From the NCBI GenBank assembly GCA_964016885.1, contig CAXHJY010000081.1, forward strand, positions 35,638-99,637: 64,000 nucleotides of DNA, read 5' to 3'. The stretch's first letter is position 1. The number at the start of each line of letters is the position of its first letter. This document shows, in pieces, positions 1 to 64,000 of this stretch. Below the pieces are notes generated by a model. It saw only the letters and a list, made by a program, of their open reading frames with translations, had not been told where the DNA came from and searched no databases. The position numbers were made by a program, and so were the translations under genes. Origin of the DNA: Eledone cirrhosa. Taxonomy: Eukaryota.

Positions 1-361
1 AACCCCTCCCCCCTCAGCTTTTTGGGTGGAGGGAGGGCGGAGGGCGCAGGTTGGTCTGATTAGTTTTTTTTTGTTTTTTTTTTTTGTTTTTTGTCGGATT
101 GTTTTCGAGGGGGGGGGGGCTTTTTCAGATTTTTTCTTTTCTGATTTTTTTTCTGGTGTTTTATTTTTTGTTTTTTTTTTGTTTTGTTCTCCCCCCTCAC
201 ACCTCACTTCTGCCCCACCCCACTCCTCCCCCACCCCCACTCCCACGGATTATTTTTATGCTTTTCTCTTTATTTCAAATTTATTTTTTACTGTAATTTT
301 TGAAAAAATATATTTATAATTATCCTTGCTTGTCTTCACTTCTTCCCACCATTCCTCTCTC

Positions 362-670
362 GCCTATCCTCCCACAACTCCCTCCCCTCTTCATCCCACA
401 ACTCCCTCCCCTCTTCATCCCACAACTCTCTCCCCTCTTCATCCCACAACTCCCTCCCCTCTTCATCCCACAACTCCCTCCCCTCTTCATCCCACAACTC
501 CCTCCCCTCTTCATCCCACGACTCCCTCCCCTCTTCATCCCACGACTCCCTCCCCTCTTCATCCCACAACTCTCTCCCCTCTTCATCCCACAACTCCCTC
601 CCCTCTTCATCACACAACTCCCTCCCCTCTTCATCACACAACTCCCTCCCCCTTTCATCCCACAACTCCA
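362..670. repeat. 24-bp minisatellite (cctcccctcttcatcccacaactc), about 13 copies
   Basis: Tandem repetition is directly visible and explains the PPLFIPQL ORFs. Confidence 0.95.
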
Positions 671-769
671 CTAACTCCCACCATTCACCTAACTCTTATC
701 ACTCCCCTTATTCCCACCACTCCTCTTCATCCCACCATCACCCTAAACCGCCCCTCCCACCACTCCCTT

Positions 770-2285
770 CATCCCACCAACTCCCACACTCCATAACTCC
801 CACCCCACTCCACCATCCCACCACTCCACCAACTCCCACACTCCATAACTCCCACCAGACTCCACCATCCCACCACTCCACCAACTCCCACACTCCATAA
901 CTCCCACCACACTCCACCATCCCACCAACTCCCACACTCCATAACTCCCACCACACTCCACCATCCCACCACTCCACCAACTCCCACACTCCATAACTCC
1001 CACCACACTCCACCATCCCACCAACTCCCACACTCCATAACTCCTAGCACACTCCCACACTCCATAACTCCCACCACACTCCACCATCCCACCACTCCAC
1101 CAACTCCCACACTCCATAACTCCCACCCCACTCCACCATCCCACCACTCCACCAACTCCCACACTCCATAACTCCCACCAGACTCCACCATCCCACCACT
1201 CCACCAACTCCCACACTCCATAACTCCCACCACACTCCACCATCCCACCAACTCCCACACTCCATAACTCCCACCACACTCCACCATCCCACCACTCCAC
1301 CAACTCCCACACTCCATAACTCCCACCACACTCCACCATCCCACCAACTCCCACACTCCATAACTCCTAGCACACTCCCACACTCCATAACTCCCACCAG
1401 ACTCCACCATCCCACCACTCCCCCATCCCACCACTCCACCAACTCCCACACTCCATAACTCCCACCACACTCCATAACTCCCACCACACTCCATAACTCC
1501 CACCACACTCCACCATCCCACCACTCCACCAACTCCCACACTCCATAACTCCCACCAGACTCCACCATCCCACCACTCCCCCATCCCACCACTCCACCAA
1601 CTCCCACACTCCATAACTCCCACCACACTCCATAACTCCCACCACACTCCATAACTCCCACCACACTCCACCATCCCACCACTCCACCAACTCCCACACT
1701 CCATAACTCCCACCACACTCCACCATCCCACCAACTCCCACACTCCATAACTCCTAGCACACTCCCACACTCCATAACTCCCACCACACTCCACCATCCC
1801 ACCACTCCACCAACTCCCACACTCCATAACTCCCACCACACTCCACCATCCCACCAACTTCCACACTCCATAACTCCCAGCACACTCCACCACTCCACCA
1901 ACTCCCACACTCCACCATCCCACCACTCCACCAACTCCCACACTCCATAACTCCCACCACTCCATAACTCTCACCACTCCACCAACTCCCACACTCCATA
2001 ACTCCCAGCACACTCCACCACTCCACCAACTCCCACACTCCATAACTCCCAGCACACTCCACCACTCCACCAACTCCCACACTCCATAACTCCCACCACA
2101 CTCCACCATCCCACCACTCCACAAACTCCCACCACTCCATAACTCTCACCACTCCACCAACTCCCACACTCCATAACTCCCACCACACTCCACCATCCCA
2201 CCACTCCACAAACTCCCACACTCCATAACTCCCACCACACTCCTCCATCCCACCACGCCACCAACTCCCACCACTCCACCAACTT
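770..2285. repeat. Complex C/A-rich minisatellite (ccaccaactcccacactccataactc modules)
   Basis: Shuffled short modules repeated over about 1.5 kb. Confidence 0.95.
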
Positions 2286-2487
2286 TCACTACTTCCCTTA
2301 CTCCGACCACTCCCTTCCCTCCTACCACATCTATCCCCTGTTCCTTTTCCTCCCTAATCCCTTTTTTAACCCCATTTTTCCGTTATCTCTTCCCTTTGTT
2401 AAATTTCAGTTTTTTTCTCTTTTTAGGGGTTTTATAAAATAAAACAATTATATTTTATTTTATTTATTAACAAAAGGAGAGATAATA

Positions 2488-2915
2488 ATGGTGGCGGTGG
2501 TGGTGGAAGTGGTGGTGGTGGTGGTAGTGGTGGTGGTGGTGGTGGTGGTGGTGGTGGTAATAGTGGTGGTGGTGGTGGTAGTAATAGTGGTGGTGGTGGT
2601 GGTGGAGGTGGAGGTGGTGGTGGTGGTGGTAGTGGTAGTGGTGGTAGTGGTAGTGGTAGTAATAGTGGTGGTGGTGGCGGTGGTGGTAGTAATAGTGGTG
2701 GTGGTGGTGGTGGTAGTGGTGGTGGTAGTAATAGTGGTGGTGGTGGTGGTGGTAGTAATAGTGGTGGTGGTGGTGGTAATAGTGGTGGTGGTGGTAGTGG
2801 TGGTAGTGGTAGTAATAGTAGTGGTGGTGGTGGTAATAGTGGTGGTGGCGGTGGTGGTGGTGGTGGTGGTGGTAGTGGTGGTAGTAATAGTGGTGGTGAT
2901 GCTGATGATGATGGT
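2488..2915. repeat. (GTG)n/(GTA)n trinucleotide tract
   Basis: Directly visible. Confidence 0.95.
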
Positions 2916-3109
2916 GAAGGGACGGGGATAGAGAATTGAGGGGTGAAATGGAAGAGGTGGGGGAAAGGATGGCAAAGCTGTGTATGGGAGGGGAGGGGTA
3001 AATAGAAAGGTTCAGTAAAAGTGTGTGTGTGTGGGGGGGGGGGGGCATTAAGGGGTCGAATGATGCTGAGGGAATGATGCGTATGTTTATAGAGGGAGGG
3101 AGAGGAGAA

Positions 3110-3680
3110 TGTGTACATGTATGTGTGTGTGTGTATGCCAGAGTATATGTATGTGTGTGTGTGTGTATGCCAGAGTATATGTATGTGTGTGTGTATGCCA
3201 GAGTATATGTATGTGTGTGTGTATGCCAGAGTATATGTATGTTTGTGTATGCAAAGGTATAGGTATGTGTGTGTGTATGCCAGAATATATGTATGTGTGT
3301 GTATGCAAAGGTATAGGTGTGTGTGTGTGTATGCCAGAATATATGTATGTGTGTGTATGCAAAGGTATAGGTGTGTGTGTGTGTATGCCAGAATATATGT
3401 ATGTGTGTGTATGCAAAGGTATAGGTGTGTGTGTGTGTATGCCAGAATATATGTATGTGTGTGTATGCAAAGGTATAGGTGTGTGTGTGTGTATGCAAAG
3501 GTATAGGTGTGTGTGTGTGTATGCCAGAGTATATGTATGTGTGTGTATGCCAGGGTATATGTATGTGTGTGTGTGTATGCCAGAGTATATGTATGTATGT
3601 GTATGCAAAGGTATAGTTATGTGTGTGTGTGTATGCCAGAGTGTATGTATGTGTGTATGCAACGGTATATGTGTGTGTGT
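3110..3680. repeat. Compound (GT)n minisatellite with gccagagtatat / gcaaaggtatag units
   Basis: Directly visible. Confidence 0.9.
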
Positions 3681-4001
3681 AAGTGGTTTGAGGGATATCT
3701 GGTTGCTATTTCTTGCAAGTAAAGGAACCACGTGAACGTTGCTTTAGCGTTAAAGTATTATATATATATATTTTTTCATATATATGAAAAGTTAGGGGCC
3801 CCAACGGCTGAGCTCCTGCCGTTTCAACAGCTAATTCCGGGTACTCTGGTGAGTAATGGTCTAACAGGTTTTTACTTCATCCATTCTGATATATATATAT
3901 ATATATATATATATGTACGTTATTCCGGGTAGAATCGGAGGTAACCACAGTAAGTAAGGTACTCAATACATAGCAGAGTATAAAAGTTTTAATATAGATG
4001 A

Positions 4002-4050
4002 GATTCTACAGGACTAGAACTGTTTCATTCTTTAGAAATCATCAGGAATC
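4002..4050 (-). ncRNA. Type I hammerhead ribozyme, family A
   Basis: Reverse complement reads gattc-CTGATGA-t.ttc taaa gaa.t-GAAA-cag ttctagtc ctg-TA-gaatc. Stems I, II and III pair; GUA cleavage triplet. Confidence 0.8.
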
Positions 4051-4089
4051 ATTCCTGATGATTTCATTCTTTAGAAATCATCAGGAATC

Positions 4090-4136
4090 ATTCCTGATGA
4101 TTTCTAAAGAATGAAACAGTTCTAGTCCTGTAGAAT
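4090..4136 (+). ncRNA. Type I hammerhead ribozyme, family A
   Basis: attc-CTGATGA-tttctaaagaat-GAAA-cagttctagtcctg-TA-gaat. Confidence 0.8.
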
Positions 4137-4150
4137 CTCATCTATATTAA

Positions 4151-4190
<40 letters not shown>

Positions 4191-4192
<2 letters not shown>

Positions 4193-4684
4193 CGAGTAAA
4201 ATTCCTGAGATCCATGGACGAGTTCTCTCCAGCGGTCTCTGTCCCTCATTATCGCTGCCATGTTCTGCGTCTCCAACAGACCAGTGTCTGTCCTTAGGGC
4301 ATCGACATACGTTAACCTTGGTCTTCCTCTTCCAGTGTGTCCATGTAGGGGCTCCCACAGGAGCACTGAGTGCAGTGTCAACTCTGGATGTCGGTGAGCA
4401 TGTCCAGCTAACCTCAGTCTCCCTCTTCCAGTGTGTCCGTGCAGGAACACTGAGTGCAGTGTCAACTCTGGATGTCGGTGAGCATGTCCAGCTAATCTCA
4501 GTCTCCTGTGTCACTTTTGAGCTGACTTTTGGGAGGCTCCCGTACAGCTCTGAGTTCTTCATCCTCAGTGTATACTGATTAATGTTCAGAGCCATCCTCA
4601 GCCTTCTCGTGTAGCACCCATCCACCATCTGAGTGAGTTTCTTGGTCAGTGTCCAAGTCTCAGACCCGTACAGCAGTATTAAAC
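4191..4684 (-). mobile_element. RTE-like LINE 3' fragment (post-RT region) with an internal duplication
   Basis: Translation gives ILLYGSETWTLTK..DGCYTR.LRMALN, RLRLAGH.HRH, LLWEP.HG..GRGRP..TYVD and MRDRDRWR, typical of the RTE C-terminus. Confidence 0.85.
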
Positions 4685-4778
4685 TAGTAAGACCATTAGT
4701 TGGCAGAGAACTATACATATGGGATAGTAGAAAATCGGAGTCGACGGTTGAGCTCTTGCCCTTTCGACAGCTAATTCC

Positions 4779-4815
<37 letters not shown>

Positions 4816-4972
4816 CAAATAATTTCGTTTCGTTATTTGTTTTTATCGTCTCCGCTGAACCGGTGCGTACTCACACTCTATGCAAATTAGTCTGCCCACT
4901 ACTAATTTTCATAGAAAAAGCATATAACGATATGTGCTTTTACAATTCTCCAGAAAGGCCGGTAGATAGGTA

Positions 4973-5017
4973 AATATTGCTGATGAGTTGTAACAACAAC
5001 GAAACTAGTTCAATATT
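4973..5017 (+). ncRNA. Minimal type I hammerhead ribozyme with canonical core
   Basis: aatattg-CTGATGA-gttg taacaa caac-GAAA-ctag-TT-caatatt: 7-bp stem I, G10.1-C11.1 stem II, palindromic CTAG stem III, GUU site. Confidence 0.9.
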
Positions 5018-5234
5018 CCTTGTCTGGCTTTCTGGAGAATAGAGGGAAGGTGTTCCCCCGAAAAACCAGTATGACTCTAAAAACCGGTTTGTCTGTGTGT
5101 TTACACACAGAATAGCTGGGCCGCTCACTGTAAAGCGACCAGTGAAAGACTTGGTACACCTACATATGTATACGTGTGTGTATTCATATACACACTAGTA
5201 TTTCAGTATGCATATGTAGATGTACATTTTTAAC

Positions 5235-5265
<31 letters not shown>

Positions 5266-5296
5266 GAAGTGGTTACACAACAGTTAGTTCACCATA

Positions 5297-5336
5297 CCGA
5301 GAACAATTGTTTCACCTTCGCGGATCTTCAGCTCGG
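5297..5336 (-). ncRNA. Minimal type I hammerhead ribozyme
   Basis: Reverse complement ccgag-CTGAAGA-t.cc gcgaa gg.t-GAAA-caattg-TT-ctcgg, with a palindromic stem III. Confidence 0.85.
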
Positions 5337-5410
5337 GATGTATATGGAATGTATATGGACAACCGTATGGAATTAGCTGTCGAAACGATATATATATAGG
5401 AACGAGTAGG

Positions 5411-5506
5411 ACCCCGACGGCTGAGCTCAAGTCGTTTCGACGGCTAATTCTGGACTAAATGAAAATTTTTATCCTGGTATTTGAATAGCCGAGCTTCTCA
5501 AGGGGT
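5411..5506 (-). ncRNA. Hammerhead-like motif with a U3-A8 variant core (family B, full copy)
   Basis: Reverse complement acccc-TTGAGAA-g..cggcta...tagccg.c-GAAA-cgact tgagctc agccg-TC-ggggt. Stem I is acccc/ggggt; GUC site. Confidence 0.6.
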
Positions 5507-5640
5507 AATTCCATATATGGTAAAAGTGATTGTCACAAGGATTGGTCAAAAGTTTGTTCTTGAGACATAATAATTCTATGATGGAAATTTGTGGAGGGAG
5601 AGGGTAGCTGAACCTTCGTTATATATATATATATATATAT

Positions 5641-5852
5641 AACGAAGGAAATGTGGTAAGGAACCAGGTGGACCATAAGGCACCAAAGTACTCAATACTT
5701 AGGGTAGTAGAGTGGGTAATAGGAACGAGTAGGACCACCCCGACAGCTGAGCTCAAGCCGTTTCGACGGCTAATTCTGGACTCAGAATTCTGAGTCCAGA
5801 ATTAGTCGTCGAAACAGCTTGAGCTCAGCCGTCGGGGTCCTACTCGTTCCTA
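5641..5852. mobile_element. Family B (TA)n-inserted fold-back element with only the 3' half of a hammerhead in each arm
   Basis: Inverted arms ggaacgagtaggac...gtcctactcgttcc. Related copies at about 3786, 4720, 5398, 6650, 8400, 12391, 34941, 56927 and 60950. Confidence 0.75.
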
Positions 5853-5896
<44 letters not shown>

Positions 5897-6763
5897 CTCC
5901 CCTTCTCTCTCTCGCTCTCTAGAAAGAGAGACAGAGAAGCTGACAGATACACAGACAAAAATACAAAGAGAGAAATTGAAAAGGGGCAGAAAATCAGAGA
6001 GAAAGAGAGAGAGGGGGGGGGGGTAGAACGAGAGAGGGGGAGAGAAAACGAGAAAGAGAGAGAGAGTGTGTGACAGAGGGGGACAGGTGCCGATAAGAAA
6101 AGGGTAGAAGACAGCACACAGGCTGACAACAACAACACCACGACTTTTCTGAGGGTTTCTTTCTTCCCCCTCGACTCGTTCCCTTTTCGTTGCGCCCTAA
6201 ATCTCCCTCCTCCATAAACTGACTTAAGCAATGAGGCGAACACAAGGGAGTGAACCCTGTTGTTACAACACCGTCACCCCTGCTGTTTAACGAGAGGGGG
6301 GTGTTTGTGAGAGGGAGGGCTATTCTATCAGCCTGCTATCCCGCCCCCTTTTCTTCTGCCTCTCTACCCACCCACCTGCCCACCTACCTACATCTTTCTA
6401 TTGAGCGAGCAGTGCACACGAGGGAGGTAAAAAAACCAAGTACTCTAACGCTACGTTCACGCGGTCCCCTTACTTGCTAGAAATAGCAGCCAGATAGCCC
6501 CCATTTACACACACACACACACACACATATACCCTGGCGTATTAAAAAACAACAACTTCATATTGGATAATGTACTTTTAGAGAAGCTGTGTTTTCCGTA
6601 CACACACATCTTGCATTACACACACACACACACACATATATATATAAATATAGGAACGAGTAGGACCCCGACGGCTGAGCTCAAGCTGTTTCGACGACTA
6701 ATATATATATGTGTGTGTGTGTGTGTAATATATATGTGTGTGTGTGTGTGTGTAATATATATA

Positions 6764-6796
<33 letters not shown>

Positions 6797-6929
6797 GTAG
6801 GAGGTGAGTTTTATTGTAGCACAATAAAGCAATGCAAATATCGGATAAGTAGCACTCTACAGTTTGTAGGACTTTGTTTTTGAAATGCGCATAATAAAAT
6901 ACTTGGAACTCTTTTAACCATCTTTTGAT

Positions 6930-6985
<56 letters not shown>

Positions 6986-7112
6986 GTAGTTTAGAAAGCC
7001 ACAACAATGCAGATGGGAAATCTCGAGGTAGGAAGTGAGTGAGAAATAGGAGAAAAGTGAAAATTGAGAGAAACGAAAATGAAAACAAAACAAAGGTAGA
7101 AGGTTAGAAGGG

Positions 7113-7160
<48 letters not shown>

Positions 7161-7200
7161 GTACGTATGTATGTATGAATGTATGTACGTATGTATGTAC

Positions 7201-7275
<75 letters not shown>

Positions 7276-7602
7276 TATTTCCAAAATGGCCGCCGGCACA
7301 CTGAAAAATAAATTATCCAGAATTCTTTTCTTGCACTAGTTTATCATTCTATTTCTTCTTTCTCTGTCTTTCTCTCTCTCTCTCTTTCACACACACCCTT
7401 ACTCTCTCTCTCTCACACACACCCTTACTCTCTCTCACACTCTCTCGCTCTGTTGCGACGAAGAACTAACGTCCGAAACATTGAAAAACTTCTACTGAAT
7501 CAAATCTTAGATAGGCATATATCCTCATTGTATTGTATTGTTCTCGTGGGTTGGTGTTGGTTGTTGATTTTTCTCACACACATAGTATATATATATATAT
7601 AT

Positions 7603-7662
<60 letters not shown>

Positions 7663-7891
7663 AGAGAGAGAGAGAGATTGTGTGTGTGAGAGAGAGAGAG
7701 AGATTGTGTGTGTGTGAGAGAGAGAGAGATTGTGTGTGTGTGAGAGAGAGATTGTGTGTGTGTGAGAGAGAGAGAAAGAGAGAGTTATGTGTGTGTGTGT
7801 GTGAGAGAGAGGGTTGTGTGTGTGAGAGAGAGAGAGTTGTGTGTGAGAGAGAGAGAGAGAGTTGTGTGTGTGTGAGAGAGAGAGAGAGTTA

Positions 7892-7923
<32 letters not shown>

Positions 7924-8266
7924 TTGTGTGTGTGAGAGAGAAAGAGAGAGAGTTGTGTGTGAGAGAGAAAGAGAGAGTTGTGTGTGTGAGAAAGAGAGAG
8001 AGTTGTGTGTGAGAGAGAAAGAGAGAGAGAGAGAGAGAGTTGTGTGTGTGAGAGAGGGGGGGGGGCTTGTAGACGTGTAGAAGTGATTGTGTGAAGAAGT
8101 GGGAGGAGGGTGCCAAGATGGCAGAAAGGGAAAGGGGGAGAAGGATGAGGAGATTAAGCCCCCTTTTTTACCTTGTTTTCTGTTGTATTTACTTTTATAA
8201 AGGATTACAACGGAGGAGGGATGTTGAATTGAATGACTGTAGGGTACCTACTGTTTGTGTGTGTGT

Positions 8267-8303
<37 letters not shown>

Positions 8304-8367
8304 TATGTATGTATGGATGGATTGATAGATGTGTATATGTATTATGTATGTATGTGTATTGGATGGA

Positions 8368-8399
<32 letters not shown>

Positions 8400-8403
<4 letters not shown>

Positions 8404-8580
8404 AAAATAGTCAGGACCCCGACGGCAGAGCTCAAGCGGTTTCGACGGCTCCAGAAATAGCCGTCGAAACAGCTGTCGTCGGGGTCCTGAATCTTTTCCT
8501 ATTTCCCACTCTACTACCCAAAGTATTGAGTACTCTGGTGCGTTACGGTCCATCTAGTTCCTTACCACACTTCCCTCGTT
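8400..8580 (+). mobile_element. Family B element copy
   Basis: Reverse complement of the 5641 element with a short fold-back; (TA)n on both sides. Confidence 0.75.
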
Positions 8581-8601
8581 ATATATATATTACAGAAATG
8601 G

Positions 8602-8649
8602 CTTTTACAGGACGAGAACTGTTTCATTCAAAGGAAATCATCAGGAAAG
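8602..8649 (-). ncRNA. Hammerhead motif, diverged family A variant
   Basis: Reverse complement ctttc-CTGATGA-tttcctttgaat-GAAA-cagttctcgtcctg-TA-aaag. The first stem I pair is mismatched. Confidence 0.6.
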
Positions 8650-8725
8650 ATATATATATATCGACAGAGATCGAACCTTGAGCTGATCAGTAGTGAAGTC
8701 ACCTTTCGTCCCTGTTCTATTATAG

Positions 8726-9240
8726 GGCGGTGGATTGGCAGTATCGGTAGAGGGTCGGACGCCATGCTTTGCAGCATGAAGTTACGTTTCTTTATGGTTT
8801 GAGTTCAAATCCCGTCGAGGTTAACTTTGCCTTTCATCCTTACGGGGTCGATAAAATAAAGTACCTGTCACGCACTAGGGTCGATTTTATCGACTTTCCC
8901 CTCTGCCAAAATTGTTGGCCTTGTGCCTATATAAGAAACCATTATTATTCAGTATCGGTAGAGGGTCGGACGCCATGCTTTGACGCATAGAGTTACGGCC
9001 CTTGCTATTCTGAGTTCAAATCCCGCCGCGGTTAACTTTGCCTTTCATCCTTACGGGGGTCGATAAAATAAAGTACCAGTAATGTACTGGGTAATTGCTG
9101 GCCTTGTGCCAAAAGTAGAAACAATTATTATATATATATATATGGCGGTGATTTGGCAGTATCGGTAGAGGGTCGGACGCCATGCTTTCCAGCATAGTTA
9201 CGTCCCTTTACGATCTGAGTTCAAATCCCGCCGAGGTTGA
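8726..9240 (+). mobile_element. Cluster of three tRNA-derived SINE copies (dominant family; about 19 copies or fragments in the window)
   Basis: A-box-like tggcagtatcggtag, B-box gagttcaaatcc, body actttgcctttcatccttacggggtcgataaaataaagtaccag, and an (att)n tail. Confidence 0.9.
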
Positions 9241-9241
9241 C

Positions 9242-9276
<35 letters not shown>

Positions 9277-9379
9277 ATGAGAGAGAGAGAGAGAGAGAGA
9301 GGGGAGCAAGAAACAAACATATACTCTTTTACTCTTTTACCTGTTTCAGCCATCCGGCTGAGGCCATGCTGGGGCACCG

Positions 9380-9471
<92 letters not shown>

Positions 9472-9720
9472 AGAGAGAGAGGGGGAGCAAGAAACATAAA
9501 CATATATATATATATATACAGTATTTTCCGTTGTGTTGTAATATAAATATTACACACAGTAGATTATCAGCTCACGTAGAGTTTGCTCGACGGTTCCAGT
9601 TGTAGTTCCAAAAGTAATCCGGAGAAAAATAGAAAGATTTGAATGGATACAGTTTAGTTGAAAGGAATTTATTGACACGTGTTTCTATAACAGTTACATA
9701 ACCTAAAACAGCTATCTACA

Positions 9721-9821
<101 letters not shown>

Positions 9822-10107
9822 GGGATTATGCGAGTTTTAAACTAACATGATACTTGCACAGATTACTCGATACTTTTGATAGTAGAGTGTAGATATATTA
9901 GAGCGATGGAACTTGTTGTCTAAGCTGCAAGAGCTCTGCCGTTGAAGGAGTTCGGGGAACAAATGATATTAGGGTTCAATACGTTAGGAGAGAAGAGGCA
10001 TTGTTTTATATAGAAGCCACAATGGCAGGACATTGTTAAATCCAATGACAATCGCTGCAAGCTATGCTGAAAACATCAGAGTATTGACAACAGAGTATGG
10101 ACTAATT

Positions 10108-10465
10108 ATGGTGGTGGTGGTGTTGGTTGTGTTGTAGTGGTTGTTGTCGGTTGTTGTTGGTGATGGGTGGCTGAGGTTGTTGGTTGTGGTGGTGGTGGTG
10201 TTGTTGGTTGTTGTGGTGGTGGTGTTGGTGGTGGTGGTGGTGGTGGTGGTGTTGTTGGTTGTTGTGGTGGTGGTGGTGGTGTTGGTTGTATTGTAGTGGT
10301 TGTTGTCGGTTGTTGTTGGTGATGGGTGGCTGAGGTTGTTGGTTGTTGGTTGTGGTGGTGGTGGTGGTGGTGGTGGTGTTGTTGTTGTTGTGATGATGGT
10401 GATGGTGATGTTATTCTTGGTGGTGGTTGTGGTATTGATGATGATGTTGATGTTGATGGTGTTGA
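10108..10465. repeat. (GGT)/(GTT) trinucleotide-derived tract
   Basis: Directly visible. Confidence 0.9.
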
Positions 10466-10614
10466 CAGTCCAGGTCAGGTGACAACCATGTTTATATTGG
10501 TGCCGAGTGTCTGCTGTTCCCTTCTTTCTTCTCAGTCCATCAGTTTGTTGAAAATACGTGGTATTAACATATTCTAGGAATTGGCTCGTTTCTATAGGGT
10601 CACAGTGTATACAC

Positions 10615-10769
<155 letters not shown>

Positions 10770-10809
10770 TATATACATATATATATAGAGAGAGAGATAA
10801 AGAGAGAGA

Positions 10810-10850
<41 letters not shown>

Positions 10851-11076
10851 CATATATATATATATATACATATATATATACATATATATAGAGAGAGAGA
10901 GAAAGAGAGAGATGTGTGTGTGTGTGTGTAAGGGTGTGTGTGTGCTTATGATTTGTTCGCTAAATACACACACAAACACACTGCGTGTGAGTATATATAT
11001 GCAGATACGTGTGAATAAGTATGTGTGTGTGTGTGTCTATCTATCTATCTCTCTCTCTCTCTACGCACACACACAC

Positions 11077-11147
<71 letters not shown>

Positions 11148-11188
11148 CGCACACACACATATATATACACACACACACACATATATAT

Positions 11189-11223
<35 letters not shown>

Positions 11224-11248
11224 CACACACATATATATATACATATAA

Positions 11249-11306
<58 letters not shown>

Positions 11307-11396
11307 GCACACACACATATATATATACACACACACACACACATATATATACACACACACACATACACATATATATATATATATATACACACACAT

Positions 11397-11454
<58 letters not shown>

Positions 11455-11913
11455 GTATATTTATACACGCAGTTTAAGCACACATTGTATTGTGTACTGA
11501 AACTCTATCCTTCGGGGTTAACACTACACCCCACCACCACCACCAAAAACCCCGCCGCCTCCCACCTGACATAGCCTCGTTTTCATCTCAGTTACTTTCA
11601 GAAATGTCAGTACTGAGGGAACAAGGAATTTGCTGTTATTGTGTTTTTTTTAATGTTTTTTGGTTCTTTTTAATGTATTTTAGGGAGCACACAAAAAAAA
11701 TGTCCCCTATTTCCCAACCAACATTTGAAGGGAGATTTACGTGTGTGCAAGTTAAGATGAATGGCAGAGGCCCCCCGTCTGTGTGTGCTTTGTTCCTCTT
11801 GTATATTAAATGTAAAACTCTGACAAGCCAACTAAAGAGAAAGACTGTCCCTAAGTGGACTTTAGTACATACTAGAAACAGCAGCCAAAATCTCTCCCCA
11901 CTCCCTACAATCT

Positions 11914-11945
<32 letters not shown>

Positions 11946-11979
11946 TGTATGTATGTATGTATGTATGTATGTATGTATG

Positions 11980-12364
11980 TTGTCAAGGCAGAATTCTAGG
12001 AGAAGGAAAACTCTGATATAACACCTGCAACCCTGATGGTATCCAATGATGTTGACTTGTTCTTTTTGGTAAATATCATCTTGGTTAAGAGAGTGGGACT
12101 GGCTTTGTGCAGTGCCTTTGCTCACTATAAAAGCTTCACGGCACAGGCATTGTTTTATATCTGGAGATCTCTCTGCACTTGTCGTCACATGGTACCATGG
12201 GCCCAACACTATGTGTCAATAATTGTCACAAGTGTAGTGTTTGTACCAGAGTTTTCAAGTCGCTGGCTGGACTAAAAAGTCACACTCGTTCAGCGCATCG
12301 GTAGGGGTTCTCCTACATGGATATAAAGTAGTGGCCGTACTCGAAAACGAGTTGGCAGCCACCA
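11980..12364. mobile_element. Dispersed repeat of about 385 bp embedded in (TATG)n, with a near-identical copy at 48511-48844
   Basis: The two copies are nearly identical over about 335 bp and both are flanked by tatg repeats. Confidence 0.8.
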
Positions 12365-12541
12365 TGTATGTATAAATATATATAAATATAAAACAAAGAA
12401 AGTGTGGTAAGAAACCAGGTAGACCATAACGCACCAGAGTACTCGATACTTAGGGTAGTAGAGTGGGTAATAGGGAAAGAGTCAGGACCCCGACGGCTGA
12501 GCTCCGGCCGTTTCGACAGGTAGATTAGATCCGAACTCGTT

Positions 12542-12605
<64 letters not shown>

Positions 12606-12633
12606 AGACACACTACTTAGCCATAATAAATGA

Positions 12634-12681
<48 letters not shown>

Positions 12682-13009
12682 TTCTTTATTTACCATAAAG
12701 GCATAAAAAGAAGGGACAAATACAAAGGGGGAGTTTACATGAAACCGAGTAAAAAGGGTATAAAATGAAAATAATCGAAAACAACCTCAAAAGGGAGGGG
12801 ACGTGATGGGGGTTGCACACACCCCCGGGGAGCACATGGAGAAGGTGCTCCCCTCACACATATATATATAATGTGAATGAAAGATGGCGTGCTGCGTTGT
12901 TGCGAATGTGAACATATGGATGAAAATAGACCGAGAAACAGGAATGTCCGTCATCAGTAGTCTGCTGATTATCATTGGTATTTCTTCGCATTAAAGACTA
13001 GACATCGTC

Positions 13010-13181
13010 AGGCACAAGACCAGCAATTACCCAGTGTATTACTGGTACTTTGTTTTATCGACCCCGTAAGGATGAAAGGCAAAGTCAACCTCGGCGGGAT
13101 TTGAACTCAGAATGGCAAGGGCCGTAACTCTATGCTGGAAAGCATGGCGTCCGACCCTCTACCGATACTGCCAATTCACCG
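13010..13181 (-). mobile_element. tRNA-derived SINE copy
   Basis: Reverse complement of the 8726 family. Confidence 0.9.
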
Positions 13182-13237
13182 TGATGATCACATACATACA
13201 TATATACATACATGTATGTATGCAGACACAAACAGCT

Positions 13238-13440
13238 ACATACATACTTACACACACACACACACACACACACAGATATATGTATATATATGTATGTATA
13301 TATATCATACATACTTACACACACACACACACACAGATATATGTATATATATGTATGTATATATATCATACATACTTACACACGCACACACACACACACA
13401 GATATATGTATATATATGTATATATATATATCATACATAC

Positions 13441-13503
<63 letters not shown>

Positions 13504-13555
13504 TATATGTATATATATGTATGTATATATATCATACATACTTACACACACATAC

Positions 13556-13588
<33 letters not shown>

Positions 13589-13640
13589 TATATGTATATA
13601 TATGTATGTATATATATCATACATACTTACACACACATAC

Positions 13641-13689
<49 letters not shown>

Positions 13690-13855
13690 TATATGTATAT
13701 ATATGTATATATATATATCATACATACTTACACACACACACACACACAGATATATGTATATATATGTATATATATATATCATACATACTTACACACACAC
13801 AGATATATGTATATATATGTATATATATATATCATACATACTTACACACACATAC

Positions 13856-13916
<61 letters not shown>

Positions 13917-14015
13917 TATATGTATATATATGTATGTATATATATCATACATACTTACACACACACACACACACAGATATATGTATATATATGTATGTAT
14001 ATATATCATACATAC

Positions 14016-14064
<49 letters not shown>

Positions 14065-14450
14065 TATATGTATATATATGTATGTATATATATCATACAT
14101 ACTTACACACACACAAACAGATATATGTATATATATGTATGTATATATATCATACATACTTACACACACGCATACACACACACACACAGATATATGTATA
14201 TATATGTATGTATATATATCATACATACTTACACACACACAGACAGATATATGTATATATATGTATGTATATATATCATACATACTTACACACACGCATA
14301 CACACACACACACAGATATATGTATATATATGTATGTATATATATCATACATACTTACACACACACACACAGATATATGTATATATATCATACATACTTA
14401 CACACACACACACAGATATATGTATATATATCATACATACTTACACACTG
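13238..14450. repeat. Compound minisatellite (catacatactta-(CA)n-gatatatgtatata)
   Basis: About 20 units with variable (CA)n length. Confidence 0.95.
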
Positions 14451-14625
14451 ACACACAAAATATCTGTGAGCTTTAAAAGTGACTATTTTAGATAAAGATC
14501 AGTTATTCAGTAAAAAAACAACAAAAAACAGGATACAAGAGGAAAAAAAAAACATGTAGACTGCCACCATGTTTATTCTTAAATTTTCATCATGTTTCGT
14601 ACATCTTGTTGGTAAGACACACACA

Positions 14626-14736
<111 letters not shown>

Positions 14737-14881
14737 ATATATATGTATGTATATATGTATGTATATCCTTCATATCAATAGATTTCTCTGTACCGGAAGT
14801 ATCAGCGCAGCTGTAACGAATCACGGCAGCCATTTTGTATCATTATAATTGCCTATTATCTATCTATCTATCTTTCTATCT

Positions 14882-14955
<74 letters not shown>

Positions 14956-14959
14956 TACA

Positions 14960-15490
14960 GCGTCAGATACCATGCTTTGCTCTTTATGTTCTGAGTTCAA
15001 ATCCTGTCGAGGTTACCTTTGCCTTTCATTCTTACGGAGTCGATAAAGTAAAGTACCAGTAATGCACTGGGGTACTGGGGTAATTGCTGGCCTTGTGTCA
15101 AAAGCAGAAACATTATTATTATTATTCGTCCCTTAACGATCTGAGTTCAAATCCCGCTGAGGTTGACTTTGCCTTTCATCCTTACGGGGTCGATAAAATA
15201 AAGTACCAGTAATGCACTGGGTAATTGCTGGCCTTGTGCCTAAAGTAGAAACAATTATTAATGATGATCACATATATACATAGGGCAGTGGATTGGCAAG
15301 TATCGGTAGAGGGTCGGACGCCATGCTTTGACGCATAGAGTTACGGCCCTTGCCATTCTGAGTTCAAATCCCGCCGAGGTTAACTTTGCCTTTCATCCTT
15401 ACGGGGTCGATAAAATAAAGTACCAGTAATGCACTGGGTAATTGCTGGCTTTGTGCCAAAAAGTAGAAACAATTATTATTATTATTATAA
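14960..15490 (+). mobile_element. Three tandem SINE copies (dominant family)
   Basis: Same B-box, body and tail as the 8726 family. Confidence 0.9.
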
Positions 15491-15784
15491 GGGCTGTGGG
15501 TTGGCACTATCAGTATCAAATTCTAACAACTATCTGTTCATTAGTTAAGAAACTATAAACATTTTAGTCAACAAACCACATGAAGCCACATTAGCAAGAC
15601 ATTGTTGGAAAGTATAAAGCTGCACTATGACTGCAGTAAAAAATTCAAGTCTTAAGTCTAATTCACAGCAAATTTTCACAACAATCTTTCCACAAGTAAA
15701 GATGCTATAAACATTTGAATTAATGACGGTATTTAAACATCTTCAACTAAATCATTACAAATGTTAAGAGTTAAATAAATAGGA

Positions 15785-15910
15785 CAAACTATGGAAATAT
15801 CGGTGACTCTCTGCTAGGTTTGGGTTGGAACTTGTAGCAGTTGAGACTTCCGGCGTGGAACTTGTAGCAGTTGAGACTTCCGGCGTTCTTGGTTCCCGGA
15901 CCACTACTAC
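15785..15910 (+). pseudogene. Degenerate CRE-like non-LTR RLE fragment
   Basis: Translates as KLWKYR*LSARFGLELVAVETSGV(dup)LGSRTT, homologous to the 16135 element. Confidence 0.55.
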
Positions 15911-16134
15911 CGAGGTGGAGATGGCTACCGCAGGAGCAAGCAGCCCTCTCATTTGGAATGTTCGGACACATTGCACCTGTCCTGTGGACCCTGTGATAAT
16001 TTCATTTTAATTGATAGTCGTTTTTTGTTAATTAGACTGCAATAAGTCATTTTCCTGGCGGCATTTTCTTTAACGAGAATAACAACAACAACCATCACCA
16101 CTACCAGCAACAACAACAATAACAACACCGGCCG

Positions 16135-17830
16135 CAACCTGGTGCAGTCTGCGATTAACCCGGGTTCTGCTGCACGTCGGGCTGAGGAGGCCATACTCTT
16201 CAAATACCGATCGCCCTTCGACAGGTTTGCGGTTGTACCCTTGGGCAGTGGAGACTTCTGGTGCCCTCGGCCCTATGGCTACCTCCCTACTCACCACCTC
16301 AGGCGCTGAGCTGGCTAGCCGTAGCAGTGGAGACTTCTAGGGCTACCTCCCTACTCACCACCACAGGCGCTGAGCTGGCTAGCCATAGCAGTGGAGACTT
16401 CTGGTGTCCTCCGCCCTAGGGCTACCTCCCTACTCACCACCACAGGCGCTGAGCTGGCTAGCCATAGCAGTGGAGACTTCTGGTGTCCTCCGCCCTAGGG
16501 CTACCTCCCTACTCACCACCTCAGGCGCTGAGCTGGCTAGCCATAGCAGTGGAGACTTCTGGTGTCCTCCGCCCTAGGGCTACCTCCCTACTCACCACCT
16601 CAGGCGCTGAGCTGGCTAGCCATAGCAGTGGAGACTTCTGGTGTCCTCCGCCCTAGGGCTACCTCCCTACTCACCACCAAAGGCGCTGAGCTGGCTAGCC
16701 ATATCAGTGGAGACTTCTGGTGTCCTCCGCCCTAGGGCTACCTCCCTACTCACCACCACAGGCGCTGAGCTGGCTAGCCATAGCAGTGGAGACTTCTGGT
16801 GTCCTCCGCCCTAGGGCAACCTCCCTACTCACCACCACAGGGGCTGAGCTGGCTAGCCATAGCAGTGGAGACTTCTGGTGTCCTCCGCCCTAGGGCAACC
16901 TCCCTACTCACCACCACAGGCGCTGAGCTGGCTAGCCATAGCAGTGGAGACTTCTGGTGTCCTCCGCCCTAGGGCTACCTCCCTACTCACCACCTCAGGC
17001 GCTGAGCTGGCTAGCCATAGCAGTGGAGACTTCTGGTGTCCTCCGCCCTAGGGCTACCTCCCTACTCACCACCTCAGGCGCTGAGCTGGCTAGCCATAGC
17101 AGTGGAGACTTCTGGTGTCCTCCGCCCTAGGGCTACCTCCCTACTCACCACCTCAGGCGCTGAGCTGGCTAGCCATAACAGTGGAGTCTTCTGGTGTCCT
17201 CCGCCTTAGGGCAACCTCCCTACTCACCACCTCAGGCGCTGAGCTGGCTAGCCATAGCAGTGGAGACTTCTGGTGTCCTCCGCCCTAGGGCTACCTCCCT
17301 ACTCACCACCAAAGGCGCTGAGCTGGCTAGCCATAGCAGTGGAGACTTCTGGTGTCCTCCGCCCTAGGGCAACCTCCCTACTCACCACCATAGGCGCTGA
17401 GCTGGCTAGCCATAGCAGTGGAGACTTCTGGTGTCCTCCGCCCTAGGGCTACCTCCCTACTCACCACCACAGGCGCTGAGCTGGCTAGCCATAGCAGTGG
17501 AGACTTCTGGTGTCCTCCGCCCTAGGGCTACCTCCCTACTCACCACCACAGGCGCTGAGCTGGCTGGCCATAGCAGTGGAGACTTCTGGTGTCCTCCGCC
17601 CTAGGGCTACCTCCCTACTCACCACCACAGGCGCTGAGCTGGCTAGCCATAGCAGTGGAGACTTCTGGTGTCCTCCGCCCTAGGGCTACCTCCCTACTCA
17701 CCACCACAGGCGCTGAGCTGGCCAGTCGCAGGTGTGAGCCCCACGAGCTAGAATGGCGTTTTCCAGCGTGTCTCCCTTGCCGTCCTCCGGGGGAACGCCC
17801 TTCTCCATTCTGTCCGCCGGGGCTGTGGGG
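16135..17830 (+). mobile_element. CRE-like non-LTR retrotransposon 3' end (RLE domain) interrupted by a tandem amplification of itself
   Basis: NLVQSAINPGSAARRAEEAILFKY...VPL/AVETSGALG before the array and FQRVSLAVLRGNA after it. These match RLE C-terminal motifs of CRE-type elements. Confidence 0.75.
16244..17722 (+). repeat. 79-bp minisatellite, about 18-19 copies
   Basis: Period 79 (agccatagca at 16381, 16460, 16539 and onward). The unit encodes AVETSGVLRPRATSLLTTTGAELAS. Confidence 0.95.
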
Positions 17831-17910
17831 AGGCCTCCGATATGATTGACTGACTTGTCATTTTATCAGTCAGATACTCACTCATGCACTCTTCTACTCT
17901 GATCTCCTTG

Positions 17911-19808
17911 TTAGTTCCTCATATCTCCGTCTTTATCTTGTCCGAATTATGCTATGCATTCATCTTCACATATATAAAGATTACTCCATGTTGTTGTTTG
18001 CGATGCACACTGCCATCATTTGTACTTGGAAATATGTCTTGAATACACAATGTGGAAGACATCTGTTGTACTCAGGTCTGGCCTGAGATGGGCTCCTAGT
18101 TCCTCACATCTCCATCTTTATCTTGTCCGAATTATGCTACGCATTCATCTTCACATATATAAAGATTACTCCATGTTGTTGTTTGCGATGCACACTGCCA
18201 TCATTTGTACTTGGAAATATGTCTTGAATACACAATGTGGAAGACATCTGTTGTACTCAGGTCTGGCGTGAGATGGGCTCCTAGTTCCTCACATCTCCAT
18301 CTTTATCTTGTCCGAATTATGCTATGCATTCATCTTCACACATATAAAGATTGCTCTTATCTTTGAGCAAATGTGAACTGGATGGCGTTTCTCTTTTGCG
18401 ATGGTGTTTCCTAGTTTAATAATTTAAAATAAAAACAACTTATCTAATATAGGCGGCGAATTGTCAGAGTCGTTAGAATGTCGGATAGAATGCCTTATGG
18501 TATTCAATCCAGCTCTTTGCTCTATGAGTTCAAATCCCGCCGAGGTCAACTTTGCCTTTCATCCTTTCGATGTCGATAAAAAAAGTACCAGTCTAGTCAT
18601 CATCATCATCATCACTCGTCGACTACTGTCGAGATGATGGATCTCACTCACATGCCCCAGAATTCCCTGTCCCCCATCGCTGCCCCCCAGGTCCTGTCTA
18701 CTGATTCCCGTATCCCCAGAGATAACGTCAGGGAATGACAGCTTCCTACTCCTAGTCAGGCTGGAGTCAGGGTTCCAGAGCAAGAGAGCGGATATGATTT
18801 CATTGCTGGCACGGTGACAGTACTGAGGTCGATTCTTCCTCTATATCTCTTTCTCATTTCCTCTCCCTCTCACTTTCTATCTTTCCCTGGAAGACATCTG
18901 TTGTAGCCAGGTCTGGCCTGAGATGGGCTCCTAGTTCCTCACATCTCCATCTTTATCTTGTCCGAATTATGCTACGCATTCATCTTCACATATATAAAGA
19001 CTACTCCATGTTGTTGTTTGCGATGCCCACTGCCACCATTGTACTTGGAAATATGTCTTGAATACACAATGTGGAAGACATCTGTTGTACTCAGGTCTGG
19101 CCTGAGATGGGCTCCCAGTTCCTCACATCTCCATCTTTATCTTGTTCGAATTATGCTATGCATTCATCTTCACATATATAAAGATTACTCCATGTTGTTG
19201 TTTGCGATGCACACTGCCATCATTTGTACTTGGAAATATGTCTTGAATACACAATGTGGAAGACATCTGTTGTACTCAGGTCTGGCCTGAGATGGGCTCC
19301 CAGTTCCTCACATCTCCATCTTTATCTTGTTCGAATTATGCTACGCATTCATCTTCACATATATAAAGATTACTCCATTTTGTTGTTTGCGATGCACACT
19401 GCCATCATTTGTACTTGGAAATATGTCTTGAATACACAATGTGGAAGACATCTGTTGTACTCAGGTCTGGCGTGAGATGGGCTCCTAGTTCCTCACATCT
19501 CCATCTTTATCTTGTCCGAATTATGCTACGCATTCTTCTTCACATATATAAAGATTACTCCATGTTGTTGTTTGCGATGCACACTCCCACCATTGTACTT
19601 GGAAAGATGTCTTGAATACACAATGTGGAAGACATCTGTTGTACTCAGGTCTGGCGTGAGATGGGCTCCTAGTTCCTCACATCTCCATCTTTATCTTGTC
19701 CGAATTATGCTACGCATTCTTCTTCACATATATAAAGATTACTCCATGTTGTTGTTTGCGATGCACACTCCCACCATTGTACTTGGAAAGATGTCTTGAA
19801 TACACAAT
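17911..19808. repeat. Tandem repeat of about 185 bp in two blocks (about 2.4 and about 5 copies), separated by a SINE and unique DNA
   Basis: The unit tagttcctcacatctccatc...gagatgggctcc recurs, and the ORF track shows repeated near-identical peptides. Confidence 0.9.
18451..18592 (+). mobile_element. tRNA-derived SINE copy (diverged)
   Basis: ggcggcgaattgtcagagtcgttag...gagttcaaatcccgccgaggtcaactttgcc. Confidence 0.85.
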
Positions 19809-20037
19809 GAACAAACAGCCTTGTACCACAGAACCGATGCAGTTTGAAGCGGTTTGGCAGTAAAAGGGTTAAACATGTTGACAGGAACTTAACTATCGTT
19901 TTTCAACCGTCTCTGCTGCCCTTCCTCAAAATAAACGTTGAAAGTCATTATTTACTATGGTGAACTGTGTAAACCACACGGGAGAAATGGAAGACTTACA
20001 AAACATCAACACACTCCCATGGTGGGCCACATGGCTG

Positions 20038-21090
<1,053 letters not shown>

Positions 21091-21268
21091 CTTACACTCT
21101 CATACCCGCCCACATATTTACATTAGCTACAAACAAACAACCCCGGTAAAAGCTGAAGAGTTGGTAGGGAAACACAAACAAGGTTAGAAAAGTTTTTTTA
21201 AATATCATTAAAAAAAAAAAAAAAAATATCATCAACAGCAACAACAACAACAACTACAACTATAGCAT

Positions 21269-21650
21269 ATACGAAGGTCGTCTAAAAAGTACATGGGCTG
21301 ACCAAGATACTCTCGTGGAATGACCAAACGAGGTTCAGCGCAGTTATTAATAAGAAGAGTTGAAATTAATACTTGCAAGATTTCACAACTCTAGCATCAC
21401 TCCTTCAAAGGCTGACCAAGATACTCTCGTGGAATGACCAAATGAGGTTTATTTTTCAACATAGTCCCTGGAAAGTTGAAATTAATGCATGCAAGATTTC
21501 ACAACTCTAGCATCACTCCTTCATATGCTGACCAAGATACTCTCGTGGAATGACCAAATGAGGTTTATTTTTCAACATAGTCCCTGGAAAGAAACAACGC
21601 AATTATTTATAAGAGCTGAAATTAATGCATGCAAGATTTCACAGCTCTAG
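21269..21650 (+). mobile_element. Possible mariner-derived terminal fragment with local duplications
   Basis: Begins TAcgaaggtcgtctaaaaagt, resembling mariner TIRs (recalled). gctgaccaagatactctcgtggaatgaccaaa occurs three times. Confidence 0.45.
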
Positions 21651-21654
21651 TATA

Positions 21655-21950
21655 CTCAGCTGAAAATGAGTGTCAGCGGTAACTTGGGGGTTTTAACCCT
21701 GCAATGGACTGGCGTCCTATCCAGGGGAGAGTCTTGTACTCCCACTCTCTTAACGCCACGGGAACCAGGATAAGTACCGGCTTGATGAGCCCCCGGGCTT
21801 CAGACAGACTTTAGCCATGCAATGGACTGGTGTCCTGTCCAAGGGGAGTATTGAACTCCCAGTCGCTTAACACCACGAAAACCGATATAAGTACCTTGCC
21901 TGAAGAGCCTTCGGGCTCAAGACAGGCTTTAGCCATACAATGGACTGGTG
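21655..21950 (+). mobile_element. Second SINE family, body and tail in tandem partial copies; reverse copy near 49047-49150
   Basis: The core ccctgcaatggactggcgtcctatccagggg recurs at about 21820, 22745 and (reverse) 49120. Confidence 0.7.
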
Positions 21951-22004
21951 TCAGCTGGAAAAAAAGAGGAAAAAAAAAAAAAGAGTTGTACCAGTAAAAG
22001 CGTG

Positions 22005-22775
22005 AAGGCGCGTGGCCTAGTGGTTAGGGTGTTTGACTTGCGATCATAATTGTTTCTACTTTTAGCACGGCCATAACTCTATGCTACAAAGAATGGTGTC
22101 CAACGCTCTACCGGTTCTGCCAATCTACCGCCTATTCGCGATCATAATGTCGTGAGTTTGATTCCTGGATTTGATTGTGTGGTTTTCATCAGCAAAACAC
22201 TTTATTTCATGTTGTCAGCCGAAAATGAGTATCAACTATAGCTGGGAGTTAACCTTGCAATGGCCTAGTAGGTAGGGTATTTCACTTATGATCATAATGT
22301 CGTGGGTTTGATTCATGGATCAGATGTTGCTCAAGTCATCTCAGCCGAAAATGAGTATCAACTATAGCTGGGAGTTAATCTTGCAATGGCCTAGTAGGTA
22401 GGGTATTTCACTTATGATATTAATGTCGTGGGTTTGATTCATGGATCAGATGTTGCTCAAGTCATCTCAGCCGAAAATGAGTATCAACTATAGCTGGGAG
22501 TTAACCTTGCAATGGCCTAGTAGGTAGGGTATTTCACTTATGATCATAATGTCGTGGGTTTGATTCATGGATCAGATGTTGCTCAAGTCATCTCAGCCGA
22601 AAATGAGTATCAACTATAGCTGGGAGTTAATCTTGCAATGGCCTAGTAGGTAGGGTATTTCACTTATGATCATAATGTCGTGGGTTTGATTCATGGATCA
22701 GATGTTGCATTGTATTTATTTCAGTACACTCAGCTGAAAGTTAACCCTGGGATGGACTGGCGTCATGTCCAGGAG
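22005..22775 (+). repeat. tRNA-headed SINE with a nested insertion and a 126-bp tandem array (4 copies) of Pol III promoter-bearing units
   Basis: cagccgaaaatgag at 22216, 22342, 22468 and 22594. A-box tggcctagtaggtagg and B-box ggtttgattc. Insert 22051-22137 is flanked by duplicated gcgatcataat. Confidence 0.8.
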
Positions 22776-22844
22776 GAGGCGGGGAATTTTGTACTCTCTG
22801 ACACTTAACGCTGATAAATCAGAGATAAGCAGAGGCCTGAAGCG

Positions 22845-23530
22845 CCACCAACACAACCACCAGCATCACCAGCATCACAACCACCACAACCACCACCATC
22901 ACTACCATCACCACAACCACTACAACCACCACCATCACCACAACCACTACAACAATGACCTCCCACTGCATGGCTCTCAACATCACAACCACCACCATCA
23001 CTATCAAAATCATCAACCATTACCTCAATCACCTCCTCCCTACTCCTCTTGTCCCACCACCACCACCACCGCCACCAACAACAACAACATAACACCACCA
23101 CTTCAACCACCATTATCCCTACCACAATCCCCTACGGCCACCACCACCAGCAACACCACCACCACCAGCAACACCACCACCACCACCACCAGCAACACCA
23201 TCACCACCACCACCACCGCCACCACAGTCCCCCTACCACCACCACCACCACCACCGCCACCAACAACAACACAACACCACCACTTCAACCACCATTATCC
23301 CCACCACAATCCCCTACCGCCACCACCACCAGCAATACTACCACCACCATCGCCACCACAGTCCCCTACCACCACCACCACTACCACCATCACTAGCAAC
23401 ACCACACCACCACCACCACCACCATCACCAACAACACCACACCACCACCACCACACAGTCCCCTACCACCAGCAACACCACCACCACCACCACACAGTCC
23501 CCTACCACCACCACCACCACAACCACCACC
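22845..23530. repeat. (ACC)n-derived low-complexity tract
   Basis: Directly visible. Confidence 0.9.
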
Positions 23531-23628
23531 AACTGACCTCCGTCGTGAGGTGTTTTCTCATCACGTGATAGGTCACACTCCATTACAGCCGCCATATATA
23601 AGTCTATATAAATATTTTATAGACTCAC

Positions 23629-23662
23629 CAGGCAGCGTTCTTCTCAGCTTTTATTTTTTCAT
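23629..23662 (-). CDS. Candidate small exon (xEKIKAEKNAA)
   Basis: Minus strand: aaatttcag|ATGAAAAAATAAAAGCTGAGAAGAACGCTGCCTG|gtgagt. Both splice sites are good and one frame is open. Product not recognised. Confidence 0.35.
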
Positions 23663-23739
23663 CTGAAATTTTAATGTCTCTTTTAGATGACGTTTATATC
23701 GTTTTAATTTGGTCATTTTAGCCGTTTATTGTTACTGCT

Positions 23740-24390
23740 ATTGTTGTTGTGGTGGTGGTGGTGTTGTTGTTGGTGTTGGTGGTGGTAGTGGTGGTAGTGG
23801 TGGTAGTAGTGGTGGTAGTGATGGTGTTGGTGGTGTTGTTGGTGTTGGTGGTGTTGTTGGTGGTGGTGTTGGTGTTGATGGTGTTGGTGGTAGTGGTGGT
23901 AGTAGTGGTGGTAGTGATGGTGGTGTTGTTGGTGGTGGTGGTAGTGGTGGAGGTGTTGGTGGTGGTGATGGTGGTAGTGATGGTGTTGGTGGTGGTGGTG
24001 TTGTTGGTGGTGGTGGTGTTGTTGGTGGTGGTGGTGTTGTTGGTGGTGGTGTTGTTGGTGGTGGTGGTAGTGGAGGTGTTGGTGGTGGTGTTGTTGGTGG
24101 TGGTGGTGTTAGTGGTGGTGGTGATGGTGGTGGTGGTGTTGGTGGTGGTGGTAGTGATGGTGTTGGTGGTGGTGATGGTGTTGTAGTCGGTGGTGGTGGT
24201 GGTGTTGTTGGTGGTAGTGGAGGTGTTGGTGGTGGTGATGGTGGTAGTGATGGTGTTGGTGGTGGTGGTGATGGTGTTGTAGTCGGTGGTGGTTGGTGTT
24301 GCGAGTGGTGTCGGTGATACTGGTGGTGTTGTTAGTTGTGATGTTGGTGTTAGTGGTGGTGTGGTTGTAGGTGCTTATGGTGGAAGTAGT
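23740..24390. repeat. (GGT)n-derived tract
   Basis: Directly visible. Confidence 0.9.
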
Positions 24391-24427
24391 TGGGGTGGGA
24401 GGGATTAATGGTACGTAATACATTAGA

Positions 24428-24493
<66 letters not shown>

Positions 24494-24734
24494 GCGAGAG
24501 TAGAGAGAGAGATATGAAGGTGAAAGAGAGATGACCGCTTGTGAAAATGTCCTTGATGACCTCTACAGTGTGATAAAAAGGGTTGAGGTAAATAAATACT
24601 TGACACACACAGACACACGTAAATCTGTGTGTGAGTACATATATACATACATATATATATACGTTTTTATGTATCTCTCTCTCTCTATATATATATATAT
24701 ACACAAACAATAGATGAGTTTGTGTAAGAGTGTG

Positions 24735-24769
<35 letters not shown>

Positions 24770-24857
24770 GTGTGTATATATATATACCCCCTTTTTGCTA
24801 TATGTCTCTCCACCACTCCCCTACACACTCTTTGAACTCTCTTCCCACACACTTTTC

Positions 24858-24889
24858 ACCTGAAGAAGGGCTTATGCCCGAAACGTCGT
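24858..24889 (+). ncRNA. Minimal Penelope-type hammerhead with essentially no stem III
   Basis: ac-CTGAAGA-a-gggc ttat gccc-GAAAC-GTC-gt, with AATAAA about 35 nt downstream. Confidence 0.7.
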
Positions 24890-25024
24890 TCCCCACCACC
24901 ACCCCACTCTCAAGAGCGTGAAATTAATAAACATTTGTTTGTACTGCCTCTCTGTTTTGTTCCCGTTCAATTTTTCATTATATATATATATATATATATA
25001 TACGCGTGTGTGTGTGTATGTGTA

Positions 25025-25083
<59 letters not shown>

Positions 25084-25194
25084 TCTTACACAAACTCATC
25101 TATTGTTTGTATATATATATATAGAGAGAGAGAAAGAGATACATAAAACCGTATATATATATGTATGTATATATGTACTCACACACAGAAATAT

Positions 25195-26740
25195 ATTTTC
25201 ACTTCTCAACTAAGGTGACACTAACAGGCTGCCGAGGGCCAGAGATGTATTTTCCCTTCTCAACTAAGGTGACACCACAACTACTTAACAAGACCGTTGA
25301 GGACCAGAGGTGTGTTTTCACTTCTCAGACTACTGAGAGCCAGGGGTATGTTTTCACTGTCCAACTAAAGTGACACTGACAGACTGCTGAGGACCGGAGA
25401 TATGTTTTGACTGCTCAGCTAAGGTGACACTGACTAACAAACTGGTGAGGGCCAGAGACGTGTTTTGACTGCTCAGCTAAGGTGACACTGACTAACAAAC
25501 TGGTGAGGGCCAGAGACGTGTTTTGACTGCTCAGCTAAGGTGACACTGACTAACAAACTGGTGAGGGCCAGGGAAGTGTTTTCACTGCTCACCTAATGAG
25601 CGTTCTATTTTCAATGTATTTCACATGCATTGAGTGTATTTTTGAATCCATTCCTTTCATATAATAAACTAGCTCTCAAACCTAAAAAAAAAATAGAAAA
25701 TAATTATTTCTACTTTTGGCACAAGGCCAGCAATTACCCCAATGCATTACTGGTACTTTATTTTATCGACCCCGTAAGGATGAAAGGCAAAGTCAACCTA
25801 TTTCCCACTTCTCAACTAAGGTGACACTACTTAACAAGACCGTTGAGGACCAGAGGTGTGTTTTCACTTCTCAGACTACTGAGAGCCAGAGTTATGTTTT
25901 CACTGTCCAACTAAAGTGACACTGACAGACTGCTGAGGACCGGAGATATGTTTTGACTGCTCAGCTAAGGTGACACTGACTAACAAACTGCTGAGGGCCA
26001 GGGAAGTGTTTTCACTGCTCACCTAATGAGCGTTCTATTTTCAATGTATTTCACATGCATTGAGTGTATTTTTGAATCCATTCCTTTCATATAATAAACT
26101 AGCTCTCAAACCTAAAAAAAAAATAGAAAATAATTATTTCTACTTTTGGCACAAGGCCAGCAATTACCCCAATGCATTACTGGTACTTTATTTTATCGAC
26201 CCCGTAAGGATGAAAGGCAAAGTCAACCTATTTCCCACTTCTCAACTAAGGTGACACTACTTAACAAGACCGTTGAGGACCAGAGGTGTGTTTTCACTTC
26301 TCAGACTACTGAGAGCCAGAGTTATGTTTTCACTGTCCAACTAAAGTGACACTGACAGACTGCTGAGGACCGGAGATATGTTTTGACTGCTCAGCTAAGG
26401 TGACACTGACTAACAAACTGCTGAGGACCGGAGATATGTTTTGACTGCTCAGCTAAGGTGACACTGACTAACAAACTGGTGAGGGCCAGAGACGTGTTTT
26501 CACTGCTCACCTAATGAGCGTTCTATTTTCAATGTATTTCACATGCATTGAGTGTATTTTTGAATCCATTCTTTTCATATAATAAACTAGCTCTCAAACC
26601 TAAAAAAAAAAATAGAAAATAATTATTTCTACTTTTGGCACAAGGCCAACAATTACCCCAATGCATTACTGGTACTTTATTTTATCGACCCCGTAAGGAT
26701 GAAAGTCAAAGTTAACCTAGGCGGGATTTGAACTCACAAC
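25195..26740. repeat. Tandem duplication of about 430 bp (about 3 copies) with 60-bp subrepeats and a truncated SINE in each unit
   Basis: Identical ORFs at 25630 and 26060. gactgctcagctaaggtgacactgactaacaaactg repeats at period 60. Confidence 0.9.
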
Positions 26741-26839
26741 GTTATAATAATTGTTTCTGTAACAACTACGACTTCAGTTTTTCGTGGCGTATTATTCAGC
26801 TGTTTCTTTCTTTCTTTTTTTTTTTTTTTCGCTGCTCAG

Positions 26840-26900
26840 CAGTCAACCGGAAGTTACCCAGATGCCCGGGCTGCGCATGCCCGTTTACAGCGAGCATGCT
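26840..26900. promoter_or_regulatory. Candidate promoter with ETS (ccggaagt) and NRF1-like (tgcgcatgcc) motifs in a GC-rich patch
   Basis: Motif co-occurrence in unique DNA only; no expression evidence. Confidence 0.3.
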
Positions 26901-27639
26901 GCCAAGCAATTCTATGGTTGAAAAAGTGTCTCCAAACGTAAGCTCCACCGATACTAAACTGATAATTAAAATGGGATTCAATTAAATTTGGTTAATTTAA
27001 AACAAAAAGAACTGAACTTATAAACATTTGCTTCTGTGGTTTAACTCCAAATGAAGCCATGTTTGAAAGTATGACTCAAGTGAAACTGTATTGAACTACG
27101 ATTTAAGCACTTACAAAAACGAAGCGATTCTTTGATGCATTGGAATTTTAAAAGGTAGGGATCCACTTTAATATCATTATTAAAAATAATGAACTATTTA
27201 TATTCAAACTAACCCACTAACAATCTTTATATATACGTATTGCAATGGGAGGGAGTTGGAATTAAAAAGAGAAAAAAATGAATTTGCTAAATTTATTTTT
27301 CAGGATCGTATAAAAACATAAAATAAATTTGACTTTGGAACGTCTGTTTAAATGTTTTGTTGTGTTCTTTTCAGTTTTCTGAGCTCTGACTACAAAGCCC
27401 ATCGGGGTCAACTTTTCCCTTCATCTTTTCGAGATGGAGAAATAAAGCACCAGTCTATTACTGGGGTAGATTCTTCCTTCCACCCCCTCTGAGACCTAGA
27501 GAGAGAGGGATGGACTCTTCTAGGTTTAAATATAGAAGAAATCGGTTGTTTAGACTTGGAGAGGTATGAGCCCTTCTAGGTTTAAATATAGAAGAAATCG
27601 GTTGTGTTTAGATCTGGAGAAGGATGGACTCTTCTTGGT

Positions 27640-27785
27640 CCCTACTCACCACCATAGGTGCTGAGCTGGCCAGCTGCAGGTGTGAGCCTCGCGAGATGGA
27701 ATGGCTCTTCCAGCGCATCTCCCTTATCACCCTCCGGGGAAATGCCTTCTCCATTCTGTCTGCCGGGGCTGTGGGGGCAGCCAGC
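27640..27785 (+). pseudogene. CRE-like RLE C-terminal fragment
   Basis: LLTTIGAELASCRCEPREMEWLFQRISLITLRGNAFSIL, homologous at DNA level to 17690-17830. Confidence 0.75.
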
Positions 27786-28063
27786 ACGTGCGACCACATT
27801 TGCTCACCATACTGTGAGATGGGGAGGGTGAGAGAGATGGAGGCAGTGACAGTGGGAGTTCGGCTCTCCTGTCTTCTGGCCCATTGCACCGTTCTAACCA
27901 CATGCCCACAGTATTGGAAACAAATTGTAATATGGAATAAACTTGAGAAAATGGTATATATTGAGTTAGAAACTAAAAATAGTCTCTTACAATGTATGTT
28001 TATATCTGTGTTTATCTCTCTTTTATATTCATATATATATATCTATATATTCATAAATATATC

Positions 28064-28097
<34 letters not shown>

Positions 28098-28629
28098 TCA
28101 AAGGAACCTCATTTGTTCCTTGAAGGCCGTTCGTCACTCAAAATGTTCGTAAACAGAAATCGGTTTAGACCTGGAGAACAACTGGTTCCGCTAGTTTTAA
28201 AGGCCCAAGATGTATTCCACGACTGGGTCCCTATAACAGCATCAGGAGTTAGGGCCCAATGATTGATCGATGGATGGAACACGTAAAAAGCCGAAGAATT
28301 TTCTTTAAAGAAAATGAAGAATAAATTAAGATGGCGGAGCTGGGGTGTTCAGAACTTATTTAAAAAAAAAATTTACTAACAAATTAAAAAAATTTGTTCT
28401 AACTTCTAACAGAATATAGTCTTGTCATTTTGTCCGCAGGGAGCGGCTGACACACTGCTCAAAGTGGGGTATGGTGTCTGCTCCTCTCCACGCTTTTGTT
28501 TCTTGCATCTTTTTTCTTTTTCTTCTTTTTATTGCCTGTTTTTTTTCTTTCTATTTTTTGGTTCCCTGTAATAGTATGTATTGTTTTTTTTTTGTATAAA
28601 AAAATATAAAAACTATTAAACAACCAATG

Positions 28630-28671
<42 letters not shown>

Positions 28672-28884
28672 TAAATCATGTCTATAGAATCAATCAGATA
28701 TTAAAATATATACTATTTCTTCTTCTAATTAGCATAATTAACCATATACATGATTCTATAGACATGATTTATGATATAATGCTCTGATTTTTTGATTTTA
28801 ATTTATTAATTCTTCATTGAGCTTAAAAGTGAACAGTTGCAACACATATATATATCTTTAATTTAATTTTATGTATATGATAAC

Positions 28885-28918
<34 letters not shown>

Positions 28919-29004
28919 CCAAAGATTAATATGGTTCGTTGATTACTCATTGAATACAATTTTACAATAGACCGTAGCGGTATGTCATATATCAAATCAT
29001 ATAT

Positions 29005-29069
29005 TTTATCTGATGAGGACGTACTGGAAAAAAAAAACAATACAGTACCTTTGAAATATATATAATAAA
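29005..29069 (+). ncRNA. Type I hammerhead ribozyme
   Basis: tttat-CTGATGA-gga.gtactg...cagtac.ttt-GAAA-tatata-TA-ataaa. Confidence 0.75.
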
Positions 29070-29115
29070 GCATATATTTTGATTATGTGAATATCTTTCA
29101 TTTGTTAATATTTTG

Positions 29116-29157
<42 letters not shown>

Positions 29158-29223
29158 CGTTTCTGAATTTGTTTAGCAAGATTCTTTATCTGAAAACGTG
29201 TGTTGAAACCGATATTGTTATAC

Positions 29224-29552
29224 TTTGGGAGGGTCATGTTGCCAATAAGAAACACACGCACCAGTTGCTTTCACTCCAATTTATTATAAATTAAATTTAT
29301 AAATTTAAGAATTGGGCGTAGGACAGAACAAAGGAGAGGCACAAAACAAAGAAAAGAATCCCCAGTCACTGAAGAGGTCACAGAATGTGTGACGAAAGAA
29401 CTTTGACAATATATGAACAACCGTCCGGTTGTGGAACCAACCAACCAACCGGAAATTTATAAATTCTTAAATTTATAAATTTAATTTATAATAAATTGGA
29501 GTGAAAGCAACTGGTGCGTGTGTTTCTTATTGGCAACATGACCCTCCCAAAG
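29224..29552. mobile_element. Cassette with inverted repeats of about 88 bp enclosing a hammerhead
   Basis: tttgggagggtcatgttgcc...aagaatt is mirrored at about 29462-29552; (TA)n lies near both ends. Confidence 0.75.
29365..29407 (+). ncRNA. Type I hammerhead ribozyme
   Basis: gtca-CTGAAGA-g-gtcaca gaatg tgtgac-GAAA-gaac-TT-tgac. Confidence 0.75.
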
Positions 29553-29713
29553 CATAACAATATATATATATATATAACGATATATATATATATATATATA
29601 TAACGATATATATATATAACGATTTTGTTTGGAAATATTGTGGTATTCCATAACCTCCATTTGATGTCGCCTCCATCCATCTACCCCCCCCCCTCTCTCC
29701 ATTCATCGATCTA

Positions 29714-29760
<47 letters not shown>

Positions 29761-29912
29761 ATCTATCTATCTATCTATCCATCCATCTCTCTCTCCATTC
29801 ACCGATCTATCCATCTCTCTCTCTACCTACCTATCTATCCATCTCTCCCTATCTCTACTTACCTATCTATCCATCTCTCCCTCTCTTTCTCTCTCTCTCT
29901 CTCTCTCACTAC

Positions 29913-30014
<102 letters not shown>

Positions 30015-30217
30015 CTCTATCCATCCATCTCGCTCTCCATTCACCGATCTATCCATCTCTCTCTCTCTACCTATCTATCTATCCATCTCTCCCTCTCTTT
30101 CTCTCTCTCTCTCTATATATATATATAAACTTACATATACCTATCTATCTATCGATCAATCGATCCAGCCATCGATCTATATCTCCAGCCATCTTTATTT
30201 CCTTCTCAATAACTTAC

Positions 30218-30337
30218 CACCAAGTTAATTGAAAAACTACTATTTTGGCCAAATAATCACCTCGCTTGACCTTTTCTTCAGCCACGGCTACTTTATAGCT
30301 TCTTACACTTGACCTTTGCTGTTTCCCTTTTTCCCGT
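30218..30337 (-). CDS. Candidate 120-nt exon ([39 protein letters not shown])
   Basis: Acceptor tttctgtgtag| and donor TG|gtaagt, with one open frame. Product not recognised; may be non-coding. Confidence 0.25.
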
Positions 30338-30745
30338 CTACACAGAAATGGCAATGTACTCAGTCAGTGGCTTACGTACGACTCCACACGTTCATTGTTA
30401 TCTCCCTTGATACAAAACCTCTTTTTTTTTTCATGTAATTTCTACTATTGGCATTTTTTTTTAATTGTTATTGCTCCTTTACTAGTTCATGCTGCAGGGC
30501 ATGCGGCCATGCTTGGGCATTTTTATGGCTCTTTTATTAGCTTTATTAGTTTAACATTTTTACACTCTTTCTTTCTTTCTTTCTTTTTTCTCTATCTTTC
30601 TTTCTTTTTTCTCTCTATCTTTCTTTCTTTCTTTTTTCTCTCTATCTTTCTTTCTTTCTTTTTTCTCTCTATCTTTCTTTCTTTCTTTTTTTTCTCTCTT
30701 TCTTTCTTTCTTTCTTTCTTTATCTTTCTCTCTCTCTTTCTTCCT

Positions 30746-30811
<66 letters not shown>

Positions 30812-31030
30812 GACCATTTGAGATTGCATGCCCTCAGATGAGATTCTGGTTTTGCTTGATTAACAACTGTGACGAGCAGTTTGGGACTGCAGTCTGGTCT
30901 ATAACACAAATATGGATCTTCAGCCACCAATTTCTGAATCTTTTGTAACTGAGCCGAATCAATAACGACCTCAATGTGAAACCTCATTTTGTTCTTTTTA
31001 ATATATATATATAGCCCTAGGAAAGGAAAA

Positions 31031-31115
31031 TGCTTCTCTGATGAGCTTTGATTTTCCATTAGAAATCCATTGGATTTCTGATGTTTTACAAAGCGAAACC
31101 GATCGGTAAGGGTCA
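31031..31115 (+). ncRNA. Type I hammerhead ribozyme with a long stem II
   Basis: ttct-CTGATGA-gctttg...agaaatcca t tggatttct...caaagc-GAAA-ccgatcgg-TA-aggg. G10.1-C11.1 present; palindromic stem III. Confidence 0.8.
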
Positions 31116-31320
31116 AAAGAATAGGTAAATATTTAAATTATATTTTTTAATTTATTTTAAAAAATTGGTTGAATTTTGCTTGTTCTGCTTATCTTAATAT
31201 TATAGCTCTGGTATGTCAAATTAATACCATAGAACAACCTTAAATCATAGACAACCTATATATTTCCAGGGGTACTTAGTACCCACGGGCATATTAACTT
31301 CTTCTATATATATATATATA

Positions 31321-31865
31321 TGTAACTGAACTCTTCTATTGTTTTGCTTGGCGGAGATTCGAAATCGAATCTAAAAAATCTCGCCTCTAAAATCACCTAT
31401 TGTTAGGCGTTCTTACCATTGTCTTGTCAAAAGACAACTATGATAAATGTTATATACCACTTGACCTGTGACCCCCAGACACTTGACAGACGATAGGCAG
31501 ATGGTCTGGCTATTATCTCAAAAAACCGTATACACGTTCTTCTAGCTATACTATAGCTAGAAGAACGTGTATATGGTTGTTGAGAATACTATAGCTGCTA
31601 TAAATACAAACTCACCGAGAGTCAAATCAGAGATAGTGTCTAACACAGACGACAGAGGAACCGTTCTACTAACACTATGGATTCTCTTCACGAATACAGT
31701 TATCTAGCTACTATTCTCTCACATGTCTTACTCGTTCGACAGACAGACAGTGAATTAGAGAGAGGGACTGACCGTTACTACAGAAATTGTGTGGCCTTGT
31801 GTACAGGATTATTGTAATAAATATCGTATTTTGAGCTGATATAACCTTTTCACCTCCATCTTACG
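31321..31865 (+). mobile_element. Possible solo LTR
   Basis: Starts TGTAAC, with a TATA-like ctataaata near 31598 and AATAAA near 31817. Ends ttac(g) rather than CA. Internal hairpin at 31516-31585. Confidence 0.3.
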
Positions 31866-31886
31866 AGTTTTTATATTTGAAAACGA

Positions 31887-31934
<48 letters not shown>

Positions 31935-32833
31935 GGTTGAGTAATGATTCATGAGCGTTTTTTTTTTATTCAAAAATGCACAGACCAAAACACTTAGGCA
32001 AAAAAAACGCTCATGAATTATTACTCAATCTAATATATTAGAAATAGCTTTCACCGCATTTTTGGCTAAAGGAATTTAGCCTGATAATGGAGTTTAGAAC
32101 CGTCTAAGAAATGGAAAAAACCCCACTATTAGGCTAAAATTTCTTTAGTCAAAAATACGGTGAAAGCTTCTATTTCTAATTTCAAACTCGCTCGCTGCTT
32201 CAAAACATACTTGTCATATATATATATATATATTAATTATAGTGTACTAAGTTGAGAGTAATGATCTGACTGGTCTTAACTGGTAACATCTATGTATCTA
32301 TCTCTCTACCTATCTCTCTATCTACCTTCTCTGTATATAAACCTGTCTGTAGGTTGTGGAAGAGAGCAAAAGGAAGAAAGGATCACTTGCACAACATGCT
32401 CCTGGAGTTGAGGGTTGTTCTATCTACGGGGTATAAAACAACCCGTTTGTAACGCCTCCCTACTATTGGGGATTTCGATTGTTAAATTTGTTTGTTTTAA
32501 TAATATTTTTATACGATTTTATGTAAAATCCCCAGCATGTGTCTTTGTATTGTTCCCTTTTCTTGTGCGCCCTTGTGGCAAATAAAGAAATCTATCTATC
32601 TATCTATTTTTCTATCCGGCATGTTCAGCTTCCAGTATCCGGCTCCCTGTCTATGCGTTCTATCATGGTTGATTATGCAGGTGACTAGTTTCTGGTCTGA
32701 ATAGGCAACCATGTACATTTGTGGAAGCTTAACATTTTTCTGTCTCTCTCTCTCTAATTAAGAATCTATTATCTGTCTATTTATCTATCTATCTATCTCT
32801 ATCTATCTATCTCCTGTGGCTAATAAAGAAACA

Positions 32834-32943
<110 letters not shown>

Positions 32944-33074
32944 GTACCAGTCCAGTGATTTGATCGATGTCCCCCCCCTCTCTCTCGTATTTTTACTGCC
33001 CTGGTTATCAATTGATTAATATTAGCTGTATTAATTTTTTTAGTAGTTGTTGTTGTTGTTCTTCTTCTACGCCC

Positions 33075-34140
33075 TTTTATTCCTGAGAGGGTCGTGGGGC
33101 GTAGAGTCCTCAAACACTTCTTCCACCGGGTCCTCCTGTCAGAAGCAACCATTTCCAACTGATCTGCCTGGATCCCCAAGCGAGACCAGCCAAGCTCATG
33201 GATGTTATCCAACCATCTTGTTCAAGGTCTGCCCCTGGGTCTCCTCCCAGTTGGTTTTGTCCGTAAAATCTGCTCAGTGATTCTTTCCTGAGACATTCTA
33301 ACCACATGTCCATAGTATCAGAGCTGTGGTCTCTCAATTCAGAGAAGTAGCAGCTCTACCTGGAGTGACTCTCTAATCTTTGAGCTACAAATATCTCCAG
33401 CGATTCTTTCCTGAGACATTCTAACCCCATGTGCATAGTATCAGAGCTGTGATCTCTCAATTCAGAGAAGTAGTGGCTCTACCTGGAGTAACTCTCTAAT
33501 CTTTGAGCTACAAATATCTCCAGCGATTCTTTCCTGAGACATTCTAACCACATGCCAATCGTATTGGAGCTGTGATCTCTCAATTCAGAGAAGTAGTGGC
33601 TCTACCTGGAGTAACTCTCTAATCTTTGAACTACAAATATCTCCAGCGATTCTTTCCTGAGACATTCTAACCACATGTCAATCGTATTGGAGCTGTGATC
33701 TCTCAATTTGGAGAAGTAGCAGCTCTATCTGGAGTAACTCTCTAATCTTTGAACTACAAATATCTCCAGCGGTTCTTTCCTGAGACATTCTAACCACATG
33801 TGCATAGTATCGGAGCTGTGAATTTGGAGAAGTAGTGGCTCTACCTGGAGTGACTCTGATCTCCCTCTACACACTTTATCGAGTAACTTTACTACTCCAA
33901 GGATCCTTCAGAAGAACCCATTTCTGTCGCTTGTATTCACGATCGTATTCTTTCGGTCATTACACAAGATTCATGACCATAGGTAAGAGTTGATACGAAC
34001 ACCAAATTGAAGTTAGCGAATTTGACATTTACACCTACCTCCTGTCTTCTGATGACCAAGTGCTGAAACTGTTGCATTACTGCACCAGCTCCTGCAATTC
34101 TTGCACTTAATTCAGCCTACTACATTCTAGCACTCGTGAA
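33075..34140 (-). mobile_element. RTE-like LINE 3' fragment with a 123-bp internal tandem amplification (about 5 copies)
   Basis: Translation includes WMDNIHELGWSRLGI...VASDR. ttctttcctgagacattcta occurs at 33281, 33404, 33527, 33650 and 33773. Confidence 0.75.
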
Positions 34141-34507
34141 CATAAGTAATTTGTGGGATATATCGATAAGTCGCTGCTCAAATTGAACTATCGTTGATTG
34201 CCCTGATCAATTTTTGCCACGGCACTCTACCGAGTGCCGTAGAGATATACTCTGCATCTGTTTAACCACCGACAGTAGGACTGTGAGTGGCATGATATTG
34301 CAGTACCATGCATTGGTTACATTGGTAACCAAATCTTGTGGTTTTGTCAACCTATTAATATATATACATATATATATTAATAGGTTTAATAAATATTTGC
34401 TCTACGGTTTTTATATATTTGATATATATTTATCCTTATCGAGGCCTCTTTGGATTTTAGTCTTCAAATTTATTATTATTACTATACACACACACACACA
34501 CGCACAC

Positions 34508-34652
<145 letters not shown>

Positions 34653-34912
34653 ATATATGGAACAATCACAGCGAATAATTTGTTAAGAATGTAAGCACAC
34701 ATAGCTAAGTAGGTAACCAATTAAAGTTTAACTAGAACTTCAAATATAGATACCTTTTAAAATGATTAATCTCCTTTATATATATATATATATGTCAATC
34801 TATTTCTAGTTGATATGAAATGCTCGGATCTATTCATTGGAATCTTTGAGCTTATTCTACAGTTGGTATAGCGCATGTCTCTCAGACATGACAACCCTTA
34901 ATTTAATTTTGG

Positions 34913-34940
<28 letters not shown>

Positions 34941-34944
<4 letters not shown>

Positions 34945-35130
34945 AAGGAATTGTGGTAAGGAACCAGATGGACCATAACGCACCAGAGTACTCAATACTT
35001 AGGGTAGTAGAGTGGGAAATAGGAAAAGGTATGACCCCCGACGGCAAAGCTCAAGCCATTTCGTCGGCTATTTCTGGAAATAGCCGTCGAAACGGCTTGA
35101 GCTCTGCCGTCGGGGTCATACTTTTTCCTA
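34941..35130. mobile_element. Family B fold-back element
   Basis: Homologous to 5641; arms ggaaaaggtatgaccc...ggggtcatactttttcc. Confidence 0.75.
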
Positions 35131-35150
35131 TATATATATTTATATATATA

Positions 35151-35419
35151 TAAAGAGGAAAATGCGAAGTTGAAAATGTTAGGGTCCATTATTAATTGAT
35201 AAAAAGGTAACATTTCCGAGTCAATTATTGGTGGAAGGGAGCGGACTAAAAAATGTGTGTTACCTTTTAATCAATTTTTGCTATCGTCATTGAAATATGT
35301 ATAACGATATCTATCGTCATTGAAATATGTATAACGATATCTATCGTCATTGAAATATGTATAACGGCTCAATTAATAAAGGAACCTAACATCTTCAACT
35401 TCGCATTTTCCTCTTTATT
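35151..35419. repeat. Inverted-repeat cassette (arms about 48 bp) with an internal 30-bp x3 tandem
   Basis: taaagaggaaaatgcgaagttgaa pairs with ttcaacttcgcattttcctcttta. Confidence 0.8.
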
Positions 35420-35498
35420 AATACACTCCGCCATCCTTGTTTTTAGGAAGTAATATGACGTTGAGTGCTAGAAGTGAATTGCATCCTTATTTACCGAA

Positions 35499-35530
<32 letters not shown>

Positions 35531-35553
35531 ATATATAGTTTTAATATAGATGA

Positions 35554-35602
35554 GATTCTACAGGACTAGAACTGTTTCATTCTTTAGAAATCATCAGGAA
35601 TC
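35554..35602 (-). ncRNA. Type I hammerhead, family A (single arm)
   Basis: Same sequence as 4002-4050. Confidence 0.8.
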
Positions 35603-35625
35603 TGGGTATCAAAAAATAAATATCA

Positions 35626-35666
<41 letters not shown>

Positions 35667-35667
35667 A

Positions 35668-35711
<44 letters not shown>

Positions 35712-35825
35712 GTGATGGAAACATGATTGCGTTTTATGTAGTTAAATGTAGTGAAATAACCGACATCATCTCCATGGTAATCGCTCAATAAATCACTCAA
35801 TAAACTTCATTGCCCACAGACCTTC

Positions 35826-35867
<42 letters not shown>

Positions 35868-35875
35868 CACACGCG

Positions 35876-35942
<67 letters not shown>

Positions 35943-36316
35943 TGTAAATGATACATATGTATCATTGCCAATATATATATACACACACACAAAATTATAT
36001 AATTCCATTTTTATATTCATATCAACACCTTTCTCTCTCTCTCCTCTCTCTCTCTCCCCCCTCTCTCTCTACCCCCCCCTCTCTCTCTATCCCCTCCCCC
36101 TCTCTCTACCCCCCTCTCTCTACCCCCCCTCTCTCCCCTCTCTCCCCCTCTCTCCCCCCTCTCTCTCTACCCCCCCTCTCTCTCACCTAATTAAATACCT
36201 TTTTTCATAAAAAAAATTATTCCTACTCCATTAAACTAGACCGACAGATGGCGCCATTGTTTCGCTCCTCCGGCCTTCCCTTCCCTCCTGGCTGGACCAT
36301 TTACTCATTAGCACTT

Positions 36317-37070
36317 TGGTGGTGGTGGTGGTGGTGTAGTGGTGGTGGTGGTGGTGTTGTAGTGGTGGTGGGGGGTAGTGGTGGTGTTGTGGTAGTGGTG
36401 GTGGTGGTGTTTATGGTGGTGTTTATGGTGGTGGTGGTGGTGGGGGTGTTGTGGTAGTGGTGGTGTTGTTGTTGTAGTGGTGGTGGCGGTGTTGTTGTGG
36501 TGGTGGTGGTGGTGATGGTGATGGTGGTGTTTATGGTGGTGGTGGTGGTGGGGGTGTTGTGGTAGTGGTGGTGGTGTTGTTGTAGTGGTGGTGGCGGTGT
36601 TGTTGTGGTGGTGGTGGTGGTGATGGTGATGGTGGTGTTTATGGTGGTGGTGGTGGTGGTGGTGTTGTGGTAGTGGTGGTGATGGTGGTGTTTCTGGTGG
36701 TGGTGGTGGTGGGGGGGGGGTAGTGGTGGTGGTGGTGATCTTGTAGTGGTGGTGGGGGTGTTGTGGTGGTGGTGGTGGTGGTGATGGTGGTGTTTATGGT
36801 GGTGGTGGTGGTGTTGTGGTAGTGGTGGTGGTGATGGTGGTGGTGGTGGTAGTGGTGGTGGGGGTGTTGTGGTAGTGGTGGTGGTGGTGGTGATGGTGGT
36901 GTTGGTGGTGCTTGTAGTGGTGTGATGATGGTGGTGGTGGTGGTGCTGGTAGTGGTGCGATGGTGGTGCTGGTAGTGGTGTGATGGTGGTGGTGCTGGTA
37001 GTGGTGTGATGGTGGTGGTGCTGGTGGTGGTGCTGGTAGTGGTGTGGTGGTGGTGGTGGTGCTGGTGACG
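36317..37070. repeat. (GGT)n-derived tract
   Basis: Directly visible. Confidence 0.9.
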
Positions 37071-37602
37071 GTGTCGCCGACATCGTTGTCCTCTTGGTGG
37101 TAGTGGTAGTTTTTACAATCTCCCCCTTCCAGACGACCCCTATGTCTTGTCCATAAAAATCCCCCATGCCCACCTCAACCCCACCACATGCCCACTTCAC
37201 TTCTACAATACAACACTTCTTCCGCCAATAACGTTCAACAAAGCCCTCCCGTACTCCGACCCCCCGACACCCCCCACCCTTCATACCCCACAAATGCTCA
37301 TTTGTACGGCTACAATAATTACCCGTGCAACTACAGCAAGTCCGATACATAACTGTATTTTCAAAAAAGGGGTGCCCCTTCCGGTCATCCCTTCCCTTCG
37401 TAATGAAAAGGGCACGGGTGTCAGCAAACCTTGTCTCCCCACCCTTATATGTCCAATGAAAGGCTCTGACCTTCAATTTCAAGTAATTTTGAAAATAATT
37501 AAGAATTTGGAGCGATTTAGTAAAATAACAAACTTTCTCGTTTATCAAGCTGGTATTTGGAACATAACTTAACATGTTCTTATACACACACACACACACA
37601 CA

Positions 37603-37638
<36 letters not shown>

Positions 37639-37807
37639 CACACGCGCACGCGCACACGCGCACGCGCACACGCACACGTATGTAGATTTTGAGTATATGT
37701 TGGTTGTATACCAACACTTCAGTATGCAGGTTGGTTTGGTTACTCCAGAGTAATGTAAAATAAAGTTAAATAAAAGTCAAATGATTAAAATTTATCTTCG
37801 TTTATTA

Positions 37808-37860
37808 CTGCTATATATATTTCAGTGACAGCCATCTTTGGCTGTGACCTCTTCAGGCAG
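37808..37860 (-). ncRNA. Type I hammerhead ribozyme
   Basis: Reverse complement ctgc-CTGAAGA-ggt.acagcca aaga tggctgt.act-GAAA-tatata-TA-gcag, followed by taataaa. Confidence 0.85.
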
Positions 37861-38110
37861 TCCGAATTAGTTGTTGAGGTGTATAATATTGTCAATACTC
37901 TGATATGTCTAGTTCCTGGTTGGGTTGTTATTTCACTGAGGAACTGAATTCAAACAAACGAATTTCAGTGTCAAAGGTCCTCTTCGCCTCTCATTGGTCA
38001 GTTACTAGAACATTCCTCATTCTAAGTGTTGTTATTGTTGGAGTTAGCTTAAAAAATTGCTAAAGTGGTAGAAGGGACAAGGTGTTAAAGGAACATGTAT
38101 GTATATATAT

Positions 38111-38282
38111 AATTGTTTCTACTTTAGGCACAAGGCCAGCAACTACCCTAGTGTATTACTGGTACTTTATTTTATCGACCCCGTAAGGATGAAAGGCAAA
38201 GTTAACCTCGGCGGGATTTGAACGCAGAATGGCAAGGGCCGTAACTCAATGCGTCAAAGCATGGCGTTCGACACTCTACCGA
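38111..38282 (-). mobile_element. tRNA-derived SINE copy
   Basis: Reverse complement of the dominant family. Confidence 0.9.
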
Positions 38283-38340
38283 AATATATATATATATATA
38301 TATTCATATATATATATGTGTCTATATATATATATATGAA

Positions 38341-38383
38341 TCCTGATGATTTCTCACGAATGAAACAGTTCTAGGCCTGTAGA
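38341..38383 (+). ncRNA. Hammerhead motif, family A variant with truncated stem I
   Basis: tc-CTGATGA-tttctcacgaat-GAAA-cagttctaggcctg-TA-ga, between (TA)n tracts. Confidence 0.6.
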
Positions 38384-38389
38384 AGCTTT

Positions 38390-38443
<54 letters not shown>

Positions 38444-38777
38444 ATGTGTGTGTATGTATACACACATCATACCCAACTTTCAGTAATGACCTTTTGCTTG
38501 GATTTATACACGAATGGCTTTTATATTTTCCTCCTCTTCTTATATACTCTCTCTCTCCCCCCTCTCTCTCTCAGTTTCTCTCTCTCCCCTCTCTCCCTCC
38601 GTCTCCTTGAAAATCCATCCATCCCTACTTAAAGTCCCTTCGTTTCGTTTCTGTAAAATAAAAAAAATGAAAAAAAAAAATACTAAAAAAAAACACAAAA
38701 AAAACCTTTCAACAACCAAGTAAAACAAATATTTCGTTTTTTCACTTTATTTTCATTTTTATTTTTATATTTTCCCA

Positions 38778-38815
<38 letters not shown>

Positions 38816-39082
38816 AGGATAAGGGGGGGGGGGGACAAATTCTGTACTGGTTTGAACCCTCTCAAGAGACTCAACCTTTCCTATCAATGCTATAACCCCC
38901 TGTTCCCCTTCCTCTCACCCCCCCCCCCTCTATTTTTTCTCCCCCCCCCCCCTCATTGCTTTCTTACCAATCATCCCCGCCCTCTTGCAACCGCTACATA
39001 CATTGCTCTTGTCGAATTCTCAAGAATATTCTTTTACAAATAAAACCCCTGTTGGTTAGTAATAGCTAAGTCCAGCACTCAC

Positions 39083-39144
39083 CTACCCGGCCGCCTACCC
39101 GCATACCCCCGGGGCTTAATCGGTATGGAGAACGTTCACTGTTG
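39083..39144 (-). CDS. Candidate 62-nt exon (NSERSPYRLSPGGMRVGGRV)
   Basis: Pyrimidine-rich acceptor ...tcattccag| and donor AG|gtgagt, with an open frame. Product not recognised. Confidence 0.3.
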
Positions 39145-39579
39145 CTGGAATGACATGATGACAGAAGAAGCTAGCAGTGTGCAGGTTGATGGAGGGGAAG
39201 GGCAGGAAGGTAACAGAAAGAAAGGGCCTCTTGTTGGTTGATGGAGTGCAGGAGAGAGGGGATAAGTTGAAAGCCAGGTGGGAGATGATGATCAAATAAT
39301 TTTAGCCACCATTGCTAACCTGATCCAATGTAAAGTTTAACGTTGTGAGACATGGGGAGCCCTTACCGACTCAGCCATCAACGAGAAAGCGTTTCAACCG
39401 ATATTTTAACCAGATGCCCATAGTATCGGAGCTGTGATCTCTCGATAAAGAGAAGTAGCGGCTTTACCTGGAATGATACACCTTCAATGGTTCCCTTATA
39501 CAATCCACGATGTAACGTATGCATTTGTTATTGTGATGGGGACGGTATCTTCAAATGAAAATCCGATTATGTGATATGC

Positions 39580-39719
<140 letters not shown>

Positions 39720-39990
39720 TAGATAAAACCAAATATGTATATATGTATATATATTTGTTTAAATATATATATATATATATTTTTTTTTTTATGGAGATAA
39801 TTTGTTTAAATAACAGATTAAAGTTTAAGCAAAGAATCGCTGCTCTACGGTTTTTATATATTTGATATATATATTTATCCTTATCGAGCCCTCTTTGGAT
39901 TTTAGTCTTCAAATTTATTATTATTATTATTATGTCCCCTACATGTCGGCCCTTGTGGCTAATAAATGATATCATTATTATTATTATTAT

Positions 39991-40028
<38 letters not shown>

Positions 40029-40037
<9 letters not shown>

Positions 40038-40418
40038 TAAACAAATAATGAATAAAACAATGAAACAGTTCCTTATATTAAACAAAAAAAGTTCATTATT
40101 TAACGATCGTTTCTAGGATATATATGTGTTAGAATTGGCATGCATATTCAACAGATCTATGTACAAAATTATACAAAATTATACAAACTATCAAGATTAA
40201 ATATACATACCAAACACACGCATATATGTGTGTTTGGTATGTATATTTAATCTTGATAGTTTGTATAATTTTGTATAATTTTGTACATAGATCTGTTGAA
40301 TATGCATGCCAATTCTAACACATATATATCCTAGAAACGATCGTTAAATAATGAACTTTTTTTGTTTAATATAAGGAACTGTTTCATTGTTTTATTCATT
40401 ATTTTTTTAATATTTTAT
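40029..40418. repeat. Near-perfect palindrome with arms of about 195 bp
   Basis: Arms mirror around about 40224. Contains the half-hammerhead GAAA-cgatcg-TT and abuts (TA)n on the left. Confidence 0.9.
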
Positions 40419-40549
40419 CTTGACTCTGTATTCCGTTTATCTTTCACCGAAAGTGATTTTTGAATGCATCTCTTCTTTCCATGATATCCGGATTACATTG
40501 AGTTCTTCATACGGATTGGACACTACCGTAAACTCTTGGTAGATTTATC

Positions 40550-40596
<47 letters not shown>

Positions 40597-41334
40597 GCAC
40601 ACACACACACACAAGTGGTTAGCTTCTCAAATTGCAATTAAATACAATATCTTAAGTGGTCGAATTACCGGTCGCGTGTTTCGTTACACTTTCCTCTAAT
40701 CTACTTTCTCCACTCAAGCACACTTCGCTGCAGCGTCCTTTATTGTCATCTATTCAAGTTTTCTTGAATAGTTTCAAACAGAACAATTTTCGTGACGAAT
40801 TAAGGAAGATTTGAAACGGAAAAATCTGTCCCAGCCCCCTCGCCACCCAGTATACATCTTGTACTAATTCACGTACCCCACTTACTGTAATATGCATATT
40901 CAATTTGGTGAAAGAAAAAGGTGCAGACTTCGATTCTCTGTAGCGACTGCTGGTCACTTTTTCCCGTCCATAGGGGTATTTTACCCGATCTTCTAAGCTA
41001 TCAACTGATTTTATAGCAATCAACTGTGTTCACAGTTACTTTCTTCGTTCAAGATTTTTTACATTTTCAAAAATATAAATTAATAAATAGAATCCTATCA
41101 ACTGTATTGTAGATTAATATTACAAATAGTGGACATCACGCCGCCTCATCTCATCTTACGTTTGGCTCGCTGGGCCTTTTGGGTCCTTGACTTTGAGATC
41201 CCTGGTATAAAAGTTATATATATATATATTTTTTTTTTGGAACGATCGACTTTCGTCAAATCGGACCGAGGAAACAATGTTTCCGTTGGTCTTTCCAATT
41301 GCTAATACTATCTATCGGTCGCAACTCCAGGTAG

Positions 41335-41450
41335 AAGGAGCAACGTGAAATAAAGTGTCTTGCTCAAGGACATAACGCATCGCCTGGTCCAGGAATCGAA
41401 TTCACAACCTTACGATTGCGAATCCAGTTCTCTAACCACTCAGCCACACG
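41335..41450 (-). mobile_element. tRNA-headed SINE 5' part (second family); similar copy at 50125-50240
   Basis: Reverse complement has A-box tggctgagtggttag and B-box ttcgattcc. Confidence 0.8.
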
Positions 41451-41459
41451 TGAGTTATA

Positions 41460-42300
41460 AACGTTTCTCCACCTCCACCCTTGTCGCTTCGGCCACAAAC
41501 CCGATCAATGCCACCCGTAACGTGGTGGGGGGAGGAGTGGAAGATATTCAAATAGTAAAACTTGACCGACATAATTTCATTTTCATGTTGGTCCCTGTTG
41601 AGACCTTTAGCGTCTGTCTCGATCTCTGGACTTCCACAGAGGAATGGAAGATATCGAAATAGCAGGACTTGACTGATCATTTCCTTCATGTTCTGGTCCC
41701 TGTTGAGACCTTTAGCGTCTGTCTCGATCTCTGGACTTCCACAGAGGAATGGAAGATATCGAAATAGCAGGACTTGACTGATCATTTCCTTCATGTTCTG
41801 GTCCCTGTTGAGACCTTTAGCGTCTGTCCCGATCTCTGGACTTCCACAGAGGAATGGAAGATATCGAAATAGCAGGTCTTGACTGATCATTTCCTTCATG
41901 TTCTGGTCCCTGTTGAGACCTTTAGCGTCTGTCCCGATCTCTGGACTTCCACAGAGGAATGGAAGATATCGAAATAGCAGGACTTGACTGATCATTTCCT
42001 TCATGTTCTGGTCCCTGTTGAGACCTCCAGTGTCTTCTTTGGTCGCTGGGCTGCTACAGACGAGTGGAATGTACTAAGGCATGTATGGCCAACCTTTATC
42101 GATCAGTGAGCCACATGGAATGTGGTTCATCATAAAGCAGGCCACACTACTAAAAAATTCAAGGCAATTTTGAAATTAGGCGTGCCATTCAGAAAGTCAA
42201 AAGGGCCGCAGTTTGTCCATGGCTGTACTAAGATTTGATCGACATAACTTCCTTTTCATGCCAGTCATTGTTCAGACATTTGGTGTTCTTCTCGCTTCCA
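41460..42300 (+). pseudogene. Degenerate CRE-like RLE fragment with a 105-bp tandem array (about 4 copies)
   Basis: Translates as EEWKIFK**NL..FIFMLVPVETFSV and later FLFMPVIVQTFGV. ggaatggaag occurs at 41641, 41746, 41851 and 41956. Confidence 0.55.
42080..42225. mobile_element. hAT-like MITE
   Basis: Imperfect TIRs catgtatggccaac / gtttgtccatggctg, flanked by the 8-bp near-duplication tactaagg / tactaaga. Confidence 0.6.
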
Positions 42301-42449
42301 GACACATCGGTAAAACCGGCCCCTAATTCCCCCCCCCCCCCACACACACACTTCCAAAGAACGTCATGATCATCACAGGCTGGAAAAAATAGTTTACGAT
42401 ATGTGTATTTACTGAGGTCGATATGATAGAGAGAGAGAGAGAGAGAGTG

Positions 42450-42497
<48 letters not shown>

Positions 42498-42518
42498 GGA
42501 TGGCAGAGTGAGTGAAAG

Positions 42519-42549
<31 letters not shown>

Positions 42550-42580
42550 CAGTAAATACATATATTTTATATATATATAT

Positions 42581-42773
42581 ACGTTATTCCGGGTTGAATC
42601 GGAGGTAACCACAGTAAGTAAGGTACTCAATACATTGCAGAGTATAAAAGTTTTAATATAGATGAGATTCTACAGGACTAGAACTGTTTCATTCTTTAGA
42701 AATCATCAGGAATCAGAGATTCCTGATGATTTCTAAAGAATGAAACAGTTCTAGTCCTGTAGAATCTCATCTA

Positions 42774-42775
<2 letters not shown>
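42581..42775. mobile_element. Family A fold-back element with opposed hammerheads (42666-42714 on -, 42716-42768 on +)
   Basis: Near-identical to 3916. The + copy has a 7-bp stem I, gagattc/gaatctc. Confidence 0.85.
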
Positions 42776-42842
<67 letters not shown>

Positions 42843-42989
42843 GAAAGGAAAGCAAGAACAAGGGACGGGTTCCCTTTTCAGTTGTCTGCTGGGGGTCTCA
42901 AACAACTGAAGAGGGTACTTGTCCCTTGCTTTCCTTTCATTTCTAAATACACTTTATCAGTAACCACAGACCGCCTTTCTTTCAAAGAT

Positions 42990-43074
<85 letters not shown>

Positions 43075-43254
43075 GGATGCAGAGAGAGAGAGAGACAATG
43101 ACAGGCAGGTATGTGTGTATGTATGTCGGTGTATTTCCGGTGTATATCGAGAGGTGACCACAGTAAAAGTAAGTACCTAATGCAAGGGGAGATGCTGAGT
43201 GGGTATAGAGGTAGGTAAAATCACAACCGCGGCGCCAAGTGGTCGGGATTTTAA

Positions 43255-43320
<66 letters not shown>

Positions 43321-43783
43321 TATATATATATAAAAATATATAATCCAGCAACCTCTCCCCCATTTGAATAGCAATTAATTTGATGTTGAATAATGAAAAA
43401 CAAAAGACAAAGTTTAGTGCTTTATCAGTTCTTTGTTTTACGATTTCTTCAGAAGGTTGATTGATCATGATAAAATCGATAAAGTGACTAACCAATAGTA
43501 GTCATTGAACTCCAATTAACTAATAATAAAATGGTGTCTCTATTCCCTTGGTGTCATAAGCTTGCACTTGAGACATATAGAAACATATGGGTTGACATCC
43601 ATCATAATAATATAGCATGGCAATTTACATACAAAGGTTACAGTCATATTAAAGGATAAAATTAAAGTTAAAATTAAAATAAAATGTCTTTCAGTATTTA
43701 GGGTTTAAAATATATATAACTATAAAAGGTTTTATTATATACATAACCATAAATAGTATCCTTAATACTATATATATATATAT

Positions 43784-43963
43784 AATTGTTTCTACTTTTG
43801 GTACAAGGCCAGCAATTACCCAGTGCATTACTGGTACTTTATTTTATCGACCCCGTAAGGATGAAAGGCAAAGTTAACCTCGACCGGATTTGAACTCAGA
43901 TCATAAAGGGCCGTAGCTCTATGCGTCAAAAGCATGTCGTTCCACCCTCTGTCGATACTGCCA
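43784..43963 (-). mobile_element. tRNA-derived SINE copy
   Basis: Reverse complement of the dominant family. Confidence 0.9.
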
Positions 43964-44019
43964 AATATATATAATGAAGAGAGACGGTTTTATTCGTACA
44001 TCTATATTTTATTCGTACA

Positions 44020-44649
44020 TCTATATATATAAAGTTGTATTCCTGTCTGTTTGTTTGTTTGTTCACGAATTCCTCCTATGGTTTTGGAGATAGACCCCCA
44101 TAACCATATATATTCTGAAACTACATTGCCCAGGGTACTTGTATAAGTATATTTCATTTTAATTAAAGGGTTCCCCGGTGGCACAAACCCCCCGCTGAAA
44201 ATGTTTTCTCTTCGATTTATATGAAATTTAAACCATAGGTAAATGACAAGATATGATGCCTATTCACAAAATTTCAGCAAATTTCAATAATATTAAGACA
44301 CCCTAATGGGGGTTACACCCCCTATTAGAGTTCCCTGGGGGCACAAACCCTGCTGAAAATTTTTTCCCTTCGATTTATATGAAATTTATATCATAGGTAA
44401 ATGACAAGATATGATGCCTATTCACAAAAGTTTTGAATTGATATTTTGAAAAACATTATTTACAAGAAACAAAATAAGAATAAGATTTAATAATGTAATT
44501 TTGATTTGATATATTACACAAAAAATAATGTTTTCCAATTTTTCATGCATTACATTTTACATTGAGTAATTATATCACTGATTTAAAATCAATCATCATT
44601 TTACAAAAAAAATGTGTGAAACGCAGCAAGGCGCGGGTAATCCGGCTAG
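44020..44649 (+). mobile_element. Non-autonomous Helitron-like element
   Basis: Starts A|TCtatatatataaag followed by (gttt)n. Ends in a GC-rich subterminal segment and CTAG|T. Internal duplication of about 110 bp. Confidence 0.65.
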
Positions 44650-44668
44650 TTCCTAATAAGGGACGAAT

Positions 44669-44699
<31 letters not shown>

Positions 44700-45005
44700 C
44701 TTATATATATATATATATTCAATGTACCGCAGATAGAACTCAATGTAATCCAATGGTGAGTAATCCAGTGAAATCCATAGAAAGGTTCCGTGTTCCGCTG
44801 AGTTAACTCCTTAAATACAGAGTCAGATATTAGGTATTAAATTAACAATGAAAATAAAAACAACAAAGTCAAGTTATTTTACCTATTCATATCATTGTTT
44901 TACGATCGTTTCGGGGTTAGGGTTGATCATATTGACATATTGTCTGATCTATAACTCTACTATCAGACTTCATATATAGATTCGATCAGGCCGTCTTCTT
45001 CGGAA

Positions 45006-45078
<73 letters not shown>

Positions 45079-45106
45079 AATGGGACGAACGAATGAGGGA
45101 CGAATT

Positions 45107-45147
<41 letters not shown>

Positions 45148-45377
45148 CCAATTTGTCCCTTATTCGTTCGTCCAAGTGCTTGTGTCCAGTTTTTACTGTG
45201 TCTAGTTTTTACTGACACTCTAGAGTAACAAGACTCCCTATTTAGTCTTAATAAAATGAATATTAAAACTTTCGGTCTTGAGTATTCTTTTCTCTCAGCC
45301 TTCAACCACATACGGATATATATATATATAAATATATATATCCGTATGTGGTTGAATAAAATATATATATCCGAATT

Positions 45378-45427
<50 letters not shown>

Positions 45428-45495
45428 AATTCGTTCCCTTAACCACATACGGATATATGAAAGAAAAAAAAACGAATTTTGTTTACAACAATAAA

Positions 45496-45534
<39 letters not shown>

Positions 45535-47333
45535 CAAGTGTGTAGCTGGTAATGGATGATATAGAAGAAAAGGAAGAAGTGGAAGTGAAATAAGAAAATT
45601 TAGAAGAACGAAAGTAAAAGGAATAAAAAAAGGGATGAAAGTTAAGAAATAGAGAAAAAAAATTGAACGAAAAATCCCCCCCAAACGAATGAAGGAACAA
45701 AGCAAGAAAGAAAATAAGACGATAGATAATGAGGTGAAGGAAAGAAGGAAGAGAAGGAGGAAAGGAATTGATAGAGAAAATACACAAGGAAAAAAAAAGG
45801 AATGCATAAAGAAGAATGAGAAAGGCAAGAAGAAGAAGAAGAAGAAGAGGTTAAGAAAGATAAATAGCCCGCCATCACAAACGGGGACACGAAATCTGAG
45901 TGAAAAAATATAAAATGGCGAGGGGAGAAGGGAAAATAAGCAAGGACCAGAAAAATAACAACAACAAAAGACCGAGGGGACGAAGAAGGAAAGTTAATAA
46001 AAAAAAAAAAAATATATATATATAAGAAAAAAGAAAGGCATGGCTTTTATTTCCAAAACATTGCTTGCTTAACCCTCCCCTTTCACTGCCCCCAGGGATT
46101 TTAAGCATTTTTTATTGTTTGTAGTTTTTTGTGGCGTTATTTGTTAGTTGTTGTTGTTTTTTTTTTGGGGGGGGGGGGTGTATTTTTTTGTTGTTTTTTT
46201 TTGACATTGATTGATGAGCAGTAGATAATCACTGAACTGCTGTTTGTCTGAAGCAGACGAGAGTGTGATGGTGGTGGTGAAGGTGATGGTGGTGGTGAAG
46301 ACGACGACAGTGTGATGGTGGTGGTGAAGGTGATGGTGGTGGTGGAGGTGATGGTGGTGGTGAAGACGACAGTGTGGAGTGGGGGGAGGAGGTGATGGTG
46401 GTGGTGAAGAAGACGACAGTGTGATGGTGGTGGTGAAGGTGATGGTGGTGGTGGAGGTGATGGTGGTGGTGAAGACGACAGTGTGGAGTGGGGGGAGGAG
46501 GTGATGGTGGTGGTGAAGAAGACGACAGTGTGATGGTGGTGGTGGAGAAGACGACAGTGGGTGGTGGGGGGAGGAGGAAGAGGAGAAGGAGGAGAAGGAA
46601 AAGACCGCAGAGTGAGGTAGTGGTGAAGGAGGAAGAGGAGGAGGAGAAGAAGGAAAAGAAGACTACAGTATGAAGTGGGGGTAGAGGAAGTGAAAAAGAA
46701 GAAGCAGACGACAGTGTGAGATGGAGGAGCAGAAGGAGGAGGAGGGAGAGAAAGAAGACCAGTGTGAGGAGGACGGAAAGGAAAAGAAGCATAACACAGT
46801 GTGAGGGGGAGGAGGAGTAGGAAGGAGAGGAGGAGAAGAAAAAGAAAACGAGAGTGTGAAGGGGAGGAGATAGAGAAGACGAGAGTGTGAAGGGGAGGAG
46901 ATAGAGAAGAAGACGAGGGTGTGAAGAGGAGGAGATAGAGAAGAAGACGAGGGTGTGAAGGGGAGGAGATAGAGAAGAAGACGAGAGTGTGAAGGGGAGG
47001 AGATAGAGAAGAAGACGAGAGTGGGAGGTGAAGGGGAAGAAAAGGAAATAACTAACAAAACAAAATGGCTACCAGTGGAAACAACAAAATCACTGAGAAT
47101 ATGTTTGTAAGTGTTTATATGTATATGGGTATGTATGTATATGTGTGTATGTGTTTATATGGGTATGTATGTATATGTGTGTATGTATGCATATATGGGT
47201 ATGTATGTATATGTGTGTATGTATGCATATATGTATGTATATGTGTATGTAAGTATGTTTATATGTAAGTATGTATGTATGATCATATATATGTATGTAT
47301 GTTAGTATATATGTAAGTATGCATGTATGTATA

Positions 47334-47365
<32 letters not shown>

Positions 47366-47392
47366 CAGATATCCACGGTAAGTTGTGGGATG

Positions 47393-47437
<45 letters not shown>

Positions 47438-47558
47438 ATGTATGCATGTATGATGATATATATGTATGTATATATGTTGTATGGCTACCAGGGAAAATAC
47501 CAAATCTCTGTGTGAGATGTTATTTGTTATATCCGTGGAAGAGGAAGAAAAAAGGAAC

Positions 47559-47641
<83 letters not shown>

Positions 47642-47693
47642 TGCTTACTTGCTTAGTACTGTCGTTGACCCGATTGTGTGTATGTATATATAT

Positions 47694-47736
<43 letters not shown>

Positions 47737-47758
47737 TGTATATATATGTATATATAAG

Positions 47759-47791
<33 letters not shown>

Positions 47792-47828
47792 GTGTGTGTA
47801 TATATATGTATATATATGTATATATAAG

Positions 47829-47859
<31 letters not shown>

Positions 47860-47896
47860 GTGTGTGTATATATATGTATATATATGTATATATAAG

Positions 47897-47927
<31 letters not shown>

Positions 47928-47964
47928 GTGTGTGTATATATATGTATATATATGTATATATAAG

Positions 47965-47997
<33 letters not shown>

Positions 47998-48054
47998 GTG
48001 TGTGTATATATATGTATATATAAGTATATATATATATACACATATATATATATA

Positions 48055-48119
<65 letters not shown>

Positions 48120-48146
48120 CTGTGTGTATTGACTGATGTTGTTCAG

Positions 48147-48209
48147 GTTTCAGTTTACAAATTTCTCTCCCAACGGAGAGAATGTTTTGGTCCCCGACCC
48201 AGAAACAAG
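48147..48209 (+). CDS. Candidate 63-nt exon ([21 protein letters not shown])
   Basis: Acceptor ttgttcag| and donor AAG|gtctgg, with a protein-like open frame in an island of unique DNA. Product not recognised. Confidence 0.3.
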
Positions 48210-48510
48210 GTCTGGGGACTTTCATTGGAATTTAGGCTACGTCGACTGAGTCGGAATGTGTACACACACACACACGCACAGACACACACACACATATATA
48301 TATATGTGTATACACACACATATGTCCGTGTGTGTTTGTGCATGTATACATATGTATGTATGTATGGCTGGCTGCTTAATTCAGTTATTTTTCATAACCT
48401 CCCCCCTCACTGAGTGTGTGTATATATGTGTGTACGTATGTATATATGTATCTATGTACGTACGTATGTATCTATGTACGTATGTATGTATGTATGTATG
48501 ATGGTATGTA

Positions 48511-48844
48511 TGATGGTATCCAATGATGTTGACTTGTTCTTCTTTTTGGTAAATATCATCTTGGTTAAGAGAGTGGGACTGGCTTTGTGCAGTGCCTTTG
48601 CTCACTATAAAAGCTTCACGGCACAGGCATTGCTTTATATCTGGAGATCTCTCTGCACTTGTCATCACATGGTACCATGGGCCCAGCACTATGTGTCAAT
48701 AATTGTCACAAGTGTAGTGTTTGTACCAGAGTTTTCAAGTCGCTGGCTGGACTAAAAAGTCACACTCGTTCAGCGCATCGGTAGGGGTTCTCCTACATGG
48801 ATATAAAGTAGTGGCCGTACTCGAAAACGAGTTGGCAGCCACCA
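48511..48844. mobile_element. Second copy of the (TATG)n-embedded dispersed repeat
   Basis: Near-identical to 12034-12364. Confidence 0.8.
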
Positions 48845-49145
48845 TGTATGTATGCATCTGTAAATTTTTTCAACTTAGAAAAAAGCTAACATGTAACATA
48901 AAAAAGGTTTTCTTGCTGAAATTCCTGTGATATGTGTTTCTATGTTTAACTTTAGAGAAAGACTTGCATAAATATATTATTCCACTTACAGGTCAGATTT
49001 GTGAGGTGCATTTTCACTTTCTCTAAAGTTTGTTTCAAGCTTGGAGATTCATCAGACCAGTTCTTACCCTGGTTTCTGTAGCGTGAAGCGATTGAGTGTA
49101 TAAGACTCCCCCCCCCCCAGACAGGACGCCAGTCTATCGCAGGTT

Positions 49146-49344
49146 TAACCTGTTGACTGCTGCGTACATTTTACACATCTACAGTTGCTGTGCCGGGATT
49201 TTTCTCTCAGTAAAATGACCATTTTGGTTGACAAATGTCACATCAATAAACTAGTAACCCCATCTAACTTTGAAGTTATGAACTGTTGGAAGAGTTCAAA
49301 CGTGCTAGGACGGGTTCTCTCGTCTATGGCGCTGAAGAGGTTAA
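49146..49344. mobile_element. Possible TTAA-flanked piggyBac-like MITE inserted in a SINE
   Basis: Ends ttaacctgtt...aagaggttaa; SINE-like sequence resumes afterwards. Confidence 0.35.
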
Positions 49345-49399
49345 ATGAAAAGGCTACAGCTGATACTCATTTCCAGCTGACTATACTGGAGCGATGGAA

Positions 49400-50083
49400 T
49401 AGTTGCTGTGCAGTATCACATCGCTCTAGGTTTGGGCAGCTTTCAACAGGAACAAGGAAGTACTAACATCAAAACGAGTTTCCTATCATTTGAAGGCTAA
49501 GATCTTTGATACTTACATCCTACCAGTTGTGTTATATGGTCTTGACTGTGTTAATTGGACGAGGACAAGGTCACTTCAGAAGCTCTCTACATTCCAGAAC
49601 CACATCATGAGACTTATGACTGGCAAGTGGCTCAGCAACCGTATCTGTATCAGTGAGCTGCTCAACATTACCAAACTTAGACCAATTACATCAATTGTCA
49701 AGTCAAGAGTACTCAAACTATACGGTCATATAAAAAAGATCAACTCGTGGTGTGAGTAGGTTCTGCCTGGAAGGAAGGTTGGCTGGTAAGAGAAGCAGAG
49801 GCTGGCAGCCAAAACGGTGGCTTGATAATGTCAACTATGGACTGGACTTCATCTTTGCTCTTTGAACCCTGCTGCTGGTGATCGAAGGGTATTATATATT
49901 CCTGGAAGGAAGGTTGGCTGGTAAGAGAAGCAGGGGTCAGCAGCCAAAACGGTGGCTTGATAATGTCAACCTATGGACTGGACTTGATCTTTACTCTTTG
50001 AACCCTGCTGCTGGTGATCGAACTTTGTGGAGAGAGATATCACATGTTAATGCACAGTCTGCAACTGGTGGAGTTTAGCTTCA

Positions 50084-50122
<39 letters not shown>
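49400..50122 (+). mobile_element. RTE-like LINE 3' end with a (GTA)n tail
   Basis: KAKIFDTYILPVVLYG...LKLYGHIK and LEGRLAGKRSRGQQPKRWLDNV..WTG..A.DR..WR, with a local duplication. Confidence 0.85.
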
Positions 50123-50124
<2 letters not shown>

Positions 50125-50389
50125 TACTGGAGCGACGGGAAATGAAGTGTTTTGTTTTGTTCAAGAACACAACACAGAACCCAGCCCGGGAATCGAACCG
50201 ACGACATTACGATCATAAGTTCAACACTCTGACCACTGAAGTGACTTGAAATGAATGCTTTTGTTCACCACCACCACCACCACCACCACCACCACCACCA
50301 CCACCATGATCATAACAAAACAACCACTAGCACTACCACCAACACTACCGCCAATACTACCATCACCACCACCACCACTACCACAACAA

Positions 50390-51790
50390 CCACCAAGACA
50401 ACCACTAGCACCACCACCAATACTATAGTCAGTTGTATGCCAATACTACCACCACCACCACTACCACCACCATTACTACAACTACCACTACCATCACCAC
50501 CACTACCACAACAACCATCATAACAACCACTAGCACCACCACCAATACTATAGTCAGTTGTATGCCAATACTACCACCACCACCACTACCATCACCACCA
50601 CTACCACAACAACCATCATAACAACCACTAGCACCACCACCAATACTATAGTCAGTTGTATGCCAATACTACCACCACCACCACTACCACCACCATTACT
50701 ACAACTACCACTACCATCACCACCACTACCACAACAACCATCATAACAACCACTAGCACCACCACCAATACTATAGTCAGTTGTATGCCAATACTACCAC
50801 CACCACCACTACCATCACCACCACTACCACAACAACCATCATAACAACCACTAGCACTACCACCAATACTATAGTAAGTTGTATGCCAATACTACCACCA
50901 CCACCACTACCATCACCACCACTACCACAACAACCATCATAACAACCACTAGCACTACCACCAATACTATAGTAAGTTGTATGCCAATACTACCACCACC
51001 ACCACTACCATCACCACCACTACCACAACAACCATCATAACAACCACTAGCACTACCACCAATACTATAGTAAGTTGTATGCCAATACTACCACCACCAC
51101 CACTACCATCACCACCACTACCACAACAACCATCATAACAACCATTAGCACTACCACCAATACTATAGTAAGTTGTATGCCAATACTACCACCACCACCA
51201 CTACCATCACCACCACTACCACAACAACCATCATAACAACCATTAGCACTACCACCAATACTATAGTAAGTTGTATGCCAATACTACCACCACCACCACT
51301 ACCATCACCACCACTACCACAACAACCATCATAACAACCATTAGCACTACCACCAATACTATAGTAAGTTGTATGCCAATACTACCACCACCACCACTAC
51401 CATCACCACCACTACCACAACAACCATCATAACAACCACTAGCACTACCACCAATACTATAGTAAGTTGTATGCCAATACTACCACCACCACCACTACCA
51501 TCACCACCACTACCACAACAACCATCATAACAACCACTAGCACTACCACCAATACTATAGTAAGTTGTATGCCAATACTACCACCACCACCACTACCATC
51601 ACCACCACTACCACAACAACCATCATAACAACCACTAGCACTACCACCAATACTATAGTAAGTTGTATGCCAATACTACCACCACCACCACTACCATCAC
51701 CACCACTACCACAACAACCATCGTAACAACCAGTAGCACTACCACCAATACTATAGTAAGTTGTATACCAATACTACCACCACCATTACT
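50390..51790. repeat. 98-bp minisatellite built from ACC/ACT units, about 13 copies
   Basis: agtaagttgtatgcc at 50873, 50971, 51069 and onward. Confidence 0.95.
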
Positions 51791-52128
51791 ACCACCACCA
51801 CTGCCACCACCATTACTACCACCACCACCACCACCACAACAACAACAACAGTACTATAAGTCCTCCGCTAATACCACCACCATAAGCCCCCCCCCCCTCA
51901 TTTCCCATATAATTCTCCCCCATAACCAATCACAGCCCCTACTCCCCACCACCACCACTACCCCATCATAACCCCTACTCCCCACCACTACTCCACCATA
52001 CTCTCTACTCCCCCCACCACCACCATAGGCTTCACGCCAATTACTCCCCACCCCCACACCACTATTTTATCTACAAAACAACAATGAATTCAGTGAAACG
52101 GTAAATTAACTGTCGCACTGTAATGGTG

Positions 52129-52186
<58 letters not shown>

Positions 52187-52277
52187 ATCAGTATGTATAT
52201 GTATATGTATGTATATGTATATATATATGTATATATATATATATATATATGTATCAGTATGTATATTTATATGTATG

Positions 52278-52320
<43 letters not shown>

Positions 52321-52340
52321 CAGTATGTATATTTATATGT

Positions 52341-52440
<100 letters not shown>

Positions 52441-52605
52441 TGTATGTATGTATGTATGTATGTATGTATGTATGTATATGTATGTATGTATGTATATATG
52501 TATGTATGTATGTATATATATGTATGTATGTATATATGTATGTATATATATATATATATGTATGTATATATATATGTATGTATGTATGTATATATGTATG
52601 TATGT

Positions 52606-53478
52606 TTTCTCTTTCTCTTAATTTCGAGTATATTTTTTTGACCGGCCACCTTCCTGGTGGCAAGGTTGTAAAGGAAAAGAAATTGTCATCCCTTGAATCG
52701 CAAGAATGTTTTGCATATTTTGAAGGTGCCAGCTATCGCAGCCATTTGTAGACTATGAATTAGGGAGCTGCGCTTTTTGTCCGCAAATCCAAGTTCGGTC
52801 ATACTTTGGTCCAAGCGGGTTGGTATATAACCCGTAGCACCAATAATGATGGGTATGAAGCTAAAGGTGTATCTTGGATACTGGATTTGTAAGCTCCTCA
52901 TCAATGGTCCGTAGATGTCCTCCTTCTCCTGTATTTTTCTGACAACGTTTACATCAAGTGGGCAGCTGATCTCCACAACAGAACACGTTTTCAATGTGTG
53001 GTCCCAAACTACAATATCAGGCCGGTTGTGCTTTAATTTGGTGGCAGTTTTTATTTTCAGGTTCCACCAGTATTCCTTGGTGCCATCTGTCTCAATATAT
53101 TCTTCCTCGTTTGTTGTTAATTTTGTTTTCCGAAGTGCGTTCCAGATAGTTCTAGTTATCCCATCGTGTCTCATGGGGAGGTAGTAGCGAGATGACATTC
53201 TTTCGCAGCTGGCAACAATGTGGCTTACATCCTCGATCTTTGTTTTACATAGCCTACATTTATTGTCAGCTGCTGGCCCTCCTCTTTTGTGCAGCAGATA
53301 TTTGGTAGGGAGTTCTTGTTCCTGTATTGCATAGAGATATCCCTCAAGGTGTGATGTCATAAACTTGTCGGAACTCCATGCCAGGCTTTTTGAGTGGTTT
53401 ATCCCCTCTATGGTCTGTGTTTTACGCCTCAAGTATCCATGCACAACTTTCTCTGTAAATTGGTCAATTTTTTTTTTG
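52606..53478 (-). mobile_element. 5'-truncated R4/Dong-like non-LTR retrotransposon (CCHC knuckle plus RLE) with an uninterrupted frame
   Basis: HGY...[10 protein letters not shown]...[16 protein letters not shown]...RHD...RPDIVVWD...EISCPLD...EKEDIY. Stop at 52686, short 3' UTR, (TACA)n on both sides. Confidence 0.9.
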
Positions 53479-53556
53479 TATGTATGTATGTATGTATGTA
53501 TGTATGTATGTATGTATGTATGTATGTATGTATGTATGTATGTATGTATGTATATG

Positions 53557-53591
<35 letters not shown>

Positions 53592-53691
53592 GTATATATA
53601 TGTATATATATATAAATATATATGTATATATATATATATATGTATATATATGTATATATATATAAATATGTATATATAAATACATATATAT

Positions 53692-53776
<85 letters not shown>

Positions 53777-53797
53777 ATAAACAACATAAGGCAATTA

Positions 53798-53857
53798 TTC
53801 CATTTACCAGTGGTTTCTTAAAAGCAAAAAATGTTGCTTTCAATCCTCAGAATGAAA
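53798..53857 (-). ncRNA. Type I hammerhead ribozyme
   Basis: Reverse complement tttcatt-CTGAGGA-ttgaaagca...tgcttttaa-GAAA-ccactgg-TA-aatggaa: 7-bp stem I and 9-bp stem II. Confidence 0.85.
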
Positions 53858-53927
53858 AAATCCTGGTCTGTTTATTGAATTTTGATTTTTAAATCAAAAA
53901 TGCAATCTATATGAAAGTGAGGCTGTG

Positions 53928-54006
<79 letters not shown>

Positions 54007-54008
<2 letters not shown>

Positions 54009-54116
54009 CCGGGTCTTGAAGTCACATGCGGTAAATCCTATATAAGCTTTGTTGGAGGTGTCCGTCCTTGTGTTGTACTGGTAGATCACATTACGATCTC
54101 TGCATCTGTTGTCGAA
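54007..54116 (-). pseudogene. Penelope-like element GIY-YIG endonuclease fragment
   Basis: FDNRCRDRNVIYQYNTRTDTSNKAYIGFTACDFKTR carries the VIY...YIG.T...F..R signature; (TA)n on both sides. Confidence 0.75.
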
Positions 54117-54152
54117 TATATATATATATATATATAGTTTTAATATAGATGA

Positions 54153-54201
54153 GATTCTACAGGACTAGAACTGTTTCATTCTTTAGAAATCCTCAGGAAT
54201 C
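54153..54201 (-). ncRNA. Type I hammerhead, family A (core CTGAGGA)
   Basis: As 4002-4050, with a substitution only at the free N7 position. Confidence 0.8.
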
Positions 54202-54217
54202 ATTATATATATATAAT

Positions 54218-54405
54218 GGCGGAGGATTGGCAGTATCGGTAGAGGGTCGGACGCCATGCTTTCCAGCATAATTACGTCCCTTTACGATCTGAGTTCAAAT
54301 CCCGCCGAGGTTGACTTTGCCTTTCATCCTTACGGGGTCGATAAAATAAAGTACCAGTAATGCACTGGGTAATTGCTGGCCGTGTGCCTAAAGTAGAAAC
54401 AATTA
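54218..54405 (+). mobile_element. Full-length tRNA-derived SINE copy
   Basis: A box, B box, body and tail all present. Confidence 0.9.
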
Positions 54406-54419
54406 TATATATATATATA

Positions 54420-54737
54420 TAAATGAAGTAACAGGAGGTTGGACTGGTGTAAATCCTTGAAAGGTTTATTATACTCTGATCATTTCAATGACCGGGTTCC
54501 ATATGAATCCGATGATATCATCAGGTATTGGAATATAACAAAGGAATATGTAAAAAGCCATGGGTCCGAAAAACCAGAGACAGAAAGGGCGGACCCATGG
54601 CTTTTATATATTCCTTTGTTATATTCCAATACCTGATGATATCACCGGATTCATACGGAACCCGGTCATTGAAATGATCATAGTATAATAAACTTTTCAA
54701 GGATTTACACCAGTCCAGCCACCCTGTTATTTTATTT
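54420..54737. mobile_element. Family C fold-back element (arms about 148 bp) with a hammerhead in each arm
   Basis: Arms mirror around an approximately 20-nt spacer near 54570-54588, with several mismatches. Confidence 0.8.
54629..54686 (+). ncRNA. Type I hammerhead ribozyme, family C
   Basis: atac-CTGATGA-tat.accgg...ccggt.att-GAAA-tgatca-TA-gtat, followed by aataaa. Confidence 0.8.
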
Positions 54738-54994
54738 ATAATAATTAACTCCGTATGAGCACCACCAACTACACAAACGAAGACGGGTGAACTGCACTAC
54801 GTTGAGTACTCTCCATAATATTACATCAAGATTGACCATACGGAATGACCAGTTCTATCCAGTGGTGAACCAACAAACCTTAAGATATATATATATATAT
54901 ATATATAACTGTACTATCAGTTTTTGTACGTATTTATCTGTTCGAAAATTTTCGTGCCTTTTACATTGAAGGTATTTTTTATACCGATAGTTTC

Positions 54995-55058
<64 letters not shown>

Positions 55059-55143
55059 GAAACTATCGGTATAAAAATTATAGTAGAACATACATACGGT
55101 TATATATATATATATATATATATATGTAATATGTATGGTATAC

Positions 55144-55179
<36 letters not shown>

Positions 55180-55226
55180 GTATACCATACACATATATAT
55201 ATATATATGTGTGTGTGTGTGTATGC

Positions 55227-55264
<38 letters not shown>

Positions 55265-55440
55265 ATATATATATGGATATATGTATGTATATATATATAT
55301 GTATATAATATATATATATATTATATATATATATATGGGGTCGATAAAATAAAGTACCAGTAATACACTGAGTATTGCTGGCCTTGTGCCAAAAGTAGAA
55401 ACAATTATATATATATATACATATATATATTATACATATA

Positions 55441-55481
<41 letters not shown>

Positions 55482-55547
55482 CCACGTATGAATAACAACT
55501 GATGTCGCTAAATCTACTTAGTGCAGCACTTCAAAAGCACAGAGAGT

Positions 55548-56360
55548 GCCATCTCCACCACCATCAATATCTCCACAGACGCCACCACCATCACCATCAC
55601 CCCCCACTGGCATCATCACCCCTACCGCCACCACCACCACCGCCGCCACCGTCACCACCACAGACACCATCACCCCACCGCCAACATCACCATCACCTCC
55701 CACCGCCATCATCACCCCCACCGCCACCATCACCACCACAGTCACCACCACAGACACCATCACCCCACCGCCACCATCACCACCACAGCCACCATCACCC
55801 CCACCTCCACACTCACCACCACTGCCACCATCACCACCACTGCCACCATCACCACCACAGACACCATCACCCCACCGCCACCATCACCCCCATCGCCACC
55901 ATCACCCCCCCACCGACACCATCACTGCCACCGCGACCACCACCGCCACCACAGCCACCATCACCCCCACCGCGACCACCACAGACACCATCACCCCACC
56001 GCCACCATCACCCCCATCGCCACCGTCACCCCCCACCGCCACCATCACCCCCACCGCGACCACCACAGACACCATCACCCCACCGCCACCTTCACCCCCA
56101 TCTCCACCATCACCCCCACCGCGACCACCACAGACCCCCCCCGCCACCACCACAGACCCCCCCCCCGCCACCATCACCCCCACCGCGACCACCACAGACA
56201 CCATCACCCCACCGCCACCATCGCCACCATCACCCACCACAGCCACCATCACCCCCACCGCGACCACCACCCCGACAGACACCATCACCCCACCGCCACC
56301 ATCACCCCCATCGCCACCATCACCCCCCACCGCCACCATCACCACCACCGTCACCACCAC
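55548..56360. repeat. (ACC)/(ATC)-derived complex minisatellite
   Basis: Directly visible. Confidence 0.9.
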
Positions 56361-56649
56361 TAATCTGGCCAATTAATCCTTCCGAAAAATAAAAGGAGTT
56401 TAACAATGCCGCTGACCAAAGAAATCTCCGTCATTCTGTTGGTCACTTCAGGACATTGGCCGCTTTAGTTTGGTTTTCTTTCATTTTATACCTCCTCCTA
56501 CACCCACCCACCTTCCACTATTCTTCTCCCCCCTTTCACTCATCTCCCCCCTTCCACTCCTCTCCCCCCTTCCACTCCTCTTCCTTTTTCTCTCATTCCT
56601 CTTTCACTTCTTCCAACACACTTTTTTCTCACTGTCTTCTCTGTTATTC

Positions 56650-56718
<69 letters not shown>

Positions 56719-57032
56719 TCTTAGTATTAAATACTTGGCCACCCGTTGGGTCACGTTGGGTCACGTTCGCTTCAAAATATCTTTTTAAAAATCATGTTCA
56801 CTTAAAAATCCTTTTTAAATAATTAAAATATACAGACATGTATATAAGGTGAAATGAAACTGGAAGGCCAATATATATATATATACGTGTGTGTATGTGT
56901 GTGTTTGTATACACACATACACACACAGCCGTCGAAACGGCTTGAGCTCTGCCGTCGGGGTCATACTTTTTCCTATATATATATATATATATATATATAT
57001 GGGTGTCTGTGATCTATATACACTGGTCATAG

Positions 57033-57065
<33 letters not shown>

Positions 57066-57546
57066 CATATATATATATACACTCACTCACATATATATAT
57101 ATATATACACAACAAACACCATCAGCTCTCTTGCATTCTCCCTCTCTGTCTCCTCTCCCTCTCTCTATGTCTCTCTTTCAATCTACTCTCTCACAACCAC
57201 CATCCCCCCCCCTCTCTCTCTCTCTCTCTTTCAATCTACTCTCTCACAACCACTATCCCCCACCCCTCTCTCTCTCTCTCTATGAAGTTATCTGGAAAAC
57301 CCCATATCTCGGGGTCCCATGGTCCGATTTACGCGAAACTTCTTTTATTCCATTTGTATTCCCATTTCAGGGTCAATTTCCTTTCAAAGTACTTCCCCAT
57401 TATGGTCCCTTTTGGCTGTATTACATTACAGACAAACAAGCAAGCTATCACAGAGTTTTAGTAATATATATATAGATACACGTATACATAGATATATACA
57501 AACACTATATATAAATATATACACACACGCAACATGTCTCTCTCTC

Positions 57547-57617
<71 letters not shown>

Positions 57618-57619
57618 CA

Positions 57620-60600
57620 ACTAGCTGTCCTCTCTCCCATGTTAGACTAGTCTTTACTAACCATGGGTCTTCTCTCCCATGTGTGACCTGTCTTTAGTTA
57701 CTACATGTTTTTCTTCCCATGTAAGACCAGTCTCTATCTACTGTGGTCCTCTCTCCCATCTAAGACCAGTCTTTATCATCTGTCTGTCCCCTCTCCCAGA
57801 TATGACCAATCTTTATTAACTGTGTGTTCTCTCTCCCATGTAAGACTAGTCTTTAGCAACTGTGTGTCCCCTCTCCCAGATATGACCAATCTTTATTAAC
57901 TGTGTGTTCTCTCTCCCATGTAAGACTAGTCTTTAGCAACTGTGTCCTCTCTCCCATGTAAGACCAGTCTTTAGCAACTGTGTGTCCTCTCTCCCATGTA
58001 AGACCAGTCTTTAGCAACTGTGTGTCCTCTCTCCCATGTAAGACCAGTCTTTAGCTACTGTGTGTCCTCTCTCCCAAGTAAGACCAGTCTTTAGCAACTG
58101 TGTGTCCTCTCTAGCAACTGTGTGTCCTCTCTCCCATGTAAGACCAGTCTTTAGCAACTGTGTGTCTTTCCCATGTAAGACTAATCTTTAGCAACTGTGT
58201 GTCTTCTCTCCCATGTAAGACTAGTCTTTAGCAACTGTGTGTCCTCTCTCCCATGTAAGACTAGTCTCTAGCAACTGTGTGTCCTCTCTCCCATGTAAGA
58301 CCAGTCTCTAGCAACTGTGTGTCCTCTCTCCCATGTTAGACTAGTCTTTACTAACCATGGGTCTTCTCTCCCATGTGTGACCTGTCTTTAGTTACTACAT
58401 GTTTTTCTTCCCATGTAAGACCAGTCTCTATCTACTGTGGTCCTCTCTCCCATCTAAGACCAGTCTTTATCATCTGTCTGTCCCCTCTCCCAGATATGAC
58501 CAATCTTTATTAACTGTGTGTTCTCTCTCCCATGTAAGACTAGTCTTTAGCAACTGTGTGTCCCCTCTCCCAGATATGACCAATCTTTATTAACTGTGTG
58601 TTCTCTCTCCCATGTAAGACTAGTCTTTAGCAACTGTGTGTCCTCTCTCCCATGTAAGACCAGTCTTTAGCAACTGTGTGTCCTCTCTCCCATGTAAGAC
58701 CAGTCTTTAGCAACTGTGTGTCCTCTCTCCCATGTAAGACCAGTCTTTAGCTACTGTGTGTCCTCTCTCCCAAGTAAGACCAGTCTTTAGCAACTGTGTG
58801 TCCTCTCTAGCAACTGTGTGTCCTCTCTCCCATGTAAGACCAGTCTTTAGCAACTGTGTGTCTTTCCCATGTAAGACTAATCTTTAGCAACTGTGTGTCC
58901 TCTCTCCCATGTAAGACTAGTCTCTAGCAACTGTGTGTCCTCTCTCCCATGTAAGACCAGTCTCTAGCAACTGTGTGTCCTCTCTCCCATGTAAGACTAG
59001 TCTCTAGCAACTGTGTGTCCTCTCTCCCATGTAAGACTAGTCTCTAGCAACTGTGTGTCTTCTCTCCCATGTAAGACTAGTCTTTAGCAACTGTGTGTCC
59101 TCTCTCCCATGTAAGACTAGTCTCTAGCAACTGTGTGTCCTCTCTCCCACGTAAGACCAGTCTTTAGCAACTGTGTGTCCTCTCTCCCATGTAAGACCAG
59201 TCTCTAGCAACTGTGTGTCCTCTCTCCCATGTAAGACCAGTCTCTAGCAACTGTGTGTCTTCTCTCCCATGTAAGACTAGTCTCTAGCAACTGTGTGTCC
59301 TCTCTCCCATGTAAGACTAGTCTCTAGCAACTGTGTGTCCTCTCTCCCACGTAAGACTAGTCTTTAGCAACTGTGTGTCCTCTCTCCCATGTAAGACCAG
59401 TCTCTAGCAACTGTGTGTCCTCTCTCCCATGTAAGACCAGTCTCTAGCAACTGTGTGTCCTCTCTCCCATGTAAGACCAGTCTCTAGCAACTGTGTGTCT
59501 TCTCTCCCATGTAAGACTAGTCTCTAGCAACTGTGTGTCCTCTCTCCCATGTAAGACTAGTCTCTAGCAACTGTGTGTCCTCTCTCCCACGTAAGACTAG
59601 TCTTTAGCAATTGTGTGTCCTCTCTCCCATGTAAGACCAGTCTCTAGCAACTGTGTGTCCTCTCTCCCATGTAAGACCAGTCTCTAGCAACTGTGTGTCC
59701 TCTCTCCCATGTAAGACTAGTCTCTAGCAACTGTGTGTCTTTCCCATGTAAGACTAGTCTTTAGCAACTGTGTGTCCTCTCTCCCATGTAAGACCAGTCT
59801 TTAGCAACTGTGTGTCTTTCCCATGTAAGACTAGTCTTTAGCAACTGTGTGTCTTCTCTCCCATGTAAGACCAGTCTCTAGCAACTGTGTGTCCTCTCTC
59901 CCATGTATGACTAGTCTCTAGCAACTGTGTGTCTTCTCTCCCATGTAAGACCAGTCTCTAGCAACTGTGTGTCCTCTCTCCCATGTAAGACTAGTCTCTA
60001 GCAACTGTGTGTCCTCTCTCCCATGTAAGACTAGTCTCTAGCAACTGTGTGTCCTCTCTCCCACGTAAGACTAGTCTTTAGCAACTGTGTGTCCTCTCTC
60101 CCATGTAAGACCAGTCTCTAGCAACTGTGTGTCCTCTCTCCCATGTAAGACCAGTCTTTAGCAACTGTGTGTCCTTTCTCCCATGTAAGACCAGTCTCTA
60201 GCAACTGTGTGTCCTCTCTCCCATGTAAGACCAGTCTCTAGCAACTGTGTGTCCTCTCTCCCATGTAAGACCAGTCTCTAGCAACTGTGTGTCCTCTCTC
60301 CCATGTAAGACTAGTCTCTAGCTACTGTGTGCCCTCTCTCCCATGTAAGACTAGTCTTTAGCAACTGTGTGTCCCCTCTCCCATGTAAGACCAGTCTCTA
60401 GCTACTGTGTGTCCTCTCTCCCATGTAAGACTAGTCTTTAGCAACTGTGTGTCCTCTCTCCCATGTAAGACCAGTCTCTAGCTACTGTGTGTCCTCTCTC
60501 CCATGTAAGACCAGTCTCTAGCAACTGTGTGTCCTCTCTCCCATGTAAGACTAGTCTCTAGCAACTGTGTGTCCTCTCTCCCGTGTAAGACTAGTCTTTA

Positions 60601-60745
60601 TCTACTGTGTGTCCTCTCTCCATGTAAGACCAGTCTTTAGCTACTGTTCTCTCTCCCATATACGACCGGTTTTTTTACTTACTATGTGCTCCTTTTCGCA
60701 TGTAAGACCAATCTTTGCTACTATCTGTCCTCTCCCATATACGAC
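57620..60745. repeat. 40-bp minisatellite (gcaactgtgtgtcctctctcccatgtaagac[c/t]agtct[c/t]ta), about 75 copies, with a 694-bp higher-order duplication
   Basis: Period 40; identical ORFs at 57705 and 58399. Confidence 0.95.
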
Positions 60746-60834
60746 CAGGAACTTGCCCCAATATAAGATGGTCTTAAGTTACTCTGTACCTTGACAAATG
60801 TAAGACCTGGCATTAACAACTCCCCCTCCCTTTT

Positions 60835-61183
<349 letters not shown>

Positions 61184-61806
61184 TCACATATATATATATA
61201 AAGTTAGTTCGACAACTACTTCTACCAATTGTTTATTATACATTAAATATTTAGCTCTGTAACTTATATAGGGCACTCTTCATTCGTCTGACTTTTTCAA
61301 TTTTCAACGGAAACTTCAATACTTATATATATATTAGAAATATAAGCTTTCACCGTATTTTTTACTAAAGAAATTTTAGCCTGATAGTGGGATTTAGAAC
61401 CCTCAGAGAAATGGAAAAAGATGAGTATTGACGTACATGTGAGTCAAACCCACATCTTTGGTTATCCAGACCACTGTGCTACCATTACACCAACACATCA
61501 CCCATCTCCTTACATTCTTAGCAAGTAAATGTCAAGTAAGTGTCAAGTAAGTATGTTTTGAAACAGTGAGCGAGTTTGAAATTAGAAATATAAGCTTTCA
61601 CCGTATTTTTGACTAAAGAAATTTTTAGCCTGATAGTGGGGTTTATATATAAGTGATTCTAAGAGATGAACATGAATGGACCTGTTACTTTATTATTTTA
61701 TTATTTATCAGTAGAATGAACCCTTCATTCTTGCTCTTGTGTTGGTATGATTTATTCTACTGACATGGCTTAAAAGAGGCTGTTTGCATAATTGCAAACG
61801 AATCGA

Positions 61807-62406
61807 AATCCCGCCGAGGTTAACTTTGCCTTTCATCCTTACGGGGTCGATAAAATAAAGTACCAGTAATGCACTGGGTAATTGCTGGCCTTGTGCCAAA
61901 AGTAGAAACAATTATTAATATTCGAAAAACTCAGATTACATTTATGTTTATTTAATACAACGGCAATATAGAAAGGAATTTTAAATATATTTTCAAGGTA
62001 CATAACTCGTATAAAAACACGAAGAGTAATGTCCCTTGAGTTTATGTTAACACTGACTGAATCGCGGTCAAGTGGATTAGTGCTAATGAAAATCAGTAAT
62101 TGAATCAAATGACTCCAACGAGTCATTGCATACGCTAGCAAAACGGGTTTTATAAAGTTACCTCCCTTTGACAGTTTATATATATATATATGTGTGTGTG
62201 TGTATAATGATATATGCTTGCAGTGTTGGATTTCGGCGTTGCTGCCACCCACACTGCGCCAAAACTATGGAAGCTCTCTTTTTTTCTTTCATTCTTTCTT
62301 TCATTCTTTCTCTCACTCTCTCTTTCTCTCACTCTCTCTTTCTCTCACTCTCTCTTTCTCTCTCTCTCTTTCTCTCACTCTCTCTCTTTCTCTCTCTCTC
62401 TCTCTT

Positions 62407-62488
<82 letters not shown>

Positions 62489-62524
62489 ACTCTCTCTCTC
62501 TCTCTCTTTCTTTCTCTCTCTCTT

Positions 62525-62582
<58 letters not shown>

Positions 62583-63090
62583 CTCTTTCTCTCACTCTCA
62601 CTTTCTTTCTCTCTCTCTCTCTCTATATATATAAATAATTGTTTCTACTTTTGGCACAAGGCCAGCAAATACCCAGTGTATTACTGGTACTTTATTTTAT
62701 CGACCCCGTAAGGATGAAAGGCAAAGTTAACTTCGGGGTGAGGGGTGGGTGGATTTGAACTCAGAATGTTAAGGGCCGTAACTCAATGCGTCAAAGCATG
62801 GCGTCCGACTCTACCGATACTGCCACTCCACCGCCCTTAATCTGTATATCTAAAACAGAGAATGTCTGTCTGTCTGACTCCCTAAAACTCGAGAACCACC
62901 CAACTGATTGTTATATATATATTATGCATATTATATATATATTTGAAGCATAGAGTTACGTCCCTTTATGATCTGAGCTCAAATCTCGCCGAGGTTAACT
63001 TTGCCTTTCATCCTTACGGGGTCGATAAAATAAAGTACCAGTAATGTACTGGTTAATTGCTGGCCTTGTGCCAAAAGTAGAAACAATTAT
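61807..63090. mobile_element. Three SINE copies (61807-61917 +, 62636-62835 -, 62945-63090 +) around a (CT)n tract
   Basis: Dominant family body sequence. Confidence 0.85.
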
Positions 63091-63109
63091 ATATATATAT
63101 ATATATATA

Positions 63110-63311
63110 AGTTTTAATATAGATGAGATTCTACAGGACTAGAACTGTTTCATTCTTTAGAAATCATCAGGAATCTCTGAGATTCCTGATGATTTCTAAG
63201 AATGAAACAGTTCTAGTCCTGTAGAATCTCATCTATATTAAAACTTTTATACTCTGCAATGTATTGAGTACCTTACTTACTGTGGTTACCTCCGATTCAA
63301 CCCGGAATAAC

Positions 63312-63313
<2 letters not shown>
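63110..63313. mobile_element. Family A fold-back element with opposed hammerheads (63125-63177 on -, 63179-63230 on +)
   Basis: Reverse orientation of the 42581 element; both ribozymes have a 7-bp stem I. Confidence 0.85.
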
Positions 63314-63353
<40 letters not shown>

Positions 63354-63469
63354 GTGTGTGTGAAATATTTCCGTAGGAAGGGTAAAGGAAAGGAGAGTGC
63401 TCTATGTAAACTACAGAGCTATTTAGTTATGTAATAAACAACATAAGACATAAGAATGAAACATGTTTA

Positions 63470-63534
63470 ATTCTGATGAGCGATTTCAGACGTCTGTGTC
63501 GAACTCGTCTGTCTTGCTGAAACCTTTGGTAAAT
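63470..63534 (+). ncRNA. Hammerhead motif inside 27-bp inverted repeats (63424-63569)
   Basis: att-CTGATGA-gcga..cagacg...cgtctg..ttgc.t-GAAA-cctttgg-TA-aat. The 3' flank is shared with the 53798 ribozyme. Confidence 0.6.
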
Positions 63535-63815
63535 GGAATAATTGTCTTATGTTGTTTATTACATAACTATATATATAGATTTCTTTATTATTTCATAACT
63601 ATATATATATAACTCCCTTTTACTCTTTTACCTGTGCCAGCCATCCGGCTGAGGCCATGCTGGGGCACCGCCCTTGTTGCTACACATTTTATTTCCAGCC
63701 TGTATTGGTTGGCCACTGGTGTAAGAGGGAGTTCGCTGCTGCTGCCCTTAGGTTTTAACGCTGGTGAATCCTTAACGAGGCCTCTTCGGATTTTAGTCTT
63801 CACATTTATTATTAT

Positions 63816-63849
<34 letters not shown>

Positions 63850-64000
63850 CATAGCAAAATCGATATAATTCTTCTTTCAGTTCTTTCGCCCCCCTATCTT
63901 TCTCCCCCCCCTATCTTTCTCCCCCCCCTATCTCTCCCCCCCTATCTCTCTCTCTCTCCTCCCCCTATCTCTCTCTCCTCCCCTATCTCTCTCTCTCTCT

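Follow-up and report, generated by a model that had tools for sequence, protein, structure and literature searches.

Head-to-head fold-backs bearing a variant hammerhead motif in Eledone cirrhosa as probable minimal insertions of a Penelope-like 3' repeat

How does a genome come to carry a hammerhead motif and its own antisense back to back within a single short repeat, and is the arrangement built to function or only a trace of how the repeat was inserted? The question is raised by positions 42,581 to 42,775 of a 64,000-nucleotide stretch of Eledone cirrhosa DNA (contig CAXHJY010000081.1), which we analysed as a whole and call the window. An earlier note had described three near-identical fold-backs, at 3916, 42581 and 63110, each made of a long arm and a short inverted arm. 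They are there as described, with long arms matching at 134/134, 133/133 (one gap) and 132/134 positions, and the single-arm copies reported at 35538 and 54137 are present too (Table 1). We call this repeat family A.

Each of the three two-armed copies runs in the same order, from (TA)n through the long arm, the junction and the inverted short arm to (TA)n again. The long arms of 42581 and 63110 are the same except for a 1-nt deletion, and that of 3916 has two changed tail positions. The palindrome of 42581 is 57 bp with a 3-nt loop. (TA)n borders the 3' end of all eight family A arms, target-site duplications being unreadable inside such a repeat, and the left and right flanks of each copy show no relation to one another (local scores 16-25). 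Junctions had been said to differ from copy to copy. This holds for 3916, but not for 42581 and 63110, whose junctions are one 2-nt indel apart and have their inserted letters in common. The extra serial inversions that had been read at 4051-4089 dissolve on inspection: there is a 43-nt identical run of period 39 in which the same junction occurs twice, and a single inversion plus a 39-nt direct duplication is the simpler account. Among the neighbours of these arms is an abundant SINE-like repeat (54218-54400, 62960-63085, 38120-38280, 8730-8880, 61810-61920), which often adjoins (TA)n and family A arms. A tRNA-like stretch at 61429-61499 (-), possibly a SINE head, reaches the Rfam gathering score (39.5 bits).

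Table 1. Family A and family B features in the window (positions count from its first letter).
Feature	Position	Strand	Remarks
Family A long arm	42581..42714	-	hammerhead motif, 22-nt spacer and ~68-nt tail, (TA)n at end
Family A tail	42581..42648	-	on one arm only; contains 11-nt motif also in family B; both 3' ends in reads
Variant type I hammerhead motif, minus-strand	42666..42714	-	helix I 5 bp; predicted cut between 42671 and 42670
Head-to-head junction	42715..42716	.	2 inserted letters
Family A short arm with variant type I hammerhead motif	42716..42775	+	core from 42723; predicted cut after 42761
Family A fold-back	3916..4154	.	39-nt direct duplication across junction; 2 long-arm tail positions differ
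Family A fold-back	63110..63313	.	short arm (-) then long arm (+); loop II 1-nt deletion, long arm only
Family A lone short arm	35538..35625	-	~22 nt natural upstream sequence: T-rich tract, acceptor-like AG; upstream matches 635 and 710 reads
Family A lone short arm	54137..54202	-	core position 7 changed
Older family A relative, lone short arm	38338..38398	+	54/61
Older family A relative, lone short arm	8590..8650	-	39/45 across aligned part
Family B fold-back	5641..5853	.	layout as family A; GAAAC half of hammerhead-like motif only
Family B fold-back	60950..61155	.	same layout
Family B fold-back	34941..35131	.	same layout
Family B fold-back	8399..8580	.	same layout
Family B-like inverted pair, non-overlapping arms	3780..3890	.	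inverted short arm and tail-only arm
Family B arm with ~170 nt upstream extension	5396..5625	-	then 8-nt inverted tail-like stub
Family B singles	6650-6702, 12392-12517, 56927-56976, 4742-4777

That each strand carries a complete hammerhead preceded by its own antisense was borne out, in the form of a variant type I motif: a type I hammerhead descriptor matches both strands in all three fold-backs, and it also matches the single arms 35538 and 54137. Every core letter (CUGANGA, GAAA, NUH) is kept and helices I and III are formed, with 4-8 bp in helix I, 3 bp in helix II and 4 bp in helix III, the last capped by an 8-nt loop. Helix II is closed by U-U instead of G10.1-C11.1 and falls short of the long helix II that defines the minimal hammerheads of Penelope-like elements (PLEs). 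In an alignment of seven arms, helices II and III are paired 100% in 7/7 rows and the core is invariant but for position 7. Only one of 13 helix pairs is changed on both sides, a value equalled in 115 of 500 shuffles in an alignment that holds three distinct lineages. Across the window no Rfam hammerhead family reached its gathering score, and at E up to 10 over 42560-42800 the 23 Rfam matches comprised sub-threshold hairpin matches and no hammerhead model; the exact 27-nt family A core occurs at no locus in metagenome contigs and at none in viral contigs. We class the family A ribozyme as a variant type I hammerhead motif only, with a putative self-cleavage site. Further hammerhead-like motifs lie at 4980(+), 5331(-), 29010(+), 29369(+), 37856(-), 31038(+) and 24860(+), several of them with the palindromic loop III typical of minimal Penelope hammerheads; the one at 29369 sits between 98-bp inverted repeats (29216-29559).

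Comparison of the window with itself for local palindromes revealed a second fold-back family, family B, also bordered by (TA)n, about 200 bp long and laid out as family A. Four different junctions are found in its four fold-back copies, two in each of two subfamilies. Family B arms contain GAAAC, GUC and, as helix III, a stem with a palindromic loop, but lack the CUGANGA half; the one copy that extends further upstream, 5396-5625, has only a degenerate CUGANGA half about 86 nt above the cut site, so that the ribozyme identity of family B is putative. The tails of the two families have an 11-nt motif in common, and their overall likeness is modest (17 of 2000 shuffles score as high). Two of these loci bear on how the arms arose. 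The family B fold-back at 5641-5853 is a perfect palindrome in which an odd 5-nt piece is mirrored on both sides of the centre. In the family B-like pair at 3780-3890, the inverted short arm adjoins an arm made of tail only, from which the sequence of the short arm is missing.

Whatever the family, one arm is tailed and the other tail-less. This is so in all seven palindromes of A and B (p 0.008 under free choice at 51:49, a value in which 42581 and 63110 may be non-independent), and in 9/9 cases once the two non-overlapping pairs are added. Two-armed copies of A and B number at least nine in the 64 kb, and no fewer than 665 of the 64,000 bases belong to local hairpins that are ungapped and at least 40 bp long. 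Other palindromic loci were also noted. At 40030-40417 there is a 388-bp near-perfect palindrome (95%) with (TA)n on the left only and a 13-nt word in common with the family A core (E about 0.1-0.3). At 54422-54736 another hammerhead-bearing family forms a head-to-head pair with a spacer of about 25 nt, its cores at 54524 (-) and 54633 (+) and its arms reaching well upstream of the motif.

Independent reads and contigs were aligned to the sense long arm 63178-63313. The sources were the raw RAD runs X21 and X22 (species label as in X1) and the contig sets X1 and X5 (X5 under another organism label), four of the 23 runs listed. The family A long arm attracted 4,675 of 12,467,656 reads in X21 and 5,003 of 12,785,554 in X22. 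Two 3' ends, each leading into (TA)n, are prominent, one at 63245 (417 reads in X21, 532 in X22) and one at 63310 (398 and 475). Among the loose ends listed, the commonest upstream sequence, at 63180, is a T-rich stretch like that of copy 35538 (635 and 710 reads); the two read consensuses and copy 35538 are alike over some 20 letters above the helix, beyond which they diverge.

The joints listed from these sources fall into 13 rows, five of direct tandems and eight joining opposite strands. In the direct tandems 63248 is followed, after 7-8 letters, by 63180 (68 reads with 17 starts in X21, 22 with 7 in X22, and two contigs in X1); the repeating unit thus measures about 77 nt and holds a single hammerhead motif. 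The earlier note had set the element apart from tandem direct-repeat retrozymes, a separation that does not survive these read tandems; whole arrays of at least two units, each with a full type I hammerhead, are absent from the window, and the tandem joints come from the reads. The unit is shorter than the retrozyme units given in the published text consulted, and would be a candidate for dimer cleavage and a small circular RNA. In seven of the eight opposite-strand rows, with 128 and 192 reads, the partners are an inverted ribozyme arm and a tail arm whose start lies at 63246-63264; these inverted arms most likely belong to related subfamilies, because their aligned part ends at 63200-63203. 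The eighth has its turning point within helix II, at 63193/63201, and is backed by 50 and 72 reads, with a single start in each run, and by one contig. The helix I junction of the window copies (63178-63183) appears in none of the 13 rows listed from the X21 and X22 reads and the X1 and X5 contigs, its place being at the first letters of the reference, and none of the contig pieces listed spans a whole family A arm. The missing junction counts against the fold-backs of the window, but weakly. In X5, where related subfamilies dominate, contigs covering 63180-63245 show a mismatch-free family A short arm at low depth. Otherwise, the independent reads bear out family A, both of its 3' ends and related inversions.

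Where do the arms stop? Counted from the cut site, the 5' stop falls at -43 to -45 in 7 of 8 family A arms; for family B the range is -30 to -44, which covers 13 of 14 arms. On the 3' side, short ends are found near +20 to +22, apart from one at +13 in family A, and long ends at +90 and +98. The arms had been said to meet at the ribozyme 5' end; 7 of 8 family A arms do end at the outer edge of helix I, all within 3 nt, but arm 35538 adds about 22 nt upstream. The further proposal, that the ribozyme sets the stop and thereby keeps the hammerhead whole, finds no support: family B arms stop inside the motif at a similar distance from the cut site, and one family A fold-back in the reads turns in helix II. 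Since the reach is alike in the two families whereas the ribozyme edge differs, the stop would reflect a landmark in the RNA rather than the edge of the ribozyme. Nor did the cut site qualify as the 5' end of the arms, which hold the whole motif, and the loose ends listed do not pile up there.

The arms of both families extend no further than about 45 nt above the cut site, to a point beside an AG that resembles a splice acceptor. Upstream of family A, a pyrimidine-rich tract (9/12 pyrimidines) is followed by a CAG ending at the helix I edge, and a TGAT adenosine at -22 marks the approximate end of copy 35538 and of the shared read consensus. In family B the upstream T-rich tract leads to a TAG whose last base is at -40, and two long arms, those of 34941 and 8399, begin exactly one base further on. 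An acceptor-like site falls by chance within 2 nt of 2.5-4.3% of positions, a figure to be read with the post hoc choice of the site in mind, a single window copy supplying the upstream sequence of each family. Both families also have an Inr-like A at -45, which fits the stop no less well; it was likewise found post hoc, and such a motif falls by chance within 2 nt of 6.3% of positions. No donor site was identified for the putative intron, and the acceptor is not a general rule, as an AG lies near the helix I edge in at most two of the eight other hammerhead-like motifs of the window. We lean towards a cDNA stop at a template 5' end, left either by a start site or by a splice acceptor whose first exon is very short; a structure or a protein footprint is given a little less than even weight.

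A more specific reading of the same landmark seems unlikely to us but can be stated fully. The turn point would be a 3' splice site, and the fold-back arms would come from spliced RNA whose first exon of a few bases supplies the extra junction letters and a helix I of 7-8 bp. The copies with T-rich upstream sequence would come from unspliced or lariat RNA, stopping at the branch-point-like adenosine 22 nt above the AG, and one RNA would be primed by both target ends, at the tail and at the internal site.

PLE insertions are described as carrying an inverted, 5'-truncated copy at their 5' end and a 30-40 bp tail that is often one-sided, and as using (TA)n targets (PMC8557442). Frequent head-to-head inverted repeats with palindromes at their junctions have been reported, with self-priming as the proposed origin (PMC3846280). 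In work with a purified Penelope-like protein, for which a dimer is predicted, both strands of AT-rich DNA were cleaved and extended; reverse transcription began at two RNA sites bounding the tail, and ribozyme cleavage proved dispensable (PMC11167929). The window shows the same signs: inverted 5'-truncated copies head to head (three palindromes in A, four in B), a one-sided tail (7/7), (TA)n as target and, in reads, partial direct tandems. The link drawn earlier to the inverted pLTRs of PLE insertions is thus supported, head-to-head arms, one-sided tail and (TA)n targets all matching the published pattern, and so is the idea that the inversion is rebuilt at separate insertions, with two, at most three, distinct junctions in the three family A copies and 4/4 in family B.

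On this evidence, we think it probable that each fold-back is a minimal insertion derived from a Penelope-like retroelement and limited to its hammerhead-bearing 3' repeat. Priming would probably have taken place from both ends of a cut (TA)n, with the cDNAs then joined head to head, and the read-through RNA is predicted to be a hairpin from which the ribozyme is folded out. A Penelope-like reverse transcriptase and endonuclease, unseen here, would cut (TA)n, in which all arms end. One DNA end would prime at the tail end (+90 from the cut site) and the other at an internal site (+21/22), the two 3' ends found one each in every two-armed copy. Both cDNAs would halt near an RNA landmark, presumably the reason why arm ends cluster about 39-45 nt above the cut site. 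The two cDNA 3' ends would then be joined, by whatever route, with the 0-3 extra letters seen at the junctions. A tail-primed cDNA running past the internal site would leave a palindrome, and one stopping short of it a non-overlapping inversion as in 3780-3890.

Such a two-ended insertion accounts at once for the fixed tail asymmetry, the lone short arms, the non-overlapping pair and the varied junctions. In particular, the inverted arm of 3780-3890 is not a copy of its partner, since the partner lacks that sequence. We do not use the single at 6650 as proof of two templates: an irregularity in its flank recurs beside the short arm of 5641, and it may have arisen by local duplication. Several points count against the model. 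The mirrored 5-nt piece of 5641-5853 fits self-priming better than two cDNAs; the near-identical junctions of 42581 and 63110 may mean that one copy derives from the other; the tail is 68-78 nt long against the 30-40 nt given in the published text consulted; most reads with a listed 5' loose end continue above the stop zone (635 and 710 at 63180); and the exact helix I junctions are absent among the joints listed from two read runs and two contig sets, the edge of the reference lying there. The mobilising enzyme is assumed, because none of the 30 ORFs scanned with Pfam, of 129 listed in the window, matched a Penelope-like reverse transcriptase or GIY-YIG domain; the family A arm itself has stops in all three sense frames, in contrast to the ORF of an autonomous PLE. 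The only Pfam match noted in that scan is to zf-RVT (E 4e-6), in an ORF at 52686-53846 (-) that is likely a LINE remnant unrelated to family A.

Could a single cDNA suffice? In a variant of the self-priming model of PMC3846280, one tail-primed cDNA would fold back at its 3' end, copy itself as far as the internal site and join the target. The arm ends within a copy, which lie 0-9 nt apart and belong to the same subfamily, speak for it, as do the perfect symmetry of 5641-5853 around a 6-nt palindrome and the extra letters at the 63110 junction, which lengthen the complementarity of helix I. Nevertheless, we hold it to be an unlikely account of the whole set: it cannot yield the non-overlapping 3780-3890 pair, nor lone short arms with the same 3' end, and the family A loops, of 1-3 nt, show no priming microhomology.

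It is improbable, in our view, that a master fold-back unit was transcribed and copied whole, so that the palindrome was simply inherited. The long-arm variants of 42581 and 63110 are in the minority among reads (position 63258), and the junctions of these two copies are one 2-nt indel apart, both of which speak for inheritance; but the junction of 3916 is different, the four family B copies have four junctions in two subfamilies, and a hairpin of 57-66 bp would be a poor template for reverse transcription.

That the fold-backs are chimeras of assembly or library preparation is very improbable. An opposite-strand joint at 63178-63183 is seen in 0/13 listed joint rows, the one observation in favour of this reading, but the junction lay at the edge of the reference, and long perfect hairpins commonly drop out of PCR libraries. 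Moreover, the inversions end at the ends of the element, with flanks that are not mirrored; the short arm ends at the common 3' end of the family, at a point where its partner continues differently; and other head-to-head joints are present in raw reads of two samples. The family A fold-backs are real in the assembly, and probably in the genome.

What would the RNA of a fold-back do? The 42581 fold-back is predicted to fold at -110.5 kcal/mol (z -17.9), a stability reached by none of 200 shuffles. In protein-free equilibrium models, forcing the hammerhead fold costs 70-80 kcal/mol relative to the ensemble in all six fold-back transcripts (three copies, both strands), against 4-5 kcal/mol for single arms, and the probability of the ribozyme fold is below 1e-49 in all six. 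As the 42581 transcript grows, its sense motif is paired to the antisense at all six lengths tested per strand. The read-through RNA is thus predicted to be a stable hairpin with the ribozyme folded out. The alternation between hairpin and ribozyme that had been proposed founders on this energy gap and on the co-transcriptional closing of the hairpin in these models, which make a two-way RNA switch unlikely. A transcript starting at the junction would avoid antisense pairing, but would equal a single-arm RNA. A selected ambisense ribozyme cassette with a switching RNA is barely credible, for all that the core letters are kept on both strands of all three fold-backs: the ribozyme fold is vanishingly rare in the modelled transcripts, the antisense is transcribed first and pairs immediately, family B retains half the motif only, Penelope minimal hammerheads cleave poorly as monomers (PMC4209133) and cleavage is unnecessary for insertion in vitro (PMC11167929). 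The pairing of sense and antisense motifs is most readily taken as a by-product.

In L1 twin priming, two target ends prime cDNAs and the 5' part of the insertion becomes inverted. Families A and B differ from it in that their arms usually overlap into a palindrome and that the internal start is a fixed site. The closer relatives are the endonuclease-bearing PLEs (Penelope/Poseidon, Neptune, Naiad; PMC8557442, PMC3846280, PMC11167929), with which family A shares head-to-head arms, a palindromic junction, a one-sided tail, two 3' ends, (TA)n, a hammerhead near the 3' end and partial direct tandems. As far as those sources describe them, it departs from these elements in that the whole insertion is 60-240 bp and without an ORF, the tail is 68-78 instead of 30-40 nt and the 5' stop zone is narrow, with no autonomous partner found among the 30 ORFs scanned.

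The minimal type I hammerheads of PLEs, which show low activity as monomers, were defined in PMC4209133. Family A has their type I topology, full core and short helix I, with no evident contact between loops 1 and 2, and its acceptor-like AG at the 5' end of helix I recalls the intron of D. virilis Penelope, which is reported there to end at that very point. By the same description, it differs in a helix II of 3 bp with U-U at 10.1/11.1, instead of 7-8 bp with G-C, and in a helix III of 4 bp whose 8-nt loop is only partly palindromic. Tandem retrozymes of animals, likely of Penelope origin (PMC7229834; bioRxiv 10.64898/2026.07.22.740005), offer a third comparison: like these non-LTR retrozymes, family A is non-coding, has a type I hammerhead and direct tandems in reads, and would depend on Penelope for its mobility, whereas its tandem unit is about 77 against roughly 200-400 nt in the text consulted, and its window copies are monomers or fold-backs. 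Searches for ambisense genomic hammerhead cassettes (which surfaced viroid and RNA-world reviews), for twin priming with Penelope and for Penelope hammerheads in octopus returned no description of family A, in a literature from which most subscription papers fell outside; the hammerhead-family lists in the supplements of PMC4209133 and PMC8557442 could include it.

In conclusion, the fold-backs are ordinary in kind, a miniature of a known type of PLE insertion, and their informative parts are the stop landmark and the strict pairing of tailed and tail-less arms. The origin of the tandem and inverted structures of PLEs is named as an open question in PMC8557442 and PMC3846280. Very short, young insertions at high density, each of which can be spanned by one read, mean that a genome-wide table of ends and junctions could separate two-ended priming from self-priming and show what causes the stop. 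Were the 3' splice-site reading true, these mini-insertions would record both the building of PLE inverted repeats and the handling of an intron, and the genome would gain from them a stock of self-contained hairpins on which A-to-I editing could act. Whichever the route, fold-back RNA, if made, would presumably be a hairpin of the kind seen by Dicer or by ADAR-type enzymes. Hyper-editing has been tied to palindromic repeats in frog, and a high dsRNA potential is reported for octopus (PMC5625713); the fold-back hairpins described here could add to that potential and to the hyper-editing reported for octopus in the same source.
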